Below, one piece after another: positions 1 through 64,000 of a stretch of DNA of 64,000 bases. The position numbers and the translations under genes are program-made. Each line of letters opens with the position of its first letter. Within the stretch, counting starts at the first letter, position 1. This DNA is from Bdellovibrionales bacterium (GTDB taxonomy: Bacteria; Bdellovibrionota; Bdellovibrionia; Bdellovibrionales; JAGQZY01): NCBI GenBank assembly GCA_964230645.1, contig CAXRHT010000001.1, positions 1 to 64,000 of the forward strand. Direction: 5' to 3'. The notes under the pieces are model-generated. The model made no database searches. It was not told the DNA's origin and worked only from the letters and a program-made list of their open reading frames with translations.

Positions 1-28
1 TCCATTATCTCCCCCTTTAATTGGTTTA

Positions 29-475
29 TTACTTTCTTATCCTTATCTTTTCTGCATAGTGACTACGCGGCCTTTGATCGGATGATGACAAACTAGAGAG
101 AGAGGCTACAAGCTCCTGCAAATGTTCTTTTTTTCCTTTACCGACATCTTTAGCCGCAAAATAAACTTGGGCTTCTAATGTCTTTATAAGTCTTTGATAA
201 TCATCGAAAGGTATTTCTCTTAACGCTTCGATCACCTTTACTTCCTCGGAATAGACAAAGGAAGAATCATTCGACGAAAATACATTAAGGTTTACACCTA
301 AGCTCTGAGATATACGAATCAACTCACTCGCTGTGGCTTCACGCTTTCCATTTTCTATTTTTGAAATAGTAGAACGTGGAAGCTCAGCCATCTTGTCTAG
401 CTCTGCTTGAGTGATGGATTTAGCCATCCTCCAAGTCACCAATTTATAAAGGCTAAAGCGACCGGTGCAAGCCAA
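29..475 (-). CDS. XRE-family helix-turn-helix transcriptional regulator (true start uncertain, about 475 or 427; the 853 start in the ORF track overlaps the opposite gene)
   Basis: ITQAELDKMAELPRSTISKIENGKRE is a typical HTH_3 pattern. Confidence 0.8.
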   Translation of the reverse strand: MACTGRFSLYKLVTWRMAKSITQAELDKMAELPRSTISKIENGKREATASELIRISQSLGVNLNVFSSNDSSFVYSEEVKVIEALREIPFDDYQRLIKTLEAQVYFAAKDVGKGKKEHLQELVASLSSLSSSDQRPRSHYAEKIRIRK

Positions 476-506
476 GCCTTTGCTAAAAAACCAATAAGGA
501 GTGCAA

Positions 507-1094
507 ATGATTACATCAATTACCCTCAAAAGAAATGAGATACCTAAAAAACTCGCTGAACTCATCCATTCCAACCAGTTTTTAAAACTTTTTGGATTCG
601 GTTCACTTATAGTTCTGGTTCTGTCATTTATCGCAATTATTACGATGGCCAACAAAGCACCGGAGATTATTGTCTTAGATGTCAAAGGCAACCAAATCGA
701 AACCCAAGACATTCCGAGTGTTAAAAGTTTCATCGAGAAGGCAATCCGAGAGTACATCAAGTATCGGTATGATTGGACCCATGAGAACGTAAAAAAGAAA
801 CTCGAAAATGCTGAGGTATTTATCACCAAAGGAAACCGCAGTGGTTTCAACAACTCGATTCAAAAAGTCATCAACTTTAGCACTAGTAAAAAGGCCAGCC
901 AGCTTGCCTACCCTAGAAAAATCGAAATTGACTTGAAGAAGCAAATTGCAAAGGTTGAGGGAGATCGGATCACCTCAATTTTGGGTGTTAGAGCCGCAGG
1001 AAGCCTCAAATTAGAGCTTCATTTCACAGGTGGCCCTCACACCCCTCTGAACCCCTGGGGCGTTTATATCGCCAAAGAGGTTGAGCTACTTTAA
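507..1094 (+). CDS. VirB8/TrbF-like conjugative type IV secretion component
   Basis: Single N-terminal TM helix, periplasmic domain, C-terminal NPWGVYI (NPxG signature of VirB8 family); RBS AAGGAG before ATG 507. Confidence 0.7.
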   Translation: MITSITLKRNEIPKKLAELIHSNQFLKLFGFGSLIVLVLSFIAIITMANKAPEIIVLDVKGNQIETQDIPSVKSFIEKAIREYIKYRYDWTHENVKKKLENAEVFITKGNRSGFNNSIQKVINFSTSKKASQLAYPRKIEIDLKKQIAKVEGDRITSILGVRAAGSLKLELHFTGGPHTPLNPWGVYIAKEVELL

Positions 1095-1136
1095 CCCTAT
1101 CTTAACCTATTGTATTTGCTTATTTTTTAAACACTC

Positions 1137-1184
1137 TTAATCTAGGATTAATTCCTTGCTCTTAATCTCAGATTAAGTTATACT
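1137..1184 (+). promoter_or_regulatory. Sigma70-like promoter with two antitoxin operator palindromes
   Basis: TTAATC-N3-GATTAA at 1137-1151; perfect CTTAATCTCAGATTAAG at 1161-1177; TTGCTC (1156-1161) 17 bp TATACT (1179-1184). Confidence 0.7.
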
Positions 1185-1193
1185 GGAGGTAGA

Positions 1194-1583
1194 ATGACAC
1201 CAAAGTACGACCTCAAACAGATGCAATCTCTTGTTCAGGCAGGAGATTTAGATAAGATCTGGTTTTCAGCACCTAGCAGATCGGTCTATGAGGTTATCAG
1301 GGTTTTTAAAGAAACAGATACCCCCAAGAACTACGAGGAAGCCATTGATTTTATTCTTAATGGCCTACTAGCTTTAACGAAAGATCATTTTGTTAAAGTG
1401 TCCCCACAGTGGGACAATGAGTTTGCGGATGTTTATGGATTGGAATTTGAAAACTTACCTTGGTTTGTGAAGTTTATTTTAAAAGATGGAGAACTTGAAG
1501 AAATATCCTTTCACCCACCAAAGGAAGAAATGAAAACTGTGAGTGGTAAAGTTATTCCACCCGAGGAGAAGAAAGATGGCTAA
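1194..1583 (+). CDS. MqsR-like type II toxin (mRNA interferase)
   Basis: PKYDL start, L..L...HF.K, ADVY, FVKF, ISFH pattern of MqsR family; overlaps antitoxin gene. Confidence 0.7.
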   Translation: MTPKYDLKQMQSLVQAGDLDKIWFSAPSRSVYEVIRVFKETDTPKNYEEAIDFILNGLLALTKDHFVKVSPQWDNEFADVYGLEFENLPWFVKFILKDGELEEISFHPPKEEMKTVSGKVIPPEEKKDG

Positions 1584-2004
1584 AAACAGAAGATGTGGAA
1601 ATTGTGGTTCTACCAATTTAATTTCTTCTAAAGAAAATACACTTTCTTTACCTTGGAAAGACTACCCTTCTGTTTTGATTACTGAAGAAAACAGTCTTAT
1701 GACTTGCAAAGATTGTAATGAGGTTGTGTTTTCAGCATCACAAGGGAAAATGATTGATGAACTCGTAATGAAATCCATCAACTCTCAGATTAATCTTTTC
1801 ATTAAAATGATTATTCAAAGAGAAAAATGTGAGCAGAAGGAAATCGCTGAGCACATAGGGGTCAGCCCTGAGTATTTATCCGAAATCAAAAGCGGGAGAA
1901 AAACACCAAAGTTTCAAACCTTTAATTTTTTAAAGACTCTCGCTTTAGATGGGAACTCATTTAAAATTTCTTCACCAAATTTCAAAGACTGGAAAACGGG
2001 CTAA
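1576..2004 (+). CDS. MqsA-like antitoxin (zinc ribbon + HTH)
   Basis: CGNCG and CKDCNE zinc ligands, C-terminal QKEIAEHIGVSPEYLSEIKSG HTH. Confidence 0.8.
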   Translation: MAKNRRCGNCGSTNLISSKENTLSLPWKDYPSVLITEENSLMTCKDCNEVVFSASQGKMIDELVMKSINSQINLFIKMIIQREKCEQKEIAEHIGVSPEYLSEIKSGRKTPKFQTFNFLKTLALDGNSFKISSPNFKDWKTG

Positions 2005-2072
2005 ACTCTACAAAAAATGAAATTCTCCAGTTTCCTAAAAAATAAAAAAGCGTTGTACAGACACCATGTAAA

Positions 2073-2975
2073 TTACAGTGTCGCTTTAATTTTTTTGCTT
2101 ATGAAATCAGATAAAACCCTCACTCGTGCTAAATCCTCATTTCTTTGAGGAAACACTATCTGAAGGTCTGAAGATTCTGTTTTACATTGCTTGAGGATTT
2201 GAACGAGGCCGGAACTTCCTCCACTACTGTTTACAATAAATTTAGGAAGCAAAGCGATACCCATTCCTGCTTTAACTAAATTTGAAGCTGCAATATAACT
2301 GTTAACCTGAACTACCGGCGCCAAAGATATATTTTGTCTTTTGTTTCGCCAGATGAACTCCCAGGATGGCTGTTTGCCATCCCGTTGAAATACGATAGTT
2401 GGAAGAGTGGAAAGTTGCTTTGGGTTTTTTATTTCGCTTAGCTTTTCGAAAAGATCTTTGGAGCAAAACAATCCAAACTCAATTCGCCCGATCTTCTTCA
2501 TTTTCATTGTACTATCAGGTAATTTCCCGGGTCGAACAGCCATATCGACTTTGTTAGTTACCAAATCTTTTACTTCGGTCGAAAAGTCCAATTTATATGT
2601 TACGTCTGGGTAAAGCTGAGAAAACTCCTGTAATATTGGAATAACAAGAAGTTCACCAAGATCTTCCGGGCTTGTTAAAGAAATATGTCCAGCAATTGAC
2701 TTTGATTGCGATGATAGTTCACTGATAGCCGTATTTAGGCTCTGTAGACTTTCACTGGCTTTTTCGTAAAACTTTTGCCCCTCAATGGTTAAATTGAATT
2801 TTCGAGTGGTTCGGAAAATAAGCTGAACACCAAGCTCTTGTTCTAATATTGAGAGGTCCCGACTAACTTTTGACTTTTGAAGATTCAAAAGTTTGGCCGT
2901 TTTAGTGATACTTCCTAAGCGGACAATCTCAAGGAAGAGCTGAATACGGTTTAAATCAACTTGGTGCGAAAGCAT
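2073..2975 (-). CDS. LysR-family transcriptional regulator
   Basis: GSITKTAKLL..SKVSRDLS.LE.ELGVQLIFRTTR HTH, 300 aa, divergent from target operon. Confidence 0.95.
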   Translation of the reverse strand: MLSHQVDLNRIQLFLEIVRLGSITKTAKLLNLQKSKVSRDLSILEQELGVQLIFRTTRKFNLTIEGQKFYEKASESLQSLNTAISELSSQSKSIAGHISLTSPEDLGELLVIPILQEFSQLYPDVTYKLDFSTEVKDLVTNKVDMAVRPGKLPDSTMKMKKIGRIEFGLFCSKDLFEKLSEIKNPKQLSTLPTIVFQRDGKQPSWEFIWRNKRQNISLAPVVQVNSYIAASNLVKAGMGIALLPKFIVNSSGGSSGLVQILKQCKTESSDLQIVFPQRNEDLARVRVLSDFISKKIKATL

Positions 2976-2993
2976 AAATACACAATATCATAC

Positions 2994-3012
2994 TGTTCTA
3001 TTTTTTAGAACA
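2994..3012. promoter_or_regulatory. Putative LysR binding site
   Basis: TGTTCTA-N5-TAGAACA inverted repeat just upstream of lysR start. Confidence 0.6.
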
Positions 3013-3101
3013 TTAATTCCTATAATTGCTATCTAGTAAAACAATCTGTTTTCACCGATTATAAAGGCAGAAACAAAGAAACCTTGAATAAGGAGGAAAA
3101 C

Positions 3102-3719
3102 ATGAATAAAATTAAATACATACTGCTTGTCTCGTTAAGTTTTATCCTCACATCTCCTGCCTATGCTCAGCAGAGTGGGAAGTACGACATTGATCCAATG
3201 CACTCAAAGATCGGATTTGAAGTGCCTCACCTTGTGATATCCACAGTGGAAGGCAAATTCACCGAATTCAGTGGCACGATTGATCTGAATGTAGAAAAAT
3301 TCGAAAAGTCGAAAGTCAATGCGAGTATAAATGTGGACTCTATCGATACAGGCGTAAAGAAAAGGGATGACCACTTGAGAAGCAAAGACTTTTTCGAAGT
3401 GTCGAAGTACCCATCGATGAAATTCGTCAGTCAGAAAATATCTGGCAATAAGAAAAGGTTCAAAATGACTGGTGACCTGACAATTAAAGGGATCACCAAG
3501 AAAGTTACTTTTGATGGAGTGTATCTTGGAACAGTCAAGGACGGATACGGAAACCTAAAGACTGCGTTTAAAGCCGAAACTAAAGTCGATCGAAAAGCCT
3601 TTGGCTTAACGTGGAACTCTATGGTTGAAGCTGGCCCGGTCGTGGGTGACGAAGTCAAGATTAGCTTAAATATTCAAGCTGCCAAACAGCAGTCCAACAA
3701 ACAAACCGATAAGAAATAA
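3102..3719 (+). CDS. YceI-family secreted protein
   Basis: Signal peptide, IDPMHS, SIDTG..KRDDHLRSKDFF; RBS AGGAGG before ATG 3102. Confidence 0.95.
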   Translation: MNKIKYILLVSLSFILTSPAYAQQSGKYDIDPMHSKIGFEVPHLVISTVEGKFTEFSGTIDLNVEKFEKSKVNASINVDSIDTGVKKRDDHLRSKDFFEVSKYPSMKFVSQKISGNKKRFKMTGDLTIKGITKKVTFDGVYLGTVKDGYGNLKTAFKAETKVDRKAFGLTWNSMVEAGPVVGDEVKISLNIQAAKQQSNKQTDKK

Positions 3720-3729
3720 GGAGGATACC

Positions 3730-4083
3730 ATGTCAGATCTTAAGAAAAGTGTAAATGACCTAAACCAGATGATTCAACATGGACAAGCACTTGAAGCATT
3801 TGAAAAGTATTATGATGAAAAGTGCGTGATGCAAGAAAATGACTCAGAACCACGGGTAGGTAAAACTGAGAATCGAAACTTCGAAAAAGCCTTCGTGGAA
3901 AATGTAACAGAGTGGCGCAAGGCAGATGTTGTTAACGTTGGAATTGGAGATAATGTCACATTTGTTCATTGGGATTTTGATTTTACCCACCAAGATTGGG
4001 GTGAACGAAAGTATTCTCAGGTTTCAGTACAAACTTGGAAAAACGGCAAGATTGTTCACGAAAAATTCATTTATAACGCGTGA
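3730..4083 (+). CDS. SnoaL-like (NTF2 fold) protein
   Basis: EKYY....MQEN..EPRVGK, WKNGKIVHEKF. Confidence 0.85.
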   Translation: MSDLKKSVNDLNQMIQHGQALEAFEKYYDEKCVMQENDSEPRVGKTENRNFEKAFVENVTEWRKADVVNVGIGDNVTFVHWDFDFTHQDWGERKYSQVSVQTWKNGKIVHEKFIYNA

Positions 4084-4958
4084 TGACTCGTCGAAGTTTT
4101 GGTAAATTGTTGATTGGAACAGCCGGGCTAGCTTTAGCCTGGCGAGGAGGTGAAAAAATGTCTAACTTTGATTTTAACGAAAAAACAGATTTAATGCCCA
4201 GTCTTTTTATTGGACATGGTTCACCTATGAATGCTCTGGAGATCAACGAATTCACAAAATCTTTAAAAATATTAGGAGAAAAAATTAAACCGAAAGCTGT
4301 TTTGGCCATATCTGCACATTGGCTTGATTTGAACACAACATTTCAAAATGCGGCTGACCAAAAAACAATCCACGATTTCTACGGATTTCCAAAAGAGCTT
4401 TATGATTTAAAATACCCAGCACATGGCTGGGCTGAAGACCTCACAAAGTATATTGAGGATCTGGGCATCCCAGGTGCTCAGTTCACAGAAAAAAGGGGAT
4501 TAGACCATGGCACATGGATGGTACTAACTCATATGTACCCCAATGCCGATATCCCCGTCATTCAGCTTAGTATGCAACAGGGATTACCTCTCCATAAGTA
4601 TTTCGTGATAGGGCAAAAACTCTCCGAACTCCGTAAACGTGGAATATTGATTCTCGGAAGTGGAAATATAGTTCACAACCTTCATAAAATTAACTGGGAC
4701 ATGCAGGCTTCTCCCTTTGAATGGGCAATTGAATTCGATAAAAAAGTTGAAGCTTGTATCAATAGTCATAGCTTTGAAAAGCTCTTATCTATCGACACTG
4801 ATGAGAAGGATCTGTTTCATCTCGCTCACCCTACTATAGAACACTATATACCTTTGGCATATGTTTTAGGGACAGCTAGACGCAATGATAGATCTTCATA
4901 CCCGTGCAGCTTTATTCAAAATGGATCAATTTCTATGAGGTCAGTGCTATTTACTTAA
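4083..4958 (+). CDS. ygiD: DODA-type extradiol dioxygenase (YgiD/LigB family); second possible start at 4158
   Basis: FIGHGSPMNA, ISAHW, TIHDFYGFP, GLDHG, GSGNIVHNL, HPTIEHYIPL. Confidence 0.9.
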   Translation: MTRRSFGKLLIGTAGLALAWRGGEKMSNFDFNEKTDLMPSLFIGHGSPMNALEINEFTKSLKILGEKIKPKAVLAISAHWLDLNTTFQNAADQKTIHDFYGFPKELYDLKYPAHGWAEDLTKYIEDLGIPGAQFTEKRGLDHGTWMVLTHMYPNADIPVIQLSMQQGLPLHKYFVIGQKLSELRKRGILILGSGNIVHNLHKINWDMQASPFEWAIEFDKKVEACINSHSFEKLLSIDTDEKDLFHLAHPTIEHYIPLAYVLGTARRNDRSSYPCSFIQNGSISMRSVLFT

Positions 4959-4972
4959 AATAGGAATCTTGG

Positions 4973-5512
4973 GTGAGCGAATTTTTCACATATGTGGATT
5001 TTATTGGCACAGTCGTATTCGCAATCACGGGCGCATCAATTGCCTGTCGTCTTAAATTTGATTTTTTTGGAATGCTATTTCTCGCATTTCTGACTTCCGT
5101 TGGCGGTGGAACTGTACGAGATTTAATAATAGCTCAACCAGTTTTTTGGACAGAAAAGCCTATATATTTATATTTAATTTTTCTATCAACAGTTTCGACT
5201 TTTTTCATGTATAAACATTTTGAGCGTAAAGCACCCTTATTGCTTTTTCTAGACACTATTGGGGTTGGAACTTTTGTAGTTATTGGTACCTATAAAACAT
5301 TAAATTTAGGTTTCAATATTGAAACAGCTTTGATCATGGGAACTATCTCGGCTGTTTTGGGAGGAATATTGAGGTCTGCGTTTAGCCATGAGCATTCAAT
5401 TCTTGCCAATAAAGAGCTTTACGCTACGGTAGCGGCAATGGGGTCTCTGATATTTATCACGCTCCACAAGCAACTTTTATCACCAATTTGTTGGCCCGTG
5501 GCGAGGCTCTAG
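4973..5512 (+). pseudogene. TRIC/UPF0126 (YadS-like) membrane protein, 3'-truncated at about 5469
   Basis: FAITGA, GGGTVRD, LGGILR, ELYA motifs; last TM helices missing and tail reads into integrase sequence. Confidence 0.75.
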
Positions 5513-5664
5513 CAACCGTTATGTCCATAGTAGGTCATTATCAACTAAAGACCACTAACGGCTATTTAAGAAAGGCTGGAGTGGACGTTATGGGTGGCAC
5601 AGACAAGCTGGGATACGCTCCACCAGAGATCAATGAGGCACAAGTTTTACAACTGAAAAGATAG
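5470..5664 (+). pseudogene. C-terminal fragment of tyrosine recombinase/integrase
   Basis: Manual translation ATFITNLLARGEALATVMSIVGHYQLKTTNGYLRKAGVDVMGGTDKLGY...LKR-stop matches the box II tail (GH...TT..Y); upstream H-x-L-R absent. Confidence 0.8.
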
Positions 5665-6002
5665 GACTGACTCCTATCTTCCAGTATCTTCAAAACCACT
5701 CTATTTTCTAGTTATTTTAGATAGTTGCGGGAGTTTTTTCCCCGCAACCAATTTTCCTTATTTTTACTTCGCACTTCGGTCATGTGATAACGGATGTATT
5801 GATCGTTTTTAAAAAATGGTGGCCGTATTACATTATATAGAGGCTAATTCACCCATATCATCAATCACTGAGGATCGTTTAATTTCTGATAATTTTGGAG
5901 GAATCTCGTAAAGATTCGCGATTATCCAAATTCATTAGATGAACAATGTCGCGATCCTTTTTGCCTTTAAATTCTCGCTACCCTCATTCTTCAAGGGCCA
6001 TC

Positions 6003-6185
6003 CTATCTATCGATATTTAACGAATCATCTTTCGATACTTTTTCGTCCACATCGTAATTTTTATTTTCGTCATACCAGGTCGTTGGATTATTCGACTTAT
6101 CAAGATTGATGAAAAACTTCTTAAGACCGATAGCTAGAACCACGGTAGAAAAGACTAATACAATTGATGTCATCATTTCAGACAT
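6003..6185 (-). CDS. Small hypothetical membrane protein
   Basis: 60 aa, one TM segment, GGAGG upstream. Confidence 0.45.
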   Translation of the reverse strand: MSEMMTSIVLVFSTVVLAIGLKKFFINLDKSNNPTTWYDENKNYDVDEKVSKDDSLNIDR

Positions 6186-6656
6186 GAAAACCTCCCATAT
6201 TTTTCTAAAGATTTAAATATTGTAGGAAAGGAAGAAGTCTCACCGTCGAGGGGGGATATAGAAAAGGAATTCAATTGCATTGATTGAAGAACTACAAAAT
6301 GGTGGTGCACACCTAGGGCCGTGTTGAAAAAACTTGTGCCAAGAAAAAATCGCAAGAAAAAATTGAGTCCCTTTAAGAGGGCCTCGCGAACTTTGGGTAT
6401 CAGTATTTTTCCAATGGATGGGAATTGCTGTTGCTAAAAGCTTGAGCTGTGAGTCACTGACCTCGAAAAAACTGATGTCTTTTGGAAAACCAAAAGCAAA
6501 AGTCAAAGTTAGAAAAAAACTAAGGACCAAATCTTTCACAGTCCCATATTACCACACTTTTGTTATTGGCAACCAAATATTGTGGTCTCGCTCAGACATC
6601 GCCTTTCTACTAACTCCCAGCTAGACCCCTACCAAAAATTGAGCTTTAATAAGTAC

Positions 6657-7058
6657 ATGATCCTACGAGTTATCACGACATTTATCATTATTTTGACTCT
6701 TAGCTCCTGCACGAGCTTGAAGAAAATGGTTATGATTATGGGGAAAAACCCCTTGAAAGACGATCCCACAAGTGTTGCCATTGGCTCCCGCCTATTTTTA
6801 AAGAACTGTGTTCAGTGCCACGGCAAGGATGGTCGGGGCGGAGGAGAACTTGCTAAGTCTTTACCAACCTCTCCGGCCAATTTACCCCAATTGGCACAAG
6901 GGAAATCGGCTAAAACATTTGCAGCCAATATCTACTACGGTAAAAACGCCATGCCAGCCTACAAAAATCAATTTTCCGAGGAGCAAATTTGGCACCTTGC
7001 CAATTTTGTTAAATCCATGGGAGAGCGAGCGAATCCGCTCCGATCCCAAAAGCCTTAA
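6657..7058 (+). CDS. Monoheme cytochrome c lipoprotein
   Basis: Lipobox LSSC, CVQCH, distal AMP methionine. Confidence 0.85.
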   Translation: MILRVITTFIIILTLSSCTSLKKMVMIMGKNPLKDDPTSVAIGSRLFLKNCVQCHGKDGRGGGELAKSLPTSPANLPQLAQGKSAKTFAANIYYGKNAMPAYKNQFSEEQIWHLANFVKSMGERANPLRSQKP

Positions 7059-7131
7059 CACATCGCTCAAGAGGGGGTCCTTCTACCCCAACTCTTGACG
7101 GAGTAATTCTAAGGAAGGATACTCTCTAGTC

Positions 7132-7551
7132 ATGAGAACTCTAATGGGTTTTATTATCGCCATTTCACTACCTCTATCTGCCAAAGCAGAACCCATTGAA
7201 TTGAAAAATCTTATAACGGAATTGCATTTACAGGCTCACTCAGACCATCACCATCACTCTGAGGCTTCCTCCCATCACCACCATCATAGGGAAAGTGCGA
7301 GGTCTCTCTCTTCTAAAGATGCGAGAGGTTCCATTACGCTCACTCATAATCATCATCACAAAGGTTCTCACGAAAACAATAAACCTCATGAGCACAGTTT
7401 CTCAATGAGTACTCCTATGGTTCTTTATTTTACTCCCGTATTCACATTCAATACGGGCCAGGAAATTCATTCCTCAGAAAAAGTAAAATTTGTCGCTTAT
7501 CTTATTGAAGAACCCGACAAAAATGCCCTCTTTCGACCTCCAATTTTATAG
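7132..7551 (+). CDS. His-rich exported peptide ending LFRPPIL (putative metal-sensing leader ORF)
   Basis: Signal peptide, HHHH tracts, C-terminal RPP, directly upstream of efflux operon. Confidence 0.7.
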   Translation: MRTLMGFIIAISLPLSAKAEPIELKNLITELHLQAHSDHHHHSEASSHHHHHRESARSLSSKDARGSITLTHNHHHKGSHENNKPHEHSFSMSTPMVLYFTPVFTFNTGQEIHSSEKVKFVAYLIEEPDKNALFRPPIL

Positions 7552-7618
7552 TTAAGCCCTTTCTTTTTTGTAATTCTTAAAAATTAACATCTTAACCTAG
7601 TCGTTTGTGAGGGTAGGT

Positions 7619-10600
7619 ATGATTGATAGCCTTATTCGGTTTTCTCTAAGAAACCGAGCTATAATATTGGTCTCGTCCATTGCTATTTTTATATATGGAG
7701 CTTGGGTGGGTTCTGGATTGTCCATTGACGTCTTTCCCGATCTCAACCGTCCTCGGGTGACAATTCTCACTGAGTCTCATGGCTTAGCCCCTGAAGAAGT
7801 AGAGACACTCGTCACGATTCCCATTGAATCCGTTCTGAATGGGACGCCAAATGTTGTGAATATTCGCTCCAGTAGTGGCGTTGGTATTTCTATTATTTAT
7901 GTGGATTTTCAGTGGGGCACGGATATTTATAGGAATCGTCAATTAATTGCTGAACGACTCCAGCTTGTAACAGACAGACTCCCCACTGACATCCAACCCA
8001 TTATGGGGCCCATATCCTCAATTATGGGGGAAGTTCAGTTTGTGGGCCTTATTAGTAAAGATAAAAATCTTTCGCCTCTAAAAATCAGGACACTCGCCGA
8101 TTGGGTGCTCAGGCCTCGCCTTATGAGTATTTCAGGAGTGAGCCAAGTCGTTGTAATGGGGGGTGGAGTCAAGCAATACCAGATTCTTTTGTCCGCCGAA
8201 AAACTTCAACAAAACGGGCTTTCTCTAGAAGAAGTTAGAAGCTCATTAAAGAAAATCAGTAAAAATACCACCGGGGGTTTTCTCAACGAGGATAATAAAG
8301 AGTTTCTTATTCGTCCCCTAGGGAGAGCCAACTCTATTGAAGACATTAGAGAAACAGCGATTGGTAAACACCTCGGCCGTCCTGTTCTTCTTAAAGATGT
8401 AGCAGAGGTCAAAATAAAAGCAAAGCGTAAGCGAGGGGAAGCTAGTATCAACGCTAAAGAATCTGTGGTCCTAACAATTCAAAAACAACCACAGGCTGAC
8501 ACTGTGGCGCTTACAAGGGAAGTAGAACAGGCTATTGAAGAATTAAAACCCTCCCTTCCAAAGGGTCTAGAAATCAAGACTGACTTATTTAAACAGGCCA
8601 ATTTTATTGAAAACTCCATTTCCAATGTGATGGAAGCCCTGCGCGACGGCACTATTATCGTGGCTATTATTTTATTTCTTTTTCTTCTTAATTTCCGCAC
8701 TACTCTCATCACACTTACCGCCATTCCTATGTCATTTGTGATTAGCTTTTTACTTTTCCGGTGGTTTGATCTGAGCATAAACACCATGACATTAGGAGGT
8801 CTGGCTGTTGCCATTGGAGAGCTAGTTGATGATGCCATTGTGGATGTGGAAAATGTATTCCGAAGATTGAGAGAAAATCATCAATCGAGCCAACCGCGAA
8901 ACCCATTAATTGTAGTATTTGAGGCTTCAAAAGAAATTCGCAGCTCTATTGTTATTTCTACCATGATCGTGGTCGCTGTTTTCGTACCTCTTTTTGCTTT
9001 AAGTGGTCTTGAGGGGAGACTCTTTACTCCCATGGGAGCGGCTTATATAATCTCCCTTCTTGCTTCACTTCTAGTCTCACTGACCCTTACCCCAGTGCTT
9101 TGCTATTTTCTATTGCCGAATTCAGGCGCGATTAGAAAATCGCAAGACCCCATTTTGGTCAAAAAACTTAAAGATTTTTCTCAACCTATTTTTTATCTCT
9201 GCATGGACCACTGGAGACTTGTATTAGGAGCTTGTCTCCTGCCCCTCATTCTCGCCGTCTTATTGTTAACACGAATGGAAAGTAACTTTTTACCAGAATT
9301 CAACGAAGGAACCGCTACAATAGGTGTAGCCGCCTATCCAGGTATTTCACTACCAGCTTCTAACAAATTAGGTAAAAAGGTGGAAGAGGCCATTCTATCA
9401 GTCGATGAGGTTAAGTCCACTGTTCGTCGCACGGGCCGAGCGGAAATGGACGAGCATGCAGAAGGTGTGCATTGGAGTGAGATCGATGTCGACTTCCACC
9501 ACCCCCTAACTCGTACGATGCCATCAATTTTAAAAGACATACGTAAAAAAATCCTGCAAGTGGGCGATTTGGGCGTGAATCTCGGCCAGCCTATAAGTCA
9601 CCGCATTGATCATATGATGAGTGGCATTAGAGCTCAGTTGGCTGTCAAAATCTATGGCCCTGATAGCGTGGAGCTTCGCCGCATTGCTGTGGAAGTTGAA
9701 AATAGACTTAAATCCATGGAGGGACTGGTAGATATACAAATCGAACCCCTAGTCAAAGTTCCTCAACTCTCAATATTGGTGGATCGGTACAGTGCTGCAG
9801 AATTTGCTCTTCCTCCAGGACAGATTGCCGAAGATCTTGAAATGGGTCTACGTGGAGAATCCGTCGGTCAGTTCATCGAAAATCAGAGAATTTTTGACAT
9901 CTACGCTCGGCTTGACGAAGGCTCTCGATCTAACCCAGAAGAAATAGAGAAGTTGATCTTAAAAACGACACCCTCGGGTGAAAAAGTGCGAGTCTCCCAT
10001 GTGGCCGATGTTTACCCGACCAGTGGTCCCAATATGGTGAAAAGAGAAAATCTTCAGCGACGTTTGATAGTGTCAGCAAACGCTCCAGAGAAAGCTCTCA
10101 CAGAAGTTACCACGGCACTCAATAAAAAACTGAATCAACTGACTCTCCCCGAAGGTTACTATGTTTCCTTGGGAGGCCAGTATGAGTCTCAAGTGAAGGC
10201 CAATCGTAGAATCATCTTTTTAGCACTATTGTCGCTTATCACCATTTTAACAATATTGTTTATACAATTTCGCTCAGTGGTTATTTCCCTACTCGTTCTC
10301 ATAAATATTCCCCTCGCCCTCATAGGAAGTGTTATTGCCATTTGGCTTGTGGACTTAAACCTTTCTCTAGCGACAACTGTCGCTTTTATTACTCTATGTG
10401 GAATTGCTAGTAGAAATGGCGTATTGGTTATTAATCACTATATGGATCTTTTCGCAGCAAGTCCGGAGCGACCACTAAGAGAAACAATACTCAAAGGAAG
10501 TCTTGATCGTTTAATTCCTGTACTTATGACCGCAGGCACAGCCATTTTAGCACTTTTACCACTGGCTTTGAGTCGCGGTGAACCTGGAAAAGAGATTCTG

Positions 10601-10744
10601 TATCCAGTGGCTGTGGTAATTATCGGAGGACTTATCAGCTCGACCTTTTTAAACACTTTTTTGCTTCCCGCTCTATTCAATAAACTTGAAGTTAATTATC
10701 TGAAAAACATTCATAAAAAATCAATATCTAACAACAGTCTTTAA
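7619..10744 (+). CDS. CusA/CzcA-family heavy-metal RND efflux pump
   Basis: IDVFPDL, EEVE..VT.PIE, GELVDDAIVDVEN, RLIPVLMTA; about 1040 aa. Confidence 0.95.
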   Translation: MIDSLIRFSLRNRAIILVSSIAIFIYGAWVGSGLSIDVFPDLNRPRVTILTESHGLAPEEVETLVTIPIESVLNGTPNVVNIRSSSGVGISIIYVDFQWGTDIYRNRQLIAERLQLVTDRLPTDIQPIMGPISSIMGEVQFVGLISKDKNLSPLKIRTLADWVLRPRLMSISGVSQVVVMGGGVKQYQILLSAEKLQQNGLSLEEVRSSLKKISKNTTGGFLNEDNKEFLIRPLGRANSIEDIRETAIGKHLGRPVLLKDVAEVKIKAKRKRGEASINAKESVVLTIQKQPQADTVALTREVEQAIEELKPSLPKGLEIKTDLFKQANFIENSISNVMEALRDGTIIVAIILFLFLLNFRTTLITLTAIPMSFVISFLLFRWFDLSINTMTLGGLAVAIGELVDDAIVDVENVFRRLRENHQSSQPRNPLIVVFEASKEIRSSIVISTMIVVAVFVPLFALSGLEGRLFTPMGAAYIISLLASLLVSLTLTPVLCYFLLPNSGAIRKSQDPILVKKLKDFSQPIFYLCMDHWRLVLGACLLPLILAVLLLTRMESNFLPEFNEGTATIGVAAYPGISLPASNKLGKKVEEAILSVDEVKSTVRRTGRAEMDEHAEGVHWSEIDVDFHHPLTRTMPSILKDIRKKILQVGDLGVNLGQPISHRIDHMMSGIRAQLAVKIYGPDSVELRRIAVEVENRLKSMEGLVDIQIEPLVKVPQLSILVDRYSAAEFALPPGQIAEDLEMGLRGESVGQFIENQRIFDIYARLDEGSRSNPEEIEKLILKTTPSGEKVRVSHVADVYPTSGPNMVKRENLQRRLIVSANAPEKALTEVTTALNKKLNQLTLPEGYYVSLGGQYESQVKANRRIIFLALLSLITILTILFIQFRSVVISLLVLINIPLALIGSVIAIWLVDLNLSLATTVAFITLCGIASRNGVLVINHYMDLFAASPERPLRETILKGSLDRLIPVLMTAGTAILALLPLALSRGEPGKEILYPVAVVIIGGLISSTFLNTFLLPALFNKLEVNYLKNIHKKSISNNSL

Positions 10745-10754
10745 AGGAGGACTT

Positions 10755-11201
10755 ATGAAGAAACTAATATTTTTAATCACCTTAATGACGGCCAGTGCCT
10801 ATGCTCACGATGGAGGTCATGGACCCAAACTCGGAGATCAACCTAAGTATGGTGGAAAGGTTGCTGCAGTCATTAACAAAAAAGAAGTTAAAAAAGGAAC
10901 TGATGCCAAATTGCTATACAAAGCGGAACTCACAAAAAACAGCCAAAATATTATACGCGTCTATATGTATAATACAAAAATGAAACTAATGAACTTAAAC
11001 AATCTCAAAAATGCAAAGGCCGATTTAATCTTTAAAGATCGAAAAACGAAAAAATGGAAAGCTGAAACCTTCAACCTTGAGAAAAAAGATGACTTCTATC
11101 AAGGCAAATTACCCGTTCAGCCAAGACGCCCCTTCAATATCGATGTCACTGTCAATGCAGAAGGCAAAGACCTCTTTATGGCCTTTGACAATCTGAACTA
11201 A
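10755..11201 (+). CDS. Periplasmic protein, probably metal-binding
   Basis: Signal peptide followed by AHDGGHGP...YGG. Confidence 0.7.
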   Translation: MKKLIFLITLMTASAYAHDGGHGPKLGDQPKYGGKVAAVINKKEVKKGTDAKLLYKAELTKNSQNIIRVYMYNTKMKLMNLNNLKNAKADLIFKDRKTKKWKAETFNLEKKDDFYQGKLPVQPRRPFNIDVTVNAEGKDLFMAFDNLN

Positions 11202-11214
11202 AAAAGGTGTTTGT

Positions 11215-12468
11215 ATGAAGTCACCAAAATCAATTATTTTTTTACTGATCTTTGTTTGCAGGATTGAAGATGCTCTATCTAAGGAGATTTCTTACGACCA
11301 AATAGAGAATTTGGTGAGAACTGCTAATCCTAAGGTAGAAGCCCTCAAATTGCGGACCGAAAGTGCTCGCCTTAAAACAGGTTTTCTCACCCGCTCGTTT
11401 ATTCCAGAAGTTCAACTCTCTGCTGGTCATGAAAATTTTAATTCTGACCCTCTGGGGCATCAGAATACGCAATTTTTTGGCGTAAACGCCAATGCTAATA
11501 TTTTTAATGGAATGGCTGACCATTGGGAGGAAGAAAAAAGACAAGCTCAAGTTGATTTGCGGATGCTTCAAAACACTAAAACACTCAATGATATTATATA
11601 TGAAGCCAAAGAGACCTATTTGTCTCTTTGGCGTTTAAAAAACACCTTGCACACACTTGAACAAGGTTTAAAGCAGATTAGAAAAATAAAAAGTAAAGTG
11701 TCAAAAAAAATTTCCAGTGGCGTCATTGCAAAATCAGATCTGACCTCCATAAACTTAATGCAGATAGCTTTTGAAGAAAACATTCGCCAGACGAACCGAA
11801 ATATTTTCACTCAGACCCAATACCTTCGCCTCTATTTAGGAAATAAAAAACTCAATCCTGATGAATTGGCAAATGACAATTTAGAGAACTTATATAAATC
11901 ACCAGAACCCAATCATTTTACCTTTCTTGAAACCAAACTCCTCGCTACCGAGTCCCTTCTAAAAAAATATGCTTCTTTTTCCAGTGATGCCAAAAAACTT
12001 CCGAGTCTCGATATTTTTGCCAACTATGCTCGAGTACCCTTTTCAGCAAGAGAATTTGTTCTCCCCTTAAATCGGATGGAATGGCAAGCCGGTGTAAGAG
12101 CCACTTGGGAGCTCGGAGCCTTCTTCGAGAACGATCGTCTCGCTAAGAGCCTAGAGACTGAAGCGACATTCATTAACAGTATATCCTCGTATACCCAATC
12201 CCGTAATGAAGCCAAAAAAAATTCTTTGATCCAAAAATTGAACTCACTTCAGGTTTCTATTAAACAACTTTCTACACAAAAAAAAACAAGCCAGAGCTTC
12301 TATGAACAGGTTTCAAATGAATACCTTCGAGGAGTGAAATCGACTTCCGATTTAACCAATGCTTTCAACCAAGCTCTCAGCCTTGATTTAAAACACTACA
12401 ATCTCATTGTGGAGTACCATTTAGCGCAAGCCAACTTACAACAAATTCGCCATACCGAGGAGCTTTGA
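11215..12468 (+). CDS. TolC-family outer membrane factor
   Basis: Signal peptide, two repeats with P..D/Q.L motifs and helical hairpins, EY.RG...DL. Confidence 0.8.
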   Translation: MKSPKSIIFLLIFVCRIEDALSKEISYDQIENLVRTANPKVEALKLRTESARLKTGFLTRSFIPEVQLSAGHENFNSDPLGHQNTQFFGVNANANIFNGMADHWEEEKRQAQVDLRMLQNTKTLNDIIYEAKETYLSLWRLKNTLHTLEQGLKQIRKIKSKVSKKISSGVIAKSDLTSINLMQIAFEENIRQTNRNIFTQTQYLRLYLGNKKLNPDELANDNLENLYKSPEPNHFTFLETKLLATESLLKKYASFSSDAKKLPSLDIFANYARVPFSAREFVLPLNRMEWQAGVRATWELGAFFENDRLAKSLETEATFINSISSYTQSRNEAKKNSLIQKLNSLQVSIKQLSTQKKTSQSFYEQVSNEYLRGVKSTSDLTNAFNQALSLDLKHYNLIVEYHLAQANLQQIRHTEEL

Positions 12469-12480
12469 TGATGTAGAGAA

Positions 12481-12801
12481 TTAAAGATCAACCCCTTGAG
12501 TGACTGAAGATTTAAAAAGGCGAATAACTTCTTCAATCTTTTCGTCTTTATCTTCTTCGGATTTACCCCTAAAACTTTTTTGCACGCAACAGCGAATATG
12601 GGATTCGATCAAAGACGCTTCAATAGATGCTAAAGCTTTCCTAGTAGCACGTACTTGCTGAATAATTTCGGGGCAGTATCTTTTCTCTTCGATCATTTTT
12701 TTAAGGCCACCCACTTGACCTTCAACACGATTCATTTTTGGTAACAGAGCCGAATGATCGGCTCCTGTGGGAAGATCGTTTTTTTGTTTTTTCTTTTTCA
12801 T
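12481..12801 (-). CDS. csoR: CsoR/RcnR-family metal-sensing repressor
   Basis: RVEGQVGGL.KMIEE.RYC....Q, H.RCC (C-H-C copper ligand pattern). Confidence 0.85.
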   Translation of the reverse strand: MKKKKQKNDLPTGADHSALLPKMNRVEGQVGGLKKMIEEKRYCPEIIQQVRATRKALASIEASLIESHIRCCVQKSFRGKSEEDKDEKIEEVIRLFKSSVTQGVDL

Positions 12802-12902
12802 AAATGTGTACCTTTTTAAACAAGCTTGAGAAAACATAAAAAATATTAGTCCTACCCTATTACCGTACTGTTTCCACTCTTTACAAATGGATTTTGGCTA
12901 AT

Positions 12903-12919
12903 ATACTCCCCCTAAGTAT
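12903..12919. promoter_or_regulatory. CsoR-type operator
   Basis: ATACT-CCCCCTA-AGTAT: TAC/GTA inverted repeat around a C tract, between csoR and the oxidase gene. Confidence 0.65.
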
Positions 12920-12934
12920 CTAAAGGATTTTTTT

Positions 12935-15397
12935 ATGACTAACTATTTGAAATTTACTTTTTTTCTTTTACTTTTTACTCGACCCTTTAACGCTCACGCC
13001 AAGGTAGTCAACTACGAGTTGGTGGTAAGCAAAGGAAATATTCAAGTTAAAGATAAAACTTTCAAGGATATGTTTCTAATTAATGGCTCGGTCCCCGCCC
13101 CGGAGCTTGTTTTTCATTACGGCGACACTGCTCGAATAAAGGTCATCAATAAAACAGACTCCAAAACCCTAATTCACTGGCACGGAATCATTATCCCTAA
13201 CGAAATGGACGGAGTTCCTTTTGTAAACTCGCGCCCAATAGAACCCCAATCAGAGAAAATCTATGAGTTTCCTATCAAACAAACGGGCACCTACTGGTAT
13301 CACTCTCACGTCATGTTTCAGGAAGAAGATGGTATGTATGGCGCCCTCAAATTTCTTCCCAAAGAGGAATCAGAAAAAGAAAGCATTGATGAGAACACTG
13401 TTTTGCTTGCGGACTTAACCGAAGAAAAAGGTTCTACGGTTCACCGCAATCTCAAACGGGATGGTGAATATTATGATTTATTCAAAGACACAGTACAATC
13501 TTGGTTAAAAGCTTTTAAAACAGGAACTGCACTGACAAAGTGGCGTAACAGCTTACAAAGAATGGGAGGGATGGATTACGCTGACGTCGCTTATGACTTT
13601 TTTACCGCCAACGGAACGCCGGAATATGAAATAACAACTAAGGCCAATAAGCCACGTCTTAGAAAAATTCGTCTCATCAACGGGTCAGCAACCAGTATCT
13701 TTAAGGTTACTTATGCAGGACAACCCATGACAGTTATCGCAGCTGACGGTCTTCCTGTGGAACCTGTTAAAGTCAATATCCTACCAATAAGTGTGGCCGA
13801 AACCTATGACATCCTTGTTGAAACTGATCCCAGTAGAAGACTAGAGCTCAGAGCTACCTCATTGGATAATTCAGGCTTTAGCTCCACTTGGATTGGACCT
13901 AAGGGGGCTGAGAAGAAAAAGGCCCCTGACATGCCTTGGGAGCAACCCATTGGAGTGACGATGGGAGAAATGATGGGCATGCCAAAAATGGGTTTTTGGA
14001 AAGAGTTCGCCATGGTTTATAAAAACGAATTTCGTGATATTCCTCACGACATCAACGACAAGCTTTACTCAAGCTACTCCCTACCCTCTATGAAAACTCT
14101 TATGCCCATGATGGATCATTCTAAAATGAAGTCCAAGTCTATGAAAAACCATAAAAAGAAAAAAGACAAAAAGAAACAGGAGTCTCATATTGATCACTCC
14201 ATGGCAAAAAAATCAGCTAATCCAAAAACCGTGAAGGAAGATAAAATTGAAACGGCCAGCACCCAACTGGAAATAGCTCAAAAGCATTTGAAATACGATA
14301 GTAACAATCCTCTTCAATCCGAAAGAAAGCTTTATAAAGTCAAACCCGAAGCTGGGCAAAAATTTAGAATCATGAACCAGGCTCCAGCCAGCATGAAAAA
14401 TAACTACCGCGGGGAGATTGATGGGATTTCACACTTTAATGAGCTGACATACGGGGCTTTAAGAGCGAAAGTCGCTATTGATACAGAAACCAAAAAACCC
14501 CTGCGAGTAATTCCCTTTACTCTCAATGGTAATATGGAAAACTATGTCTGGACAATCAACGGACGCCCCGTGGGTCCGGACACCTATATTAAGATTAAAA
14601 AAGGGGAACGGGTTCGTTTTGTGATGAAAAATACGACCATGATGAATCATCCCATGCATCTTCATGGTCATTTCTTTCGAGTAATGACTCAGCAAGGGAA
14701 GTGGTCTGCATTAAAGCACACAGTAAATACCGCTCCCCTAACGACAACTGTGATTGAATTTGCAGCCAGTGAAGACAAAGACTGGTTTTTTCACTGCCAT
14801 ATTCTCTACCATATGATGGATGGTATGACTCGTATAGTTCGCTACGAGGACCAACCTGGACCTAAAGAGTTAGAAAAGGCACGTGAAGATTCTAAAGAAT
14901 TCAACTTCCCCTCAAGTCTCTTCTTGCGCAATAAAGTTTTAGCGCAATCAAATTACTCTCGAATAGAAGGACGCCTTTTTAATTCTTATTACCAATTAGA
15001 GTATGACTTCCTTGGAAACTACGAGGGCAATTACGAAGGTGAACTTCACCTTGCAAGAGTATTGACTCGATTTTTAACCCTCTACGTTGGAGGAAGGATC
15101 GAGCAGGAAGGTGCCAAAGCCTCTGAGTCGACTCCCACTCTTGGCTTTACATGGATTCTGCCTCTCAATATTGAAGTGGATGTTAAATACCAGCCTCTCA
15201 TTGAAAATAATCTCTTTGAAATTGAGCTTGAAAACGTGATTCAACTCACCGATCGTTTACAGATGAACCTTGAGTATAGTTCCATTAGAAACTTCTATAC
15301 CGAGCTAGAATGGCGGCAGACCAAACATCTTTCTTTCACCGCGAACTACAATCGAACTTTCGACACCTTTGGGGTTGGTTTAGGATATACTTACTAG
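12935..15397 (+). CDS. Multicopper oxidase (CopA/PcoA-like) with Met/His/Lys-rich insert and C-terminal beta-barrel-like domain
   Basis: HWHG, WYHSH, HPMHLHGH, HCHILYHMMDGM; C-terminus of amphipathic strands ending GLGYTY. Confidence 0.9.
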   Translation: MTNYLKFTFFLLLFTRPFNAHAKVVNYELVVSKGNIQVKDKTFKDMFLINGSVPAPELVFHYGDTARIKVINKTDSKTLIHWHGIIIPNEMDGVPFVNSRPIEPQSEKIYEFPIKQTGTYWYHSHVMFQEEDGMYGALKFLPKEESEKESIDENTVLLADLTEEKGSTVHRNLKRDGEYYDLFKDTVQSWLKAFKTGTALTKWRNSLQRMGGMDYADVAYDFFTANGTPEYEITTKANKPRLRKIRLINGSATSIFKVTYAGQPMTVIAADGLPVEPVKVNILPISVAETYDILVETDPSRRLELRATSLDNSGFSSTWIGPKGAEKKKAPDMPWEQPIGVTMGEMMGMPKMGFWKEFAMVYKNEFRDIPHDINDKLYSSYSLPSMKTLMPMMDHSKMKSKSMKNHKKKKDKKKQESHIDHSMAKKSANPKTVKEDKIETASTQLEIAQKHLKYDSNNPLQSERKLYKVKPEAGQKFRIMNQAPASMKNNYRGEIDGISHFNELTYGALRAKVAIDTETKKPLRVIPFTLNGNMENYVWTINGRPVGPDTYIKIKKGERVRFVMKNTTMMNHPMHLHGHFFRVMTQQGKWSALKHTVNTAPLTTTVIEFAASEDKDWFFHCHILYHMMDGMTRIVRYEDQPGPKELEKAREDSKEFNFPSSLFLRNKVLAQSNYSRIEGRLFNSYYQLEYDFLGNYEGNYEGELHLARVLTRFLTLYVGGRIEQEGAKASESTPTLGFTWILPLNIEVDVKYQPLIENNLFEIELENVIQLTDRLQMNLEYSSIRNFYTELEWRQTKHLSFTANYNRTFDTFGVGLGYTY

Positions 15398-15411
15398 GAG
15401 TTTCATAGCTT

Positions 15412-16725
15412 ATGAATTCAAAAAATAATGAGACTTTGAGCTTACCAGGGGCAATTGCTATGGGAACAGGGGTGATGATCGGTGCGGGTATTTTTGCTCT
15501 CACAGGTCAAGTGGCCGAACTTGGTGGCACCTGGTTTCCTTTTGCCTTTCTAATAGCCGGCATCGTCGCAGCCTTTAGCTCCTATAGTTACATAAAAGTT
15601 TGCAATAAATATCCCTCGTCAGGGGGTATCGCCATGATTTTAAAGAAAGCCTACGGACCGACAACAATCACCGGCGCCTCCGCCCTACTTATGTACTTCT
15701 CAATGGTGATTAACGAGAGTCTGGTGGCGCGTACTTTCGCAACCTACACCTTACAAGCTATTGATATCCCCGGACACCAAAGCTTTTTAGTACCGCCTTT
15801 AGGAGTGGGACTTTTACTGCTCGCTTTTTTTGTAAACTTGATGAGCAACAACGCAATACAAACTTTTTCGTACGTGATGGCCTTTGTAAAGGTCATTGGG
15901 CTTGGACTACTCGCTCTTGGAGGACTTTGGGTGTCAGGGTTTGAGTTTAAAGGTCTTACTCCGATGCCTCGACAAACCACTCCCATAGATTTTTTTGGCG
16001 CTATCGCACTTGGGATACTAGCTTTTAAAGGCTTTACTACGATCACTAATAGTGGTGGAGAATTGGTCAACGCAAAGAAAAATGTAGGCCGAGCCATTAT
16101 GATATCCCTTGGAATTTGTGTAGGAGTCTATCTCCTTACTTGTTTTGCCGTGGCAGGAAATTTGACAATTTCGGAAATCGTAGAAGCGAAAAACTACGTC
16201 CTTGCCGAAGCAGCCCGACCTACTTTCGGTGACTGGGGCGTATGGATCACCGTGGCCTTCGCCATAGCGGCAACGGCCTCGGGAGTAATCGCATCAGCTT
16301 TCGCTGTTTCCAGAATGCTAGCAATGCTCACAGATATGGGCATTGTTCCCCACAGTCATTTTGGGATGCCTGGGGATATTCAAAAGCACACTTTGGTTTA
16401 CACCATCGTTTTTGCGATGATACTCACAATATTTTTCGACCTTTCGAGTATCGCTTCTTTAGGGGCTATTTTTTATATTGTTATGGACATAGTCATTCAT
16501 TGGGGAGTACTCAAACATTTAAAAGAAGATGTTCAAGCTAGTCCGGCCATTCTCGTAGTTGCCATTGCTTTAGACGTATTAGCTTTGTCCGCTCTCATCT
16601 ATGTTAAAATTCAATCCGACATGGTGGTAATATATGCCTCGCTCATTGGTTTTATCCTTATCTTTGCGGGAGAAAAAATGTTCCTAACATACTCAGACAA
16701 GTCTCAGAAAAAAAAGGACAACTGA
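15412..16725 (+). CDS. APC-family amino acid permease
   Basis: GTGVMIGAGIF, PSSGG, AFKGF, about 12 TM segments. Confidence 0.9.
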   Translation: MNSKNNETLSLPGAIAMGTGVMIGAGIFALTGQVAELGGTWFPFAFLIAGIVAAFSSYSYIKVCNKYPSSGGIAMILKKAYGPTTITGASALLMYFSMVINESLVARTFATYTLQAIDIPGHQSFLVPPLGVGLLLLAFFVNLMSNNAIQTFSYVMAFVKVIGLGLLALGGLWVSGFEFKGLTPMPRQTTPIDFFGAIALGILAFKGFTTITNSGGELVNAKKNVGRAIMISLGICVGVYLLTCFAVAGNLTISEIVEAKNYVLAEAARPTFGDWGVWITVAFAIAATASGVIASAFAVSRMLAMLTDMGIVPHSHFGMPGDIQKHTLVYTIVFAMILTIFFDLSSIASLGAIFYIVMDIVIHWGVLKHLKEDVQASPAILVVAIALDVLALSALIYVKIQSDMVVIYASLIGFILIFAGEKMFLTYSDKSQKKKDN

Positions 16726-16727
16726 AA

Positions 16728-17249
16728 ATGGAAAACTCTATGCTACGGCTGAAGCTTGTAGGGATAGTATATTTTATCATCCAATTAGTCTTAATCAGTA
16801 CCTCTTCGGCTCACCAGGGCGAAAGTCACCAAAAAGAATTCAACTCCACTAAACCTGGTAAAAAAGCAGCCCAGACCGTTGATAAAATTGGACAATTATA
16901 CTCGTCCAGAATTCAATCTATTTTTGAAAAAAGTTGTTACGACTGCCATGGTGAGATCAGAAAATTCCCATGGTATTATCAGGTGCCGGGAGCAAAACAA
17001 TTAATAGACTCGGATCGTACTGAGGCTAAAAAACATCTCGACATGAGAGATGGTTTTCCATTTAAGGGGAACGGTTCAGTTAAACAGGATTTAAAAGCAA
17101 TAAAGGATGTCATACTCCAAGAATCTATGCCCCCTTTACGTTATAAGATTCTACATTGGGATAGCATCATGAATAAAAAAGAAAAAGAGGTTGTACTTGA
17201 GTGGGTTAGAACGGGGCTTAATATTACAGCTGAAGAAGATAATTTATGA
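16728..17249 (+). CDS. Haem-binding domain protein (c-type)
   Basis: SCYDCH...PWY...MPP.RY..LH. Confidence 0.85.
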   Translation: MENSMLRLKLVGIVYFIIQLVLISTSSAHQGESHQKEFNSTKPGKKAAQTVDKIGQLYSSRIQSIFEKSCYDCHGEIRKFPWYYQVPGAKQLIDSDRTEAKKHLDMRDGFPFKGNGSVKQDLKAIKDVILQESMPPLRYKILHWDSIMNKKEKEVVLEWVRTGLNITAEEDNL

Positions 17250-17671
17250 TAGCCGTCACAATTATTTCTTTTCTGTCGACCTCCATCGTGATCGGTTTTC
17301 ACTTTTGGTCCATTCTGTATTTACGGAAAATTATGCCTTCCAAAAAAGATCACAATCATTTCTTTCGTAGTTTTTTGATTTTAGAAGGTATTTTCGCAGT
17401 CCACCTTTTGGAGATTTTGTTTTATGCAGTGATCTACTACGCCACCTCTGAATGGCTAAATTTGGGAGATTTAGGCAATAAGGGTGGGGAGACGATTCTC
17501 AACTATATCTATTTTTCAATCTCAACTTACTCTACATTAGGACTTACTCAATTTTATCCACAGGGTGCGATTAAGATTCTTACAGGAATGGAGAGCTTGA
17601 CAGGGTTTATAATGATTACTTGGTCTGCTTCCTTCTTTTTTTCTATCGTTCATCAAAATAAGGACAAATGA
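17246..17671 (+). CDS. Two-TM ion channel family protein
   Basis: YFSISTYSTLG pore helix, ESLTGFIMITWSAS. Confidence 0.8.
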   Translation: MIAVTIISFLSTSIVIGFHFWSILYLRKIMPSKKDHNHFFRSFLILEGIFAVHLLEILFYAVIYYATSEWLNLGDLGNKGGETILNYIYFSISTYSTLGLTQFYPQGAIKILTGMESLTGFIMITWSASFFFSIVHQNKDK

Positions 17672-17776
17672 ATCTACTGATTCTATAAAAGTTCCTAATA
17701 ATTTTGAATTGAATAGAATTTAGTTTATGGACAGGAAGGCGTAACAACGGTAGGTTTGTTGAAAAAGGGAAGCTCG

Positions 17777-19210
17777 ATGAAACGTAGAGGATTTATCAAA
17801 ATAGGGGCCAGTGCATCTTTGTATATGTACGCAAATCCATCGGCCTTTGCAAAAAGTTTACCCAGAAAACCGAGACCTCCTTTCGAAATAAATCTGGAAG
17901 CCTCCAAAAGTCACTACCCACTCAGACCTGGAAATTCTACTGAAATGTTAACCTTTAAAGGTGAATCCTTAGGTTCTTTGTCCCCGTTATCAAAAGGTTC
18001 AGGTTTTTTAGGCCCTACCATCGAAGTGAATAAAGGACAAGGTTTAAAGATTAATTTTCGTAATCGGCTGAACGAAGAGTCTATCGTCCATTGGCATGGA
18101 CTTCACCTACCGGAAAACCAAGATGGCCACCCTTCTTTTGCTGTTGGCCCTGGGGAGACCTACAATTACCAATTTCAGGTTACAAATCGTGCCGGACTTT
18201 ACTGGTACCACCCTCATCCCCACGGGCGCACGGGCTTCCAGGTATACTCTGGCTTAGCGGGTCTGTTTGTGGTTCGTGATGAGGAAGAGAAAGCTCTTAA
18301 TCTGCCCTCAGGAGAAAATGAACTCTTTTTAGTCCTCCAAGACCGTCATCTTGATGAAAACAACCAACTTATTTATGTGCAGTCTGGCCACGACATTATG
18401 ATGGGTAAGGTGGGTGATCAATTAGTAGTGAACGGTTCTCTCGATAGAAGTCAAAAAGTTCGACAAGAAGCTTACCGACTTCGCCTCTTAAATGGCGGCA
18501 ATGCCTACCCTTATCGTTTGCAGTGGAGTGACGGGTCCCCGCTTCACCTGATTGGCACCGATGGTGGACTTCTAGAAAAACGCGAAGAGCTTGAAAATAT
18601 CCTGTTCACCCCTGGAGAGAGGCTCGATATTTTGGTTGATTTTTCGAATAAAAAAATGGGAGAGGAAATTGAACTTTTGAGTGTTCCGCTAGTGGAAAAT
18701 GAGAATTCGAAAGCTTTTAGCCTTTATAAATTTAAAGTTTCTGGTTCTGGAAGTACTCAATTTAAAATGCCAGAAAAGCTGTCCCATTATGAAAGAATTA
18801 ACCCTGAGGAAGCTTCCAATTTTAACAATCCAAAGGTTTTTCGTTTAGAGCCAAAAGCGGGGGTGGGTTGGACCATCGACGGCCTCCCCTATGAAATGAA
18901 TGAAGTGCGCCCTAAAGAACGGATTCCTTTGGGGAGCACGGAAATTTGGGAGTTTGATTTAACAAACTCAGGCATGATTCATCCAATGCACATTCACGGC
19001 TCTCCCTTTCAAGTCTTAGAAAGGATTCATGGGCCATTAAGCCAAGGCTTAGTGTTCGACAAGGGCTGGAAAGACACTGTCGCTGTATTACCGGGCGATC
19101 GCGTACGCGTGATTAAGCGCTTTGACGATTTTTCTGGTCAGTTTTTATTTCATTGCCATATTTTGGAACATGAAGATCATTCCATGATGAGAAATTTTGT
19201 TGTCGAATAA
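17777..19210 (+). CDS. Tat-exported multicopper oxidase (CueO-like)
   Basis: MKRRGFIK Tat motif, HWHG, WYHPH, HPMHIHG, HCHILEHEDHSMM. Confidence 0.93.
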   Translation: MKRRGFIKIGASASLYMYANPSAFAKSLPRKPRPPFEINLEASKSHYPLRPGNSTEMLTFKGESLGSLSPLSKGSGFLGPTIEVNKGQGLKINFRNRLNEESIVHWHGLHLPENQDGHPSFAVGPGETYNYQFQVTNRAGLYWYHPHPHGRTGFQVYSGLAGLFVVRDEEEKALNLPSGENELFLVLQDRHLDENNQLIYVQSGHDIMMGKVGDQLVVNGSLDRSQKVRQEAYRLRLLNGGNAYPYRLQWSDGSPLHLIGTDGGLLEKREELENILFTPGERLDILVDFSNKKMGEEIELLSVPLVENENSKAFSLYKFKVSGSGSTQFKMPEKLSHYERINPEEASNFNNPKVFRLEPKAGVGWTIDGLPYEMNEVRPKERIPLGSTEIWEFDLTNSGMIHPMHIHGSPFQVLERIHGPLSQGLVFDKGWKDTVAVLPGDRVRVIKRFDDFSGQFLFHCHILEHEDHSMMRNFVVE

Positions 19211-19225
19211 AGAAAAGGAGTTTTT

Positions 19226-19636
19226 ATGAAAATTGTTACACTTATGCTATCCCTACTAATTTCTTCCCATGTAACAGCTCATTCTAATAATGAGCTTGCA
19301 GAAGAAATGAAGACAATTGAAGAGCAATTTAAAGTCATCGCTGTAGGATTGCAATCAGGCACTCTTACGCAAGCCGAGTTAGACGCGTGCGAAAGCTTAC
19401 AGAAGAGTGTCTCGGTCGCCGCACAATACTATCCGCAAACAGCTACCTCAGACTCCTTAAAATTAACCTATATGGAATGGATGAATGAGTTGATGGGACT
19501 GGCACTGGAGTTAGAGGCAGAGATGGAAATTCAAGTACACGAAAACTCTCAAGACCTCACAGGTTCTCTTCGCCTTTTTCGAATGATTAACGAGGTGAGA
19601 AAAAAAGGACACGATCAATTCAAGGAAAGCCATTAA
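19226..19636 (+). CDS. Cytochrome b562-like four-helix protein
   Basis: Signal peptide, N-terminal EEM, C-terminal RKKGHDQF. Confidence 0.65.
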   Translation: MKIVTLMLSLLISSHVTAHSNNELAEEMKTIEEQFKVIAVGLQSGTLTQAELDACESLQKSVSVAAQYYPQTATSDSLKLTYMEWMNELMGLALELEAEMEIQVHENSQDLTGSLRLFRMINEVRKKGHDQFKESH

Positions 19637-19648
19637 GAAAGGCTTTTC

Positions 19649-20101
19649 TTAGTCGTGCTCAACCTCGTCAATTTGAGTTTGTATTTTTAGGTTCTTAAAG
19701 TCGAGGCGGCTTGTTGGATCTAGCTCTTGGATATTAAAAAGTTGTAAAGCTTTTTGCTCGTCGCGCTCAAAAACCACCACAACTTCTCCTGGGCGCTCAA
19801 TGAGCACCCCGAGAGCTCGATGAAGTTTTTCTTCGCAATCATCAAAGTAGGAGATCCATAAAGGATCCGGCCTTGAAGTTTGTCTTTCCACATAAGAAAT
19901 ATTTGTAAGCACTTTTAAATATTCCCCCCAGATAAAATGGTCTCCACAGTGTATGGTGGCTGTTTTCATATTGGATTTTCTAATACGAAAATTATGGGGA
20001 CTAGTGCGGCCGACATATTCGTAGATCTCGAGCCGAGAATTGTCATCGGCCAAAAGCTCTAAACAGAAGAACAACGAGATAAAGAGGATAAAGACTTTCA
20101 T
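19649..20101 (-). CDS. Secreted hypothetical protein
   Basis: Signal peptide, ORF length, upstream sigma54 motif. Confidence 0.6.
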   Translation of the reverse strand: MKVFILFISLFFCLELLADDNSRLEIYEYVGRTSPHNFRIRKSNMKTATIHCGDHFIWGEYLKVLTNISYVERQTSRPDPLWISYFDDCEEKLHRALGVLIERPGEVVVVFERDEQKALQLFNIQELDPTSRLDFKNLKIQTQIDEVEHD

Positions 20102-20113
20102 AACATTCTACAC

Positions 20114-20129
20114 TGCAATTTCAGTACCG
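20114..20129 (-). promoter_or_regulatory. Putative sigma54 promoter
   Basis: CGGTAC-TGAAA-TTGCA on minus strand (GG-N10-GC). Confidence 0.5.
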
Positions 20130-20140
20130 AGCCGAATAGG

Positions 20141-20758
20141 CTACTCACTCTTAGTTCTTAAGCCTTGCACAAGGACTGCCACCATCATTTTTATAAAGGC
20201 CTCCCCTTGGGTTCTCCCGGCCATGGTTAAATTCAGTTCTGATTTTGTCTCTAATGAAGCGTAGCCATGTGTGAAGGACCACAAAAGAAGTCCTAAATCT
20301 TCAGGCTTCATTGTCTGCGGAAGAAGATCTGAGTCCTGACAGACTTCTATAACTCTGAGATATTCTCTGTGGAGTTCTTCGACTGATCTCATGAACTCTC
20401 TTTTTTCGAAATGACCTTTTTGGTCGCCACGATCAAACATGGCGGTGAGATGATAGGGAAAGTTCTGTGCAAATCTAAAATAAGAGTGCACGGTTTTTTC
20501 CAAAAGAATCTGCGGGTCGGACTCATACTTTTGCACAAGGTAATTTAAACTCTCAGAGAGCTTTTCATAGCCTTCGATCGCCACAAACTCTAAGAGTTCC
20601 TCTATGGTTTTAAAATGCCTATAGGCTGTCATATGGGAAAGGCCTGCGCCTGAGGCAATCTCTCTGTAATTGAGTTGGGATGGCGGCTTTTCCTTTAAAA
20701 GGTTTAAAGCGGCATCGATGAGCTTTTGCTTGGCTTTGCTTTTTTCAGGCATGAACAC
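20141..20758 (-). CDS. TetR-family regulator (WHG-type C-terminus)
   Basis: REIASGAGLSHMTAYRHF HTH; WSFTHG. Confidence 0.9.
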   Translation of the reverse strand: MFMPEKSKAKQKLIDAALNLLKEKPPSQLNYREIASGAGLSHMTAYRHFKTIEELLEFVAIEGYEKLSESLNYLVQKYESDPQILLEKTVHSYFRFAQNFPYHLTAMFDRGDQKGHFEKREFMRSVEELHREYLRVIEVCQDSDLLPQTMKPEDLGLLLWSFTHGYASLETKSELNLTMAGRTQGEAFIKMMVAVLVQGLRTKSE

Positions 20759-20764
20759 CTTCCT

Positions 20765-20866
20765 TGTTACATGGAGTAACAGTGCGAGTCCACCCCTTTA
20801 CAGTACTTTCGTTGAATAATGAGAATGGGTTGGACCTTTGCACTTTAAAATGTTACATTTGTAACA
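20765..20866. promoter_or_regulatory. Two TetR-type operator palindromes
   Basis: TGTTAC-N5-GTAACA at 20765-20781 and TGTTAC-N4-GTAACA at 20851-20866. Confidence 0.7.
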
Positions 20867-20914
20867 CTAGAGAATCAAGGGATAGGGGTTTTCTGTTTTA
20901 AACAGGATGGTTGA

Positions 20915-21775
20915 ATGGAAATTAAAATACCCGATTTATTTGCAAAAAGAGAACAACGTCGATTTTTAGCTCTACAGATCGCTAAAAGAATTGGAAACCC
21001 ACCGCTGCTGGCCCACTTCTCTGGCCGACTTCTAATGACTCCACCACAAGTGGTAAAAAGTAAAAGTGCCGTAAGCTTTCTAAAAACAGGAATGAAAAGA
21101 GAGATCCCCTACAAGAGCAAAAAGCTCATGGCTTGGTCCTGGGGAGAGGGTCCAATGGCCCTTCTCGTTCACGGTTGGGGTGGATATGGCGCTCAACTAA
21201 GAGGTTTTGTTGAGCCCCTCGTATCCACGGGGCACCAGGTAGTAAGCTTTGATGCCTACGGGCACGGAGAAAGTGATGGAAGACTCTCCTCTGTGATCCA
21301 TATTTCGGACTCAATACAAGCTGTCCTTGAAACTCTCGGCAAAAAACCTAAAACGATCGTCGCCCACTCGATGGGAACTTCCGCTCTCCTCCTTAACATG
21401 GCCCAATATAAAACCCCTGTTGAGAGTGTTAATTTAATAAGTCCTCCCCTGGAAGGTCCCTTAGCTCACTCCAAAAAGTTCGCTCGCCTGGTAGGAATCA
21501 ACGAAAACCAAAGGCGCGAAATGCAAGAACAAATTGAGTGGAAGTTGGATCACCCTTGGGAAGAATTAGAAATTCCCTACTTACTTGAGAGCATTAAAGA
21601 TAAAAAAACTCTTCTTATTCACGATCTAGAAGACCCTATGACTCCTTTTACCAACACGGTGAAAATGGCCTCCTACCTTAATGATGTTACTATTCTTGAA
21701 ACGAAAGGTTATGGACACTACAAAATTCTGAACCATAAAAAGGTCATTGAAAAAGTCGTTGAACAGGTTCGGTAA
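20915..21775 (+). CDS. Alpha/beta hydrolase
   Basis: HGWGG, AHSMG nucleophile elbow, HD..D, GHYKIL. Confidence 0.9.
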   Translation: MEIKIPDLFAKREQRRFLALQIAKRIGNPPLLAHFSGRLLMTPPQVVKSKSAVSFLKTGMKREIPYKSKKLMAWSWGEGPMALLVHGWGGYGAQLRGFVEPLVSTGHQVVSFDAYGHGESDGRLSSVIHISDSIQAVLETLGKKPKTIVAHSMGTSALLLNMAQYKTPVESVNLISPPLEGPLAHSKKFARLVGINENQRREMQEQIEWKLDHPWEELEIPYLLESIKDKKTLLIHDLEDPMTPFTNTVKMASYLNDVTILETKGYGHYKILNHKKVIEKVVEQVR

Positions 21776-21779
21776 ATTT

Positions 21780-23543
21780 TTAGTTGGTTTGATTACACTG
21801 AAGGCGGTCATTAATAGCCGTGCCATCTTCAAGAGTTCCCCGAATTTGTACAAGACCTGGCAAGCTGTTTAAAAGCTCAATGGAAAGGTCATGAGCACGG
21901 CTATAAAAAACTCCCTCAGTGGATTCCTCTTCTAGTGGCAAAGCGATCGTCTGCACGCGCTCAAGGTCTTGCGCTTGGGCTCTTCCTAAAACCAAAACCC
22001 CATAGGGTTTCGTTTCAAGGTTTTTTAAAGAGCTCACCGCCAAAACCTCATTGATTGGCGATTCGTTGACGGCCTTGAAACTCTGAATAAGGCTTGGCGC
22101 TTGACTCGCAACGACACTCACCTCGGACAAGGCACCCAACGAAGCTAGGTTTTCAGCGACAAACTGACCCTCTGCAAAAGCGGTGTATTTGTCGTTGAGA
22201 ACCTTTAAAGAAAGAGCCTGATCTAAAATCGCCGGTGTGTAAATTTTTGATCGAAACTGACCATCGATATTGGCTTGTACCCTTTGCGGCCTTGCCCCCA
22301 ATGTCACATTCTCGCTAAGGCCGTTGGAGACACTGATATCAAGCTGTGAAAAGCTTTCCTGCAAAGAATAGTTTAAATTGATATAGCCATCACTAATGGG
22401 TCTTACTGTATGGTCGATACTCAGTGTTTCTGAGCCTCGTGCTTGTGCCGTGCCAGTGGTTGCAATATAGGAAGTGGGCGAGGCTAGAGCCTCCACCTGT
22501 GCTCCCCAGAATAAAACACCAGGATGATTACTCCCCGTATAGAGACCACTTGCAAGAGAGGGATTAAACAGTTCTAACTTAACTCTTGATTGATTCGGGC
22601 CTGAGAGATTACCAGAAGGTGCAGACACACTCAGCCTCACCCAGCCGTTTGGATATGAGGTGGCCGTACAGTTGGATAAAGAGGCCCGACCGTTGACGAA
22701 AATTTCTCCCGTCTCAAAGGAGTAACTGCAGCGATAATCGTTTCCCTGCACATTGTAGATACGAACGGAAAAACCTCGTCCCGCCTGCAGTTCTTTAATG
22801 TAAACGGAAAAACTGTAATCCGTGGCTGGGTTTAAATTCAGTGTTTGTTGCACATAGTGGTAGTTGGTGAAGGTACCCTCGCTGAGTACAAACGCCCCTT
22901 GATTGTTTTCTGGATCTAACTGACTCCCACTTTGGACGAGATTGCTCCGCACCAAATCCCATACGGGATCAAGGAAATCTTGAGAATGCAGTAAAACATT
23001 ACTTGAACTAGGTTCAATCAAAAGGCCCCTACTCCCATTGGGCCCTTGAACATTGAGTCTCGGAGTATTTACCGGAAAGGTTTCAAGAACACCCGTGCTC
23101 GGATTCCAAGCTTTAGCTGGCGTGGTTCTAGAGAGGCTCACTCCCGCTGGAAGTGTTGGCGACTGGAAATTGGCTTCGTATTGCGCACTTTCCAATGTGT
23201 CACCCGGTTTGGTTAAAATAAAATCAAGTCCCTCTTCGAAGTCTGCATTTTCGGACCGACAATAAAAACTCACATCGCGAAGGTGGCCATCTTGCGAGGT
23301 TACAATCGAGGTAAAATTAATGTCAAGCTGATAACTGCTGTCGTTAGAAACATCTGTGACGTAATCAATAGGGATCGTGGCCTTTCCTTCATGACCACTA
23401 CCGTTACCATAGAGCGTGCCACGACTGTTCTGAGGAACTTCCTCAAAGTTTTTTGAGTCACTACAGTTCTGGAAGGCAAAGACTAAAATAAGGCCGATCG
23501 CCAGATATTTTATTTTTTGAATCGCTCTTAAACCCTGAAACAA
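21780..23543 (-). CDS. Exported FQNC-type protein with phage fibre/spike-like central domain
   Basis: FAFQNC, GNGSGHEGK; GLLIEPSSSNVLLHS...SVYIK...NGWVR...WGAQVE...PTSYIATT. Confidence 0.7.
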   Translation of the reverse strand: MFQGLRAIQKIKYLAIGLILVFAFQNCSDSKNFEEVPQNSRGTLYGNGSGHEGKATIPIDYVTDVSNDSSYQLDINFTSIVTSQDGHLRDVSFYCRSENADFEEGLDFILTKPGDTLESAQYEANFQSPTLPAGVSLSRTTPAKAWNPSTGVLETFPVNTPRLNVQGPNGSRGLLIEPSSSNVLLHSQDFLDPVWDLVRSNLVQSGSQLDPENNQGAFVLSEGTFTNYHYVQQTLNLNPATDYSFSVYIKELQAGRGFSVRIYNVQGNDYRCSYSFETGEIFVNGRASLSNCTATSYPNGWVRLSVSAPSGNLSGPNQSRVKLELFNPSLASGLYTGSNHPGVLFWGAQVEALASPTSYIATTGTAQARGSETLSIDHTVRPISDGYINLNYSLQESFSQLDISVSNGLSENVTLGARPQRVQANIDGQFRSKIYTPAILDQALSLKVLNDKYTAFAEGQFVAENLASLGALSEVSVVASQAPSLIQSFKAVNESPINEVLAVSSLKNLETKPYGVLVLGRAQAQDLERVQTIALPLEEESTEGVFYSRAHDLSIELLNSLPGLVQIRGTLEDGTAINDRLQCNQTN

Positions 23544-23693
23544 AGGCCCCTCCCCTTCCTAAAATTGTAGCATAAACCATTAAGTTTTTTCATTGAATCT
23601 TTTACCTAACTATCTAATTTTTCAGCTTTATTCCTATTTTAAGGCACTCTTGTTCACACTTTAAGCAACCTCTGCCTTTAATTGAGACAAACT

Positions 23694-23724
23694 AAAAAGG
23701 ACCTCCCCATGAGAGGGAAGGTCC
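23694..23724 (-). terminator. Intrinsic terminator of pectate lyase gene
   Basis: GGACCTTCCC/GGGGAGGTCC stem plus T tract on minus strand. Confidence 0.75.
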
Positions 23725-23744
23725 AAAAAAGGAATTCAGCGAAA

Positions 23745-26015
23745 TTACTTAAAATCAATCCAATCCAAACGACAGGGCTCGGCGTCGCCGGATTGACATT
23801 GAATTTCCACTTTCGTTCCTTTTTTAAGTTCGAGATCGCTAAGGGTTCTTGAGTCCAAAGTTTGACTGTTTGCCAAGCGATGGCCTAAATCTTTGTCCGT
23901 ACGGAACTGCAAAACTTCTTTGCCATCGATAAGGATCTTGTACTCACTGACCCCATCGTTTTCGTCATAGAAGTTTAAAGTAAGATCCATTTTAGTCAGC
24001 TCCCCTTGGTATTCAAAGCTTGCCGAACCGGAACCACGATTACTCGTTTGAATGAAATAGTCGCCTTGGGCTCCGCCATTGCTCTTCACACTGTAATCGC
24101 CTTGCAAATCAAGATCTTCAGCTTCAATACTAAAAGGATCGACTTCTACATAATCAGGAACTTCTGTAAGTGAGTCCGTTTGATCAAGAACAAGATAGTC
24201 GGTTCTTAAAGGCTCTCCTCCATCTCCTCTTCCAGAAAGAGTGATCACATCACCGGTATTAAGTACTAGGTTTTCAATACGTCTTGAGGTTTGAGCTTCC
24301 ACTCCGGCAAGCCTTGTCCCAAAGTCTTTATCCCAAGTCCAAAGATCCACTCTCTGATCATTGAGGTAAACGGCCATCTGACTCTCACCATCATTTTCGT
24401 CGAAGTAAACAACATCGAGATTGTAAACTCCACTGGGACCATCGAAAGTCAGTTGTGCCTGGGCCTCATTTTTAGATTGTAACCACTTCCCATTGGATGC
24501 CGAACCTGAGGACTGAATCGAAAAGCCATCAAGGATTTCTAGATCTTCCGCCTCTACCATCATGCGAATAAGATTTTGATTCTCACTGCCTTCATCTTCA
24601 TTCTGAGAGGGGTCATCTTCTTCTACTGGGTCCCCAGGACCTTCAATCGTGTTACCGTCAATAAGCGCATTAATATACTCTTCGATATTGGTATAACCAT
24701 TACCATTATGATCATTGCTCGCATCATCCCTATTTGGATTCATCCCATGGGATTTTTCGAAAGAATCTGGCATACCATCCCCATCGGAATCAACAGGGGC
24801 CTGACCTTTTGGATAATTGTCATAGCCACCCACATCTTCTTGGGAATCTATATAGCGAGCCACCTCATTTTTGACATCATTGATAATACGCTTATCGGTG
24901 TTGTCTCTTGAAGGCCATCTCGCTCCTGCGTTGTTGAAAACATGGGAACGTAGCTGAGACACTGCGATCTCCGGAGTTCCCGAAGACGGAAATATTGGGC
25001 TTGATGTGACGTTACTAAGATCACCTCCCGCGATTTCAGATTCCTCGTATGATTCAGAGGTTCTATAAATATTATCTAGGTTCCCTTTCAAGTACATCTT
25101 GGTATTACCACCAGCCACGCGAATGGGCTCACGATCTCGAGAATTCTTAGTAAGATGAAGAAAGTTTTTAATAAAGTGAGCCTTCAAGTTTGAGCCTGTC
25201 TCAACCGTATGAAAAAAACCAAAACAATAATTGTTAATAAATTCAAAAGAACTGGTATCTTTAACGAGGGGGCAACGAAATCGGCCGTTAGAAAACAGAT
25301 TTCTTGCGACAGTGATTTTCCCAGGCCCCGCATCGCCTGACTTACCACCGACGACCATTCCCATGGCATGCTCGCCTTTCGGGTGTTTACTATTTCTTAA
25401 TGGTTCAGCGATAATATTATTGGAATAGGTCATTTTTTGGACATTACCCCAAACAGAAGCTAACTCATCGATTGACCAAGACATACTGCTGCTATCGACA
25501 ATCACATTTTCAATAAGGCGAGTTCCTTTACCGATCGATATCCCATCTCGATTTTCGTAGGAGCGATCGCCAAAATCTTGATCTCCCGGGCGAAACCTCA
25601 TTCCTCGAATAATAACGTTACTCGACTCGACTCTGAGGCGAGAACCTCTCAATGCAATTCCATTTCCAGGGGCTGTTTGCCCGGCGATGGTAATATCACC
25701 ATTTTCAAGTGCCAAAGGAGACTTTAAACTAATCAGACCCCCGACATCGAAAACTACAATACGGGGACCACTGGCTTTAATAGCGGCTCTTAAGCTCCCA
25801 GGCCCTGAATCATTGGTATTTCTCACATGGATAACACGTCCCCCGCGTCCTCCGGTCGCCTCGGCCCCAAACCCGATGGCTCCTGGAAAAGCTTTAACTT
25901 GTTTTGTCGCAGCCGCCAAGACTCTTGATGAATCCTGCTTGTCCGCTTGATGGAGACTTTCTATTTGTCCACACCCACACAAAAGTATTAAAATTAATGA
26001 AAAGACTAAAAACAT
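23745..26015 (-). CDS. Pectate lyase (PL1-like) lipoprotein with two C-terminal CBM-like modules
   Basis: AFPGA.GFGA..TGGRGG, DSGPGSLR, TIAGQTAPG, SWSIDE, DSDGDGMPD, two EAEDL...DENDG repeats. Confidence 0.85.
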   Translation of the reverse strand: MFLVFSLILILLCGCGQIESLHQADKQDSSRVLAAATKQVKAFPGAIGFGAEATGGRGGRVIHVRNTNDSGPGSLRAAIKASGPRIVVFDVGGLISLKSPLALENGDITIAGQTAPGNGIALRGSRLRVESSNVIIRGMRFRPGDQDFGDRSYENRDGISIGKGTRLIENVIVDSSSMSWSIDELASVWGNVQKMTYSNNIIAEPLRNSKHPKGEHAMGMVVGGKSGDAGPGKITVARNLFSNGRFRCPLVKDTSSFEFINNYCFGFFHTVETGSNLKAHFIKNFLHLTKNSRDREPIRVAGGNTKMYLKGNLDNIYRTSESYEESEIAGGDLSNVTSSPIFPSSGTPEIAVSQLRSHVFNNAGARWPSRDNTDKRIINDVKNEVARYIDSQEDVGGYDNYPKGQAPVDSDGDGMPDSFEKSHGMNPNRDDASNDHNGNGYTNIEEYINALIDGNTIEGPGDPVEEDDPSQNEDEGSENQNLIRMMVEAEDLEILDGFSIQSSGSASNGKWLQSKNEAQAQLTFDGPSGVYNLDVVYFDENDGESQMAVYLNDQRVDLWTWDKDFGTRLAGVEAQTSRRIENLVLNTGDVITLSGRGDGGEPLRTDYLVLDQTDSLTEVPDYVEVDPFSIEAEDLDLQGDYSVKSNGGAQGDYFIQTSNRGSGSASFEYQGELTKMDLTLNFYDENDGVSEYKILIDGKEVLQFRTDKDLGHRLANSQTLDSRTLSDLELKKGTKVEIQCQSGDAEPCRLDWIDFK

Positions 26016-26210
26016 TTCCCACCTCCCAAATTGGTTGTCCTATTCAGTATCTACAATTGGGCTCATGGTTTTAACTTACATTTTTGGCGAGAATATTTCT
26101 TTGAAAGATTAGCAGGTTACATGCGAAAGGCTCGAATTTCACTTTTTAACTTTCTCAATTTGATACAAACTTATTGAAACCTATCACCCTGAATAGGTGA
26201 AATAAGAAAC

Positions 26211-27710
26211 CTAACCCACCTTTTTATAAGCAGGAAAGTGGTAGCGAGTATTCTTCCCAAGACCAGAGCGTACAAGATCCTTGTTCTCGACTTTTTCCTT
26301 TAACCAACGATTGGTCGACCTTTCTGACATCTCAAGAATTGTTTTTGCTTCTGAGGCTTTAAATGCTTCTTCGTGGCGGAGTTTTTTTGATAGTAGCAAA
26401 AGTCTTTGATCGTCAAAACTCAAAACCTTTACTTCTTGAGGGACTATTAAGCGCACAGGTTTTTCTGCGAACAGACGATAGCCTGAAGCACTTCCTAAAA
26501 CTTTGAAGCCTAGATCAGCGCTTTCGACCTTTTCATTGAATCGAAAAACACATTGATGAATTCTGTTGGGAGAAGTGAAGGGATCATAATACTCATCTTT
26601 AATAATCTCACCAAAGAGCTCTCCCACTTTGATCGGCTTATAGGAATCTGAAGCTAGGGAGGCTAGAAGACTCCACTCAGCTTCGGTTAGCTTAACAGAT
26701 TGAGAACTTGCCTTTTTCCGCACCTTTTTTTGCGAAAAATCAATTAAGGTCGAATTCATTTCCTTTGGCCCGATATGAAAACTAAACTCTTCTGGTAAAT
26801 TGTAGAGAGGAAGTTCTTCAAGTCTCTGTTTAAAAGAACCAAAGGGCGTTCCGAAATAAACTCTATTAAAAAGGTTCTGATCTTGGTAGTTGCTTACAAA
26901 ATGGTAGTGAACATCTCTACAGGTCTCCCACTCCTCCTGCGATCTCGCTTGCAAAAAAACTCGTTCAAGGGCTTCTTTACCACGAGAATCTTGGACTGAT
27001 TTCGCCGTCATCACTGCTTGCCACTTTGCAATCCAAAGATTGAGTAGATGACCACTGTCTTTAGATTGCTTCGAGGCCCTTGCAAGAAGATCAGAGGCCC
27101 TATCAAAACGCCCCGTCAGCACGAATATTTCTGCCTGCTGCTCAGTTCCTAAATTGATCAAAAGTTTTCTTTCCTCAGAAAAAGCATAATCTAAAACTTG
27201 ATCTAAATATCTCTGCGCCTCTTCGAACTTTTTAAGATAAATACAAGCTGAGACCAAATTGGAAAGCCCCACCATCCTGCGATACTCTGGGACTTCTTGT
27301 CTGCCAATAAATTCCTTAAGGAAGGCATAGGCCGGAGCATAGTCCCACCTGGTAAAGTGAACCAAGCTGCTGAAGAAAAAAGCACCCGCATGATTTCGTT
27401 TTCTTAAAGGTTCTAATAAATTTTCAGCCTCCTGGTAAAGGCCAATTCTATTAAGGGAGAACGCATAGTCGGCTTTTTCACCGTTAGTTGCCGGATCATC
27501 TCGATGCACCTGTTTTAATACCAAAGGTCCTAAGATTTTCAGAGAACGATGAATCATACCGCAGCGCCTTGAAAGATTGGAGGCGCGTAGAAGCTCGGAG
27601 CGAGGAATCTCCTCGAGAGCAATGGAGAGCATTTGCTTTTTAGCCTTTGAAAAATGTCCCATTTGGATACAGTTTTCTATTTCAGTCAGTGCTTCTCGGA
27701 TAGGACTCAT
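26211..27710 (-). CDS. TPR-like plus winged-helix putative regulator
   Basis: Helical repeats, OmpR-like L..LL..L / NRIHQ...R segment, C-terminal SERSTNRWL...G.GKNTRY. Confidence 0.6.
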   Translation of the reverse strand: MSPIREALTEIENCIQMGHFSKAKKQMLSIALEEIPRSELLRASNLSRRCGMIHRSLKILGPLVLKQVHRDDPATNGEKADYAFSLNRIGLYQEAENLLEPLRKRNHAGAFFFSSLVHFTRWDYAPAYAFLKEFIGRQEVPEYRRMVGLSNLVSACIYLKKFEEAQRYLDQVLDYAFSEERKLLINLGTEQQAEIFVLTGRFDRASDLLARASKQSKDSGHLLNLWIAKWQAVMTAKSVQDSRGKEALERVFLQARSQEEWETCRDVHYHFVSNYQDQNLFNRVYFGTPFGSFKQRLEELPLYNLPEEFSFHIGPKEMNSTLIDFSQKKVRKKASSQSVKLTEAEWSLLASLASDSYKPIKVGELFGEIIKDEYYDPFTSPNRIHQCVFRFNEKVESADLGFKVLGSASGYRLFAEKPVRLIVPQEVKVLSFDDQRLLLLSKKLRHEEAFKASEAKTILEMSERSTNRWLKEKVENKDLVRSGLGKNTRYHFPAYKKVG

Positions 27711-27819
27711 AAGGTTTTATCGTCTTTTTCGCCAAAAACATAAGTGACACTGGACCTTGTGATCCCATTAGATTTTATTTCAGCCCACCCACATTATAAA
27801 AACTTCAAAGAATCCTGGA

Positions 27820-28872
27820 ATGACTCAAACTTTAGACCTTTATGCTAGAATCCACAGCGTGTTTGATTATTGGGGAAAAATACTTTTCATTTCATTAGTG
27901 GCAGTCTCTTCTTTTTGGATTTCGAATGCCCAAGCAGATATTGGATTCTATCCTCCGGAGACGGTTTTTCAAAAAGAGGTTTATGGTGCTATCTACAAAC
28001 TCCAAGCTGGAGTTTATTTTTCTCAAGAAATTGAGTCCGAGTCTCACTACCAAGAACTTCTAGATCAGTTTGAAAACCACCCGACGCTTCCTAAGGATTT
28101 GAAAAAATGTTTTGAAAATAAAATTTCGCCGTGCCTTTTGAACTTGGGCTATGGTGTCAACGGCAGTGCTGTGGCTCTCAATGAAAATGGCGATCAGGTT
28201 TTATGGACAAACCTTCACCTTGTAAGAAGCTTTGTAAAAGAATGGGTCATTTCTTCTAAAATTACCTCAGCAGAAGTTCTCAAACGGGCCATCAAAAAAG
28301 TGAACATTCCACTCATTTTAAAAAATTCCCGAGGGGAAGTGGTCTTTAACTCGACCACTCCACCGGTTAGTGATCAAGCCTATTTTGAGGCCGTACCGGC
28401 CACTTTATTTTTACCGGAAGCAGGAGCCTCCCCTCTAGGCGTTCCCGATGCTGTTAAAATAAGACTTACTAAAAGACTTCCTCACTCGCTCCAACTTGGT
28501 GAGGAGGCTCCGGTGGGTGCCTCGGTTTTTCTCATTGGCTTTCCTAAGCCCACTGATTCTAGGGAAACTTCTGGCCCCGATAGTAATGGAGTTGATCAAT
28601 ATTTGACTCGAGGAAATGTTATGTCTGCGGCTCAATTGGTGGCCGATTATGAATTAGACGCTCTAACTCTTAGACTTGCGCTCAATGAAGACTACAAATA
28701 CGTGCTCGATACCGATTGTGAACAGGGTATGTCCGGAGGGGCTCTGCTTAATGGGGATGGGCATTTTATTGGTCTCTTTCAAGGTATTTTCTCTCCTAGG
28801 GATTTAGGGCCTTTAGCTTGTATTGCATTAACACCCAGCTCGCTGCGATTTCTCGAAAGTATCTCTCGATAG
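27820..28872 (+). CDS. Secreted trypsin-like serine protease
   Basis: TNLHLV, D, GMSGGAL catalytic motifs. Confidence 0.75.
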   Translation: MTQTLDLYARIHSVFDYWGKILFISLVAVSSFWISNAQADIGFYPPETVFQKEVYGAIYKLQAGVYFSQEIESESHYQELLDQFENHPTLPKDLKKCFENKISPCLLNLGYGVNGSAVALNENGDQVLWTNLHLVRSFVKEWVISSKITSAEVLKRAIKKVNIPLILKNSRGEVVFNSTTPPVSDQAYFEAVPATLFLPEAGASPLGVPDAVKIRLTKRLPHSLQLGEEAPVGASVFLIGFPKPTDSRETSGPDSNGVDQYLTRGNVMSAAQLVADYELDALTLRLALNEDYKYVLDTDCEQGMSGGALLNGDGHFIGLFQGIFSPRDLGPLACIALTPSSLRFLESISR

Positions 28873-28966
28873 CCCTTGCCAAGGCCTTTGAGTTTCGACT
28901 CTTTTCGTCTTGCGACCCCTCTTAAAGCTTCCTATGATTGCCTGGAACCCATTTTGAGGAGGAAAA

Positions 28967-29533
28967 ATGCAAGCCAACGAAGTGATTGAACGTCTGAAAA
29001 AAGGCAATTCTCGTTTTGTGCAGGATCAACTGGAAAGAAACAACCAGGACAATCAAAGAAAAAAAGATCTCACATCAGGGCAAAGCCCTTTTGCCATTAT
29101 CTTAAGTTGTGCTGACAGTCGCGTTGTCCCTGAATTGGCTTTTGATACAGGACTTGGAGAGCTATTCGTCTGCCGAGTGGCTGGGAATATCGCTAACACC
29201 GACACTGTCGCCAGTATCGAATATGCTGTGGCTAATTGTGGATCAAAAGCCATTGTGGTCTTAGGTCACCAATCTTGTGGCGCAGTAACTGCCGCAGTGA
29301 AGGGTGGAGACAATGGGTATAACCTCAATCACCTACTCAGCCAAATCACACCGGCTGTCGCTGGTACAAGTTCTGACGACATCAATGAGGTGGTCAAACA
29401 GAATGCTAAAAATGTGGGAATGGATTTGGTCAATCGATCAAGTATCATCGCTCAGGCGGTCCAATCTGGGGATGTTAAAATCGTTCCCGCCTACTACAGT
29501 TTAGAAAACGGGTCCGTAGAGTTTTTTGAATAA
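28967..29533 (+). CDS. Beta-class carbonic anhydrase
   Basis: CADSRV, RVAGN, GHQSCGAV. Confidence 0.95.
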   Translation: MQANEVIERLKKGNSRFVQDQLERNNQDNQRKKDLTSGQSPFAIILSCADSRVVPELAFDTGLGELFVCRVAGNIANTDTVASIEYAVANCGSKAIVVLGHQSCGAVTAAVKGGDNGYNLNHLLSQITPAVAGTSSDDINEVVKQNAKNVGMDLVNRSSIIAQAVQSGDVKIVPAYYSLENGSVEFFE

Positions 29534-29537
29534 TCTT

Positions 29538-30806
29538 TTATTCACACAATGGAATGAGGGGGAAGCCTTCTTGATTCAGGCGAAGCCCCTCTTCCACTTT
29601 CTGATATTTCACTTTTTCGAAGTCTAGATTCACAAAAAAACTGCCAACCACCGGGTCTTTTTCGTACATACCCCAGTAACCAACGATCTCAGTTGAATCT
29701 CCATAGTGAACGAACTTTTCGTGCATTTTTTCAGTCTGCAAACGTATGAAGGTAACAATTACCCCCTCAACAGACTGGGCTTGATGAAAAGAAGAGGTCA
29801 CACACTGCGTTTTGAAACCACGCTCTTTAAGAACCTCTTGATTTTGTCGAGTGGAATAAGAAAAGCGTATTCCTGTTAAACTGCCTTCGAATCTCTTAAT
29901 CATCTCGTCTTGCCATTGTGTTTCGCCATCGAGGGGGCGGAAGTGAGACTCTTGTACGGCCTGATCAAAAACGTTGTTGCTACTAAAACAATGAGCAGGC
30001 ACTTGACTCATGCCCGTCTCTAGCAGCGGAGAACACGACTGAATACTGACTGTCACCTCATTGTTACCGAAAACAGACGGAGAAAAAGGAGTTTCACTAA
30101 TCGCCTGTGAGATATTTCCTACAAGAGCACCGTCTTTGAAAACTCCAGCTCCTGAAAACCCCTTAATGATCGGCCCATCACAAGTCAGCGTCATAAAACC
30201 CGACTCCTTGATACCAACAATCCTCAATGGAGAGAGAATGGATTTTCTAACAATCTGACAAGTTCTCTTCTCAAGAATATGCTGGTCATCCATGCTTCCC
30301 CAGATCTGGTAAACCCCTGATTCGGAAGTTGTTGGTGTTTCCAGATCGAAGGACTTGTCGATTCTCATTAATACAGTGTCGGGTCTTGTGTGTTTTAAAT
30401 TTGGAGAGGCCTCGGAGTCTGAGATGATCTCTTCACAGCGGGCCACTCGACCACCCGGTAAATAAAACCCAAATGTTTTAGAGCAGTCCCCTTGAGCATC
30501 ATTATTCCATTCACCAAGTGTCCATGGGAAAGCACAATGGGAAGCTGTTTGGATGACGTTGGGTTCAATCAATGTGAAATGGCAGGTGTTCAACTGAATA
30601 TCCGAGGGGTCTTCCATCTCTCCGAGTGTCATTGGCCGAGCAATGATCATTTTTCCCACATTATCGGGACAGTCTTCACAGGAGACTTGGGAGAAGGTCT
30701 CATCGGCGATATCAATAAAGTAGGTATCTGCCGAATTATTTTGCGCCCTGCCAGATGAACTTAGACCGAATATAAAGATAATAACTAAAATTCTTAATAT
30801 TTCCAT
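29538..30806 (-). CDS. Secreted trypsin-like serine protease
   Basis: TASHC, PDTVL, GFSGAGV. Confidence 0.7.
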   Translation of the reverse strand: MEILRILVIIFIFGLSSSGRAQNNSADTYFIDIADETFSQVSCEDCPDNVGKMIIARPMTLGEMEDPSDIQLNTCHFTLIEPNVIQTASHCAFPWTLGEWNNDAQGDCSKTFGFYLPGGRVARCEEIISDSEASPNLKHTRPDTVLMRIDKSFDLETPTTSESGVYQIWGSMDDQHILEKRTCQIVRKSILSPLRIVGIKESGFMTLTCDGPIIKGFSGAGVFKDGALVGNISQAISETPFSPSVFGNNEVTVSIQSCSPLLETGMSQVPAHCFSSNNVFDQAVQESHFRPLDGETQWQDEMIKRFEGSLTGIRFSYSTRQNQEVLKERGFKTQCVTSSFHQAQSVEGVIVTFIRLQTEKMHEKFVHYGDSTEIVGYWGMYEKDPVVGSFFVNLDFEKVKYQKVEEGLRLNQEGFPLIPLCE

Positions 30807-30935
30807 ACCCAGGGGCTATCATAAAACTGTGTTTTCTCTTGTAATATCTGGCATTTATATATTTTTTACCAATTCGTATAGGGTACTTTTGACAGCTTTT
30901 ATGTCTGCCCTATGTTGTGATACACAGGTGAGCAA

Positions 30936-32285
30936 ATGTTTAAGTTGGTTTGTTACAGTACCCTTATTCTGTTGGCTGCTATTCAATGCAGTCCGAAACA
31001 CCGCGATCTAGAGGCTATTAAAAAAAGTGGAACTCTTAGAGTTCTTACTATTAACTCAGAGACCACTTACTACGAAAACCGGGACGGCCAGGGCGACGGG
31101 CTTGAGTACGTCATGGCCAAGGACTTCGCCGATTTTCTCAATGTAAAATTACAGGTCATAGTGAAAGACTCCGTAGCCGAACTCTTTGATAGTTTAAAAG
31201 CCGGGCGAGGAGACCTCATCGCTGCGACCATTTCAAAGACCGAAAAAAGAAAAGAAAACTGGCTTTTTGGGCCCTCCTATCAAACTGAACAACAACAGCT
31301 CGTTTGCCAGAAGAAGATTTCTCCAAAAACCCTCACTGACCTGCAAAAATTTGAAGTGGTGGTTGGAGTGAAGACAAGTTATCACGAACGCCTGATCCAG
31401 TTAGCCAAAGAATATGAGGGTCTTAGTTGGCGCGTGGAATACGATGTCACAACTCCTGAGCTCTTTAAAAAAATCGCAGAGGGAAGTATCGACTGTACGA
31501 TCGCTGACTCCAGTGTGGTGAAGGTCTATCAACGTTACTTTCCCGAACTCAAAGTCTCCTTAGATATCGGGTCCCCCCAAGAGGTTGCGTGGGCTTTTCG
31601 CCCTGAACAAGAAGAACTGGAAGAACAGGTAAAGCTTTGGTTCGACAAAGTGAAAGTGAGAAAACTTAAAAAATGGAAAAAGGATTTTTACTTTTTTGTT
31701 AAAAACTTTGACCCCTTTGATATTCGCAAACTTATCGAAAGAATTGAAACCAGACTTCCGAAGTATGAACTCCTTCTTAAACAAGCCGCTGAGTCCATAG
31801 GATGGGAGTGGACCTTGTTAGCCGCCATCTCTTATCAGGAGTCCCATTGGAACCCGAAAGCCAAAAGCCCGACAGGTGTGCGGGGTTTTATGATGCTCAC
31901 CAGAAACACTGCTAAAGCTATGGGAGTCAAGAATCGCCTTGATCCCAAAGCCAGTATTCTAGGTGGAGCTCGCTACCTTGAGCGATTAGAAAAAAGGGTC
32001 CCAAGCTACATCCCTTATCCCGATCGAAAGTGGATGACGCTGGCTTCTTACAATGTGGGATTTGCCCATGTCAGAGATGCCCGAGGTGTGGCGGCCTGGC
32101 AGGGAGAAAACCCCAACACTTGGACAGGACTCCGCGAAGTGCTCCCACTACTTTCTTCTAAAAAGATTTATAAAAGACTACCTCATGGTTATGCCAGAGG
32201 ACTTGAACCTGTGCTCTATGTGAGTCGCATAAGAAATTACCATGGAGTGATAAAACGGGAGCTTCTACGTAAGGGGCGCCTGTAA
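30936..32285 (+). CDS. mltF: Membrane-bound lytic murein transglycosylase MltF
   Basis: SBP domain plus LAAISYQESHWNP, SPTGVRG.MMLT, ASYNVG, GYARG.EPV.YV. Confidence 0.95.
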   Translation: MFKLVCYSTLILLAAIQCSPKHRDLEAIKKSGTLRVLTINSETTYYENRDGQGDGLEYVMAKDFADFLNVKLQVIVKDSVAELFDSLKAGRGDLIAATISKTEKRKENWLFGPSYQTEQQQLVCQKKISPKTLTDLQKFEVVVGVKTSYHERLIQLAKEYEGLSWRVEYDVTTPELFKKIAEGSIDCTIADSSVVKVYQRYFPELKVSLDIGSPQEVAWAFRPEQEELEEQVKLWFDKVKVRKLKKWKKDFYFFVKNFDPFDIRKLIERIETRLPKYELLLKQAAESIGWEWTLLAAISYQESHWNPKAKSPTGVRGFMMLTRNTAKAMGVKNRLDPKASILGGARYLERLEKRVPSYIPYPDRKWMTLASYNVGFAHVRDARGVAAWQGENPNTWTGLREVLPLLSSKKIYKRLPHGYARGLEPVLYVSRIRNYHGVIKRELLRKGRL

Positions 32286-32355
32286 AATATTTGAGAGATC
32301 TGGATTGACTCTCTCTTTTTGGTTAAGCTAAGAGGATTGCAATCGAGCTTCCAAA

Positions 32356-32460
32356 GGTCCTTCGGCTTCGCCTCAGGACGACAATGGAATGATCGGCTCT
32401 GGACGACAATGGAATGATCGGCTCTGGACGACATTTTTTTCTTAGCCTCAGGTCGACAAT
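32356..32460. repeat. REP-like repeat with 25-bp tandem units
   Basis: GGTCCTTCGGCTTCGCCTCAGGACGAC then GGACGACAATGGAATGATCGGCTCT x2. Confidence 0.8.
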
Positions 32461-32469
32461 GGGGAGTTT

Positions 32470-33702
32470 TTAGAAGATTTGGGAGAATTGGATGGAGCCG
32501 CCTTCCCAGGTTTCACCCGTACCAAACTTATCGCCATCAAAAGTGAGCAGGAGATGAAAGCGCGTCCTTTCGTCACTGTAGAAAGCATAGCGACCGTTTA
32601 TGCGGTGATTGACTTTGTTATCCGTATCGAGCTGACTTCTCAGAAAATCAGAACCCTCTCCAATATGCCAAGTGAACTCATAGCCAAGATCAATATTGTG
32701 AACACTTTTACCATTCCTGTTGCTGTAGATATTGAACCAGGCGTGCGGGAGAAGGTCGCGGTGGATGACTTGTCCTTGACTTGATTGCCAATGGGAGTAA
32801 TTCAAACGTAGGCCATAGAGTTTTAATGGTGAATTCGGATTTCGTATTTGGAAAAGTCCATTGTAATGCTCGGCTTCCCACTGGATAATACCTTGGTCTC
32901 TATTCTCGGTATCTCTCTCTAGGCTTTTTCTGGCGTTAATCTCCATTTGGAAATATTGAGGCACCTTGCCAAAGGATTCTATCCACTTAACCCCGGCCTG
33001 AGTCTGAAAAAAAGCGTAGCGTCTCGAACTTTCCGGAAAAACATGAATGGTCTCAAGATCTCTTTTCACAAAGATTTCTATAAACTCCTTAGAGTCTTTC
33101 GAAGGAGAATGACGCCATACCGCACCCACTGTCCCAGGTTTTTTTTGGTAGTAATCCGGGTTTTCGTTACGTTTATTTAAGGAAAAGTCCACCCAAGTGT
33201 AAAAGGCTCTTACGTAGGAGTACTCACCTAACCAAGTAATCAAAGCCAATCCGATGTCATCTTCTTTTTTAAAAGTAGAGGGCTGTCCGTATAGGGCCAC
33301 TTCAAATAGAGAATTGAGTTTGTAAGAGAATTCGAAAACAATCGACTGTCGCCATTGGGTGTAGTCTCCCACTTCCGAGTAAAAAAAGGAGAACCTTAGG
33401 CGATCGGTTATATTTTCAGAAAAGCGAATTCTTCCTTGGGTGAGAAAACGTGTCGGCCCAAGACTTCCCGCTGTGTATTGAAAAACTTGATCTTGCTTCC
33501 ACCAAAAAGAGTTCCATTGATTCAAGAACTCATAGGTTAATCGATCCGACTGGTACTCTCCGTCCACAAATCGCGGACTATTGATTTCGGCTTCCTCCTC
33601 ACTCCCCCAATGAGAATACTCAACAAAAGGGGCCTCGGCTTTTAAGCTCAGAGGAAAAAAAATAATCAGTAGGAGTGTCTTTAATTTAGCTCTCGCTGAC
33701 AT
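32470..33702 (-). CDS. Putative outer membrane beta-barrel protein
   Basis: Signal peptide, aromatic amphipathic strands, C-terminal FSQIF. Confidence 0.6.
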   Translation of the reverse strand: MSARAKLKTLLLIIFFPLSLKAEAPFVEYSHWGSEEEAEINSPRFVDGEYQSDRLTYEFLNQWNSFWWKQDQVFQYTAGSLGPTRFLTQGRIRFSENITDRLRFSFFYSEVGDYTQWRQSIVFEFSYKLNSLFEVALYGQPSTFKKEDDIGLALITWLGEYSYVRAFYTWVDFSLNKRNENPDYYQKKPGTVGAVWRHSPSKDSKEFIEIFVKRDLETIHVFPESSRRYAFFQTQAGVKWIESFGKVPQYFQMEINARKSLERDTENRDQGIIQWEAEHYNGLFQIRNPNSPLKLYGLRLNYSHWQSSQGQVIHRDLLPHAWFNIYSNRNGKSVHNIDLGYEFTWHIGEGSDFLRSQLDTDNKVNHRINGRYAFYSDERTRFHLLLTFDGDKFGTGETWEGGSIQFSQIF

Positions 33703-34498
33703 AGTCTTCGTAGTTATGTTCTTTTAAGCATTCATCGACATTGTTCTGAAGGCGCCTTGTCGCCCCTCCATTGTTCTCACGCAAACAGAACTCTTTGATC
33801 ACCTCACCGGTTCGCTTGCGATGGAATTTAGAGGTCTCACCAATGGGCACTCGAAATTCACTGACTTTTTTATTTCGAATCACTTTCATTGGAGCTGTTG
33901 GTCCTTTACTTTTATCCATAGCTACATAAAAATCGAGACTGTCCTTGGTTCTCATCCCGTTCACGGAGACAATCACGTCATCTAACTTTAGGGGACCCTT
34001 ATCCGGATTGTTTATCTCTACCACCTGAAGAGCGGAGCCAAAATCAGTCACATAATCTTTGATGAGATTGGCTGCCAACTTTTTAAAATGAACCCCTTGC
34101 ATGTCTTGAAACACCTCGCGTTCACAGCGAAAAAAGGTGATATGGGAGGGATAAATATTTGTGCTTTCATAATTATAGAGGCCACCATTTGAGGTCATAC
34201 CCAAATTGCTCTTACGAAGGGCTCTGGTGTGATTTTGGGTTTGGTTGGCGATAAGAGCAAATTTGTTTTGGCTTTCACAGTACTTTAGAGCGGCCATGCG
34301 TGAATACACATTCGAGTCTTTGACCTTGGTGTACTGGTTGCCATGGTACCAAGCTCCGTGGGTGAAGTATCGCCCCTTCTCAAACTCCTTAATTTTATAG
34401 CCAAAACCTTTATCATCGGATGGCTTAAAACCTGTGGCACAAGAAGATAAAATCAATATTGAGAGGGCGTAACTTATAAGAAGAGAAAATTTGATCAT
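33686..34498 (-). CDS. Lipoprotein with PDZ-like domain
   Basis: LSSC lipobox, GNQYT, LKLDDVIVSVNG...VIRN. Confidence 0.7.
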   Translation of the reverse strand: MIKFSLLISYALSILILSSCATGFKPSDDKGFGYKIKEFEKGRYFTHGAWYHGNQYTKVKDSNVYSRMAALKYCESQNKFALIANQTQNHTRALRKSNLGMTSNGGLYNYESTNIYPSHITFFRCEREVFQDMQGVHFKKLAANLIKDYVTDFGSALQVVEINNPDKGPLKLDDVIVSVNGMRTKDSLDFYVAMDKSKGPTAPMKVIRNKKVSEFRVPIGETSKFHRKRTGEVIKEFCLRENNGGATRRLQNNVDECLKEHNYEDYVSES

Positions 34499-34905
34499 TA
34501 GTTTCTTTCCCATCGACAGCTTAAAAAGCTTTTGATTGTCTCAGGACCATATTCCGACAAATTTTCAAACACGATTTTCAGAAATCCCGACTGTCCTGAT
34601 AAAAGCTTGGCACTTAATTCCACTCGGTACAAATGGCGGGTTTGTCCAAAAAGACCCTTACCAATATTTGTGCAAGAGGCTGAATCGTAAGTTTTTAATC
34701 CCAGCCATCCCTCATAATTTTCTGTGGGTCTCTCAAGTGGAGCTCTTAGAGTTTCACAACTTCCAGTGGAAGAACTCAGAACCCATTGACCCTCACTATG
34801 TGCCACAAAAAGAGGCTCTTTTAAGATCCTGTCGTTGACACAAATCATTTGGGCTACCGCTAGGTTAGAAAACAATAGAATTAGTAAAAACTGAATGGAG
34901 CGCAT
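34498..34905 (-). CDS. Secreted hypothetical protein
   Basis: Signal peptide, RBS AGGAGG, stop/start overlap with next gene. Confidence 0.65.
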   Translation of the reverse strand: MRSIQFLLILLFSNLAVAQMICVNDRILKEPLFVAHSEGQWVLSSSTGSCETLRAPLERPTENYEGWLGLKTYDSASCTNIGKGLFGQTRHLYRVELSAKLLSGQSGFLKIVFENLSEYGPETIKSFLSCRWERN

Positions 34906-35053
34906 CTCCCCTCCTTGATCCCTTTAAAATGAAAAGAACTTGATACCTGAAAACAAGGGTTGGATCAATTAATCTACTCTCTCAGCGCAGTAGATATGGT
35001 ATTTTTAGCAGGATTGTGCGTAAATTAAGGTTCTCCTTAACGGAAGCAAAACT

Positions 35054-38000
35054 ATGAGCAGACTCTTACATTATTTTGCCTCAAGGCCTTTTATTGGTAA
35101 TGTTCTGATGTTTGGTCTGATTATTCTTTCTGTGGTGATGTGGGACTATATTGGCAAAGAGGAAAGGCCCGAGTTTTCCGTTCATTGGCTGAGAGTGAGC
35201 ATTCCCTATCCTGGTGCCTCGGCTGAAGATGTGGAGCTTTTTGTATTAAAACCGATTGAAGAACAGCTCAAAGGGATATCGGGGTTACGGGATATCAACA
35301 ACTCAGCCACCTTCGGTCAGGCGAGCCTTAGTATCACCACCGACCCCTACATTGATAACTTCAGAGAAAAAGTACAGGAAATAAAAGATGCGGTTGAAAG
35401 AGCGGATCTGCCCACAGAAACGGAAGATCCCGTCTTTGATCGTTACAATAGTTCTGAAAAAGCGATCATGGATATAGCTCTATATCTAGAGGGAGCGGAA
35501 TTACTGACCGTTGAGGAGCGCTATAAACTACAGGAATATGCTCTCACCTTTAAAAACCAATTACTCTCACTACCAGAGGTGAGTGGTGTGGAAACAAAGG
35601 GCTATTTGAAACCTGAGCTTCAGATTAAAGTCGACCCGGAGAAGTTAATTCTCTACGAGTTGCCACTGGCGGAAGTCGCCAGCCAAATCCAAAGCCAACA
35701 TATTAGAACCCCTTTAGGGGCCATGGAAAACCGAGAGGAATCGGAAGTGGCCTTGAAATCTTTTTTGGACGACATCAAACCCCTTGAAAGAACTGTTCTT
35801 CGCAATAGCTTCCAGGGAGCAAAACTTACGGTCAAAGACCTTGCGGAGGTGGGACGTGGTTTTGAAAGAAGTATCGCTATTTCCAAGATCCAGGGACATG
35901 AAGCCGTTGTTTTTAACATTCAAAAAAGTCAAAGCTCTGGAATTTTAAAAGCGCGAGAAGCCACTTTTAAACTCACTAATAAGTTTCTTAAAAGCCATGA
36001 AGGTTCCGCTCTCAGAATTCAAATTCTTGACGATGAGTCCTATGACATCCGCAACCGTTTAGCGATTATTGCCACCAACGGAATCGCCGGTTTTGTTACT
36101 ATTCTGCTTATTTTATTTTTCTTTTTAGATTTAAAGTCTGGCTTTTGGGTGGCTATGGGGCTCCCCTTTTCATTAGCCTTCACATTGATCGGCTGTCTGG
36201 TGCTTGGATACACTGTGAACAATGTAACATTGGCTGCTGTGATCATTGTTTTAGGAATCGTGGTCGATGATGCCATTATTGTGGCCGATAACATTGATAA
36301 ACAAAAACGCCTGGGGCTTGGTTCTGTTAAAGCGGCAAGCTCTGGCGCCCGCAGAGTGATTCAACCAGTGTTGGCCGGGGTCCTAACCACCTGTGTGGCC
36401 TTTGTTCCTCTACTCTTTTTTGAAGGGCGTTTTGGGATGATGGTTACCAACATTCCTCTTATTGTAACACTCATGCTCCTTGCCAGTTTACTGGAGTCCT
36501 TTTTTATTTTACCAGGTCACCTGAATAAGCTTGAAACACGCAGTGAGCGTAAAAGTCTTCCTTGGACGCAATTTAGACAAAGTTTCATGTTGCGAATGGA
36601 GAACTTTTACGAAAAAAGCCTTAGAGGCGCATTGAAATTGCGCTGGCTCACTCTGGCTTCCTTTGTCATAGTGTTACTCGCTTCGGGTTGGGTTTTAACT
36701 GAAAAACTGAAGTTTGTGATGTTTCCAAGAGACAACCCCAAAGAGTTTGCTGTTAAAGTTATTGCTCCTGAGGGAACCACTCGTTTGGAAACAGCAAAAC
36801 TTGTCAAAAAAGTAGAAAAGTTATTTGTGGATGATCACTTTGATGCGGTGGTGGGTTTTCGAACGGTGATCGCCGAGAGCCGTCGAGGTGGTCAGGTGCG
36901 CGAGAATGAAGCCAATCTGCGAGTGGAACTCGTCCCCCCTTCGGATCAGCCAGCGCCATTTAATGATATGCTCGACTACTGGGAGGAAAAAGCCTCTGAG
37001 TTTCCTGAATTTGAAGAGGTTCGATTTATTGAAAGTTGGTGGAGTTCGGATAGTGGCTCACCCATCGCCATTGAGGTACGCGAGAACAATGACGACAAAC
37101 GAAAAATGATTTCTGAAAAATTAAAAACGGAAATGGAAAAGCTCTCAAGCCTTCAAAACGTGGAAATCGAGCGCCCCATCATTAAAGATGAATACACCCT
37201 TGATCTCGATAGCTCTGAAGCCATGAGGCTTAATATCGACCCTTCCCAATTGGCTCGAACCATGCGGTCTTATATACAAGGGCAAATTCTTTATCGTCTT
37301 TATACCGATGAGGAAGTGGACGTCCGATTGACTAGTCAGAACGGAGCCAAAGATCAGATCTCCCATATTTTAAATCTAAGAGCTTCCAACAATCAAGGCT
37401 ACCTCGTTCCCATCAAACAATTAGTAGAGGTCAAAAAACAGCCTAAGGCGGCTAACATTCAAAGAATCAATTATAAAAGAGCTAATAATGTTTACGCGGA
37501 CTTGGCCTACAACCCCACCAAAACCCCTCTTGATATCGCCACATATCTTGAAGATCAGGTTTTTCCAAAACTATCGAAAATAAGTCCTTCCACTATTTTT
37601 GCCTTTCGAGGTGAAATCGAGGACTCCAGAGAGTCTCAATCTGATTTTATGGTGGCAGGCATTTTAGTCCTGGCATTCATTTACATTATCCTTATGTTTA
37701 TGTTTAGCTCTCTGATAATGCCCATCATGATTTGTGCAGCGATTCCTTTTGGTATCGCCGGAGTTATATTCGCGTTCTGGGCCCATGGCCTGGCCACTTT
37801 CGGTTTTTTCGCCCTCATTGGTGCCATCGGAATGTTAGGAGTGGTGATCAATGATTCCATTATTATGGTTGACCTTTTTGAGGAGAGGGACCATTCGGAC
37901 ACAAAACAGACCGATAACCTTACCGAACGTATCGCCGCTTTGGCAAAAACAAGACTTCGCCCCGTGATTCTCACAACGCTCACCACTGTGGCTGGTGTTT

Positions 38001-38167
38001 TCCCCACAGCTTATGGTATCGGCGGCTATGATGCCATGCTTGCTGATATGATGCTCTCCATGGGATGGGGTCTTATTTTTGGAACCTCAATCACTTTGTT
38101 TTTTATGCCCATCATGTACTCTTTTATATACTCGGCCAGACAAATGGTAACAAAAGAGGTCCCATGA
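35054..38167 (+). CDS. AcrB-type RND transporter
   Basis: YPGASAEDVE, GIVVDDAII, RLRPVILTTLTT. Confidence 0.95.
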   Translation: MSRLLHYFASRPFIGNVLMFGLIILSVVMWDYIGKEERPEFSVHWLRVSIPYPGASAEDVELFVLKPIEEQLKGISGLRDINNSATFGQASLSITTDPYIDNFREKVQEIKDAVERADLPTETEDPVFDRYNSSEKAIMDIALYLEGAELLTVEERYKLQEYALTFKNQLLSLPEVSGVETKGYLKPELQIKVDPEKLILYELPLAEVASQIQSQHIRTPLGAMENREESEVALKSFLDDIKPLERTVLRNSFQGAKLTVKDLAEVGRGFERSIAISKIQGHEAVVFNIQKSQSSGILKAREATFKLTNKFLKSHEGSALRIQILDDESYDIRNRLAIIATNGIAGFVTILLILFFFLDLKSGFWVAMGLPFSLAFTLIGCLVLGYTVNNVTLAAVIIVLGIVVDDAIIVADNIDKQKRLGLGSVKAASSGARRVIQPVLAGVLTTCVAFVPLLFFEGRFGMMVTNIPLIVTLMLLASLLESFFILPGHLNKLETRSERKSLPWTQFRQSFMLRMENFYEKSLRGALKLRWLTLASFVIVLLASGWVLTEKLKFVMFPRDNPKEFAVKVIAPEGTTRLETAKLVKKVEKLFVDDHFDAVVGFRTVIAESRRGGQVRENEANLRVELVPPSDQPAPFNDMLDYWEEKASEFPEFEEVRFIESWWSSDSGSPIAIEVRENNDDKRKMISEKLKTEMEKLSSLQNVEIERPIIKDEYTLDLDSSEAMRLNIDPSQLARTMRSYIQGQILYRLYTDEEVDVRLTSQNGAKDQISHILNLRASNNQGYLVPIKQLVEVKKQPKAANIQRINYKRANNVYADLAYNPTKTPLDIATYLEDQVFPKLSKISPSTIFAFRGEIEDSRESQSDFMVAGILVLAFIYIILMFMFSSLIMPIMICAAIPFGIAGVIFAFWAHGLATFGFFALIGAIGMLGVVINDSIIMVDLFEERDHSDTKQTDNLTERIAALAKTRLRPVILTTLTTVAGVFPTAYGIGGYDAMLADMMLSMGWGLIFGTSITLFFMPIMYSFIYSARQMVTKEVP

Positions 38168-39540
38168 AATTATTGAAATGCTGTCTCCTTTTCTTTACTT
38201 TCCTTCCTCAGTCTTCATGGGCAAACACCATGACTCTAGATTCCTATCTAGAAAGTCTTAAGAGAGAAGATCTCGAACTGAAAAGATTTGTGCATCAACG
38301 AGTGCAGACTCGTTTCAATAAGGATCTAAGCCTCCCTAATGCCGGCTGGCTCACTCAAATCACTCACACCTACGGTATTGCATCCGGTGTGGCGAAAAGT
38401 CGTACCAGTGAAACCACAGCCAGTGTCACAAAAAATTTCCGAGACACGGGAACAAATTTAAACCTTTCTTATAACGAAAACGATCTGGCCGACCGGGCCG
38501 AGGAAGTGCGTTCCGCGCAAGTGGCCCAAAGCTTGATTCGCAATCCTCTAGGACTTCGAACCGGGCAAATTGAGGACCGAATAAAAGAAGAAAACCGAGT
38601 CGTTTTCCTACAAGTTCTTGAGAGTTACGAAGACTATGTGGCTGAAAAAATCATTCAGTATCTCGATCTCATTCTCGCCTACGAAAACTTAAAAACCGCA
38701 CAGAGCCTTTACTCTGATATCCAAAAACTCTGGAAAGAAGTGAACAAAAGGAAAGACAACAACATTGCGCTGGGTGTGGATGTTGATCGGGCCACTGCTC
38801 AAAAACTGCAGTTTGAGCGGGCCGTATTGGAAGCTAAAATTAGTCTGCAGTCTTTACAAAAATCGCTGGTAGCAGCCTTTGATCGTTCAAAACCGATAAA
38901 CTTCACCCCGCAAAAAGAGATTCCGTTTATCAAAAAAGACATGGACCTCAGTCAGAAACCCTTGGAAGCCCAGCGTACTATGGAGATTCTTGCGGCTAGA
39001 GAAACAGCCGCCAGCTTCGAAATTTCTCAACGCAAAAGAGACCTGTACCCAGAAGGGGAATTTATTCTTGGTTATAGGCATGATGAATCGCAAAGGTTCT
39101 CTACCATCGTTAACCGTGAAGAGACTGTATTTGGTCTTAATTTCGAGTACTCCTTTGATAACACTCTCAACGAGGCCCAGGTCGACCAGGCCCAGTACAA
39201 CAAAACCCAAGTGGAAATCGAAAGGATTCGTACCAAAAAAGAACTCGACGCCCTTCTTTCTGATTTAAAACAACGTATTCAAATACAAAACCAAAGGGTG
39301 AAACTTTTGAGCCGTCAACAAGTGGTTTTAAAGCGTCTTATTGGCGGCGAGCAGGGACGCTTTACAAGAGGACGGGTGGATCTTGAAACTCTGATCAATA
39401 CTCAAAACACCTATGCTCAAGTGCGCTTTGATCTGGTGGCCCAGAAAATTGAACTCGCCAAAAACATCGTGCGCTGGAAACAGAATACGGATCAATTAAT
39501 CTCTGAGGAAAGTCTTCAGCAAACTTCCAGTAATAATTAG
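38164..39540 (+). CDS. TolC-family outer membrane factor
   Basis: Signal peptide from 38164, ATGA overlap with RND, long helical hairpins. Confidence 0.8.
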   Translation: MKLLKCCLLFFTFLPQSSWANTMTLDSYLESLKREDLELKRFVHQRVQTRFNKDLSLPNAGWLTQITHTYGIASGVAKSRTSETTASVTKNFRDTGTNLNLSYNENDLADRAEEVRSAQVAQSLIRNPLGLRTGQIEDRIKEENRVVFLQVLESYEDYVAEKIIQYLDLILAYENLKTAQSLYSDIQKLWKEVNKRKDNNIALGVDVDRATAQKLQFERAVLEAKISLQSLQKSLVAAFDRSKPINFTPQKEIPFIKKDMDLSQKPLEAQRTMEILAARETAASFEISQRKRDLYPEGEFILGYRHDESQRFSTIVNREETVFGLNFEYSFDNTLNEAQVDQAQYNKTQVEIERIRTKKELDALLSDLKQRIQIQNQRVKLLSRQQVVLKRLIGGEQGRFTRGRVDLETLINTQNTYAQVRFDLVAQKIELAKNIVRWKQNTDQLISEESLQQTSSNN

Positions 39541-39739
39541 ATCCCTTAATAAGCTTTTTTTATTTTAGATTATGACCTCTCTTTCTCCTCCTTTTTAAAC
39601 CATAAAAAACATTCAATTAAAAATTACAAAGGTTGACTGCCTCCACAGTCTTATCCATTGTAGGGCCCTTGAGCTTAAACTTATATGAGACTCTTACCCT
39701 TTTTCCTGTTGATGGTTGGATAAGCTTGGAGTGATTTTT

Positions 39740-40378
39740 ATGACAGATACCTATTCTTTCTCAGTGGCAGTATTCATGTCTTTTTTTGCTGTTATGAACC
39801 CTCTAGCCAACACCACAATGTTTTTAACCTTAACAGCTGATAAAAATAGCTTATCTCGGCGAAAAATTGCCCTCAACTCCGTTGTTGTGGCTTTTGTCAT
39901 TACCAGCCTTTTTTGTATTGCTGGGAACAGTATTTTTATGGTTTTTGGAATCACCTTACCGGCCTTCAAGATGACCGGTGGAATTCTAATTACGTTGATT
40001 GGTTTTGAGTCCCTAAGAGGGCAGCAATCAAAGATCCAGACCCCAAGCCTTAGAGCTCATGAAGAGAGTGCACAAAGTGACCTCAATGTGGCGGTAAGCC
40101 CTTTAGGGATCCCACTGCTGGCTGGCCCAGGAACGATTACTACGGCAGTGAACTATGTGAGTGATGGTAATATGTTGAACATCTTTATTACCATCACCTG
40201 TTTTTTCATTCTTTGCTTGATCACCTATGTGTGCTTTCTATTTAGTAAAGAGATCACTCGCTATCTGGGGCAAACCGGGGTAAATGTCACTATTCGACTT
40301 ATGGGGCTGATCCTCGCAGTGGTTGGTGTGGAAATGATTGTTACCGGCCTTAAAGGGGCTTTCCCATTCATGAACTAA
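39740..40378 (+). CDS. MarC-family membrane protein
   Basis: FAVMNP, FGITLPAF, PLGIPLLAGPGTI, RLMGLIL. Confidence 0.93.
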   Translation: MTDTYSFSVAVFMSFFAVMNPLANTTMFLTLTADKNSLSRRKIALNSVVVAFVITSLFCIAGNSIFMVFGITLPAFKMTGGILITLIGFESLRGQQSKIQTPSLRAHEESAQSDLNVAVSPLGIPLLAGPGTITTAVNYVSDGNMLNIFITITCFFILCLITYVCFLFSKEITRYLGQTGVNVTIRLMGLILAVVGVEMIVTGLKGAFPFMN

Positions 40379-40562
40379 AGGGTTACACCAGCTCCATTAA
40401 CTAAAAACTTTAGTAAAATAGAACACTTGCTTTCTTTTTATTAAGACACACCTTGGTCTAGGTCTTTAGGCTCAGTCCCCTAAAATTGCCACTCGTCATT
40501 GAATTCTATCGTCAAGGTAAAAGCTTGGTGCTATCCTCTGAGGAACGTTTTTGGGGGGCCTT

Positions 40563-40874
40563 ATGGGTGCACAAAACAATATGAATCTACTCAATCAGAG
40601 CGGATCGAGTATTCTTCCAGAAGTCTTAAAGGGAAGAAACGAGGACCTGGTCACCATTACCCAATTTGTTGAAAAATCTCAGTACGATGAAATCCCAAAG
40701 ATTGTTCGCAGCTGGCATGATCTATCTTTACCGGGCGACTTCTCGGAACTTTACACTCTGGGAGAAACCCTGGCTGATTTTGCTATGATCAGAAATCCGC
40801 AAAAATGTTACGCCATTTTAGAAAAAATCAGTGCCTTTTTGCTTGAGAAACAAAGCTCCTATCACTTCGAATAA
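40563..40874 (+). CDS. Degenerate Hpt-like protein
   Basis: Gapless resemblance to Hpt domain of the kinase at 42799-45285; canonical His replaced by Arg. Confidence 0.6.
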   Translation: MGAQNNMNLLNQSGSSILPEVLKGRNEDLVTITQFVEKSQYDEIPKIVRSWHDLSLPGDFSELYTLGETLADFAMIRNPQKCYAILEKISAFLLEKQSSYHFE

Positions 40875-40965
40875 AAATGAAGAAGACTTGTCACCCTTTG
40901 TTTTGAAACAAGCTGAGGGGCATCGTTTTGCTCAAATACAAAAGGGTAACAAGTCTTCTCGAAAG

Positions 40966-41319
40966 TCATAAAGCGGTTTTAAGAATAGGTTCTCTAAACA
41001 ACTCCTTTCGCTTTGGGTTTATCTGTTTTAACTTCTTCTCCTCAAGTACGCGCTCAAGGGTTGATCTTTTTAAAAACTCTAATCCCATGGGAACATTCTG
41101 TGTTTCGATGGTCGAAAGCAACTCTCCATCGGCTGATGTCACTTTCAAATCCACATTATAGGCCCGAGGGTTATATTCGTCTTTGCGAACAGCAAAATGA
41201 ATTTTTTCAAGCTCTGGGGCCGTCTGCTCAATCTCATGAGCGTACTGCTTCATCAATGCCCCGACTTTACCGACGGGAAACAGAAAATTGATTCCACTAT
41301 AGGTGTATTCTTTTTTCAT
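40966..41319 (-). CDS. Divergent HPF/RaiA-like protein
   Basis: Beta-alpha-beta-beta-beta-alpha pattern: EIEQTAP...IHFAV...YNVDLKVTS..GELLST...LERVL. Confidence 0.45.
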   Translation of the reverse strand: MKKEYTYSGINFLFPVGKVGALMKQYAHEIEQTAPELEKIHFAVRKDEYNPRAYNVDLKVTSADGELLSTIETQNVPMGLEFLKRSTLERVLEEKKLKQINPKRKELFREPILKTAL

Positions 41320-41332
41320 AAGACCCCACTTT

Positions 41333-41683
41333 CTACATTGCGTAGTCAAGACGTGAGAGTTCAAACTCAATATCGTCAACCTGATTACGCGGAAGTGTGT
41401 CAGTGTCCATAAAGTCGTCAACACATTTAAACGTTAAAGTGGAAAGAGTTATGGTTCGGCCTTGTTTGTCTTTTAACCAACCGGAAACTTGCACTTTGGT
41501 GTCCACTAAATTCCACATTTTAAAAGTCTTATCGTTACCGAGCAGATGGTATTCATTGCCATCTTCACCGATCAAAAGAAAATCGATATTTTCCTCGCGG
41601 TGAGATTGTGGTGCCGGCACCAATATCCCGCAGGCTTTTTTGAGCTTGTATCTAAAAGCATGTCCTATTAATTGTTTCATCAT
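41333..41683 (-). CDS. Hypothetical protein, possible OB-fold
   Basis: LIGEDGNEYHL...LVDTKVQVSG pattern; RBS GGGAGG. Confidence 0.55.
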   Translation of the reverse strand: MMKQLIGHAFRYKLKKACGILVPAPQSHREENIDFLLIGEDGNEYHLLGNDKTFKMWNLVDTKVQVSGWLKDKQGRTITLSTLTFKCVDDFMDTDTLPRNQVDDIEFELSRLDYAM

Positions 41684-41699
41684 TCCTCCCTTGAATGTT

Positions 41700-42017
41700 T
41701 TATATAGCCATATGCATGAACCGAGTCTGCTTCCAAGACTCAAACTGCCAGCTCATGTCACGTTTGATTTTTTTAATCAGGCCGTAGAAATCGCGATCAA
41801 AACAAGTAGACTTGAATTTTCTCTGAGAAGATTTGACAGAAAGAATTCCACAAAAAACGTCGTTACGGTACTGTAATTCAAGTTTAAAGGACGAGCGACT
41901 TGGGGCAATATCTAGTAACGGGCGCAGTGTGGCTCTGACAAATCTTTCTTCGAATTCATAGCCTTTGAAATCTCGAAATTCGATCTGTAACCATGTTTTT
42001 TCGGATAGCTGACTCAT
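41700..42017 (-). CDS. Divergent HPF/RaiA-like protein
   Basis: LQIEFRDF...FVRATL..L...FCGILSVKS...FKS...DFYGLI.KI...M..Q...WK. Confidence 0.6.
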   Translation of the reverse strand: MSQLSEKTWLQIEFRDFKGYEFEERFVRATLRPLLDIAPSRSSFKLELQYRNDVFCGILSVKSSQRKFKSTCFDRDFYGLIKKIKRDMSWQFESWKQTRFMHMAI

Positions 42018-42482
42018 TTAGAACCTCCTCTTGGTATCAAGTTCAAAAACCCATTGGCTCAGGTTGATGATATCTTGAGGAAAAAAAGGCTTTCTCATCA
42101 AGATAGGATCACGCTCGAGTTGGGCAATACTATTAAGGTGTTCTCCATTGAAATAAGCAGACATCAGAACGATGGGAATGTTTTTTGGTAGGTACTGGCA
42201 GTAGTCTAATATATCAAGCCCCGACGTTTTATCTTCTAAATAAATATCTAAAAATATGCCGTCCAGTTGAGCCAACTGCGTGAGATCCTTTTCCCATAGC
42301 TCATGAATGGCTTCCCTACCGTTTTTGAACTTCATAATATTGACGTTATCGAGAGTTGCTAACAATGAAGTCGCAATTAAATTTTGAATAGCATCGTCAT
42401 CCTCTACGATAGCCACATTAATGGGATCGGCAAAACTTCTAATAGTATGTTGATAATGGTTTTGCGTGGCTTGCTGAATCAT
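42018..42482 (-). CDS. Single-domain response regulator
   Basis: IVEDD, FLDIYL, MSA, KPF. Confidence 0.9.
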   Translation of the reverse strand: MIQQATQNHYQHTIRSFADPINVAIVEDDDAIQNLIATSLLATLDNVNIMKFKNGREAIHELWEKDLTQLAQLDGIFLDIYLEDKTSGLDILDYCQYLPKNIPIVLMSAYFNGEHLNSIAQLERDPILMRKPFFPQDIINLSQWVFELDTKRRF

Positions 42483-42507
42483 GTCCACTCCTTTCACGCC
42501 TTTAAGG

Positions 42508-42523
42508 AGCAACGCCTGTGCCA
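42508..42523 (-). promoter_or_regulatory. Sigma54 promoter
   Basis: TGGCAC-AGGCG-TTGCT on minus strand, 26 bp before ATG 42482. Confidence 0.85.
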
Positions 42524-42664
42524 AGAATTTCTTAGCTGTAATCATCCTATATTTCTTCTGAGTGTGATGCGAACAGACTTGGGGTATTATGCCTCAAGTA
42601 TTTGCCCCAAGAATCTTGAAAAAAGACAGTTTTTCCAGGGCTTTTGAATAGTAATAGGGCTAAA

Positions 42665-42758
42665 GATCCTTCGTTGCGCTCAGGATGACGATGGGTGTGA
42701 GACATGTCGTCTTGAGCGAAGCGAAAGACCTTGGATCCTTCGCTGCGCTCAGGATGAC
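42665..42758. repeat. REP-like palindromic cluster (3 units)
   Basis: GATCCTTCGYTGCGCTCAGGATGAC at 42665 and 42734, inverted variant at 42706. Confidence 0.9.
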
Positions 42759-42798
42759 GATGGGCAATTAAGAAAAGTCCCATAATGTCCCATAGGTA

Positions 42799-45285
42799 TT
42801 AGAGATTGTAATCTCTTTTGGCTTTATGAATTTTCTCATCGATCACACTGATCAATTTATTACACTCATCCGGGTCAGCTTGCTCAGCCGCTAGCTCTAA
42901 TTGTTGACTGAGATCACCAATTTCTGCGAATCCGTAACTTTTGGCACTCCCCTTCACTCTGTGACCAATTTTTTTAATTGTCTGATAGTCTTTTTCAGAA
43001 ATGGCTTTTTTGACAATATCAAGGTCCTCTTCTCGAGTCGCAAAATATTTTGGAAGCAGTTTAATAATTAAAGGGTCTTGTGGGCTATTTTCCTGCGGGA
43101 GCTCTTCTTTTTCTTTAATTTCCAAATTAAAGACCTCTTTCATAGTGGTATAAATTTTATCTCGATTGATCGGTTTTGTTATCCGTCCGGTGAATCCCGC
43201 TTCCAAACATTTCTTCTCTTCAACCAGTCCGGCATGAGCTGTTACTGCAAAGATTGGGAGATTTTTATAGTTCTTCCGGATCTGTGTGATAGCCGTGTAG
43301 CCATCCATAACCGGCATCTGAATATCCATAAATATAATGTCGTATTTTTTCTTTTTGACCTGTTCGCAGGCTTCAAGGCCATTGTTGGCAAAGTCGATAT
43401 TGCTTGTCATCGGGCTCAAAATTTCTTTAAGAAGAAACAAATTGTCATTGGAATCATCCACGGCGAGAACAGCGATATTCTTGTCTTTCATTTGAGCCTG
43501 CATACCATCAAGTAAAGCCCCATCTTCTGAAGAAAAATCCCAATTCTGCTGATACCTAGCATAATCTTGCAAGTGCCAACTTCTAAAAGGTTTCACCAAA
43601 AAGTTTTTAAAGCCATTCTTGCGGATAAGCTCCATATTTTCTTTAGAGAAATTCGATCTCATCAATGCGAAAATATTCTCAGGCCGACACTGAGCTTGCA
43701 CCAAACCAAAAGAGTTAATCATGCTCACAATACCTATGGAGTCATCTAATAAGATAAGTGGCTCTTTTTCACATTTATTAAGATGGTTTTCGAGCTCATA
43801 AATGTTTGAAACCAAACTGACATCGGAACTTAAACTTTTTAGGTAATCAAGCACAGGTCCATTGTCGTTGAGACCAGACACGTAAATGATGCTAGACTTT
43901 TCCAGGGGATAAAGAGACTGCTGCTTCTCATCGTTCAATTTAAACTTAAGGTCAAACGAGAATTCAGCCCCTTTGTCTTTCTCACTTTTCACTTCGATAT
44001 GTGAGCCCATGAGTTCCACAATCTCTTTACATATAGAGAGACCAAGACCGGAGCCACCGAAGCGTCGTTTAATAGATGAGTCCTCCTGCACGAAGCTTAA
44101 GAAAATATCCTTCGTTTTCTTTTCAGAAATCCCAATTCCTGTATCCTTGACACTAAATCGCAATTGAATTTGCTCGGTGGTTGAAGCCTCTTCGTCCACT
44201 TGTACACTCAGAGCTATATAGCCTTTGGCAGTAAATTTAAGTGCGTTATTGAGGAAATTTAAAAGAACCTGCTCTAATCGAATGCCGTCACCAACCATTT
44301 TTGTGGGAATACGGGGATCCATATCGACAAAAATCTCAAGTCCCTTATCGTGGGCTTGAATCGAAATGACGTCTGTCACCTGATCAACGAGCTTATAAAG
44401 ATTAAAAGGACCACTTTTAATCTTTATGGTGCGAGATTCTAAGCCGGAAAAGTCCACCAAATTGTTAAGCATATCGAGCAGCACATGGCTCGATCTTTGT
44501 AAATTATTGACGTATTGGGTTTGTTCCGCGCTCAATTTAGTGGATTTTAAAATATCAGCCATACCGATGATGGAATTCATCGGGTTTCGAATCTCATGAC
44601 TAATGCGACTTATAAAATCAGAGCGTATACTCAAGGCTTCATTAAGCTTCTGCACAGCTGGTTTAAAACCGAGAAAACCTTGAATGACTAAGACAAATAG
44701 AAGAAGCACTAAAAAGGAGATATCCAGATATATCAAGGACTGGGTTGTTGATTTAATTCTTTCGTCAAAAACCACGGACACTTCATCGAGAAACTTTTGA
44801 TAGTCTTTGATCTTTTCAAGAGCCCCTTCCATTGCAAGAGGAGTCATGGGCCCTTGATCAAAGAGTTGATTACTACCGAAAGGACTCTCAAGGTGTTTCC
44901 AGCAACTCGCCGTTTTACAAAAATCTTTGCCGAGTGTTTTAAAAGCCTTGCTGTGGTTTTCGTTCAAAGAGGACTGCAGTTTATAGATACGAGAGGAAAT
45001 ATTTTCTAGCTTTTCCGGCTCCGTGGTAATCTGAGCATCGACAACTTTAGAGTAGAGCCTCTCAACTAGAGCCACTTGTCGCTCTATCGTTCGAATGGTC
45101 TCAACAGTACCGAGCTGTTCTGAGTGAATGGCAAATTTGAAACTCTGAAACACCAAGGCCATCACGGCGACCGAAGAGAGAGCAAAAATATAAACCGCTG
45201 TAAGATTCTTTTGATGATTTCCAATTATTCGAGATTGGAAAATCATATAATACCAGCGAATACGGCTAAAAATTTTTTTTACCAT
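42799..45285 (-). CDS. Hybrid sensor histidine kinase (HisKA-HATPase-REC-Hpt)
   Basis: SHEIRNPMN, NALKFT, DTGIG, GGSGLGL, FMDIQMP, GHRVKGSA. Confidence 0.95.
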   Translation of the reverse strand: MVKKIFSRIRWYYMIFQSRIIGNHQKNLTAVYIFALSSVAVMALVFQSFKFAIHSEQLGTVETIRTIERQVALVERLYSKVVDAQITTEPEKLENISSRIYKLQSSLNENHSKAFKTLGKDFCKTASCWKHLESPFGSNQLFDQGPMTPLAMEGALEKIKDYQKFLDEVSVVFDERIKSTTQSLIYLDISFLVLLLFVLVIQGFLGFKPAVQKLNEALSIRSDFISRISHEIRNPMNSIIGMADILKSTKLSAEQTQYVNNLQRSSHVLLDMLNNLVDFSGLESRTIKIKSGPFNLYKLVDQVTDVISIQAHDKGLEIFVDMDPRIPTKMVGDGIRLEQVLLNFLNNALKFTAKGYIALSVQVDEEASTTEQIQLRFSVKDTGIGISEKKTKDIFLSFVQEDSSIKRRFGGSGLGLSICKEIVELMGSHIEVKSEKDKGAEFSFDLKFKLNDEKQQSLYPLEKSSIIYVSGLNDNGPVLDYLKSLSSDVSLVSNIYELENHLNKCEKEPLILLDDSIGIVSMINSFGLVQAQCRPENIFALMRSNFSKENMELIRKNGFKNFLVKPFRSWHLQDYARYQQNWDFSSEDGALLDGMQAQMKDKNIAVLAVDDSNDNLFLLKEILSPMTSNIDFANNGLEACEQVKKKKYDIIFMDIQMPVMDGYTAITQIRKNYKNLPIFAVTAHAGLVEEKKCLEAGFTGRITKPINRDKIYTTMKEVFNLEIKEKEELPQENSPQDPLIIKLLPKYFATREEDLDIVKKAISEKDYQTIKKIGHRVKGSAKSYGFAEIGDLSQQLELAAEQADPDECNKLISVIDEKIHKAKRDYNL

Positions 45286-46637
45286 TGGTAGGTCACCCCC
45301 CCAACGAATTTATAATCGTAGAATTTGAAAGGACCCTTATCGATTTCTAATAAATCATAGTAAAGCAGCCCTGCGAATCGACCTTGTTTAAGATCGTAAA
45401 CGCTGACATCCATAATTTCAACCCGTGCCCTCTGAACTCTTAGAACTTGGTCAAAGGCTAAAGGCGTATAGCTAAGAGCCGATCGGACAGAGAGTGCATC
45501 TCCCCATTTCAACCAGGGCTTTGAGGCCAGACGAAGGTTCCATCCCAAAATGGGTCCATTATCAAACGGAAGTCCAGGGGCATGATGAGGATCGATCACT
45601 CTCACCCCCGTACCGAGAGCCAAAATATCCCAGTGCCAAAGATAATTGATGGTGCCATCTAAATAGGAGCGGTCATTGCTTCGAATACCTAAATAACTAA
45701 ATGGAAAACTCAACTGCCCTGCTATTGATTGACGAGAACCAGTAAAAATTTCGCTACTTAGAAAGGCTTCTAAGCCAATTTTTGAGCCCATCAGTCCCGC
45801 CCTTAGGTGAGGATCTGAGGATACTAATTGAGAGTCAGCATCACTTTGAGGGAACAGAGTTTCAGGCTCCTCTTCTGCTGTCACTTGAATTATTGGAGAT
45901 CCACCTTCCGAAGGAGACTGAAAAACCAGTGAAAATATTTCGTTTTTTTTCTCGCCTTGGCCCTTTACAGAAAGATTAGCCACAAGCCTTTTGGGTTTTG
46001 ATTTTCTAGTATCTTCTTTATAATCGAGAAAGACGTGATTGGCCCCTGGTTGCGACGATAAGATTTCTCCCCCCAAAGCTTCGATGGATTCGAGAGTTCC
46101 GGAAAAACCAATCAGGACCTTAACTTTATCCTCTTCTTTTCTACAATCCATTGAAAGTAAGTACGGATTACTATTTAAAAGATCGAGATTAAGACCAAGG
46201 CTTTGACATCTCTGGGTCACAGCCAGATGGGACTTAAATTCGCGATCCTCAATACGCAGTCCCACAGAGGCATTGTCTTTTGTCGCAATCGTCTTTTTAA
46301 GGGGAATTATTTCAATGGGTTTTTGATGCTCGACCACTAAGACCTTTTTAATATTCTTGTTCGTTACGAAAGGAGAGTTGTTACTCTTATTATTCTCAAC
46401 AATGGAAATATTTTGGCCGGAATCGGTCAATTCTAATAGAGGAGGTAGGGCAATCCAGGTTTGTTTTTTTAATGATTTAAAAGAACCGTACTGTTTCCAA
46501 ATGTAGGTCTGATAGGTTTTCCACTCCGTCTTTCTCTCAAGCCCCGCAGAATCGAAATAATATAGATGGGGTTTACCTAGTGCCACATGACTCCAGGTAA
46601 ACAAAAGTACTATTAATAAAAGATTCTGTAATTTCAT
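45279..46637 (-). CDS. Exported hypothetical protein with probable C-terminal beta-barrel
   Basis: Signal peptide, ends GGVTYQW; overlaps kinase start. Confidence 0.6.
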   Translation of the reverse strand: MKLQNLLLIVLLFTWSHVALGKPHLYYFDSAGLERKTEWKTYQTYIWKQYGSFKSLKKQTWIALPPLLELTDSGQNISIVENNKSNNSPFVTNKNIKKVLVVEHQKPIEIIPLKKTIATKDNASVGLRIEDREFKSHLAVTQRCQSLGLNLDLLNSNPYLLSMDCRKEEDKVKVLIGFSGTLESIEALGGEILSSQPGANHVFLDYKEDTRKSKPKRLVANLSVKGQGEKKNEIFSLVFQSPSEGGSPIIQVTAEEEPETLFPQSDADSQLVSSDPHLRAGLMGSKIGLEAFLSSEIFTGSRQSIAGQLSFPFSYLGIRSNDRSYLDGTINYLWHWDILALGTGVRVIDPHHAPGLPFDNGPILGWNLRLASKPWLKWGDALSVRSALSYTPLAFDQVLRVQRARVEIMDVSVYDLKQGRFAGLLYYDLLEIDKGPFKFYDYKFVGGVTYQW

Positions 46638-46674
46638 CTACTTAACTCCACCACGATTCCGATCATACACCTTT

Positions 46675-48084
46675 TTAATTCAAATCGTAGTCCTTTTCTT
46701 TTCGATAAAGAGTCTTCCTATTAATGCCCAGTATCTCAGCAGCCTCTTCTTTTTTACCACTGGTTTTTTCAAGGACAAAGCGGATGTATTGCTTCTCAAG
46801 TTCTTTTAACGACAGAAGCTCCTTGAAAAGGAGACTCGTCTGCTCGTCCACCTCAAGGCTACCTTCAATCGTTATATCTTTTTCCCCAATTACATTTTCG
46901 TTACTCAAAACCACGGCGCGCTCAATTGTGTTTTCTAATTCACGCACATTCCCCGCCCACCTCAGACGCTTAAGCTTTGCCATCGCGTCGCGAGAAAATC
47001 CTGAAAGGTTTTTGTCGTTTAGAGCTGAATACTTTTTAACAAAATAGTCGGCCAATAAAGGAATATCTTCTCTACGATCTCGCAGAGAAGGTACCTGAAC
47101 AGGAATCACACAAAGCCTAAAATAAAGATCCTCTCGAAATTCTTTTTTCTTAACAGCTAGTTTTAAATCTCTGTGGGTGGCTGCAAGAATTCTTACATCA
47201 ATTTTTTTAAGTTGTGATTCTCCTAATGGTTTTACTTTTCGTTCTTGGATGACTCTTAAAACCTTTGCCTGCAAGGCCATAGGCATATCCCCTATTTCAT
47301 CAAGAAAGAGAGTTCCCCCTTGGGCCTCTTCAAAAAGCCCCTTGCGGTTTTCATTAGCCCCCGTAAAGGCTCCTTTTTTATATCCAAAAAGTTCGGCCTC
47401 TAACAGGTCTTGGGGGATGGCTGAGCAGTTTATAGGGATAAAGGGGTTTTCACACCGGTCGCTATTTTCATGAATGGATCTTGCCACCATCTCTTTACCA
47501 CTACCACTCTCCCCTGTGATCAGAACATTGGAATGGCTTTGGGAGATTTTACTGATCAATACCTTTAGCTCTCGCATTTTTGCCCCGGAGCCGAGAAGAC
47601 GAGTCTCCTCTGAGTCCACTCCCAGCTTTTTCCTGAGGCGTTCGTAATTTTTTTCCAAATTCCTAATTTTGATCGCTCTTTGTGATAGAACTTCAAGTTC
47701 AGTGAAGTTAAGGGGCTTGGTAATATAATCGTAAGCGCCTCTTTTTAAAGCTGTGGCGGCGTCATCCATCGTCCCAAAGGCCGTGATTAAAATAACAGGA
47801 GTATCCACCTCAGAAACCTTTATCTCTTCGATAAAGTCGAGCCCATTTTTCTCCGGCAAATTAAAATCACAGATTATTAGGTCAAAATCTCTATTCTCAT
47901 AAAGAACTTTTTCGATTCCCATTTCTGCCGTTTCGCAAGTTTCCGTTTGAAAGCCTATGGACTTAAAAAACTCGTCGAGCAAATCCAAAAGAGCCCTATC
48001 ATCATCAATGATTAAAACTCGGAATTGATTCTTGCTACCCGTCTTGTGGGTGACTGATTTTTTTGACAGACTCTCTAGTTCCAT
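46675..48084 (-). CDS. Sigma54-dependent response regulator (NtrC family)
   Basis: REC, GESGSGKE, GAFTGA, WAGNVREL, Fis HTH. Confidence 0.96.
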   Translation of the reverse strand: MELESLSKKSVTHKTGSKNQFRVLIIDDDRALLDLLDEFFKSIGFQTETCETAEMGIEKVLYENRDFDLIICDFNLPEKNGLDFIEEIKVSEVDTPVILITAFGTMDDAATALKRGAYDYITKPLNFTELEVLSQRAIKIRNLEKNYERLRKKLGVDSEETRLLGSGAKMRELKVLISKISQSHSNVLITGESGSGKEMVARSIHENSDRCENPFIPINCSAIPQDLLEAELFGYKKGAFTGANENRKGLFEEAQGGTLFLDEIGDMPMALQAKVLRVIQERKVKPLGESQLKKIDVRILAATHRDLKLAVKKKEFREDLYFRLCVIPVQVPSLRDRREDIPLLADYFVKKYSALNDKNLSGFSRDAMAKLKRLRWAGNVRELENTIERAVVLSNENVIGEKDITIEGSLEVDEQTSLLFKELLSLKELEKQYIRFVLEKTSGKKEEAAEILGINRKTLYRKEKDYDLN

Positions 48085-48346
48085 TGAGAATTACCTCCCA
48101 TTTTTATCCTAACAGGTTGGTGCAATTTTGCCATGAAATATGTCATTTTGCCTCGTATAAAAATGGGGCATTTTGCACCAAGGACTGTAATTTACTGTAA
48201 TAACTATTCTTTGATCCGTATTTTTTAGCCTATTTCTCATCCCAATATCCCGAGATTTTTTTGGGGCAAGGGACTCAAAGTTCGTGGCAAATTGCCCCGT
48301 GCCCGACATTAAGCCCGCCTCAAACCTCTTTATTTTTGCTCTCAGC

Positions 48347-48362
48347 TGGCACCGCCCTTGCT
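48347..48362 (+). promoter_or_regulatory. Sigma54 promoter
   Basis: TGGCAC-CGCCC-TTGCT, 30 bp before ATG 48393. Confidence 0.85.
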
Positions 48363-48392
48363 TTTGTAAGTGGGTATGCAAAGGAGTTAAAA

Positions 48393-48857
48393 ATGGATAC
48401 CGCTTTAGCAAACGACCTCAGAAATTTTGAACCTACAAAGACTCGGTTCAAACCTTTGTCCCTGAACGCTCTTAATCGTGTATTAATTATTGAAGATGAT
48501 GTTTCCCTAACCAATTTACTAACCACTGTGTTGGAAGAAATCTCACCCAATATACAGATTGATTGGGCGACCAGCGGAGAAGAGGCAGAATCTTATCTAA
48601 AAAGAGAGGGCGAAATATTTGGCACCCATCCCTATGATCTCGTGGTGGCCGATATCTTCCTTGAAGGAGAAATCACGGGCCTTGATATTTGGAAGCTGTG
48701 TGACCGCAAATATCCTAACACCAACATACTTGTGACATCGAGTTTACCGGTGGAACGATTTGTTTCTTGTTTAAAAAATGAATACTCTTGCCCCCATTAC
48801 CTACCCAAACCCTTTACCCTTAGTGAATGCAAGGAAACGATCAGTGAATTTTTATGA
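48393..48857 (+). CDS. Single-domain response regulator
   Basis: IIEDD, VADIFL, TS, KPF; RBS AAGGAG. Confidence 0.9.
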   Translation: MDTALANDLRNFEPTKTRFKPLSLNALNRVLIIEDDVSLTNLLTTVLEEISPNIQIDWATSGEEAESYLKREGEIFGTHPYDLVVADIFLEGEITGLDIWKLCDRKYPNTNILVTSSLPVERFVSCLKNEYSCPHYLPKPFTLSECKETISEFL

Positions 48858-48971
48858 TCAACACCACCCCATCTTGCCGGCACTAAGGTCCTCATGGCCT
48901 TCCCTGCTCTCCTCCCTCAGGGGGAGCAGGGGCCTCCCTCTTAACTTAGACTTAAAAAAAGGAGTTTAAAA

Positions 48972-49373
48972 ATGTTAGCTCACAATTTTGAAAAATCGAA
49001 TCTCGGGATCTTTGGGTTCGACACCTTAAACATATTCACTAATGATGAAATCTACTGCTCCGGTTTTTCACCGGCGGAGGAAGACATTGATCGCATTGGG
49101 TCCACAATCCGTAAGTTAAAACGCTATTTTTTTACGGAACAGCCCATTCACTTATACATCAATAAGAAAAACAGTCTCTTTTGGATCGATGTTAAGGTTC
49201 ACAGTCTTGACGAAGCTCTTTTCTCTGACAGTCAGGGGAAAACTTTATCGCAAGCCCTTTCACTTGCAGAGAAAAAATTGATTCAAAACTCGCCTTGCGT
49301 GATCGATCTTGAACCTCACTTAAGCACCCAAGACCACTATCAACCAAGTCACCTGCACAATATTCAAATATGA
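48972..49373 (+). CDS. Divergent HPF/RaiA-like protein
   Basis: IRKLKRYF...IHLYI......IDVKVHS..EALFSDS....LSQAL.LAEKKL.Q. Confidence 0.65.
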   Translation: MLAHNFEKSNLGIFGFDTLNIFTNDEIYCSGFSPAEEDIDRIGSTIRKLKRYFFTEQPIHLYINKKNSLFWIDVKVHSLDEALFSDSQGKTLSQALSLAEKKLIQNSPCVIDLEPHLSTQDHYQPSHLHNIQI

Positions 49374-49402
49374 AAAAACACCCTGGCTCTAAGCCAGGGT
49401 GT
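49373..49402 (-). terminator. Intrinsic terminator between convergent genes
   Basis: ACACCCTGGCT/AGCCAGGGTGT stem, T tract on minus strand. Confidence 0.8.
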
Positions 49403-49418
49403 CACATAAATACTGTAA

Positions 49419-49886
49419 TTATTGTGAGGCAACGGTCAGATATTTATCAATATCCTGTCCACGATAGTTTTTTTCTTTCTTAATTGTTCTTTTGATTTTC
49501 ACTTTGTGAAAAGCACAACTTCTTTTTGCGGCCTTCACATATTGAATATGTTGCTCTAGGTACTTGAGACTATTCATCAAGTGTTGGCGCTTTGCCTTAG
49601 ACAGACTGTTAATTTTGCGATCCACCACCTGCTTTGCCATTTTAGCATTAGCAGGCATTCTTTTCTGATCGCTCTTGAGAGCTTTGACCTGATCAAACTC
49701 CTTCACAGCCAGACTTTTGTTGTCTGTGTAGAGCTTGCGCGCTTTCTTGGCATTCTTTGTGAACATGGCACATTCATGAGCTTTCGTTTTCATTGTCTTA
49801 TTTTTAACTTTGCCGTCTTTGGCCAACGCTGAGGAACCGAAGGTGAAAAATAGCGACAGCGCAGTTAACACAACTATCTTCTTCAT
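49419..49886 (-). CDS. Secreted basic helical hypothetical protein
   Basis: Signal peptide, RBS AGGAGA, Lys-rich. Confidence 0.7.
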   Translation of the reverse strand: MKKIVVLTALSLFFTFGSSALAKDGKVKNKTMKTKAHECAMFTKNAKKARKLYTDNKSLAVKEFDQVKALKSDQKRMPANAKMAKQVVDRKINSLSKAKRQHLMNSLKYLEQHIQYVKAAKRSCAFHKVKIKRTIKKEKNYRGQDIDKYLTVASQ

Positions 49887-49947
49887 ACTTATCTCCTGGT
49901 TAAAGTTTTAACCTTAATATGAAAGCAAAAATTCTCTTTCAAACCAA

Positions 49948-50092
49948 AGCCAATCCCAAAACTCATTCAAGAGGGGGCTTAGAATTCAAGGGATAACTGA
50001 AGCTTGAGTGCCTCTACTTTTCCTTGATTCGTAAACTTCCAGTCCACCTCAAAACTAAACCCCACAAACTCAAATGAGTTTTGGGATTGGCT
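49948..50092. mobile_element. MITE-like element, 145 bp
   Basis: Perfect 20-bp terminal inverted repeats AGCCAATCCCAAAACTCATT, no ORF. Confidence 0.6.
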
Positions 50093-50274
50093 CTTATCCT
50101 CTCTTGTAGAATATCTCTGTTCTCTGGATTTTAAAAATACGCCTATCTAGAATGAGAAGTTTAAGACTCTATTTCTCTCAACCGAAAATACGCGCAATAA
50201 AAGGCCCATTTTTCGAAAAAAGTTTAGGCAGCTCTTTCACCCTTGGAACAACATAGTAAGACTCACTCTGAAAC

Positions 50275-50306
50275 AAAAAAAATGGCCCCAACAAAGTTGG
50301 AGCCAT
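50275..50306 (-). terminator. Orphan intrinsic terminator
   Basis: ATGGCTCCAAC-TTT-GTTGGGGCCAT plus T tract on minus strand. Confidence 0.8.
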
Positions 50307-50470
50307 AAGTAAGCAAAACATATTCCCGCTCATCTCAATTCGCCGGAACAGGAGGAAGACTGGTGCTTCCCAAATTTAATTTCCTGGAATCTCCTCAGGG
50401 TGGAGAGCCATTCAGTCAGGCAAGGATTAAAGGTTTTTGATGAGTTGAGTCAAAGACTCCCTCCCTTTCT
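50275..50470 (-). ncRNA. Candidate structured small RNA (family unassigned)
   Basis: Orphan terminator plus nested complementarity CTCATC/GATGAG and GACTG/CAGTC. Confidence 0.35.
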
Positions 50471-50754
50471 TTCTCGTTTAAATCGTCATCCCTTTTTCTG
50501 ACGAGAAGTTTTGAAAACCATTGAAATCAGTGGGAAATTTTCAATTCCATAAACCTTGCTATCAAGTCTAAGAGACTCATTTTTGCTTGAGGCTTCGTCA
50601 CCGCCCTTAAATTGAGTGCAATGATTCTGCAATTTGTCAGTGGCTTTTTTAGCAATTAAATCCCCTAACTCTCAGCACCAGTGAGGCTTTCCATTGACGC
50701 TCAAGCTTTTTTCTCCCTAAAATTTTGCTCCGAATCTTGAAGGGGGACTTTTCA

Positions 50755-51801
50755 ATGGAATCGTTAATATTCAAATCCGAAGAGCTGACACAAAGAGGCC
50801 GTGGTTTCACCTATGATGACATATTGCTTGTTCCATCAAAATCAGAGATGCGTTCAAGAAGGGATCCTGACCTCAATAGCGCTCTAACCTCCTCTATAGA
50901 AATTAAAATCCCATTTATATCCGCCAATATGGACACTATCACCGAAGCCAATATGGCAATCGCCATGGACGAACAGGGAGGCTTTGGAATTATTCATCGA
51001 TTTATGACCGTCAAAGAACAAGCCACCGAGGTGGCTAAAGTCAAAAAAACAGGAACCTCCCATATTGGTGCAAGCATCGGTGTGGGAGAAGAAAGTAAAG
51101 ACCGAGCCGGAGCTCTTGTCGAAGCAGGAGCCAATGTGATCACAATCGATATTGCTCACGGTCACTCTGTGCAGATGCTTGAGACTATTAAATGGCTTAA
51201 GGACACCTACTCGGAAGTTGCTATTATCGCTGGTAACGTGGCTTCCCCTGAGGGGACATTGGACCTCATTGAAGCCGGTGCCGACGCGATCAAAGTGGGT
51301 ATTGGACCAGGCTCTATGTGCACCACGCGAATTATTACTGGATGCGGGGTTCCTCAGCTCACAGCTGTGGCTCTTTGTTCGCAAGCCGCCCGCGAGAAAA
51401 ATATCCCCGTTATCGCTGACGGCGGTATAAAATCCTCTGGTGACATTATGAAAGCCTTGGCCGCTGGTGCTAGCACCGTCATGCTTGGTAGTATTCTAGC
51501 AGGAACCATTGAAACACCAGGACTTATTCGACATGGCCAAAAGCTTTACCGCGGTATGGCCTCCCGCTCGGCTCAAGACTCCTGGCGTGGTGGAGTTCCG
51601 CAAGGCATGGCTCCCGAGGGTGAGGCCACTAAAGTTTTTGTAAAGGGCCATTTAAGTGATGTGGTTTCTGAACTTGCCGGGGGCCTTCGAAGTGGCATGA
51701 CTTATATCAATGCCAGTAGTGTCAAAGAGATTCGTGAAAAAGCGCGCTTTATGGAAATGACTCCCATGGGTTACAAAGAGTCGACAGCCCACGGACTCTG
51801 A
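50755..51801 (+). CDS. IMP dehydrogenase/GMP reductase family protein lacking CBS domains
   Basis: [38 protein letters not shown]. Confidence 0.93.
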
Positions 51802-51953
51802 TTCACTGAGACTGTCTAGCTTTTCGACATTGCCTTTGTAAGTTTTCTAGCAACAGCGAAGTCTATAGATATAAAAACCTTAGATTGTTAAAATCAGCAA
51901 CGGATTTTAACTTATTGTTTGGAGCTATTAGGTTCTGAAACTGGAAGGTTCTT

Positions 51954-52337
51954 ATGAAGAAAATGTTCATTCTCACAATTACTGTTTTGTTAACAATGGC
52001 TCAAGCCGCCAATGCTTCTTCACTCGCTATTGGAGACTGGTGCCAGAACACCTATGATGATTTCAATGACGTCATGACAATTGATCAAAATGGCACTGTG
52101 AAAAGAGCGACAGTCGGTAACGAAGCTGGGGAATCTTTTGGATTTGTCACCGGAACTCTTTTTGTGGGAGCCTCGAACGTCTCTATGGAAATGGATGGAG
52201 AGGCTCTATCTATTTACGACATCCGTGTTAATACCCATTGGATAACCGGTAAAAAAACTTTGCATATTGATTACTCGGACCGAACCGATGAGGTTTTTGA
52301 GGCTTGTAAAATTGAGTGGTCAAAAGTTCGACGCTGA
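51954..52337 (+). CDS. Secreted hypothetical protein
   Basis: Signal peptide, IGDWC. Confidence 0.65.
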   Translation: MKKMFILTITVLLTMAQAANASSLAIGDWCQNTYDDFNDVMTIDQNGTVKRATVGNEAGESFGFVTGTLFVGASNVSMEMDGEALSIYDIRVNTHWITGKKTLHIDYSDRTDEVFEACKIEWSKVRR

Positions 52338-52373
52338 GACCTTTTATAAAAATTGACTACAGTTTTGATTATC

Positions 52374-52475
52374 TGTCGTCTTGAGCGCAGCGAAAGACCT
52401 AAGATCCTTCGCTACGCTCAGGATGACAATTGGTGACGCTCAGAACGACAATTGGTGACGCTCTGGATGACAATG
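52374..52475. repeat. REP-like hairpin plus three 22-bp tandem units
   Basis: GTCGTCTTGAGCGCAGCGAAAGACC / GATCCTTCGCTACGCTCAGGATGAC; ACGCTCAGGATGACAATTGGTG variants. Confidence 0.9.
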
Positions 52476-52618
52476 GTAAACGAGATCTATCATTAAGCGG
52501 GGACATCAATTTTCTTCTGACTGGTCAGACATTTTTTGATGAGCACTATTTTTTTGACACTTTCGTATTTTTTCCAAGCCCTGTTGTTGTTTCAATCAAT
52601 TGGGTTTTAAATGAAACC

Positions 52619-53149
52619 ATGTGGGCAAAAGCTTTTGTTTTTTTAATAATCCCCTTAATCTCATCTCCTTGCTTTGCTGAGAAACAGACTGAGGTTGAAA
52701 TTAAAGGTGATCTTTTAGTTCCTGAAAATTATGAAAAGAAAAAACAGCTCTTTCAACAAAGAGATCAAGTCATTCCCATGGAGGCTTCAAGTGCTACAAG
52801 TCCCCACGGTTTTGGTAACCAAATCCTTGAGTACCATTTTCAAGGTTTCATCGAACACAACCAATTTAAACCACTGAGCGGCTTAAAAAATATGGAGGAG
52901 TCCGTGAATCGGTCAACCCAAGTGGATTCTTCTTTTGTGAAAATAAAATCGAAGATCGATGTCAAAAACCTTCGGGCCAGACTTGATGTGGAATCCTTTT
53001 TGGACGCCGCTTTTTGGTCAGAGGATAAATTTAAAACTTTTAGAGCGCAGCTAAAACTATTTTCTGAAAACTCCCATATGATCAGTCTTGAGAATCGGTC
53101 TGACTCTCAGGAAACCAAAACCTACCTCAATATCCAGCGCCGCTGGTAG
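52619..53149 (+). CDS. Secreted hypothetical protein
   Basis: Signal peptide from ATG 52619; C-terminal W. Confidence 0.6.
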   Translation: MWAKAFVFLIIPLISSPCFAEKQTEVEIKGDLLVPENYEKKKQLFQQRDQVIPMEASSATSPHGFGNQILEYHFQGFIEHNQFKPLSGLKNMEESVNRSTQVDSSFVKIKSKIDVKNLRARLDVESFLDAAFWSEDKFKTFRAQLKLFSENSHMISLENRSDSQETKTYLNIQRRW

Positions 53150-53311
53150 CGTTTACTTTTAGGAATACCCTTATATCATTTTAGAATTCGACTTCACTCC
53201 CCAAGATTGTTATCACAAGGACATTGAAGCTTCCCATTTAGATGTCACAAAGAAACATCGGGAAGCGAAAGTACAAGATAACAACAACGAACACCTTCAA
53301 AGGGGGAGAAA

Positions 53312-53800
53312 ATGTTAAAGTCTATTATCGCATCCATTTTATTAATAAGTGCCTCATGGTCACTGCAAGCCGCACCCACAGCCGAGCAGCCAGATCGCAA
53401 TGAGGAGGCCTACAATCTCGAAGACCAGAATCTTGGCCTTAAAGGCTTTGATCCTGTCGCCTATTTTTCTGAAAACGGAGGAGAGGCCCTACAGGGAGAC
53501 CCTGAAATTTCTCTAGTTTACGGCAATGTTCTCTATAGATTTTCTTCGGAAGAGAATAAAACCCTTTTCATGGCCAATCCAACCAAGTATGAACCTACTT
53601 ATGGAGGATGGTGCGCATGGGCTATGGCCAACGATTCCTATGCGGATATCAATCCCATGCTATTTACTCAACATGGTAACCGCATGCATTTTTTTATCAG
53701 CCGAGGGGCTAAAGCTCGCTTCGACGCCGATCTAGAATTCCACGAATCTAATGCCGACGACTTCTGGAAGTCCGAGTCCGGTGAGAGCCCGCGCAAGTAA
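53312..53800 (+). CDS. YHS-domain periplasmic protein
   Basis: GFDPVAYF, YRFSSEENK.LF, YEPTYGGWCAWAMA. Confidence 0.92.
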   Translation: MLKSIIASILLISASWSLQAAPTAEQPDRNEEAYNLEDQNLGLKGFDPVAYFSENGGEALQGDPEISLVYGNVLYRFSSEENKTLFMANPTKYEPTYGGWCAWAMANDSYADINPMLFTQHGNRMHFFISRGAKARFDADLEFHESNADDFWKSESGESPRK

Positions 53801-53832
53801 GCAAAACGAGTATTGGGGATAAAAGGGAGAGA

Positions 53833-54867
53833 GTGATGTTTAAAGCAGTGATCGGAATTGTCGCGGCACTATTGATTTCAGCCTGCGGAAATTACAGCAA
53901 TACCACCTCTCCCCTTCCCGGTGAGGGTAATCAAAAAGGCAAAGGCAGCACTGAGGTGAGCTTTGCGCAAATTAAAACTGAAATTTTAGAGCCTCACTGT
54001 ATTAGTTGCCACAAGGGGCGCCACGATGTGTACGAAAACTACCAAATCGTCAAAGCCTCAGCCTTCCAGATGTTAGCACGCATGGAAAGCAATGATCCTT
54101 CACGAAGAATGCCCGAGGATAGCCCTGCACTTCCTGAAGCGACCATCGCCCTTTTTAGAGACTGGGTTAACGCCGGAGCCCCGGAGTTTGGTAACGCTAA
54201 AAGCGATACACCAGACAACAAAGATGACAACACCAGCTCAGAAAATAGGACGATCAGCTTTAGTCAGATCAAGGACCGAGTGCTCGACTCTTACAACTGC
54301 ACAACCTGTCATGCTCAGTATAACAACTACGCTCGGGTCAAAGGGGCACTAGGCTCAATCTCGCAACTAATCATGAATAATGAAATGCCCTTCCCCCAAA
54401 AAAAGGGCGAAGAGGTAATCCCTGTTCGTGCTGAAGATAAAGAGTATTTGCTCACTTGGATCAATCAAGGAGCTCCAGAGTTTGAAGACGGTAGCAGCGA
54501 GACCACGCTTGATACCGAACTTAAACCCACTTACCTTTCGATTCGAAACAATATACTGGGGCCTCGCTGTACAATGTGCCACAACTCCTTTGGTGGCCGT
54601 GGTCCTAAAAACTTTGACAGCCTTCTTGAGATTAAAAAGTCAGACGAAAACCCAAAATCACCTCTTTTTGATTTTGATGACCCTTTTAACTCGCGCTTTA
54701 TCGGTGCGATTATCGCTCGCCCCGGACAATTGTTTTTTGATCCAATGCCCTACGTGAGTGAATTCGATGATGTTGAAACAGAGTTTCCTCCAGTGACGGA
54801 TGAGGAATTAAAAGTAATAGAAGAATGGATTAAACTTAAACTACCTTATGACGAGAGTGAATTATGA
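53833..54867 (+). CDS. Triheme c-type cytochrome lipoprotein
   Basis: ISAC lipobox; CISCH, CTTCH, CTMCH, each followed by MP...W(I/V) module. Confidence 0.85.
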   Translation: MMFKAVIGIVAALLISACGNYSNTTSPLPGEGNQKGKGSTEVSFAQIKTEILEPHCISCHKGRHDVYENYQIVKASAFQMLARMESNDPSRRMPEDSPALPEATIALFRDWVNAGAPEFGNAKSDTPDNKDDNTSSENRTISFSQIKDRVLDSYNCTTCHAQYNNYARVKGALGSISQLIMNNEMPFPQKKGEEVIPVRAEDKEYLLTWINQGAPEFEDGSSETTLDTELKPTYLSIRNNILGPRCTMCHNSFGGRGPKNFDSLLEIKKSDENPKSPLFDFDDPFNSRFIGAIIARPGQLFFDPMPYVSEFDDVETEFPPVTDEELKVIEEWIKLKLPYDESEL

Positions 54868-55412
54868 AACATATATTAATTATTTTAAGCCTAATTGTTA
54901 GCTTTTCAGCTCAGGCCGCCGTGAAATACCAATTTGAACCGGGGCTTGGCAAAGTGGAGTTTAAAACTAAAGGTTGGCCCAACCTTATTACCATCAAGGG
55001 AGAGGGCACAGGGGTCACAGGTACTTTGATGGAAGATGGCAAAAAAGTATCGGGAGATTTGGTTTTTAATCTGGACACTTTGAAAACAGGGATTTCCCTT
55101 AGAGACGACCATATGAAAAACAAATATCTTCAGGTCAAAAAACATCCAGAGGCAAAATTAAGCCTTAAACAAGTGGAAGTTCCGGAAAACCTCAATGGAG
55201 AATTTGATTTTATGGGTGAACTTGAACTCCACGGCACGAAAAAAAGTGTCAAAGGCCAAGCGGAGTTAGAAGAGGAAGACGGTCAGATTGTAATCAAAGG
55301 GAGTATCCCGATCAAACTTTCGGAATTTAATATCGACACTCCAAGCTACAAAGGCATCACTGTGGCTGAAAATGTAAATATAAACTTTGAATCTAAGGTC
55401 AAAAAGCAATAA
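54864..55412 (+). CDS. YceI-family protein
   Basis: LKTGISLRDDHM..KYL, GELELHG. Confidence 0.9.
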   Translation: MKHILIILSLIVSFSAQAAVKYQFEPGLGKVEFKTKGWPNLITIKGEGTGVTGTLMEDGKKVSGDLVFNLDTLKTGISLRDDHMKNKYLQVKKHPEAKLSLKQVEVPENLNGEFDFMGELELHGTKKSVKGQAELEEEDGQIVIKGSIPIKLSEFNIDTPSYKGITVAENVNINFESKVKKQ

Positions 55413-55451
55413 GCTTGAGACTCATAAATTCAAACAATTAGAGAGGCTGCA

Positions 55452-56567
55452 GTGAAACAAACTTTCGCTTTGATTCTTTTTCTTTCCGTCATTTTATTTA
55501 ACTTTAAAGCCTCAGCCTTTGTGCAAAACGTCACTCACGGCTACCCCTCTTGCATCGCTTGCCACGTTTCTCCCAATGGCGGAGGACTGCTCACGGACTA
55601 CGGGCGCTCTCTTTCAAAAGAACTGATGAGCACCTGGGGAGTGAGCGATAGTTTTGCTAGACCCTATTTCGGTGTTAAAAACAAAGAGACAGTCAAATTT
55701 GGTGGAGATATCAGGAGCGCTCAAACCTATTTTAAAAACGACACACTGGATGAGGGGAAATTCTTCCTGATGCAACAAAATGTCGAACTGGGAGTGAAAG
55801 TTGACAACGTTATGTTCGTGGGAACTCTTGGCACCCAACAAGGACCGGAAGGAACACCTCGGCGTGGTCAATTTTTGTCTGAAAGACACTATGCCCTCTG
55901 GTCCCCCACTCCTACCAGCCGAGTGCGCGTGGGTAAATTCCGTCAGACCTTTGGAATTAACACTCCTAACCACACTCGCCTGATCAAAAATCTTTTTGGC
56001 TTTGGTGCCTTAAGTGAAACCTACAACCTAGAATACACCCAATTTTTTGAAACCTATGAGGTCACGGTGGGCTCCAGTGTGGGCCGTATTGATCAACCGC
56101 GTGATCCCAGCCGGGAAAAGAATTTATCGGGCCATTTCACCTACTACCTCAATGGTAACTCTCGAATTGGAGGAAGTGTTCTAATGGGTGAGTCCACTCA
56201 GGAAAGACGCTTTCTTACAAGCCTCAATGGAGTGCTACCTCTTGGGGAGGAGTGGATCATTATGTCCGAGCTTGATTACGAACAAAGTCAGTTTGCCGCC
56301 ACTCCTGGGGATGATATAGACACCATCGCAAGTTTTCTCCGCTTTGGAAACAAACCCTTTAAGGGGTTTATGTGGTATCTCCTTTTTGAGCACGCCTCGG
56401 TGGATTCTGATAGCTCCTATTCACTCACTCACAGGCCTGGCATTGGCGTGCAGTGGCTGCCAATTCCCCACTTTAACATCCAGGTGGAATACTTAAGACA
56501 GGTAAACAATACCCTCTATGGCAATCCAAACGAAATTGGCTATGTGATTTTTCATACATACTTATAA
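55452..56567 (+). CDS. Outer membrane beta-barrel with N-terminal heme c motif
   Basis: CIACHVSPNGGGLLTDYGR then porin-like strands, RVGKF. Confidence 0.75.
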   Translation: MKQTFALILFLSVILFNFKASAFVQNVTHGYPSCIACHVSPNGGGLLTDYGRSLSKELMSTWGVSDSFARPYFGVKNKETVKFGGDIRSAQTYFKNDTLDEGKFFLMQQNVELGVKVDNVMFVGTLGTQQGPEGTPRRGQFLSERHYALWSPTPTSRVRVGKFRQTFGINTPNHTRLIKNLFGFGALSETYNLEYTQFFETYEVTVGSSVGRIDQPRDPSREKNLSGHFTYYLNGNSRIGGSVLMGESTQERRFLTSLNGVLPLGEEWIIMSELDYEQSQFAATPGDDIDTIASFLRFGNKPFKGFMWYLLFEHASVDSDSSYSLTHRPGIGVQWLPIPHFNIQVEYLRQVNNTLYGNPNEIGYVIFHTYL

Positions 56568-56607
56568 TTTTACTTTTCAATGGCTCTATTTTTCCTATAA
56601 TAGGGCT

Positions 56608-57111
56608 ATGAAAAATAAAATCACTCTCTTTGCTATCCTATTCTTTGTACCAACTCTTAGCTTCGCAGCCCCCGTCAAACCCTGGGGCCTGGGAGTCATC
56701 CTTCATAACCCTACGGGGGTGTCTCTAAAGCACCGCTTCTCCAAAGACAATTCACTGGATGCGGCTCTTGGTTATTCCTTTGGCTACACCGACAATATCA
56801 CTCTTCATTCAACTTACTTGTGGGAGTTTAATGAGTCTTTGAAAATCAACGATCATGTCAGCCTTGGTCATTATTTTGGAGTGGGTGGAGCTTTACACTC
56901 AAGAGATCGTAATGAAGATCCACCGCCTTGGGCCGATCGCGATGAGCGTGATGATGAGTTTGGGCTGGCGGTCCGAGGTGTTGCCGGAATGAACTATTAT
57001 TTTGACGATCCAACATTTGAGGTTTTTGCCGAAGTGGCCTTAAATTTCTTTATAGTTCCTGGAACCGATGCCGATTTAGACATTGCTGTCGGCGGTCGTT
57101 ACTTCTTCTAA
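56608..57111 (+). CDS. Small outer membrane beta-barrel protein
   Basis: GLGVIL.NPTGVSLK, ends GGRYFF. Confidence 0.75.
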   Translation: MKNKITLFAILFFVPTLSFAAPVKPWGLGVILHNPTGVSLKHRFSKDNSLDAALGYSFGYTDNITLHSTYLWEFNESLKINDHVSLGHYFGVGGALHSRDRNEDPPPWADRDERDDEFGLAVRGVAGMNYYFDDPTFEVFAEVALNFFIVPGTDADLDIAVGGRYFF

Positions 57112-57120
57112 ACTTTCCAT

Positions 57121-57149
57121 AAAAAAACCCTCCCCGTTTGAAGGGAGGG
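57121..57149 (-). terminator. Intrinsic terminator
   Basis: CCCTCCC/GGGAGGG stem with T7 on minus strand. Confidence 0.75.
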
Positions 57150-57203
57150 CTAGCGCGGATAAGGTTACCAATACTAAATGCCCCTCACTGGCATTTAATC
57201 TTT

Positions 57204-57521
57204 TTAATCATTCATTGAAATTTCGTGTAGAACAGCTGGCTTTTCATCTTTATTCACCGTTTGCGTGGTCTTTTCTTTTTGTAAATCACTGTCTTTGGAT
57301 TCAACAAGAATGCCGGACTCCACTTTAACAGAGGAAACATCTCTTTCATTCCACTCACTCATTTGTTCATGCTCTTGTTGATACTTTTCTTTCATATTTT
57401 CGTTGTACTCTTTATTAGACTCCGAAACTGCCTGCCTTAAGGCTAAAAAGCTGCTTTCTTTTTCAAATCCATAAGAAGTGTTCGCTAACAAAAGAATCAC
57501 TAAAACATTTAATACTTTCAT
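57204..57521 (-). CDS. Secreted hypothetical protein
   Basis: Signal peptide, terminator and sigma54 promoter flank it. Confidence 0.65.
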   Translation of the reverse strand: MKVLNVLVILLLANTSYGFEKESSFLALRQAVSESNKEYNENMKEKYQQEHEQMSEWNERDVSSVKVESGILVESKDSDLQKEKTTQTVNKDEKPAVLHEISMND

Positions 57522-57557
57522 CTTCGCCCCCCAGCGTTTCATTTGCTTTTCTATTAT

Positions 57558-57573
57558 TGCAAGGGGGCTGCCA
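57558..57573 (-). promoter_or_regulatory. Sigma54 promoter
   Basis: TGGCAG-CCCCC-TTGCA on minus strand. Confidence 0.7.
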
Positions 57574-57824
57574 AACCTAGGGGCCTAAAACTAAGCTTAA
57601 AGTTGTATTTTTTGTTGAGCTTTTTCTCACCTGAGACTCGCCTTCACGGATTTCCACATTGAAACAAATCTTATGTTTCATCGCGAGAAAAACGGGGTTG
57701 GATCTGCGGTATTTAGTAAATTTTATGACAGACGGTCGCTAAGTATCTGAATTGTTTTGGTTTTTATTAGACACGGAACACTGTAGTCCGGTGTTTTTTA
57801 CGTTCATAGCCTAAAGCATGCCGT

Positions 57825-58048
57825 CTTGGGCAAGAACATGTCGTCTTGAGTGAAGCGAAAGACCTTAGATCCTTCGCTACGCTCAGAATGACGATAGGTC
57901 GCTTTGGGTAAGAACATGTCGTCTTGAGCGGAAGCGAAAGACCTTAGATCCTTCGCTGCGCTCAGGATGACATATAGAAACTACGCTCAGGATGATAAAT
58001 GGAAACTGCACTTAGAAGGACAAATGGAAACTGCGCTCATCATGACAA
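57825..58048. repeat. REP-like cluster: two hairpin units plus four 25-bp decaying tandem units
   Basis: AAGAACATGTCGTCTTGAG..GAAGCGAAAGACCTTAGATCCTTCGCT.CGCTCAG x2; CTRCGCTCAGGATGA....GAAA variants. Confidence 0.9.
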
Positions 58049-58096
58049 TAGGAGGGCATAAGGTCATCCACCGAAAATAGTAGACCTGAAAGAATA

Positions 58097-59824
58097 TTAA
58101 GAGGCTTTAAAGAAGTGCAATACCGGATTTCGTACCGGTGCAAGTTTTGGGTCGGCATTGAAGAGGGCTATCACTTCGGTGCGCTTTCCAAAATCTATAT
58201 TAAAGACAACTAGATCAGAGTTTTCAATGATTTGATGAAGCCCACGTCCGCCTCCCGCCTTATCGGCACGATTGTCATTAAGGGATTCTTTACTGGTGTA
58301 ACATTTCTCAAGATATTTAAATAAGGTAGTGGCTTCAAGCCCTCCAAAAGGGTCCTCAACAGAGACAGCCAGTAAAACCCCATCGGTGGCAAATCGAACC
58401 AGGGGTCTATGGGCTTCATTGAGTACCACCGTTTCAGTACGGTCCTTGTGATTATATAGAGGTTTACCCTCTTTATCCTTAGGGGCGTCGTAAACGGCAT
58501 TCATAAGGAGCTCTTCAAGAACGGTCGTAAGGCGACCTCGATTGCTTGAGCGTATTCCTGACTGATTAAAATAATCATCTATCTTTTCTATCACTTCGAA
58601 ACGATGCTCACTGCCCTCAACTTCTAACTCTTTTGAGTCCACGCCCCAGGCCATATATTTTTCCAGTCCAAAATAATTTCCACTGGCAAGCTTTGAAATT
58701 GTCGTCACAAAATTTTTGATGGTAAACTGTTTATCATCCTCGTCTCTGAAAATTACATTTGGAATAAACTTATGCTTCAGTAATGTAGAGACATATTGAG
58801 GGATATCTTTTGAGGCGACAAAGACCATTTTTAGATCCGGGTATTTGTTGATTAAATTTTCGGTTAAATCTAAAAACTCTTCTGTGAACAAAAGGATATT
58901 AAAGTCTTTTTGCGATAATTTTTCTTCAACTTCCTCTCTGCTTGCCGCCACTTCAAGTTGAATACCCGTTCCACCAAGCGCCATCCTTGCAATGGTTTGT
59001 TGTTTTTTTACGGACTCTGCAAAAAGAACTTTCTTTGAGTTCATGGACTTCTCTGCCAAAAAACTTGTAGTCAGAGGTTCAATACGATTCATGGAGCGCT
59101 TTAAATTCCTTTTGACCGAATCGATACCCGGCAGAATATTGGGATCTAGTGGATTTATCTTTTCCATAAGGGGGCGAAGGTTTTTTTCTAAAAGCTCACC
59201 AAGAGCGGTAAAGGTAAGATCCCGGCTCTGATAAAGATCCTTAATTTTATTATGTGAGGCCACCAATTCTGTGTTTTTTTGTTTTAATTCCTGCAGCTGG
59301 CGAGCAATTTTTTGAGTGCGATCTTCCACTTTTATTTCAAGACTTGCGTTGGCTGCTTTTAATTTCTCTTGAGCCATCTCTAGCTCACTAACAAAACCTT
59401 CTATCTTTTTAGCTTTTTGATTCGTGGCCTCAAGCTTCTGCACAAGTATGTCCGAATATATTTTATAGACATTCCAGTCGCCTGTGTTGTTTTCACTGCA
59501 GATCTTATGAAGAGAGGGGCCGTCAATTTTTAAAACTTGGGTGGATTGACTCGCCTGTATCGATGCGGAGGAAGATTTTTGACTGATCAGACTCATCTCT
59601 CCAATAAGATCACCAGGCTCATGCAGTTTGGCCACCAATCCACCATCGACTTTAACATCAAGTTCACCGGAGACTAAAAAATACAGATGATGATTTCTTT
59701 TACCCTGCTCAAGGAGGTTTTCACCTGGAGCCAGTTTTAAGGTTTCGACACAAGACTCTAGTTTTCCCAATAAGAACTCTGGAAAGTTTCTAAAAAAATC
59801 GAGATCCTTAAGTTCAAGCGCCAT
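58097..59824 (-). CDS. Cyclic-nucleotide-binding protein with coiled coil, degenerate receiver and anti-sigma-kinase-like ATPase domain
   Basis: LYFLVSGEL.V, GDLIGEMSL; EELLMNA, VEDPFGG, GGRGL. Confidence 0.75.
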   Translation of the reverse strand: MALELKDLDFFRNFPEFLLGKLESCVETLKLAPGENLLEQGKRNHHLYFLVSGELDVKVDGGLVAKLHEPGDLIGEMSLISQKSSSASIQASQSTQVLKIDGPSLHKICSENNTGDWNVYKIYSDILVQKLEATNQKAKKIEGFVSELEMAQEKLKAANASLEIKVEDRTQKIARQLQELKQKNTELVASHNKIKDLYQSRDLTFTALGELLEKNLRPLMEKINPLDPNILPGIDSVKRNLKRSMNRIEPLTTSFLAEKSMNSKKVLFAESVKKQQTIARMALGGTGIQLEVAASREEVEEKLSQKDFNILLFTEEFLDLTENLINKYPDLKMVFVASKDIPQYVSTLLKHKFIPNVIFRDEDDKQFTIKNFVTTISKLASGNYFGLEKYMAWGVDSKELEVEGSEHRFEVIEKIDDYFNQSGIRSSNRGRLTTVLEELLMNAVYDAPKDKEGKPLYNHKDRTETVVLNEAHRPLVRFATDGVLLAVSVEDPFGGLEATTLFKYLEKCYTSKESLNDNRADKAGGGRGLHQIIENSDLVVFNIDFGKRTEVIALFNADPKLAPVRNPVLHFFKAS

Positions 59825-59975
59825 AAAACTAGCTATTCCCCTTTGAGAGATGATTGTTTCTGAAAAGAGCTAGTCTTAAAAGGTCTCTAAAGCTCTTCCT
59901 TACAACAATCCTATCGGAGAAAATTTAAATCTAATGAAATCCACAAGACCAAGGTCGCCTATGAAACATAATAAA

Positions 59976-60902
59976 TTAGGAGTGATAAAACTGTTTCTGC
60001 TGAGGTCCCTTTGTTTTGGGATTGCGCTTATAATGATAGCGACAGTTCTTAGAACAAGTTTCAAATTCTGGTTTTGTTTGCGCCACCTCAAGACATTTTT
60101 TACAAAGCTTTGAGGGTTCCTGGCACTTACGGCATTCAATCTCAATACCGGCCACATCGCCACATTGTGGGCACAACGAATACTTCTTCGTGGGAGTTAA
60201 ATCTTTTCCTAAAGCCACTCGGGAATCAAAAACAAAGCACTCCCCTTGAAACTTACCTTCAGGAAACTTCTCCATATAATTAAGGATTCCACCACCCAGT
60301 TGATAGACCTTTTTGTAGCCTTGTTTTTCCATTTCAAAAATGGCTTTTTCGCAACGAATGCCACCGGTGCAAAAAATCAGATGGGTCTTTTCTTTATCCG
60401 GAGACTTTTCTTTGATCTTTTCTGGAAATTCAGTAAATTCTTTGATTTCTAAGTCGATGGCTTTTTCAAAAGTTCCGAGTTCATACTCGTAGTCATTTCT
60501 GGTATCAACCACCACCACATCGTCATTTGCAAGCATCTCGTGCCACTCTTCCGGTGAGAGGTGACGATGCTCTCCTTCGGGGACGAACTCTGGGCGCCTG
60601 AGGGTCACAATCTCTTCTCTGATTTTTACTACAAACTTTTTAAATGGCGCTTTATCACTGAAACTTTTTTTTATATCCACTCTCTCTTGCCCGAAAAAGC
60701 TTAAAACCTCGCCGATAAAGACTCTCAAGGCCTCTGGATCTTGGCTCGCTAAAGTCGTATTAAGGCCCTCCGTGCCCAAGATCACAAGGCCCGTTATGCC
60801 GTGCACTTGGGCTTTACCCATTAACCAGGCTCGAATGGACATAAGACTCTCTTCTTCGTTTTCTTTAAAAAAATAGAAGGTTTCCACTTGGTATTTCAGC
60901 AT
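59976..60902 (-). CDS. trhO: TrhO/UPF0176 rhodanese-domain protein
   Basis: EGLN.T, EIVTL, DTRNDYE, FCTGGIRCEK, GGILNY, CFVFDSR. Confidence 0.9.
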   Translation of the reverse strand: MLKYQVETFYFFKENEEESLMSIRAWLMGKAQVHGITGLVILGTEGLNTTLASQDPEALRVFIGEVLSFFGQERVDIKKSFSDKAPFKKFVVKIREEIVTLRRPEFVPEGEHRHLSPEEWHEMLANDDVVVVDTRNDYEYELGTFEKAIDLEIKEFTEFPEKIKEKSPDKEKTHLIFCTGGIRCEKAIFEMEKQGYKKVYQLGGGILNYMEKFPEGKFQGECFVFDSRVALGKDLTPTKKYSLCPQCGDVAGIEIECRKCQEPSKLCKKCLEVAQTKPEFETCSKNCRYHYKRNPKTKGPQQKQFYHS

Positions 60903-61221
60903 GGGGCATTTTTAATGCAGCTCATAATTTAGGTCAAGATAAGGGTGGGATTTTCTGGTATCGATGGTGAAGCCCCTACTGAAACCAGAGGCAAGATGAG
61001 GTGGGACTTACTTTCAAAAATTAGCCTTTAAAATTCTTGAAGTGAAAACAAAATAGCCAGGTTAGCGACGTTTTACGTCAGTTTGGCCTAGTTGATTGAC
61101 ACTTCTTGAACTCCCATCTTTTCCAGATTATGTCTTAATTTTTCCAGCAAATTTTTTGTAAACAACTAATTTCACTTAGGATTTCCTTTTACTCTTTTAT
61201 TTCGTATCAAAATAAAACAAA

Positions 61222-61237
61222 TGGCATTGTCCTTGCT
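61222..61237 (+). promoter_or_regulatory. Sigma54 promoter
   Basis: TGGCAT-TGTCC-TTGCT upstream of ATG 61274. Confidence 0.75.
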
Positions 61238-61273
61238 CCTCATATTGGCATGGTGGAGATAAGGAAGGAAACA

Positions 61274-62494
61274 ATGAACATCAAACAAGTTGCACTCTTT
61301 TTATTTTTTATTATCTGCATGACCCTCATGCTAGGAGCCTGCTCTGAGAAAGAGTTTTCAGCCGCTCCGGGGTCGGTCTACAACCAGTGTGTTGACGTTC
61401 GCCCTGAGGTAAAATGTATCGAAACATGTGATGACTCCGGTCATTGTGTGAAGGATGTTGAGTACACGATTGAATCCCGATTGCAGCCTAAAGACGTTCT
61501 CTTCGTGAATGACGTTTCAGGTTCAATGTATCGCGAGCAATTGAGGATGGGATCCATGTTCCCCAATTTCCTTAACATTCTTCAAAACTCCAATTACCGA
61601 GTCGCTATTACAACGACCGATCTTGGTCACGCCAACAATCCGCCTCATCCTAAAAACGGCAATGGTGCTTTTCAGGACGGTAAACTCGTACCTTTTCCAA
61701 ATGGTCGCTATTTCCTCGATGGCAGAGACTCCCAACAATCCGAACAGCGTCAGTTTGAAGAGGCGATCGAGTGGGAACAAACCAATCTTTGTGAGCAAAA
61801 CGGGTACGACTTTCAGCAAGACTCCAATGGTCGTTACCGCAGGGACTCAAACGGTAATCTGATTCCCGTGGCCCCCTCAGAAGAACAATGTCCTTCTGGA
61901 GATGAGCGTGGTATTTTTACCTCTTACCTAACTTTTGAGAAAAACTACGAAAATTTTCTACGCCCAACCGGTCAGCTTGCTGTGATTGTACTTTCCGATG
62001 AAGACGGTTGGGGCGATACACAAAAGGGAGAATCCCGAGTTATCGACCCAAGAAGGGAAGATCCGGCCTCTTACGTGCAAGGGTTCAATGCCCTTTACCC
62101 TCATAAAAGACTTTCGTTTCACTCTATTGTGGTGAGACCTGGAGACCAGAGTTGTTTCAACCAACAAGACGAGGGTGAAGATCCTCCTGGTCGATTCGGA
62201 CGTGCTTATGCTCTCTTAACTGAAGAGACCGGTGGAATCCTCGGTGACATCTGTGCCTCACAAGGAAATTACGCCAGTCAACTAAGAGCCATCAGTGAAT
62301 CAATTGCACAAGCACAGGATAAACTCCCTTGTCGTCCTATCAACGACGATATTGATATCAGTTTTATCCCAGATCCTGGTCATGAAGTTGAAGTGATTTC
62401 TAATTTCGAAACAGGTGAGATTCTTTTCCCGGATCTACCAAAAGGAACAAAAATCAATTTTAAATTTCAGTGCGAAGATAATTCAAGCTTTTAA
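61274..62494 (+). CDS. Lipoprotein with vWA-like (MIDAS) domain
   Basis: LGAC lipobox, DVLFVNDVSGSM, AITTTD, VIVLSDED. Confidence 0.8.
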   Translation: MNIKQVALFLFFIICMTLMLGACSEKEFSAAPGSVYNQCVDVRPEVKCIETCDDSGHCVKDVEYTIESRLQPKDVLFVNDVSGSMYREQLRMGSMFPNFLNILQNSNYRVAITTTDLGHANNPPHPKNGNGAFQDGKLVPFPNGRYFLDGRDSQQSEQRQFEEAIEWEQTNLCEQNGYDFQQDSNGRYRRDSNGNLIPVAPSEEQCPSGDERGIFTSYLTFEKNYENFLRPTGQLAVIVLSDEDGWGDTQKGESRVIDPRREDPASYVQGFNALYPHKRLSFHSIVVRPGDQSCFNQQDEGEDPPGRFGRAYALLTEETGGILGDICASQGNYASQLRAISESIAQAQDKLPCRPINDDIDISFIPDPGHEVEVISNFETGEILFPDLPKGTKINFKFQCEDNSSF

Positions 62495-62525
62495 AAACAA
62501 ATAAAAAAATGCTCCACATTTTTTT

Positions 62526-62556
62526 GGACGACCCATAAAGCGGTCGTCCTTTTTTT
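62526..62556 (+). terminator. Intrinsic terminator
   Basis: GGACGACC/GGTCGTCC stem plus T7. Confidence 0.85.
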
Positions 62557-64000
62557 ATTCGTAGTTTTTGCTCTTTTTTAAGGGATTAATTTTAAATCGA
62601 CTGCGTGAGGCAAAGTGATAAAACTGCTCAGGGCTTTGACTCCAAGCCACTTTGTCAGGATTTAGGTGATCCGTATCAAACTCAGCCGTCCAACCCGCTT
62701 TTTCCGTTGGAAAATCGAAATAAAGTCTTAGACAACGTCGATCAGGGTTCTCGACACTACACCTTGTGGATTTCTCATCAGTTGTTTTTATAGACAAATC
62801 AATTGGGTACTTTTGGTACTTTTCATTTTTTGTCTCTTTACTTATAAAGCGAAGACTTGTGAGCTCCTCGCTCATTGGATGAAAATAATTCGGCCACAAC
62901 ACTGAAATATCCTCCTCATCCTTCATGACGACATAGGGTCCGCTGCCAATAAAGCGAGAACCTTTATCTTTAAAAGCGGCCATTACAGGTGAGGCTAAAA
63001 CTTTCGGAAATTTTTTCTGAGCTTTTTCAAAATAGATAACGAGTTTATCAGAACTAAGGGCTTTGACTCCGTCAAAACGGTCAATAGCAAAGGCCTTGTC
63101 CATCCCCTTGATCGATCGAAAGAAACGATTGAACGCATTGGATTTGCGGGTTTCGTTGCGTTTAAAAACAGAATACCAACTGCGTTTAAAGTCTTTGGCC
63201 TCGACATAGCTTCCATCAGAAAAGCGCGTTAGAGGATTGAGTTGAATGGTCAACCGAGTACGCCCAGCCCCCCACTGAAACGATGTGGCCGTTAAGGGCT
63301 CGATCTCCTCCTTTTTATTGAGCCGAAATAAGGGTTCATACTGTCCCCTAGCAATCAATTTTGCCACAGGAGAGTCAAGCTTTGGTGGAAGCAAAGAACC
63401 AATGTCTCCTGGCACCTGCACATTGACCATATACTCACGGAAAAGGTGGCCCTCCATGGGAATATAGTTATGTATAAGGCTTGAGTTCTTTCCTTTTACT
63501 TTTTTAACACCAATTCTCTCAATAACTTTGTAGTCAGCACTAAAGTGAATCTCCTCCATAATCCAAGGATCATAAATCCAGAGCTTCGTTTTGAGAGCTG
63601 ATGGATCCGCCTCGGCAAAAAACTCATTCATTCTTCTACAAAAATTTCCATCACCAGCACTCACATCATCGGTTCGGGTGGGATAGTATTTAATATATTG
63701 GGATTTTGGAGGCTTACCGCTGCCAGCGCATTCAGGAAGTTCCTGGTTGTTATAGTTTTTTGTTCCTTCACGGTCCTGGAGGTAGAGCTCATTAAGATCC
63801 TGAAGGGCAAGTTTTCCTCCAAAATGATCATTGAACTCCCTAGCTCCTAGGTAGCATTGCATAAAGTTCACTTTGCTTTTTAGGATTTTTAAGACACAAA
63901 AACGCCCATAGACTTCGTCACCCTTTTGCATATGAATAGCAAAAGCGTACCAAGGGGCTTTAAATAAAGTGCCATTGATTTTCCATGAGCCCCCTCCCAC
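62555..64000 (-). CDS. Partial CDS (starts beyond window) with family-5 solute-binding-like domain
   Basis: YEPLFR, RFSDGS.V.A.DF..SW, IGSGPY. Confidence 0.65.
   Translation of the reverse strand: MGGGSWKINGTLFKAPWYAFAIHMQKGDEVYGRFCVLKILKSKVNFMQCYLGAREFNDHFGGKLALQDLNELYLQDREGTKNYNNQELPECAGSGKPPKSQYIKYYPTRTDDVSAGDGNFCRRMNEFFAEADPSALKTKLWIYDPWIMEEIHFSADYKVIERIGVKKVKGKNSSLIHNYIPMEGHLFREYMVNVQVPGDIGSLLPPKLDSPVAKLIARGQYEPLFRLNKKEEIEPLTATSFQWGAGRTRLTIQLNPLTRFSDGSYVEAKDFKRSWYSVFKRNETRKSNAFNRFFRSIKGMDKAFAIDRFDGVKALSSDKLVIYFEKAQKKFPKVLASPVMAAFKDKGSRFIGSGPYVVMKDEEDISVLWPNYFHPMSEELTSLRFISKETKNEKYQKYPIDLSIKTTDEKSTRCSVENPDRRCLRLYFDFPTEKAGWTAEFDTDHLNPDKVAWSQSPEQFYHFASRSRFKINPLKKSKNYE

Follow-up and report, generated by a model that had tools for sequence, protein, structure and literature searches.

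The 64,000-nucleotide window analyzed here, the whole stretch of DNA taken from the 3.78-Mb genome (G000) of a Bdellovibrionales relative of the predator Bdellovibrio, contains a cassette in which a central operon for a sigma54 activator, an exported protein, and a hybrid histidine kinase is flanked by two outward-facing operons, each opening with a stand-alone receiver gene and continuing into small open reading frames (Table 1). An earlier sequence-only reading had placed these genes at the same coordinates, where the open reading frame list and Pfam also find them, and had proposed that three of the small proteins, here named X1, X2, and X3, follow the HPF/RaiA pattern and, under a dedicated signaling cassette, could form a dormancy or life-cycle translation switch or represent a repurposed fold. 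Three further genomes from this genus keep the gene order and both sigma54 boxes.

Table 1. Features of the cassette and its borders, with positions counted from the first nucleotide of the window.
Feature	Position	Strand	Basis or remark
Hpt-like ORF	40563..40874	+	Convergent with left operon; no Pfam match
Inverted repeat, 19 bp, between convergent genes	40881..40959	.	Likely terminator
X2, predicted HPF/RaiA-fold protein, 117 aa	40966..41319	-	AF2 and Foldseek
Small conserved protein, 116 aa	41333..41683	-	54-77% identity in three other cassettes
X1, predicted HPF/RaiA-fold protein, 105 aa, WK..RF family	41700..42017	-	AF2, Foldseek, VIA
Left stand-alone receiver	42018..42482	-	PF00072, E 2.7e-10
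Left sigma54 -24/-12 box	42508..42523	-	Conserved in 4/4 cassette genomes
Left palindromic upstream site	42581..42595	.	72 bp before left box; likely activator binding site
Membrane hybrid histidine kinase	42799..45285	-	HisKA, HATPase, REC, Hpt (Pfam)
Exported protein, 452 aa	45279..46637	-	No Pfam or NCBIfam match
NtrC-type sigma54 activator	46675..48084	-	REC, AAA+ with GAFTGA, Fis-type HTH
Distal second palindrome copy, divergent intergenic region	48165..48179	.	Rank 5 genome-wide
Right palindromic upstream site	48284..48298	.	63 bp before right box; likely activator binding site
Right sigma54 -24/-12 box	48347..48362	+	Conserved in 4/4 cassette genomes
Right stand-alone receiver	48393..48857	+	PF00072, E 3.6e-11; phosphorylation residues intact
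X3, likely HPF/RaiA-fold protein, 133 aa	48972..49373	+	Profiles only
Hairpin, 12 pairs, closing right operon	49377..49403	.	Likely terminator

The HisKA, HATPase, REC, and Hpt domains of the kinase come with the phospho-acceptor residues of a phosphorelay, and two predicted membrane segments flank a sensor region that matches no Pfam family, either here or in the N termini of 11 relatives; a NarX/PilJ-like sensor had been suspected and was not supported. Pfam assigns REC, Sigma54_activat, and HTH_8 to the activator, in which the Walker motifs and GAFTGA are present. The exported protein occurs in 4 of 61 genomes, each time inside this cassette, and has a C-terminal aromatic residue, a feature that may point to an outer-membrane barrel. 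The left receiver, its stop codon abutting the start codon of X1, has intact phosphorylation residues (invariant E-D-D, D, S, and K). For the small protein encoded between X1 and X2, Pfam and the PDB gave no convincing match and L145 a marginal one (E 0.043); a likeness to an L089 gene that has an HPF-fold gene on either side was dropped (hhalign 0.7%). Scans for sigma70 promoters and terminators returned chance-level results only. The Hpt-like ORF, not described in the sequence-only reading any more than the palindrome common to both promoters, aligns with the Hpt domain of the cassette kinase (HMM E 5.5e-4 among 9828 ORFs). Its phospho-acceptor His is absent, both copies having Arg at the aligned position; G000 and G004 have this ORF and the cassette loci of G008 and G002 do not, and its pN is 0.30 and its pS 0.79.

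Both sigma54 boxes lie where they had been claimed, and their TGGCAC-N5-TTGCT sequence accounts for two of the nine strict sites in the genome. A looser sigma54 motif is not enriched genome-wide (20 sites with the right spacer versus 6 to 21 with wrong spacers), so that support for the boxes comes from their position and their conservation across the cassette genomes. The palindrome stands 61 to 72 bp upstream of the box in eight of eight promoters from the four cassette genomes, the right site holding the same position in all four, and a leave-one-out matrix, which drew on the three remaining cassette genomes and excluded G000, ranked the right site first and the left site second in all of G000. 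Because the palindrome is common to both promoters throughout, the cassette likely controls a regulon of two promoters, which bears out the proposal of a dedicated signaling system. A wider regulon was not found in G000 with a matrix that included the G000 sites: the palindrome lies upstream of only 2 of 82 relaxed sites, both of them the cassette boxes. The cassette activators cluster together in the tree, with a clade support of just 87/72, and have one recognition helix in common.

AtoC, ZraR, GlrR, and LuxO, together with BarA-type hybrid kinases, likewise combine a REC-AAA+-HTH activator containing GAFTGA, an Hpt kinase, and an upstream palindrome. The cassette activator, however, falls below every named NCBIfam cut-off in this comparison and has its own recognition helix and palindrome, and the cassette output of receivers and small proteins is unlike that of the named systems. 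No description of the sigma54 module with its predicted binding site was found in the literature searched. The activator-receiver module is widespread in Bdellovibrionota and in some genomes precedes general-stress genes; CsbD, DUF883, BON, and hemerythrin genes lie behind the sigma54 boxes of related modules, these being stress genes of the relatives' modules and not of this cassette.

The HPF/RaiA fold proposed for the three small proteins is supported by structural models for X1 and X2 and by profiles only for X3. The AF2 model of X1 (pLDDT 87.9) finds HPF/RaiA with Foldseek (best E 1.7e-5), and VIA returned 16 HPF-family chains at Z 11 to 14, with the next fold at Z 8.1; the register was confirmed structurally, residues 8-102 falling on residues 1-95 of E. 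coli HPF. The top Foldseek matches of the X2 model (pLDDT 82.7) are all HPF/RaiA (best E 3.7e-5), and both proteins are predicted from these models to have the fold. X3, in which the HPF-pattern peptide quoted by the sequence-only reading is located, likely shares it, hhalign giving 96% to the WK..RF family and 70.5% to canonical HPF; it has an N-terminal extension and a proline that cuts its second helix short. None of the three scores above a Pfam or NCBIfam family cut-off: X1 has no match to PF02482 or TIGR00741, X2 reaches 13.2 bits against TIGR00741 (E 0.093; cut-off 40.9), and X3 reaches 15.5 bits against PF02482 (E 0.03; cut-off 23.7). Four-sequence profiles of X1, X2, and X3 reached no relevant PDB sequence, RaiA/HPF being reached in the PDB only by a 32-sequence X1 profile (E 1.7e-5). 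An Atlas feature search, which offers leads only, gave 0.91 to a Bdellovibrionota cluster and <0.9 to PF02482 clusters. All three are single-domain proteins of 105 to 133 aa without the C-terminal second domain of long HPF or RafH. The solved structures that share the fold at a Z of 11 or higher are all ribosome factors, and the next structural neighbors are dsRBDs and T7 gp1.2 (Z 6 to 8).

By sequence comparison X1 belongs to an unannotated Bdellovibrionota family, a member of which is on record as a "hypothetical protein" (P0032, Bdellovibrio sp. 22V). Its conserved AP-S and WK..RF motifs are new relative to HPF/RaiA, and the conserved surface residues of X1 are Pro39, Ser63, Phe68, Trp95, Lys96, Arg99, and Phe100; 7 of 32 members match PF02482 weakly (best E 5e-4). 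In 3 of the 22 genomes that supplied no query, a gene of the family lies at most 2 kb from a receiver of this subfamily, against 0.05 expected, and in two genomes of different families the WK..RF domain is fused to a receiver, whereas only 2 of 27 family loci have a receiver within 1.5 kb. Hsp20 adjoins 3 of the 27 loci versus none of 31 canonical HPF loci; Dps, DUF883, and, at one locus, a gene resembling Balon (baeRF3 E 1.4e-4, below the cut-off) are further neighbors, and no conserved RNA or enzyme neighbor was seen in the family loci read. A role in the life cycle or predation is unsupported: the cassette is patchy, with 3 of the 12 remaining genomes of the genus having it, and of 11 genus g35 genomes 1 has the family.

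The basic face through which HPF binds rRNA is largely gone. Of ten conserved basic columns, defined on the canonical rpoN-linked HPF set itself, that set keeps a mean of 9.5, X1 two, X2 one, and X3 two, a test that is imperfect here in that the best Pfam-passing HPFs of the genus keep just 2 to 7. Composition alone predicts 1.0 to 2.0 for X1 to X3, register shifts of up to 4 yield at most 3, and two X3 orthologs keep none. Acidic residues occupy the rRNA-binding face in two of the three HPF-fold proteins: in the WK..RF family at position 29 (38 of 54) and position 80 (28 of 54), and in X2 at two canonical basic sites, 26 and 87 (6 of 6 at each). Ribosome binding by Staphylococcus aureus HPF was abolished when four such basic residues were removed (PMC4889938); of the presumably equivalent sites X1 and X2 keep none and X3 keeps two. 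With one or two of ten basic sites retained and acidic residues on this face, classical ribosome silencing by X1 to X3 is doubtful, and an action in the HPF/RaiA manner is not supported, the basic face being reduced to background level. This loss and their sub-cut-off scores set them apart from HPF/RaiA (PF02482, TIGR00741), as do the new motifs and the promoter arrangement. The basic residues that they do have occupy other helix positions, and the WK..RF family has a positive net charge (mean +3.1) with a Lys..Arg-Phe end, Lys89 occurring in 52 of 54 members and Arg following three residues on; X3 lacks this C-terminal end entirely.

A broad profile finds nine HPF-fold genes in this genome. 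With this count, and with Chan 2025 reporting that almost one in three bacterial species has multiple copies, the earlier statement that such proteins usually occur in one or two copies was an understatement. The canonical hpf of the phylum sits behind rpoN, where none is detectable in this genus (6 of 6 genomes), whereas X1 to X3 have their own predicted sigma54 promoters in company with receivers. A recent local triplication was rejected, as the three fall in separate long-branched groups; a single clade for them is weakly rejected (p-AU 0.044 with 29 rows), a result made fragile by the long branches.

We lean, at a little under an even chance, toward reading the cassette as a stress switch run by sigma54, with HPF-fold products that have been repurposed as receiver partners and do not silence ribosomes; a repurposed fold was one of the two branches left by the sequence-only reading and is the better supported. 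What is established for two-component and sigma54 systems would have an outside signal set the kinase, phosphate pass from HisKA through REC and Hpt to the activator, and the activator bind the palindrome and then open both promoters. Newly made stand-alone receivers would take phosphate from the relay as feedback or output, and the HPF-fold proteins may contact receivers through the Pro39-Phe100 residue set of the X1 surface, shaping the response. The palindrome regulon, the loss of the rRNA face, the proximity and fusion to receivers, and the stress context in relatives argue for this reading; against it, most family members have no nearby receiver, the high-Z fold matches are all ribosome factors, the family keeps its positive net charge and Lys..Arg-Phe end, one locus pairs it with the Balon-like gene, the basic-site test is imperfect in this genus, the stress genes belong to relatives, and the activator clade has modest support.

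The main rival to repurposing, which we consider possible though not probable, is that the cassette is a stress switch for atypical hibernation factors, X1 to X3 being proteins that still bind the small subunit mainly by the C-terminal WK..RF end, perhaps with receivers as gates. It is consistent with the fold match, with Lys89 and the Arg after it, and with the Hsp20, Dps, Balon-like, and DUF883 neighbors. RafH (Rv0079; Mycobacterium tuberculosis and Mycobacterium smegmatis) provides a likeness, as an HPF paralog that has diverged and answers to a two-component system of its own (DosR regulon), and the genes beside X1 relatives (Hsp20, erythromycin-esterase-like, phosphoribosyltransferase, PFK, and Balon-like) form a set that we take to resemble those of the DosR regulon. 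In RafH a Trp after helix 2 stacks on 16S rRNA, which favors atypical binding, and the basic patches are kept (PMC10799931); in the cassette proteins, which are single-domain with sigma54 control predicted where RafH has a C-terminal domain, both helix patches are gone, conserved acidic residues stand in their place, and X3 is without the C-terminal end. The missing hpf behind rpoN would fit compensation by extra copies (Chan 2025). HPF is also known in fusion with domains for stress or sensing, as in the CBS-HPF of archaea (AHA/Hib) and in the Csp-HPF and SigE-HPF of Chan 2025, whose sections covered here name no receiver-HPF fusion. A regulatory domain is joined to HPF in those proteins as here, where the fused domain is the WK..RF variant, and because those fusions are known in ribosome-binding factors, the receiver fusion fits atypical binding equally well.

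That the fold serves another target, either a structured RNA in the manner of the dsRBD-like fold or an enzyme, is improbable. The structural neighbors suggest it, as do the basic residues elsewhere on the helices, and T7 gp1.2 acts on an enzyme, dGTPase; these matches, however, are far weaker than those to HPF and do not exceed what common arrangements give, and the loci read offer no conserved RNA or enzyme neighbor. The literal earlier reading, ordinary HPF/RaiA paralogs blocking the A and P sites, has become quite improbable. The full-length fold match agrees with it, X3 of G000 keeps the equivalents of K26, R29, and K80, and the G131 counterpart at this place in the cassette scores 24.7 bits, above the PF02482 cut-off, but X1 to X3 pass no family cut-off and have one or two of ten basic sites, that G131 counterpart has just 4 of 10, and the helix-1 basics of X3 are missing from two of its three orthologs. 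That the genes are HPF relics in decay, mere passengers of their operons, is scarcely credible: the long branches and the fast divergence of X2 between G000 and G004 (pN 0.35) are set against purifying selection on all three genes, with pN (0.06 to 0.35) far below pS (0.65 to 0.98) in all pairs, 89% identity in X1 though silent sites are saturated, and invariant residues in the WK..RF family.

Beyond repurposing within this one cassette, it is conceivable, if on balance unlikely, that Bdellovibrionota have an undescribed sigma54 stress circuit coupling the ancient hibernation fold directly to phosphorylation, in which receivers, free or fused, bind and switch WK..RF HPF domains, whether as adaptors or as phosphorylation-gated ribosome binders. 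Since the characterized proteins of this fold that were encountered here are all ribosome factors, the subfamily would be either its first co-option into signaling or a new mode of ribosome binding. A large, selected HPF-fold subfamily without the rRNA-binding face may represent one or the other, and how such predators survive between prey is of practical interest.

Every ORF claimed by the sequence-only reading was present at the locus, in the arrangement compiled in the table. The 452-aa exported protein, whose C-terminal aromatic residue suggests an outer-membrane barrel, matched no family in Pfam or other curated family models. Among 61 genomes it was found in four, every one in the same genus as G000, the genome that holds the window; it is present in 3 of the 12 other genomes of that genus. 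All four carriers agree in gene order, which runs X2, small protein, X1, receiver, kinase, exported protein, activator, receiver, X3; two of them have one additional gene ahead of X3. The cassette locus is real and conserved. The MarC-family gene adjoins a His-less Hpt ORF in G000 and in a second genome, G004; MarC is among the listed stress-operon neighbors of Balon (10.1101/2022.11.24.517861).

Coordinates of the cassette and of other features in the window
Feature	Position	Strand	Basis
MarC-family membrane protein	39716-40378	+	
X2, HPF/RaiA-like ORF	40966-41319	-	
X1, HPF/RaiA-like ORF	41700-42017	-	
Stand-alone receiver, left	42018-42482		Pfam
Left sigma54 box	42508-42523	-	
REP-like element, two 31-bp copies	42665-42764		
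Hybrid kinase, HisKA + HATPase + REC + Hpt	42799-45285		Pfam
NtrC-type activator	46675-48084		Pfam
Right sigma54 box	48347-48362	+	
Stand-alone receiver, right	48393-48857		Pfam
X3, HPF/RaiA-like ORF	48972-49373	+	
REP-like element, further copies	52403; 57868; 57947		
Additional sigma54-like box	61222-61237	+	

Both sigma54 boxes were confirmed where they had been placed, are kept in 4/4 cassette genomes, and make up two of the nine strict sigma54 sites in G000, which encodes one rpoN and 12 sigma54 activators. A looser motif was not enriched genome-wide (20 sites with the right spacer versus 6-21 with wrong spacers), so such counts by themselves prove nothing. A palindrome, GnGGCA-N3-TRCCCC, lies 61-72 bp upstream of the box in 8/8 promoters. 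A matrix trained on the three cassette genomes other than G000 placed the two G000 palindromes at ranks 1 and 2 in the 3.78-Mb genome and a distal copy at rank 5. Among 82 relaxed sigma54 sites of G000, only the two cassette boxes have the palindrome upstream. Its position, these ranks and the 2 of 82 sites support, at the level of sequence, the earlier claim of a dedicated cassette. The additional sigma54-like box, ahead of a 414-aa lipoprotein-like ORF, lacks the palindrome. The paired REP-like copies, of an element found 58 times in the genome (<=3 mismatches), sit in the stretch that separates the kinase from the left upstream site, a place where none was seen in the three other cassette genomes.

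The HPF fold proposed for X1, X2 and X3 was right, as judged from matches of predicted structures for the first two and profile alignment for the third. In Foldseek searches with the X1 and X2 models, every listed match with E <=1e-3 was an HPF/RaiA-family chain, and a wide VIA search with the X1 model gave 16 such chains at Z 11-14, the next fold scoring Z 8.1. X3 aligned to the X1 family with 96% probability and to canonical HPF with 70.5%. None of the three rose above a curated family cut-off. They occupy separate long-branched groups of the tree, and a single clade uniting them was weakly rejected.

The X1 family, named WK..RF, has invariant or near-invariant Pro39, Phe68, Trp95 and Arg99, and its members are unnamed or “hypothetical” (e.g., P0032 of Bdellovibrio sp. 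22V). It was detected in 79/401 genomes of the phylum with a 4-row profile (E <=0.01, the weakest rows partial) and in 56/201 with a 54-row profile (E <=1e-6, the last rows including canonical HPFs). Besides X1, G000 has four further members, and nine HPF-fold genes in total by a broad profile whose training set included four of the nine. Chan 2025 (10.1101/2025.11.04.686544) reports multiple hpf copies in nearly a third of species and also describes HPF fusions to Csp, SigE and CBS; the word Bdellovibrio does not occur in its text, and its supplementary tables may include some of these genes. A literature search, with most subscription journals outside its scope, turned up no work describing HPF-like paralogs or the cassette module in Bdellovibrionota; PMC13728122, PMC10799931, PMC12316311 and PMC3162934 served as comparators only. 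Behind rpoN, 6/6 genus genomes showed no detectable hpf (L081 on contig C3 of G000; L164-L168). The Pfam-passing HPF of G000 (C2:817153-817440) faces a CBS-domain gene rather than following rpoN, and its orthologs occur with CBS and USP-like genes. At four loci a WK..RF gene stands in tandem with a second, different HPF-fold gene (L045:1059-1740, L083:5805-6433, L089:5895-6957, L091:6280-6991), resembling the pairing of X1 and X2; heterodimers of such pairs are possible.

Around the 27 best non-cassette family loci (1.5-kb flanks), Hsp20 adjoined 3 and the cassette receiver subfamily 2, versus 0/31 canonical HPF loci for each. Neighbors of this kind, confirmed by Pfam, were the source of the Hsp20 profile; G000 has two Hsp20 genes, one of them next to a family member. 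Hsp20 lay within ~4 kb in 6 of 20 larger loci, 16 of them chosen after the near flanks had been viewed, and others carry Dps, Fnr-like, CBS or peroxidase genes; 119 neighboring proteins were scanned against Pfam, 113 from the larger loci, which hold 249 called ORFs. One cluster (L082:2127-8691) combines Hsp20, a phosphoribosyltransferase, erythromycin esterase, a WK..RF protein, PFK and a weak baeRF3 (Balon-like) match, resembling a hypoxia/dormancy gene set such as that of the DosR regulon. Stress operons that combine Balon/baeRF genes with RaiA and Hsp20 have been described (10.1101/2022.11.24.517861; PMC6514570).

To score the rRNA-binding face, numbered as in E. coli HPF, we used the ten columns with Lys/Arg >=80% in 25 Pfam-passing phylum HPFs (24 behind rpoN plus that of G000). 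These references, biased to consensus as the product of the 30 best matches of a search, keep a mean of 9.5 of 10. X1 keeps 2/10, X2 1/10 (orthologs 3-5) and X3 2/10 (orthologs 2, 0, 0), close to the 1.0-2.0 expected from composition. Shifting the register gave at most 3, an independent profile alignment gave identical counts, and the X1 register agrees with the structural alignment; several of these sites carry conserved acidic residues. In S. aureus HPF, K27A/R30A/K84A/R87A abolished ribosome binding, which changing a single patch did not (PMC4889938); at the sites we mapped as equivalent (23, 26, 80, 83), X1 keeps 0, X2 0 and X3 2 basic residues. These losses should not be over-read: the Pfam-passing HPF of G000 itself has just 7/10 and 1 of these four sites, and for Pfam matches from five further genomes of the genus the score is 2-6 of 10. 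With the basic face near background and conserved acidic residues there, the ribosome silencing earlier proposed is doubtful. The proposed life-cycle role found no support.

The regulatory module extends across the phylum, where the cassette receiver subfamily occurs in 83/401 genomes. In 7/20 loci retrieved, the receiver has an HPF-fold gene as its neighbor (five chosen for that feature, L135 and L150 not). An unbiased count put a family gene near the receiver in 3/22 genomes holding both, query genomes excluded, versus 0.05 expected, although related genomes are not independent. In L096, which comes from another order, a kinase, an activator, a box, a receiver and two family genes recur together, and two genomes of different families encode fusions of a WK..RF domain with a receiver at the C-terminus (L143:6030-6824, L145:6224-7000; P0061, P0062). 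In a distant cassette, a 109-aa ORF behind the receiver (L133:8056-8382) appears HPF-like by eye; no profile tried matched it. Our favored reading, a tentative one, is that the HPF-fold proteins would act as receiver partners. Atypical ribosome binding, a possible but less probable role, fits the fusions and stress neighbors almost equally well; we prefer receiver partners because of the conserved acidic face. Action on another RNA or an enzyme target is improbable, and classical hibernation, consistent with the predicted fold and at odds with the near-background basic face, is unlikely too. Substitution rates (pN 0.06-0.35 versus pS 0.65-0.98) indicate purifying selection on X1, X2 and X3; their decay is very hard to credit.

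The model of receiver partners builds on locus anatomy, conservation and basic-face loss, together with a predicted fold. The kinase would relay phosphate to the activator, which would bind the palindrome and induce both operons, and the receivers and His-less Hpt may provide feedback or output. A sigma54 activator is present in 14 of the 20 receiver-subfamily loci; 16 activators from these and other cassettes group with that of the window (support 87/72, L137 left out) and have a recognition helix in common with it. Six distant loci have palindrome-like sites ahead of their boxes, and in others such sites are weak or missing, as counted without a shuffle control. At L134, L135 and L146 (genomes G218, G034 and G320), boxes precede CsbD, DUF883, hemerythrin, Hpt, receiver and similar genes, and close by lie BON and YflT-like genes; together with the cassette activator clade, these loci represent a candidate sigma54 general-stress regulon.
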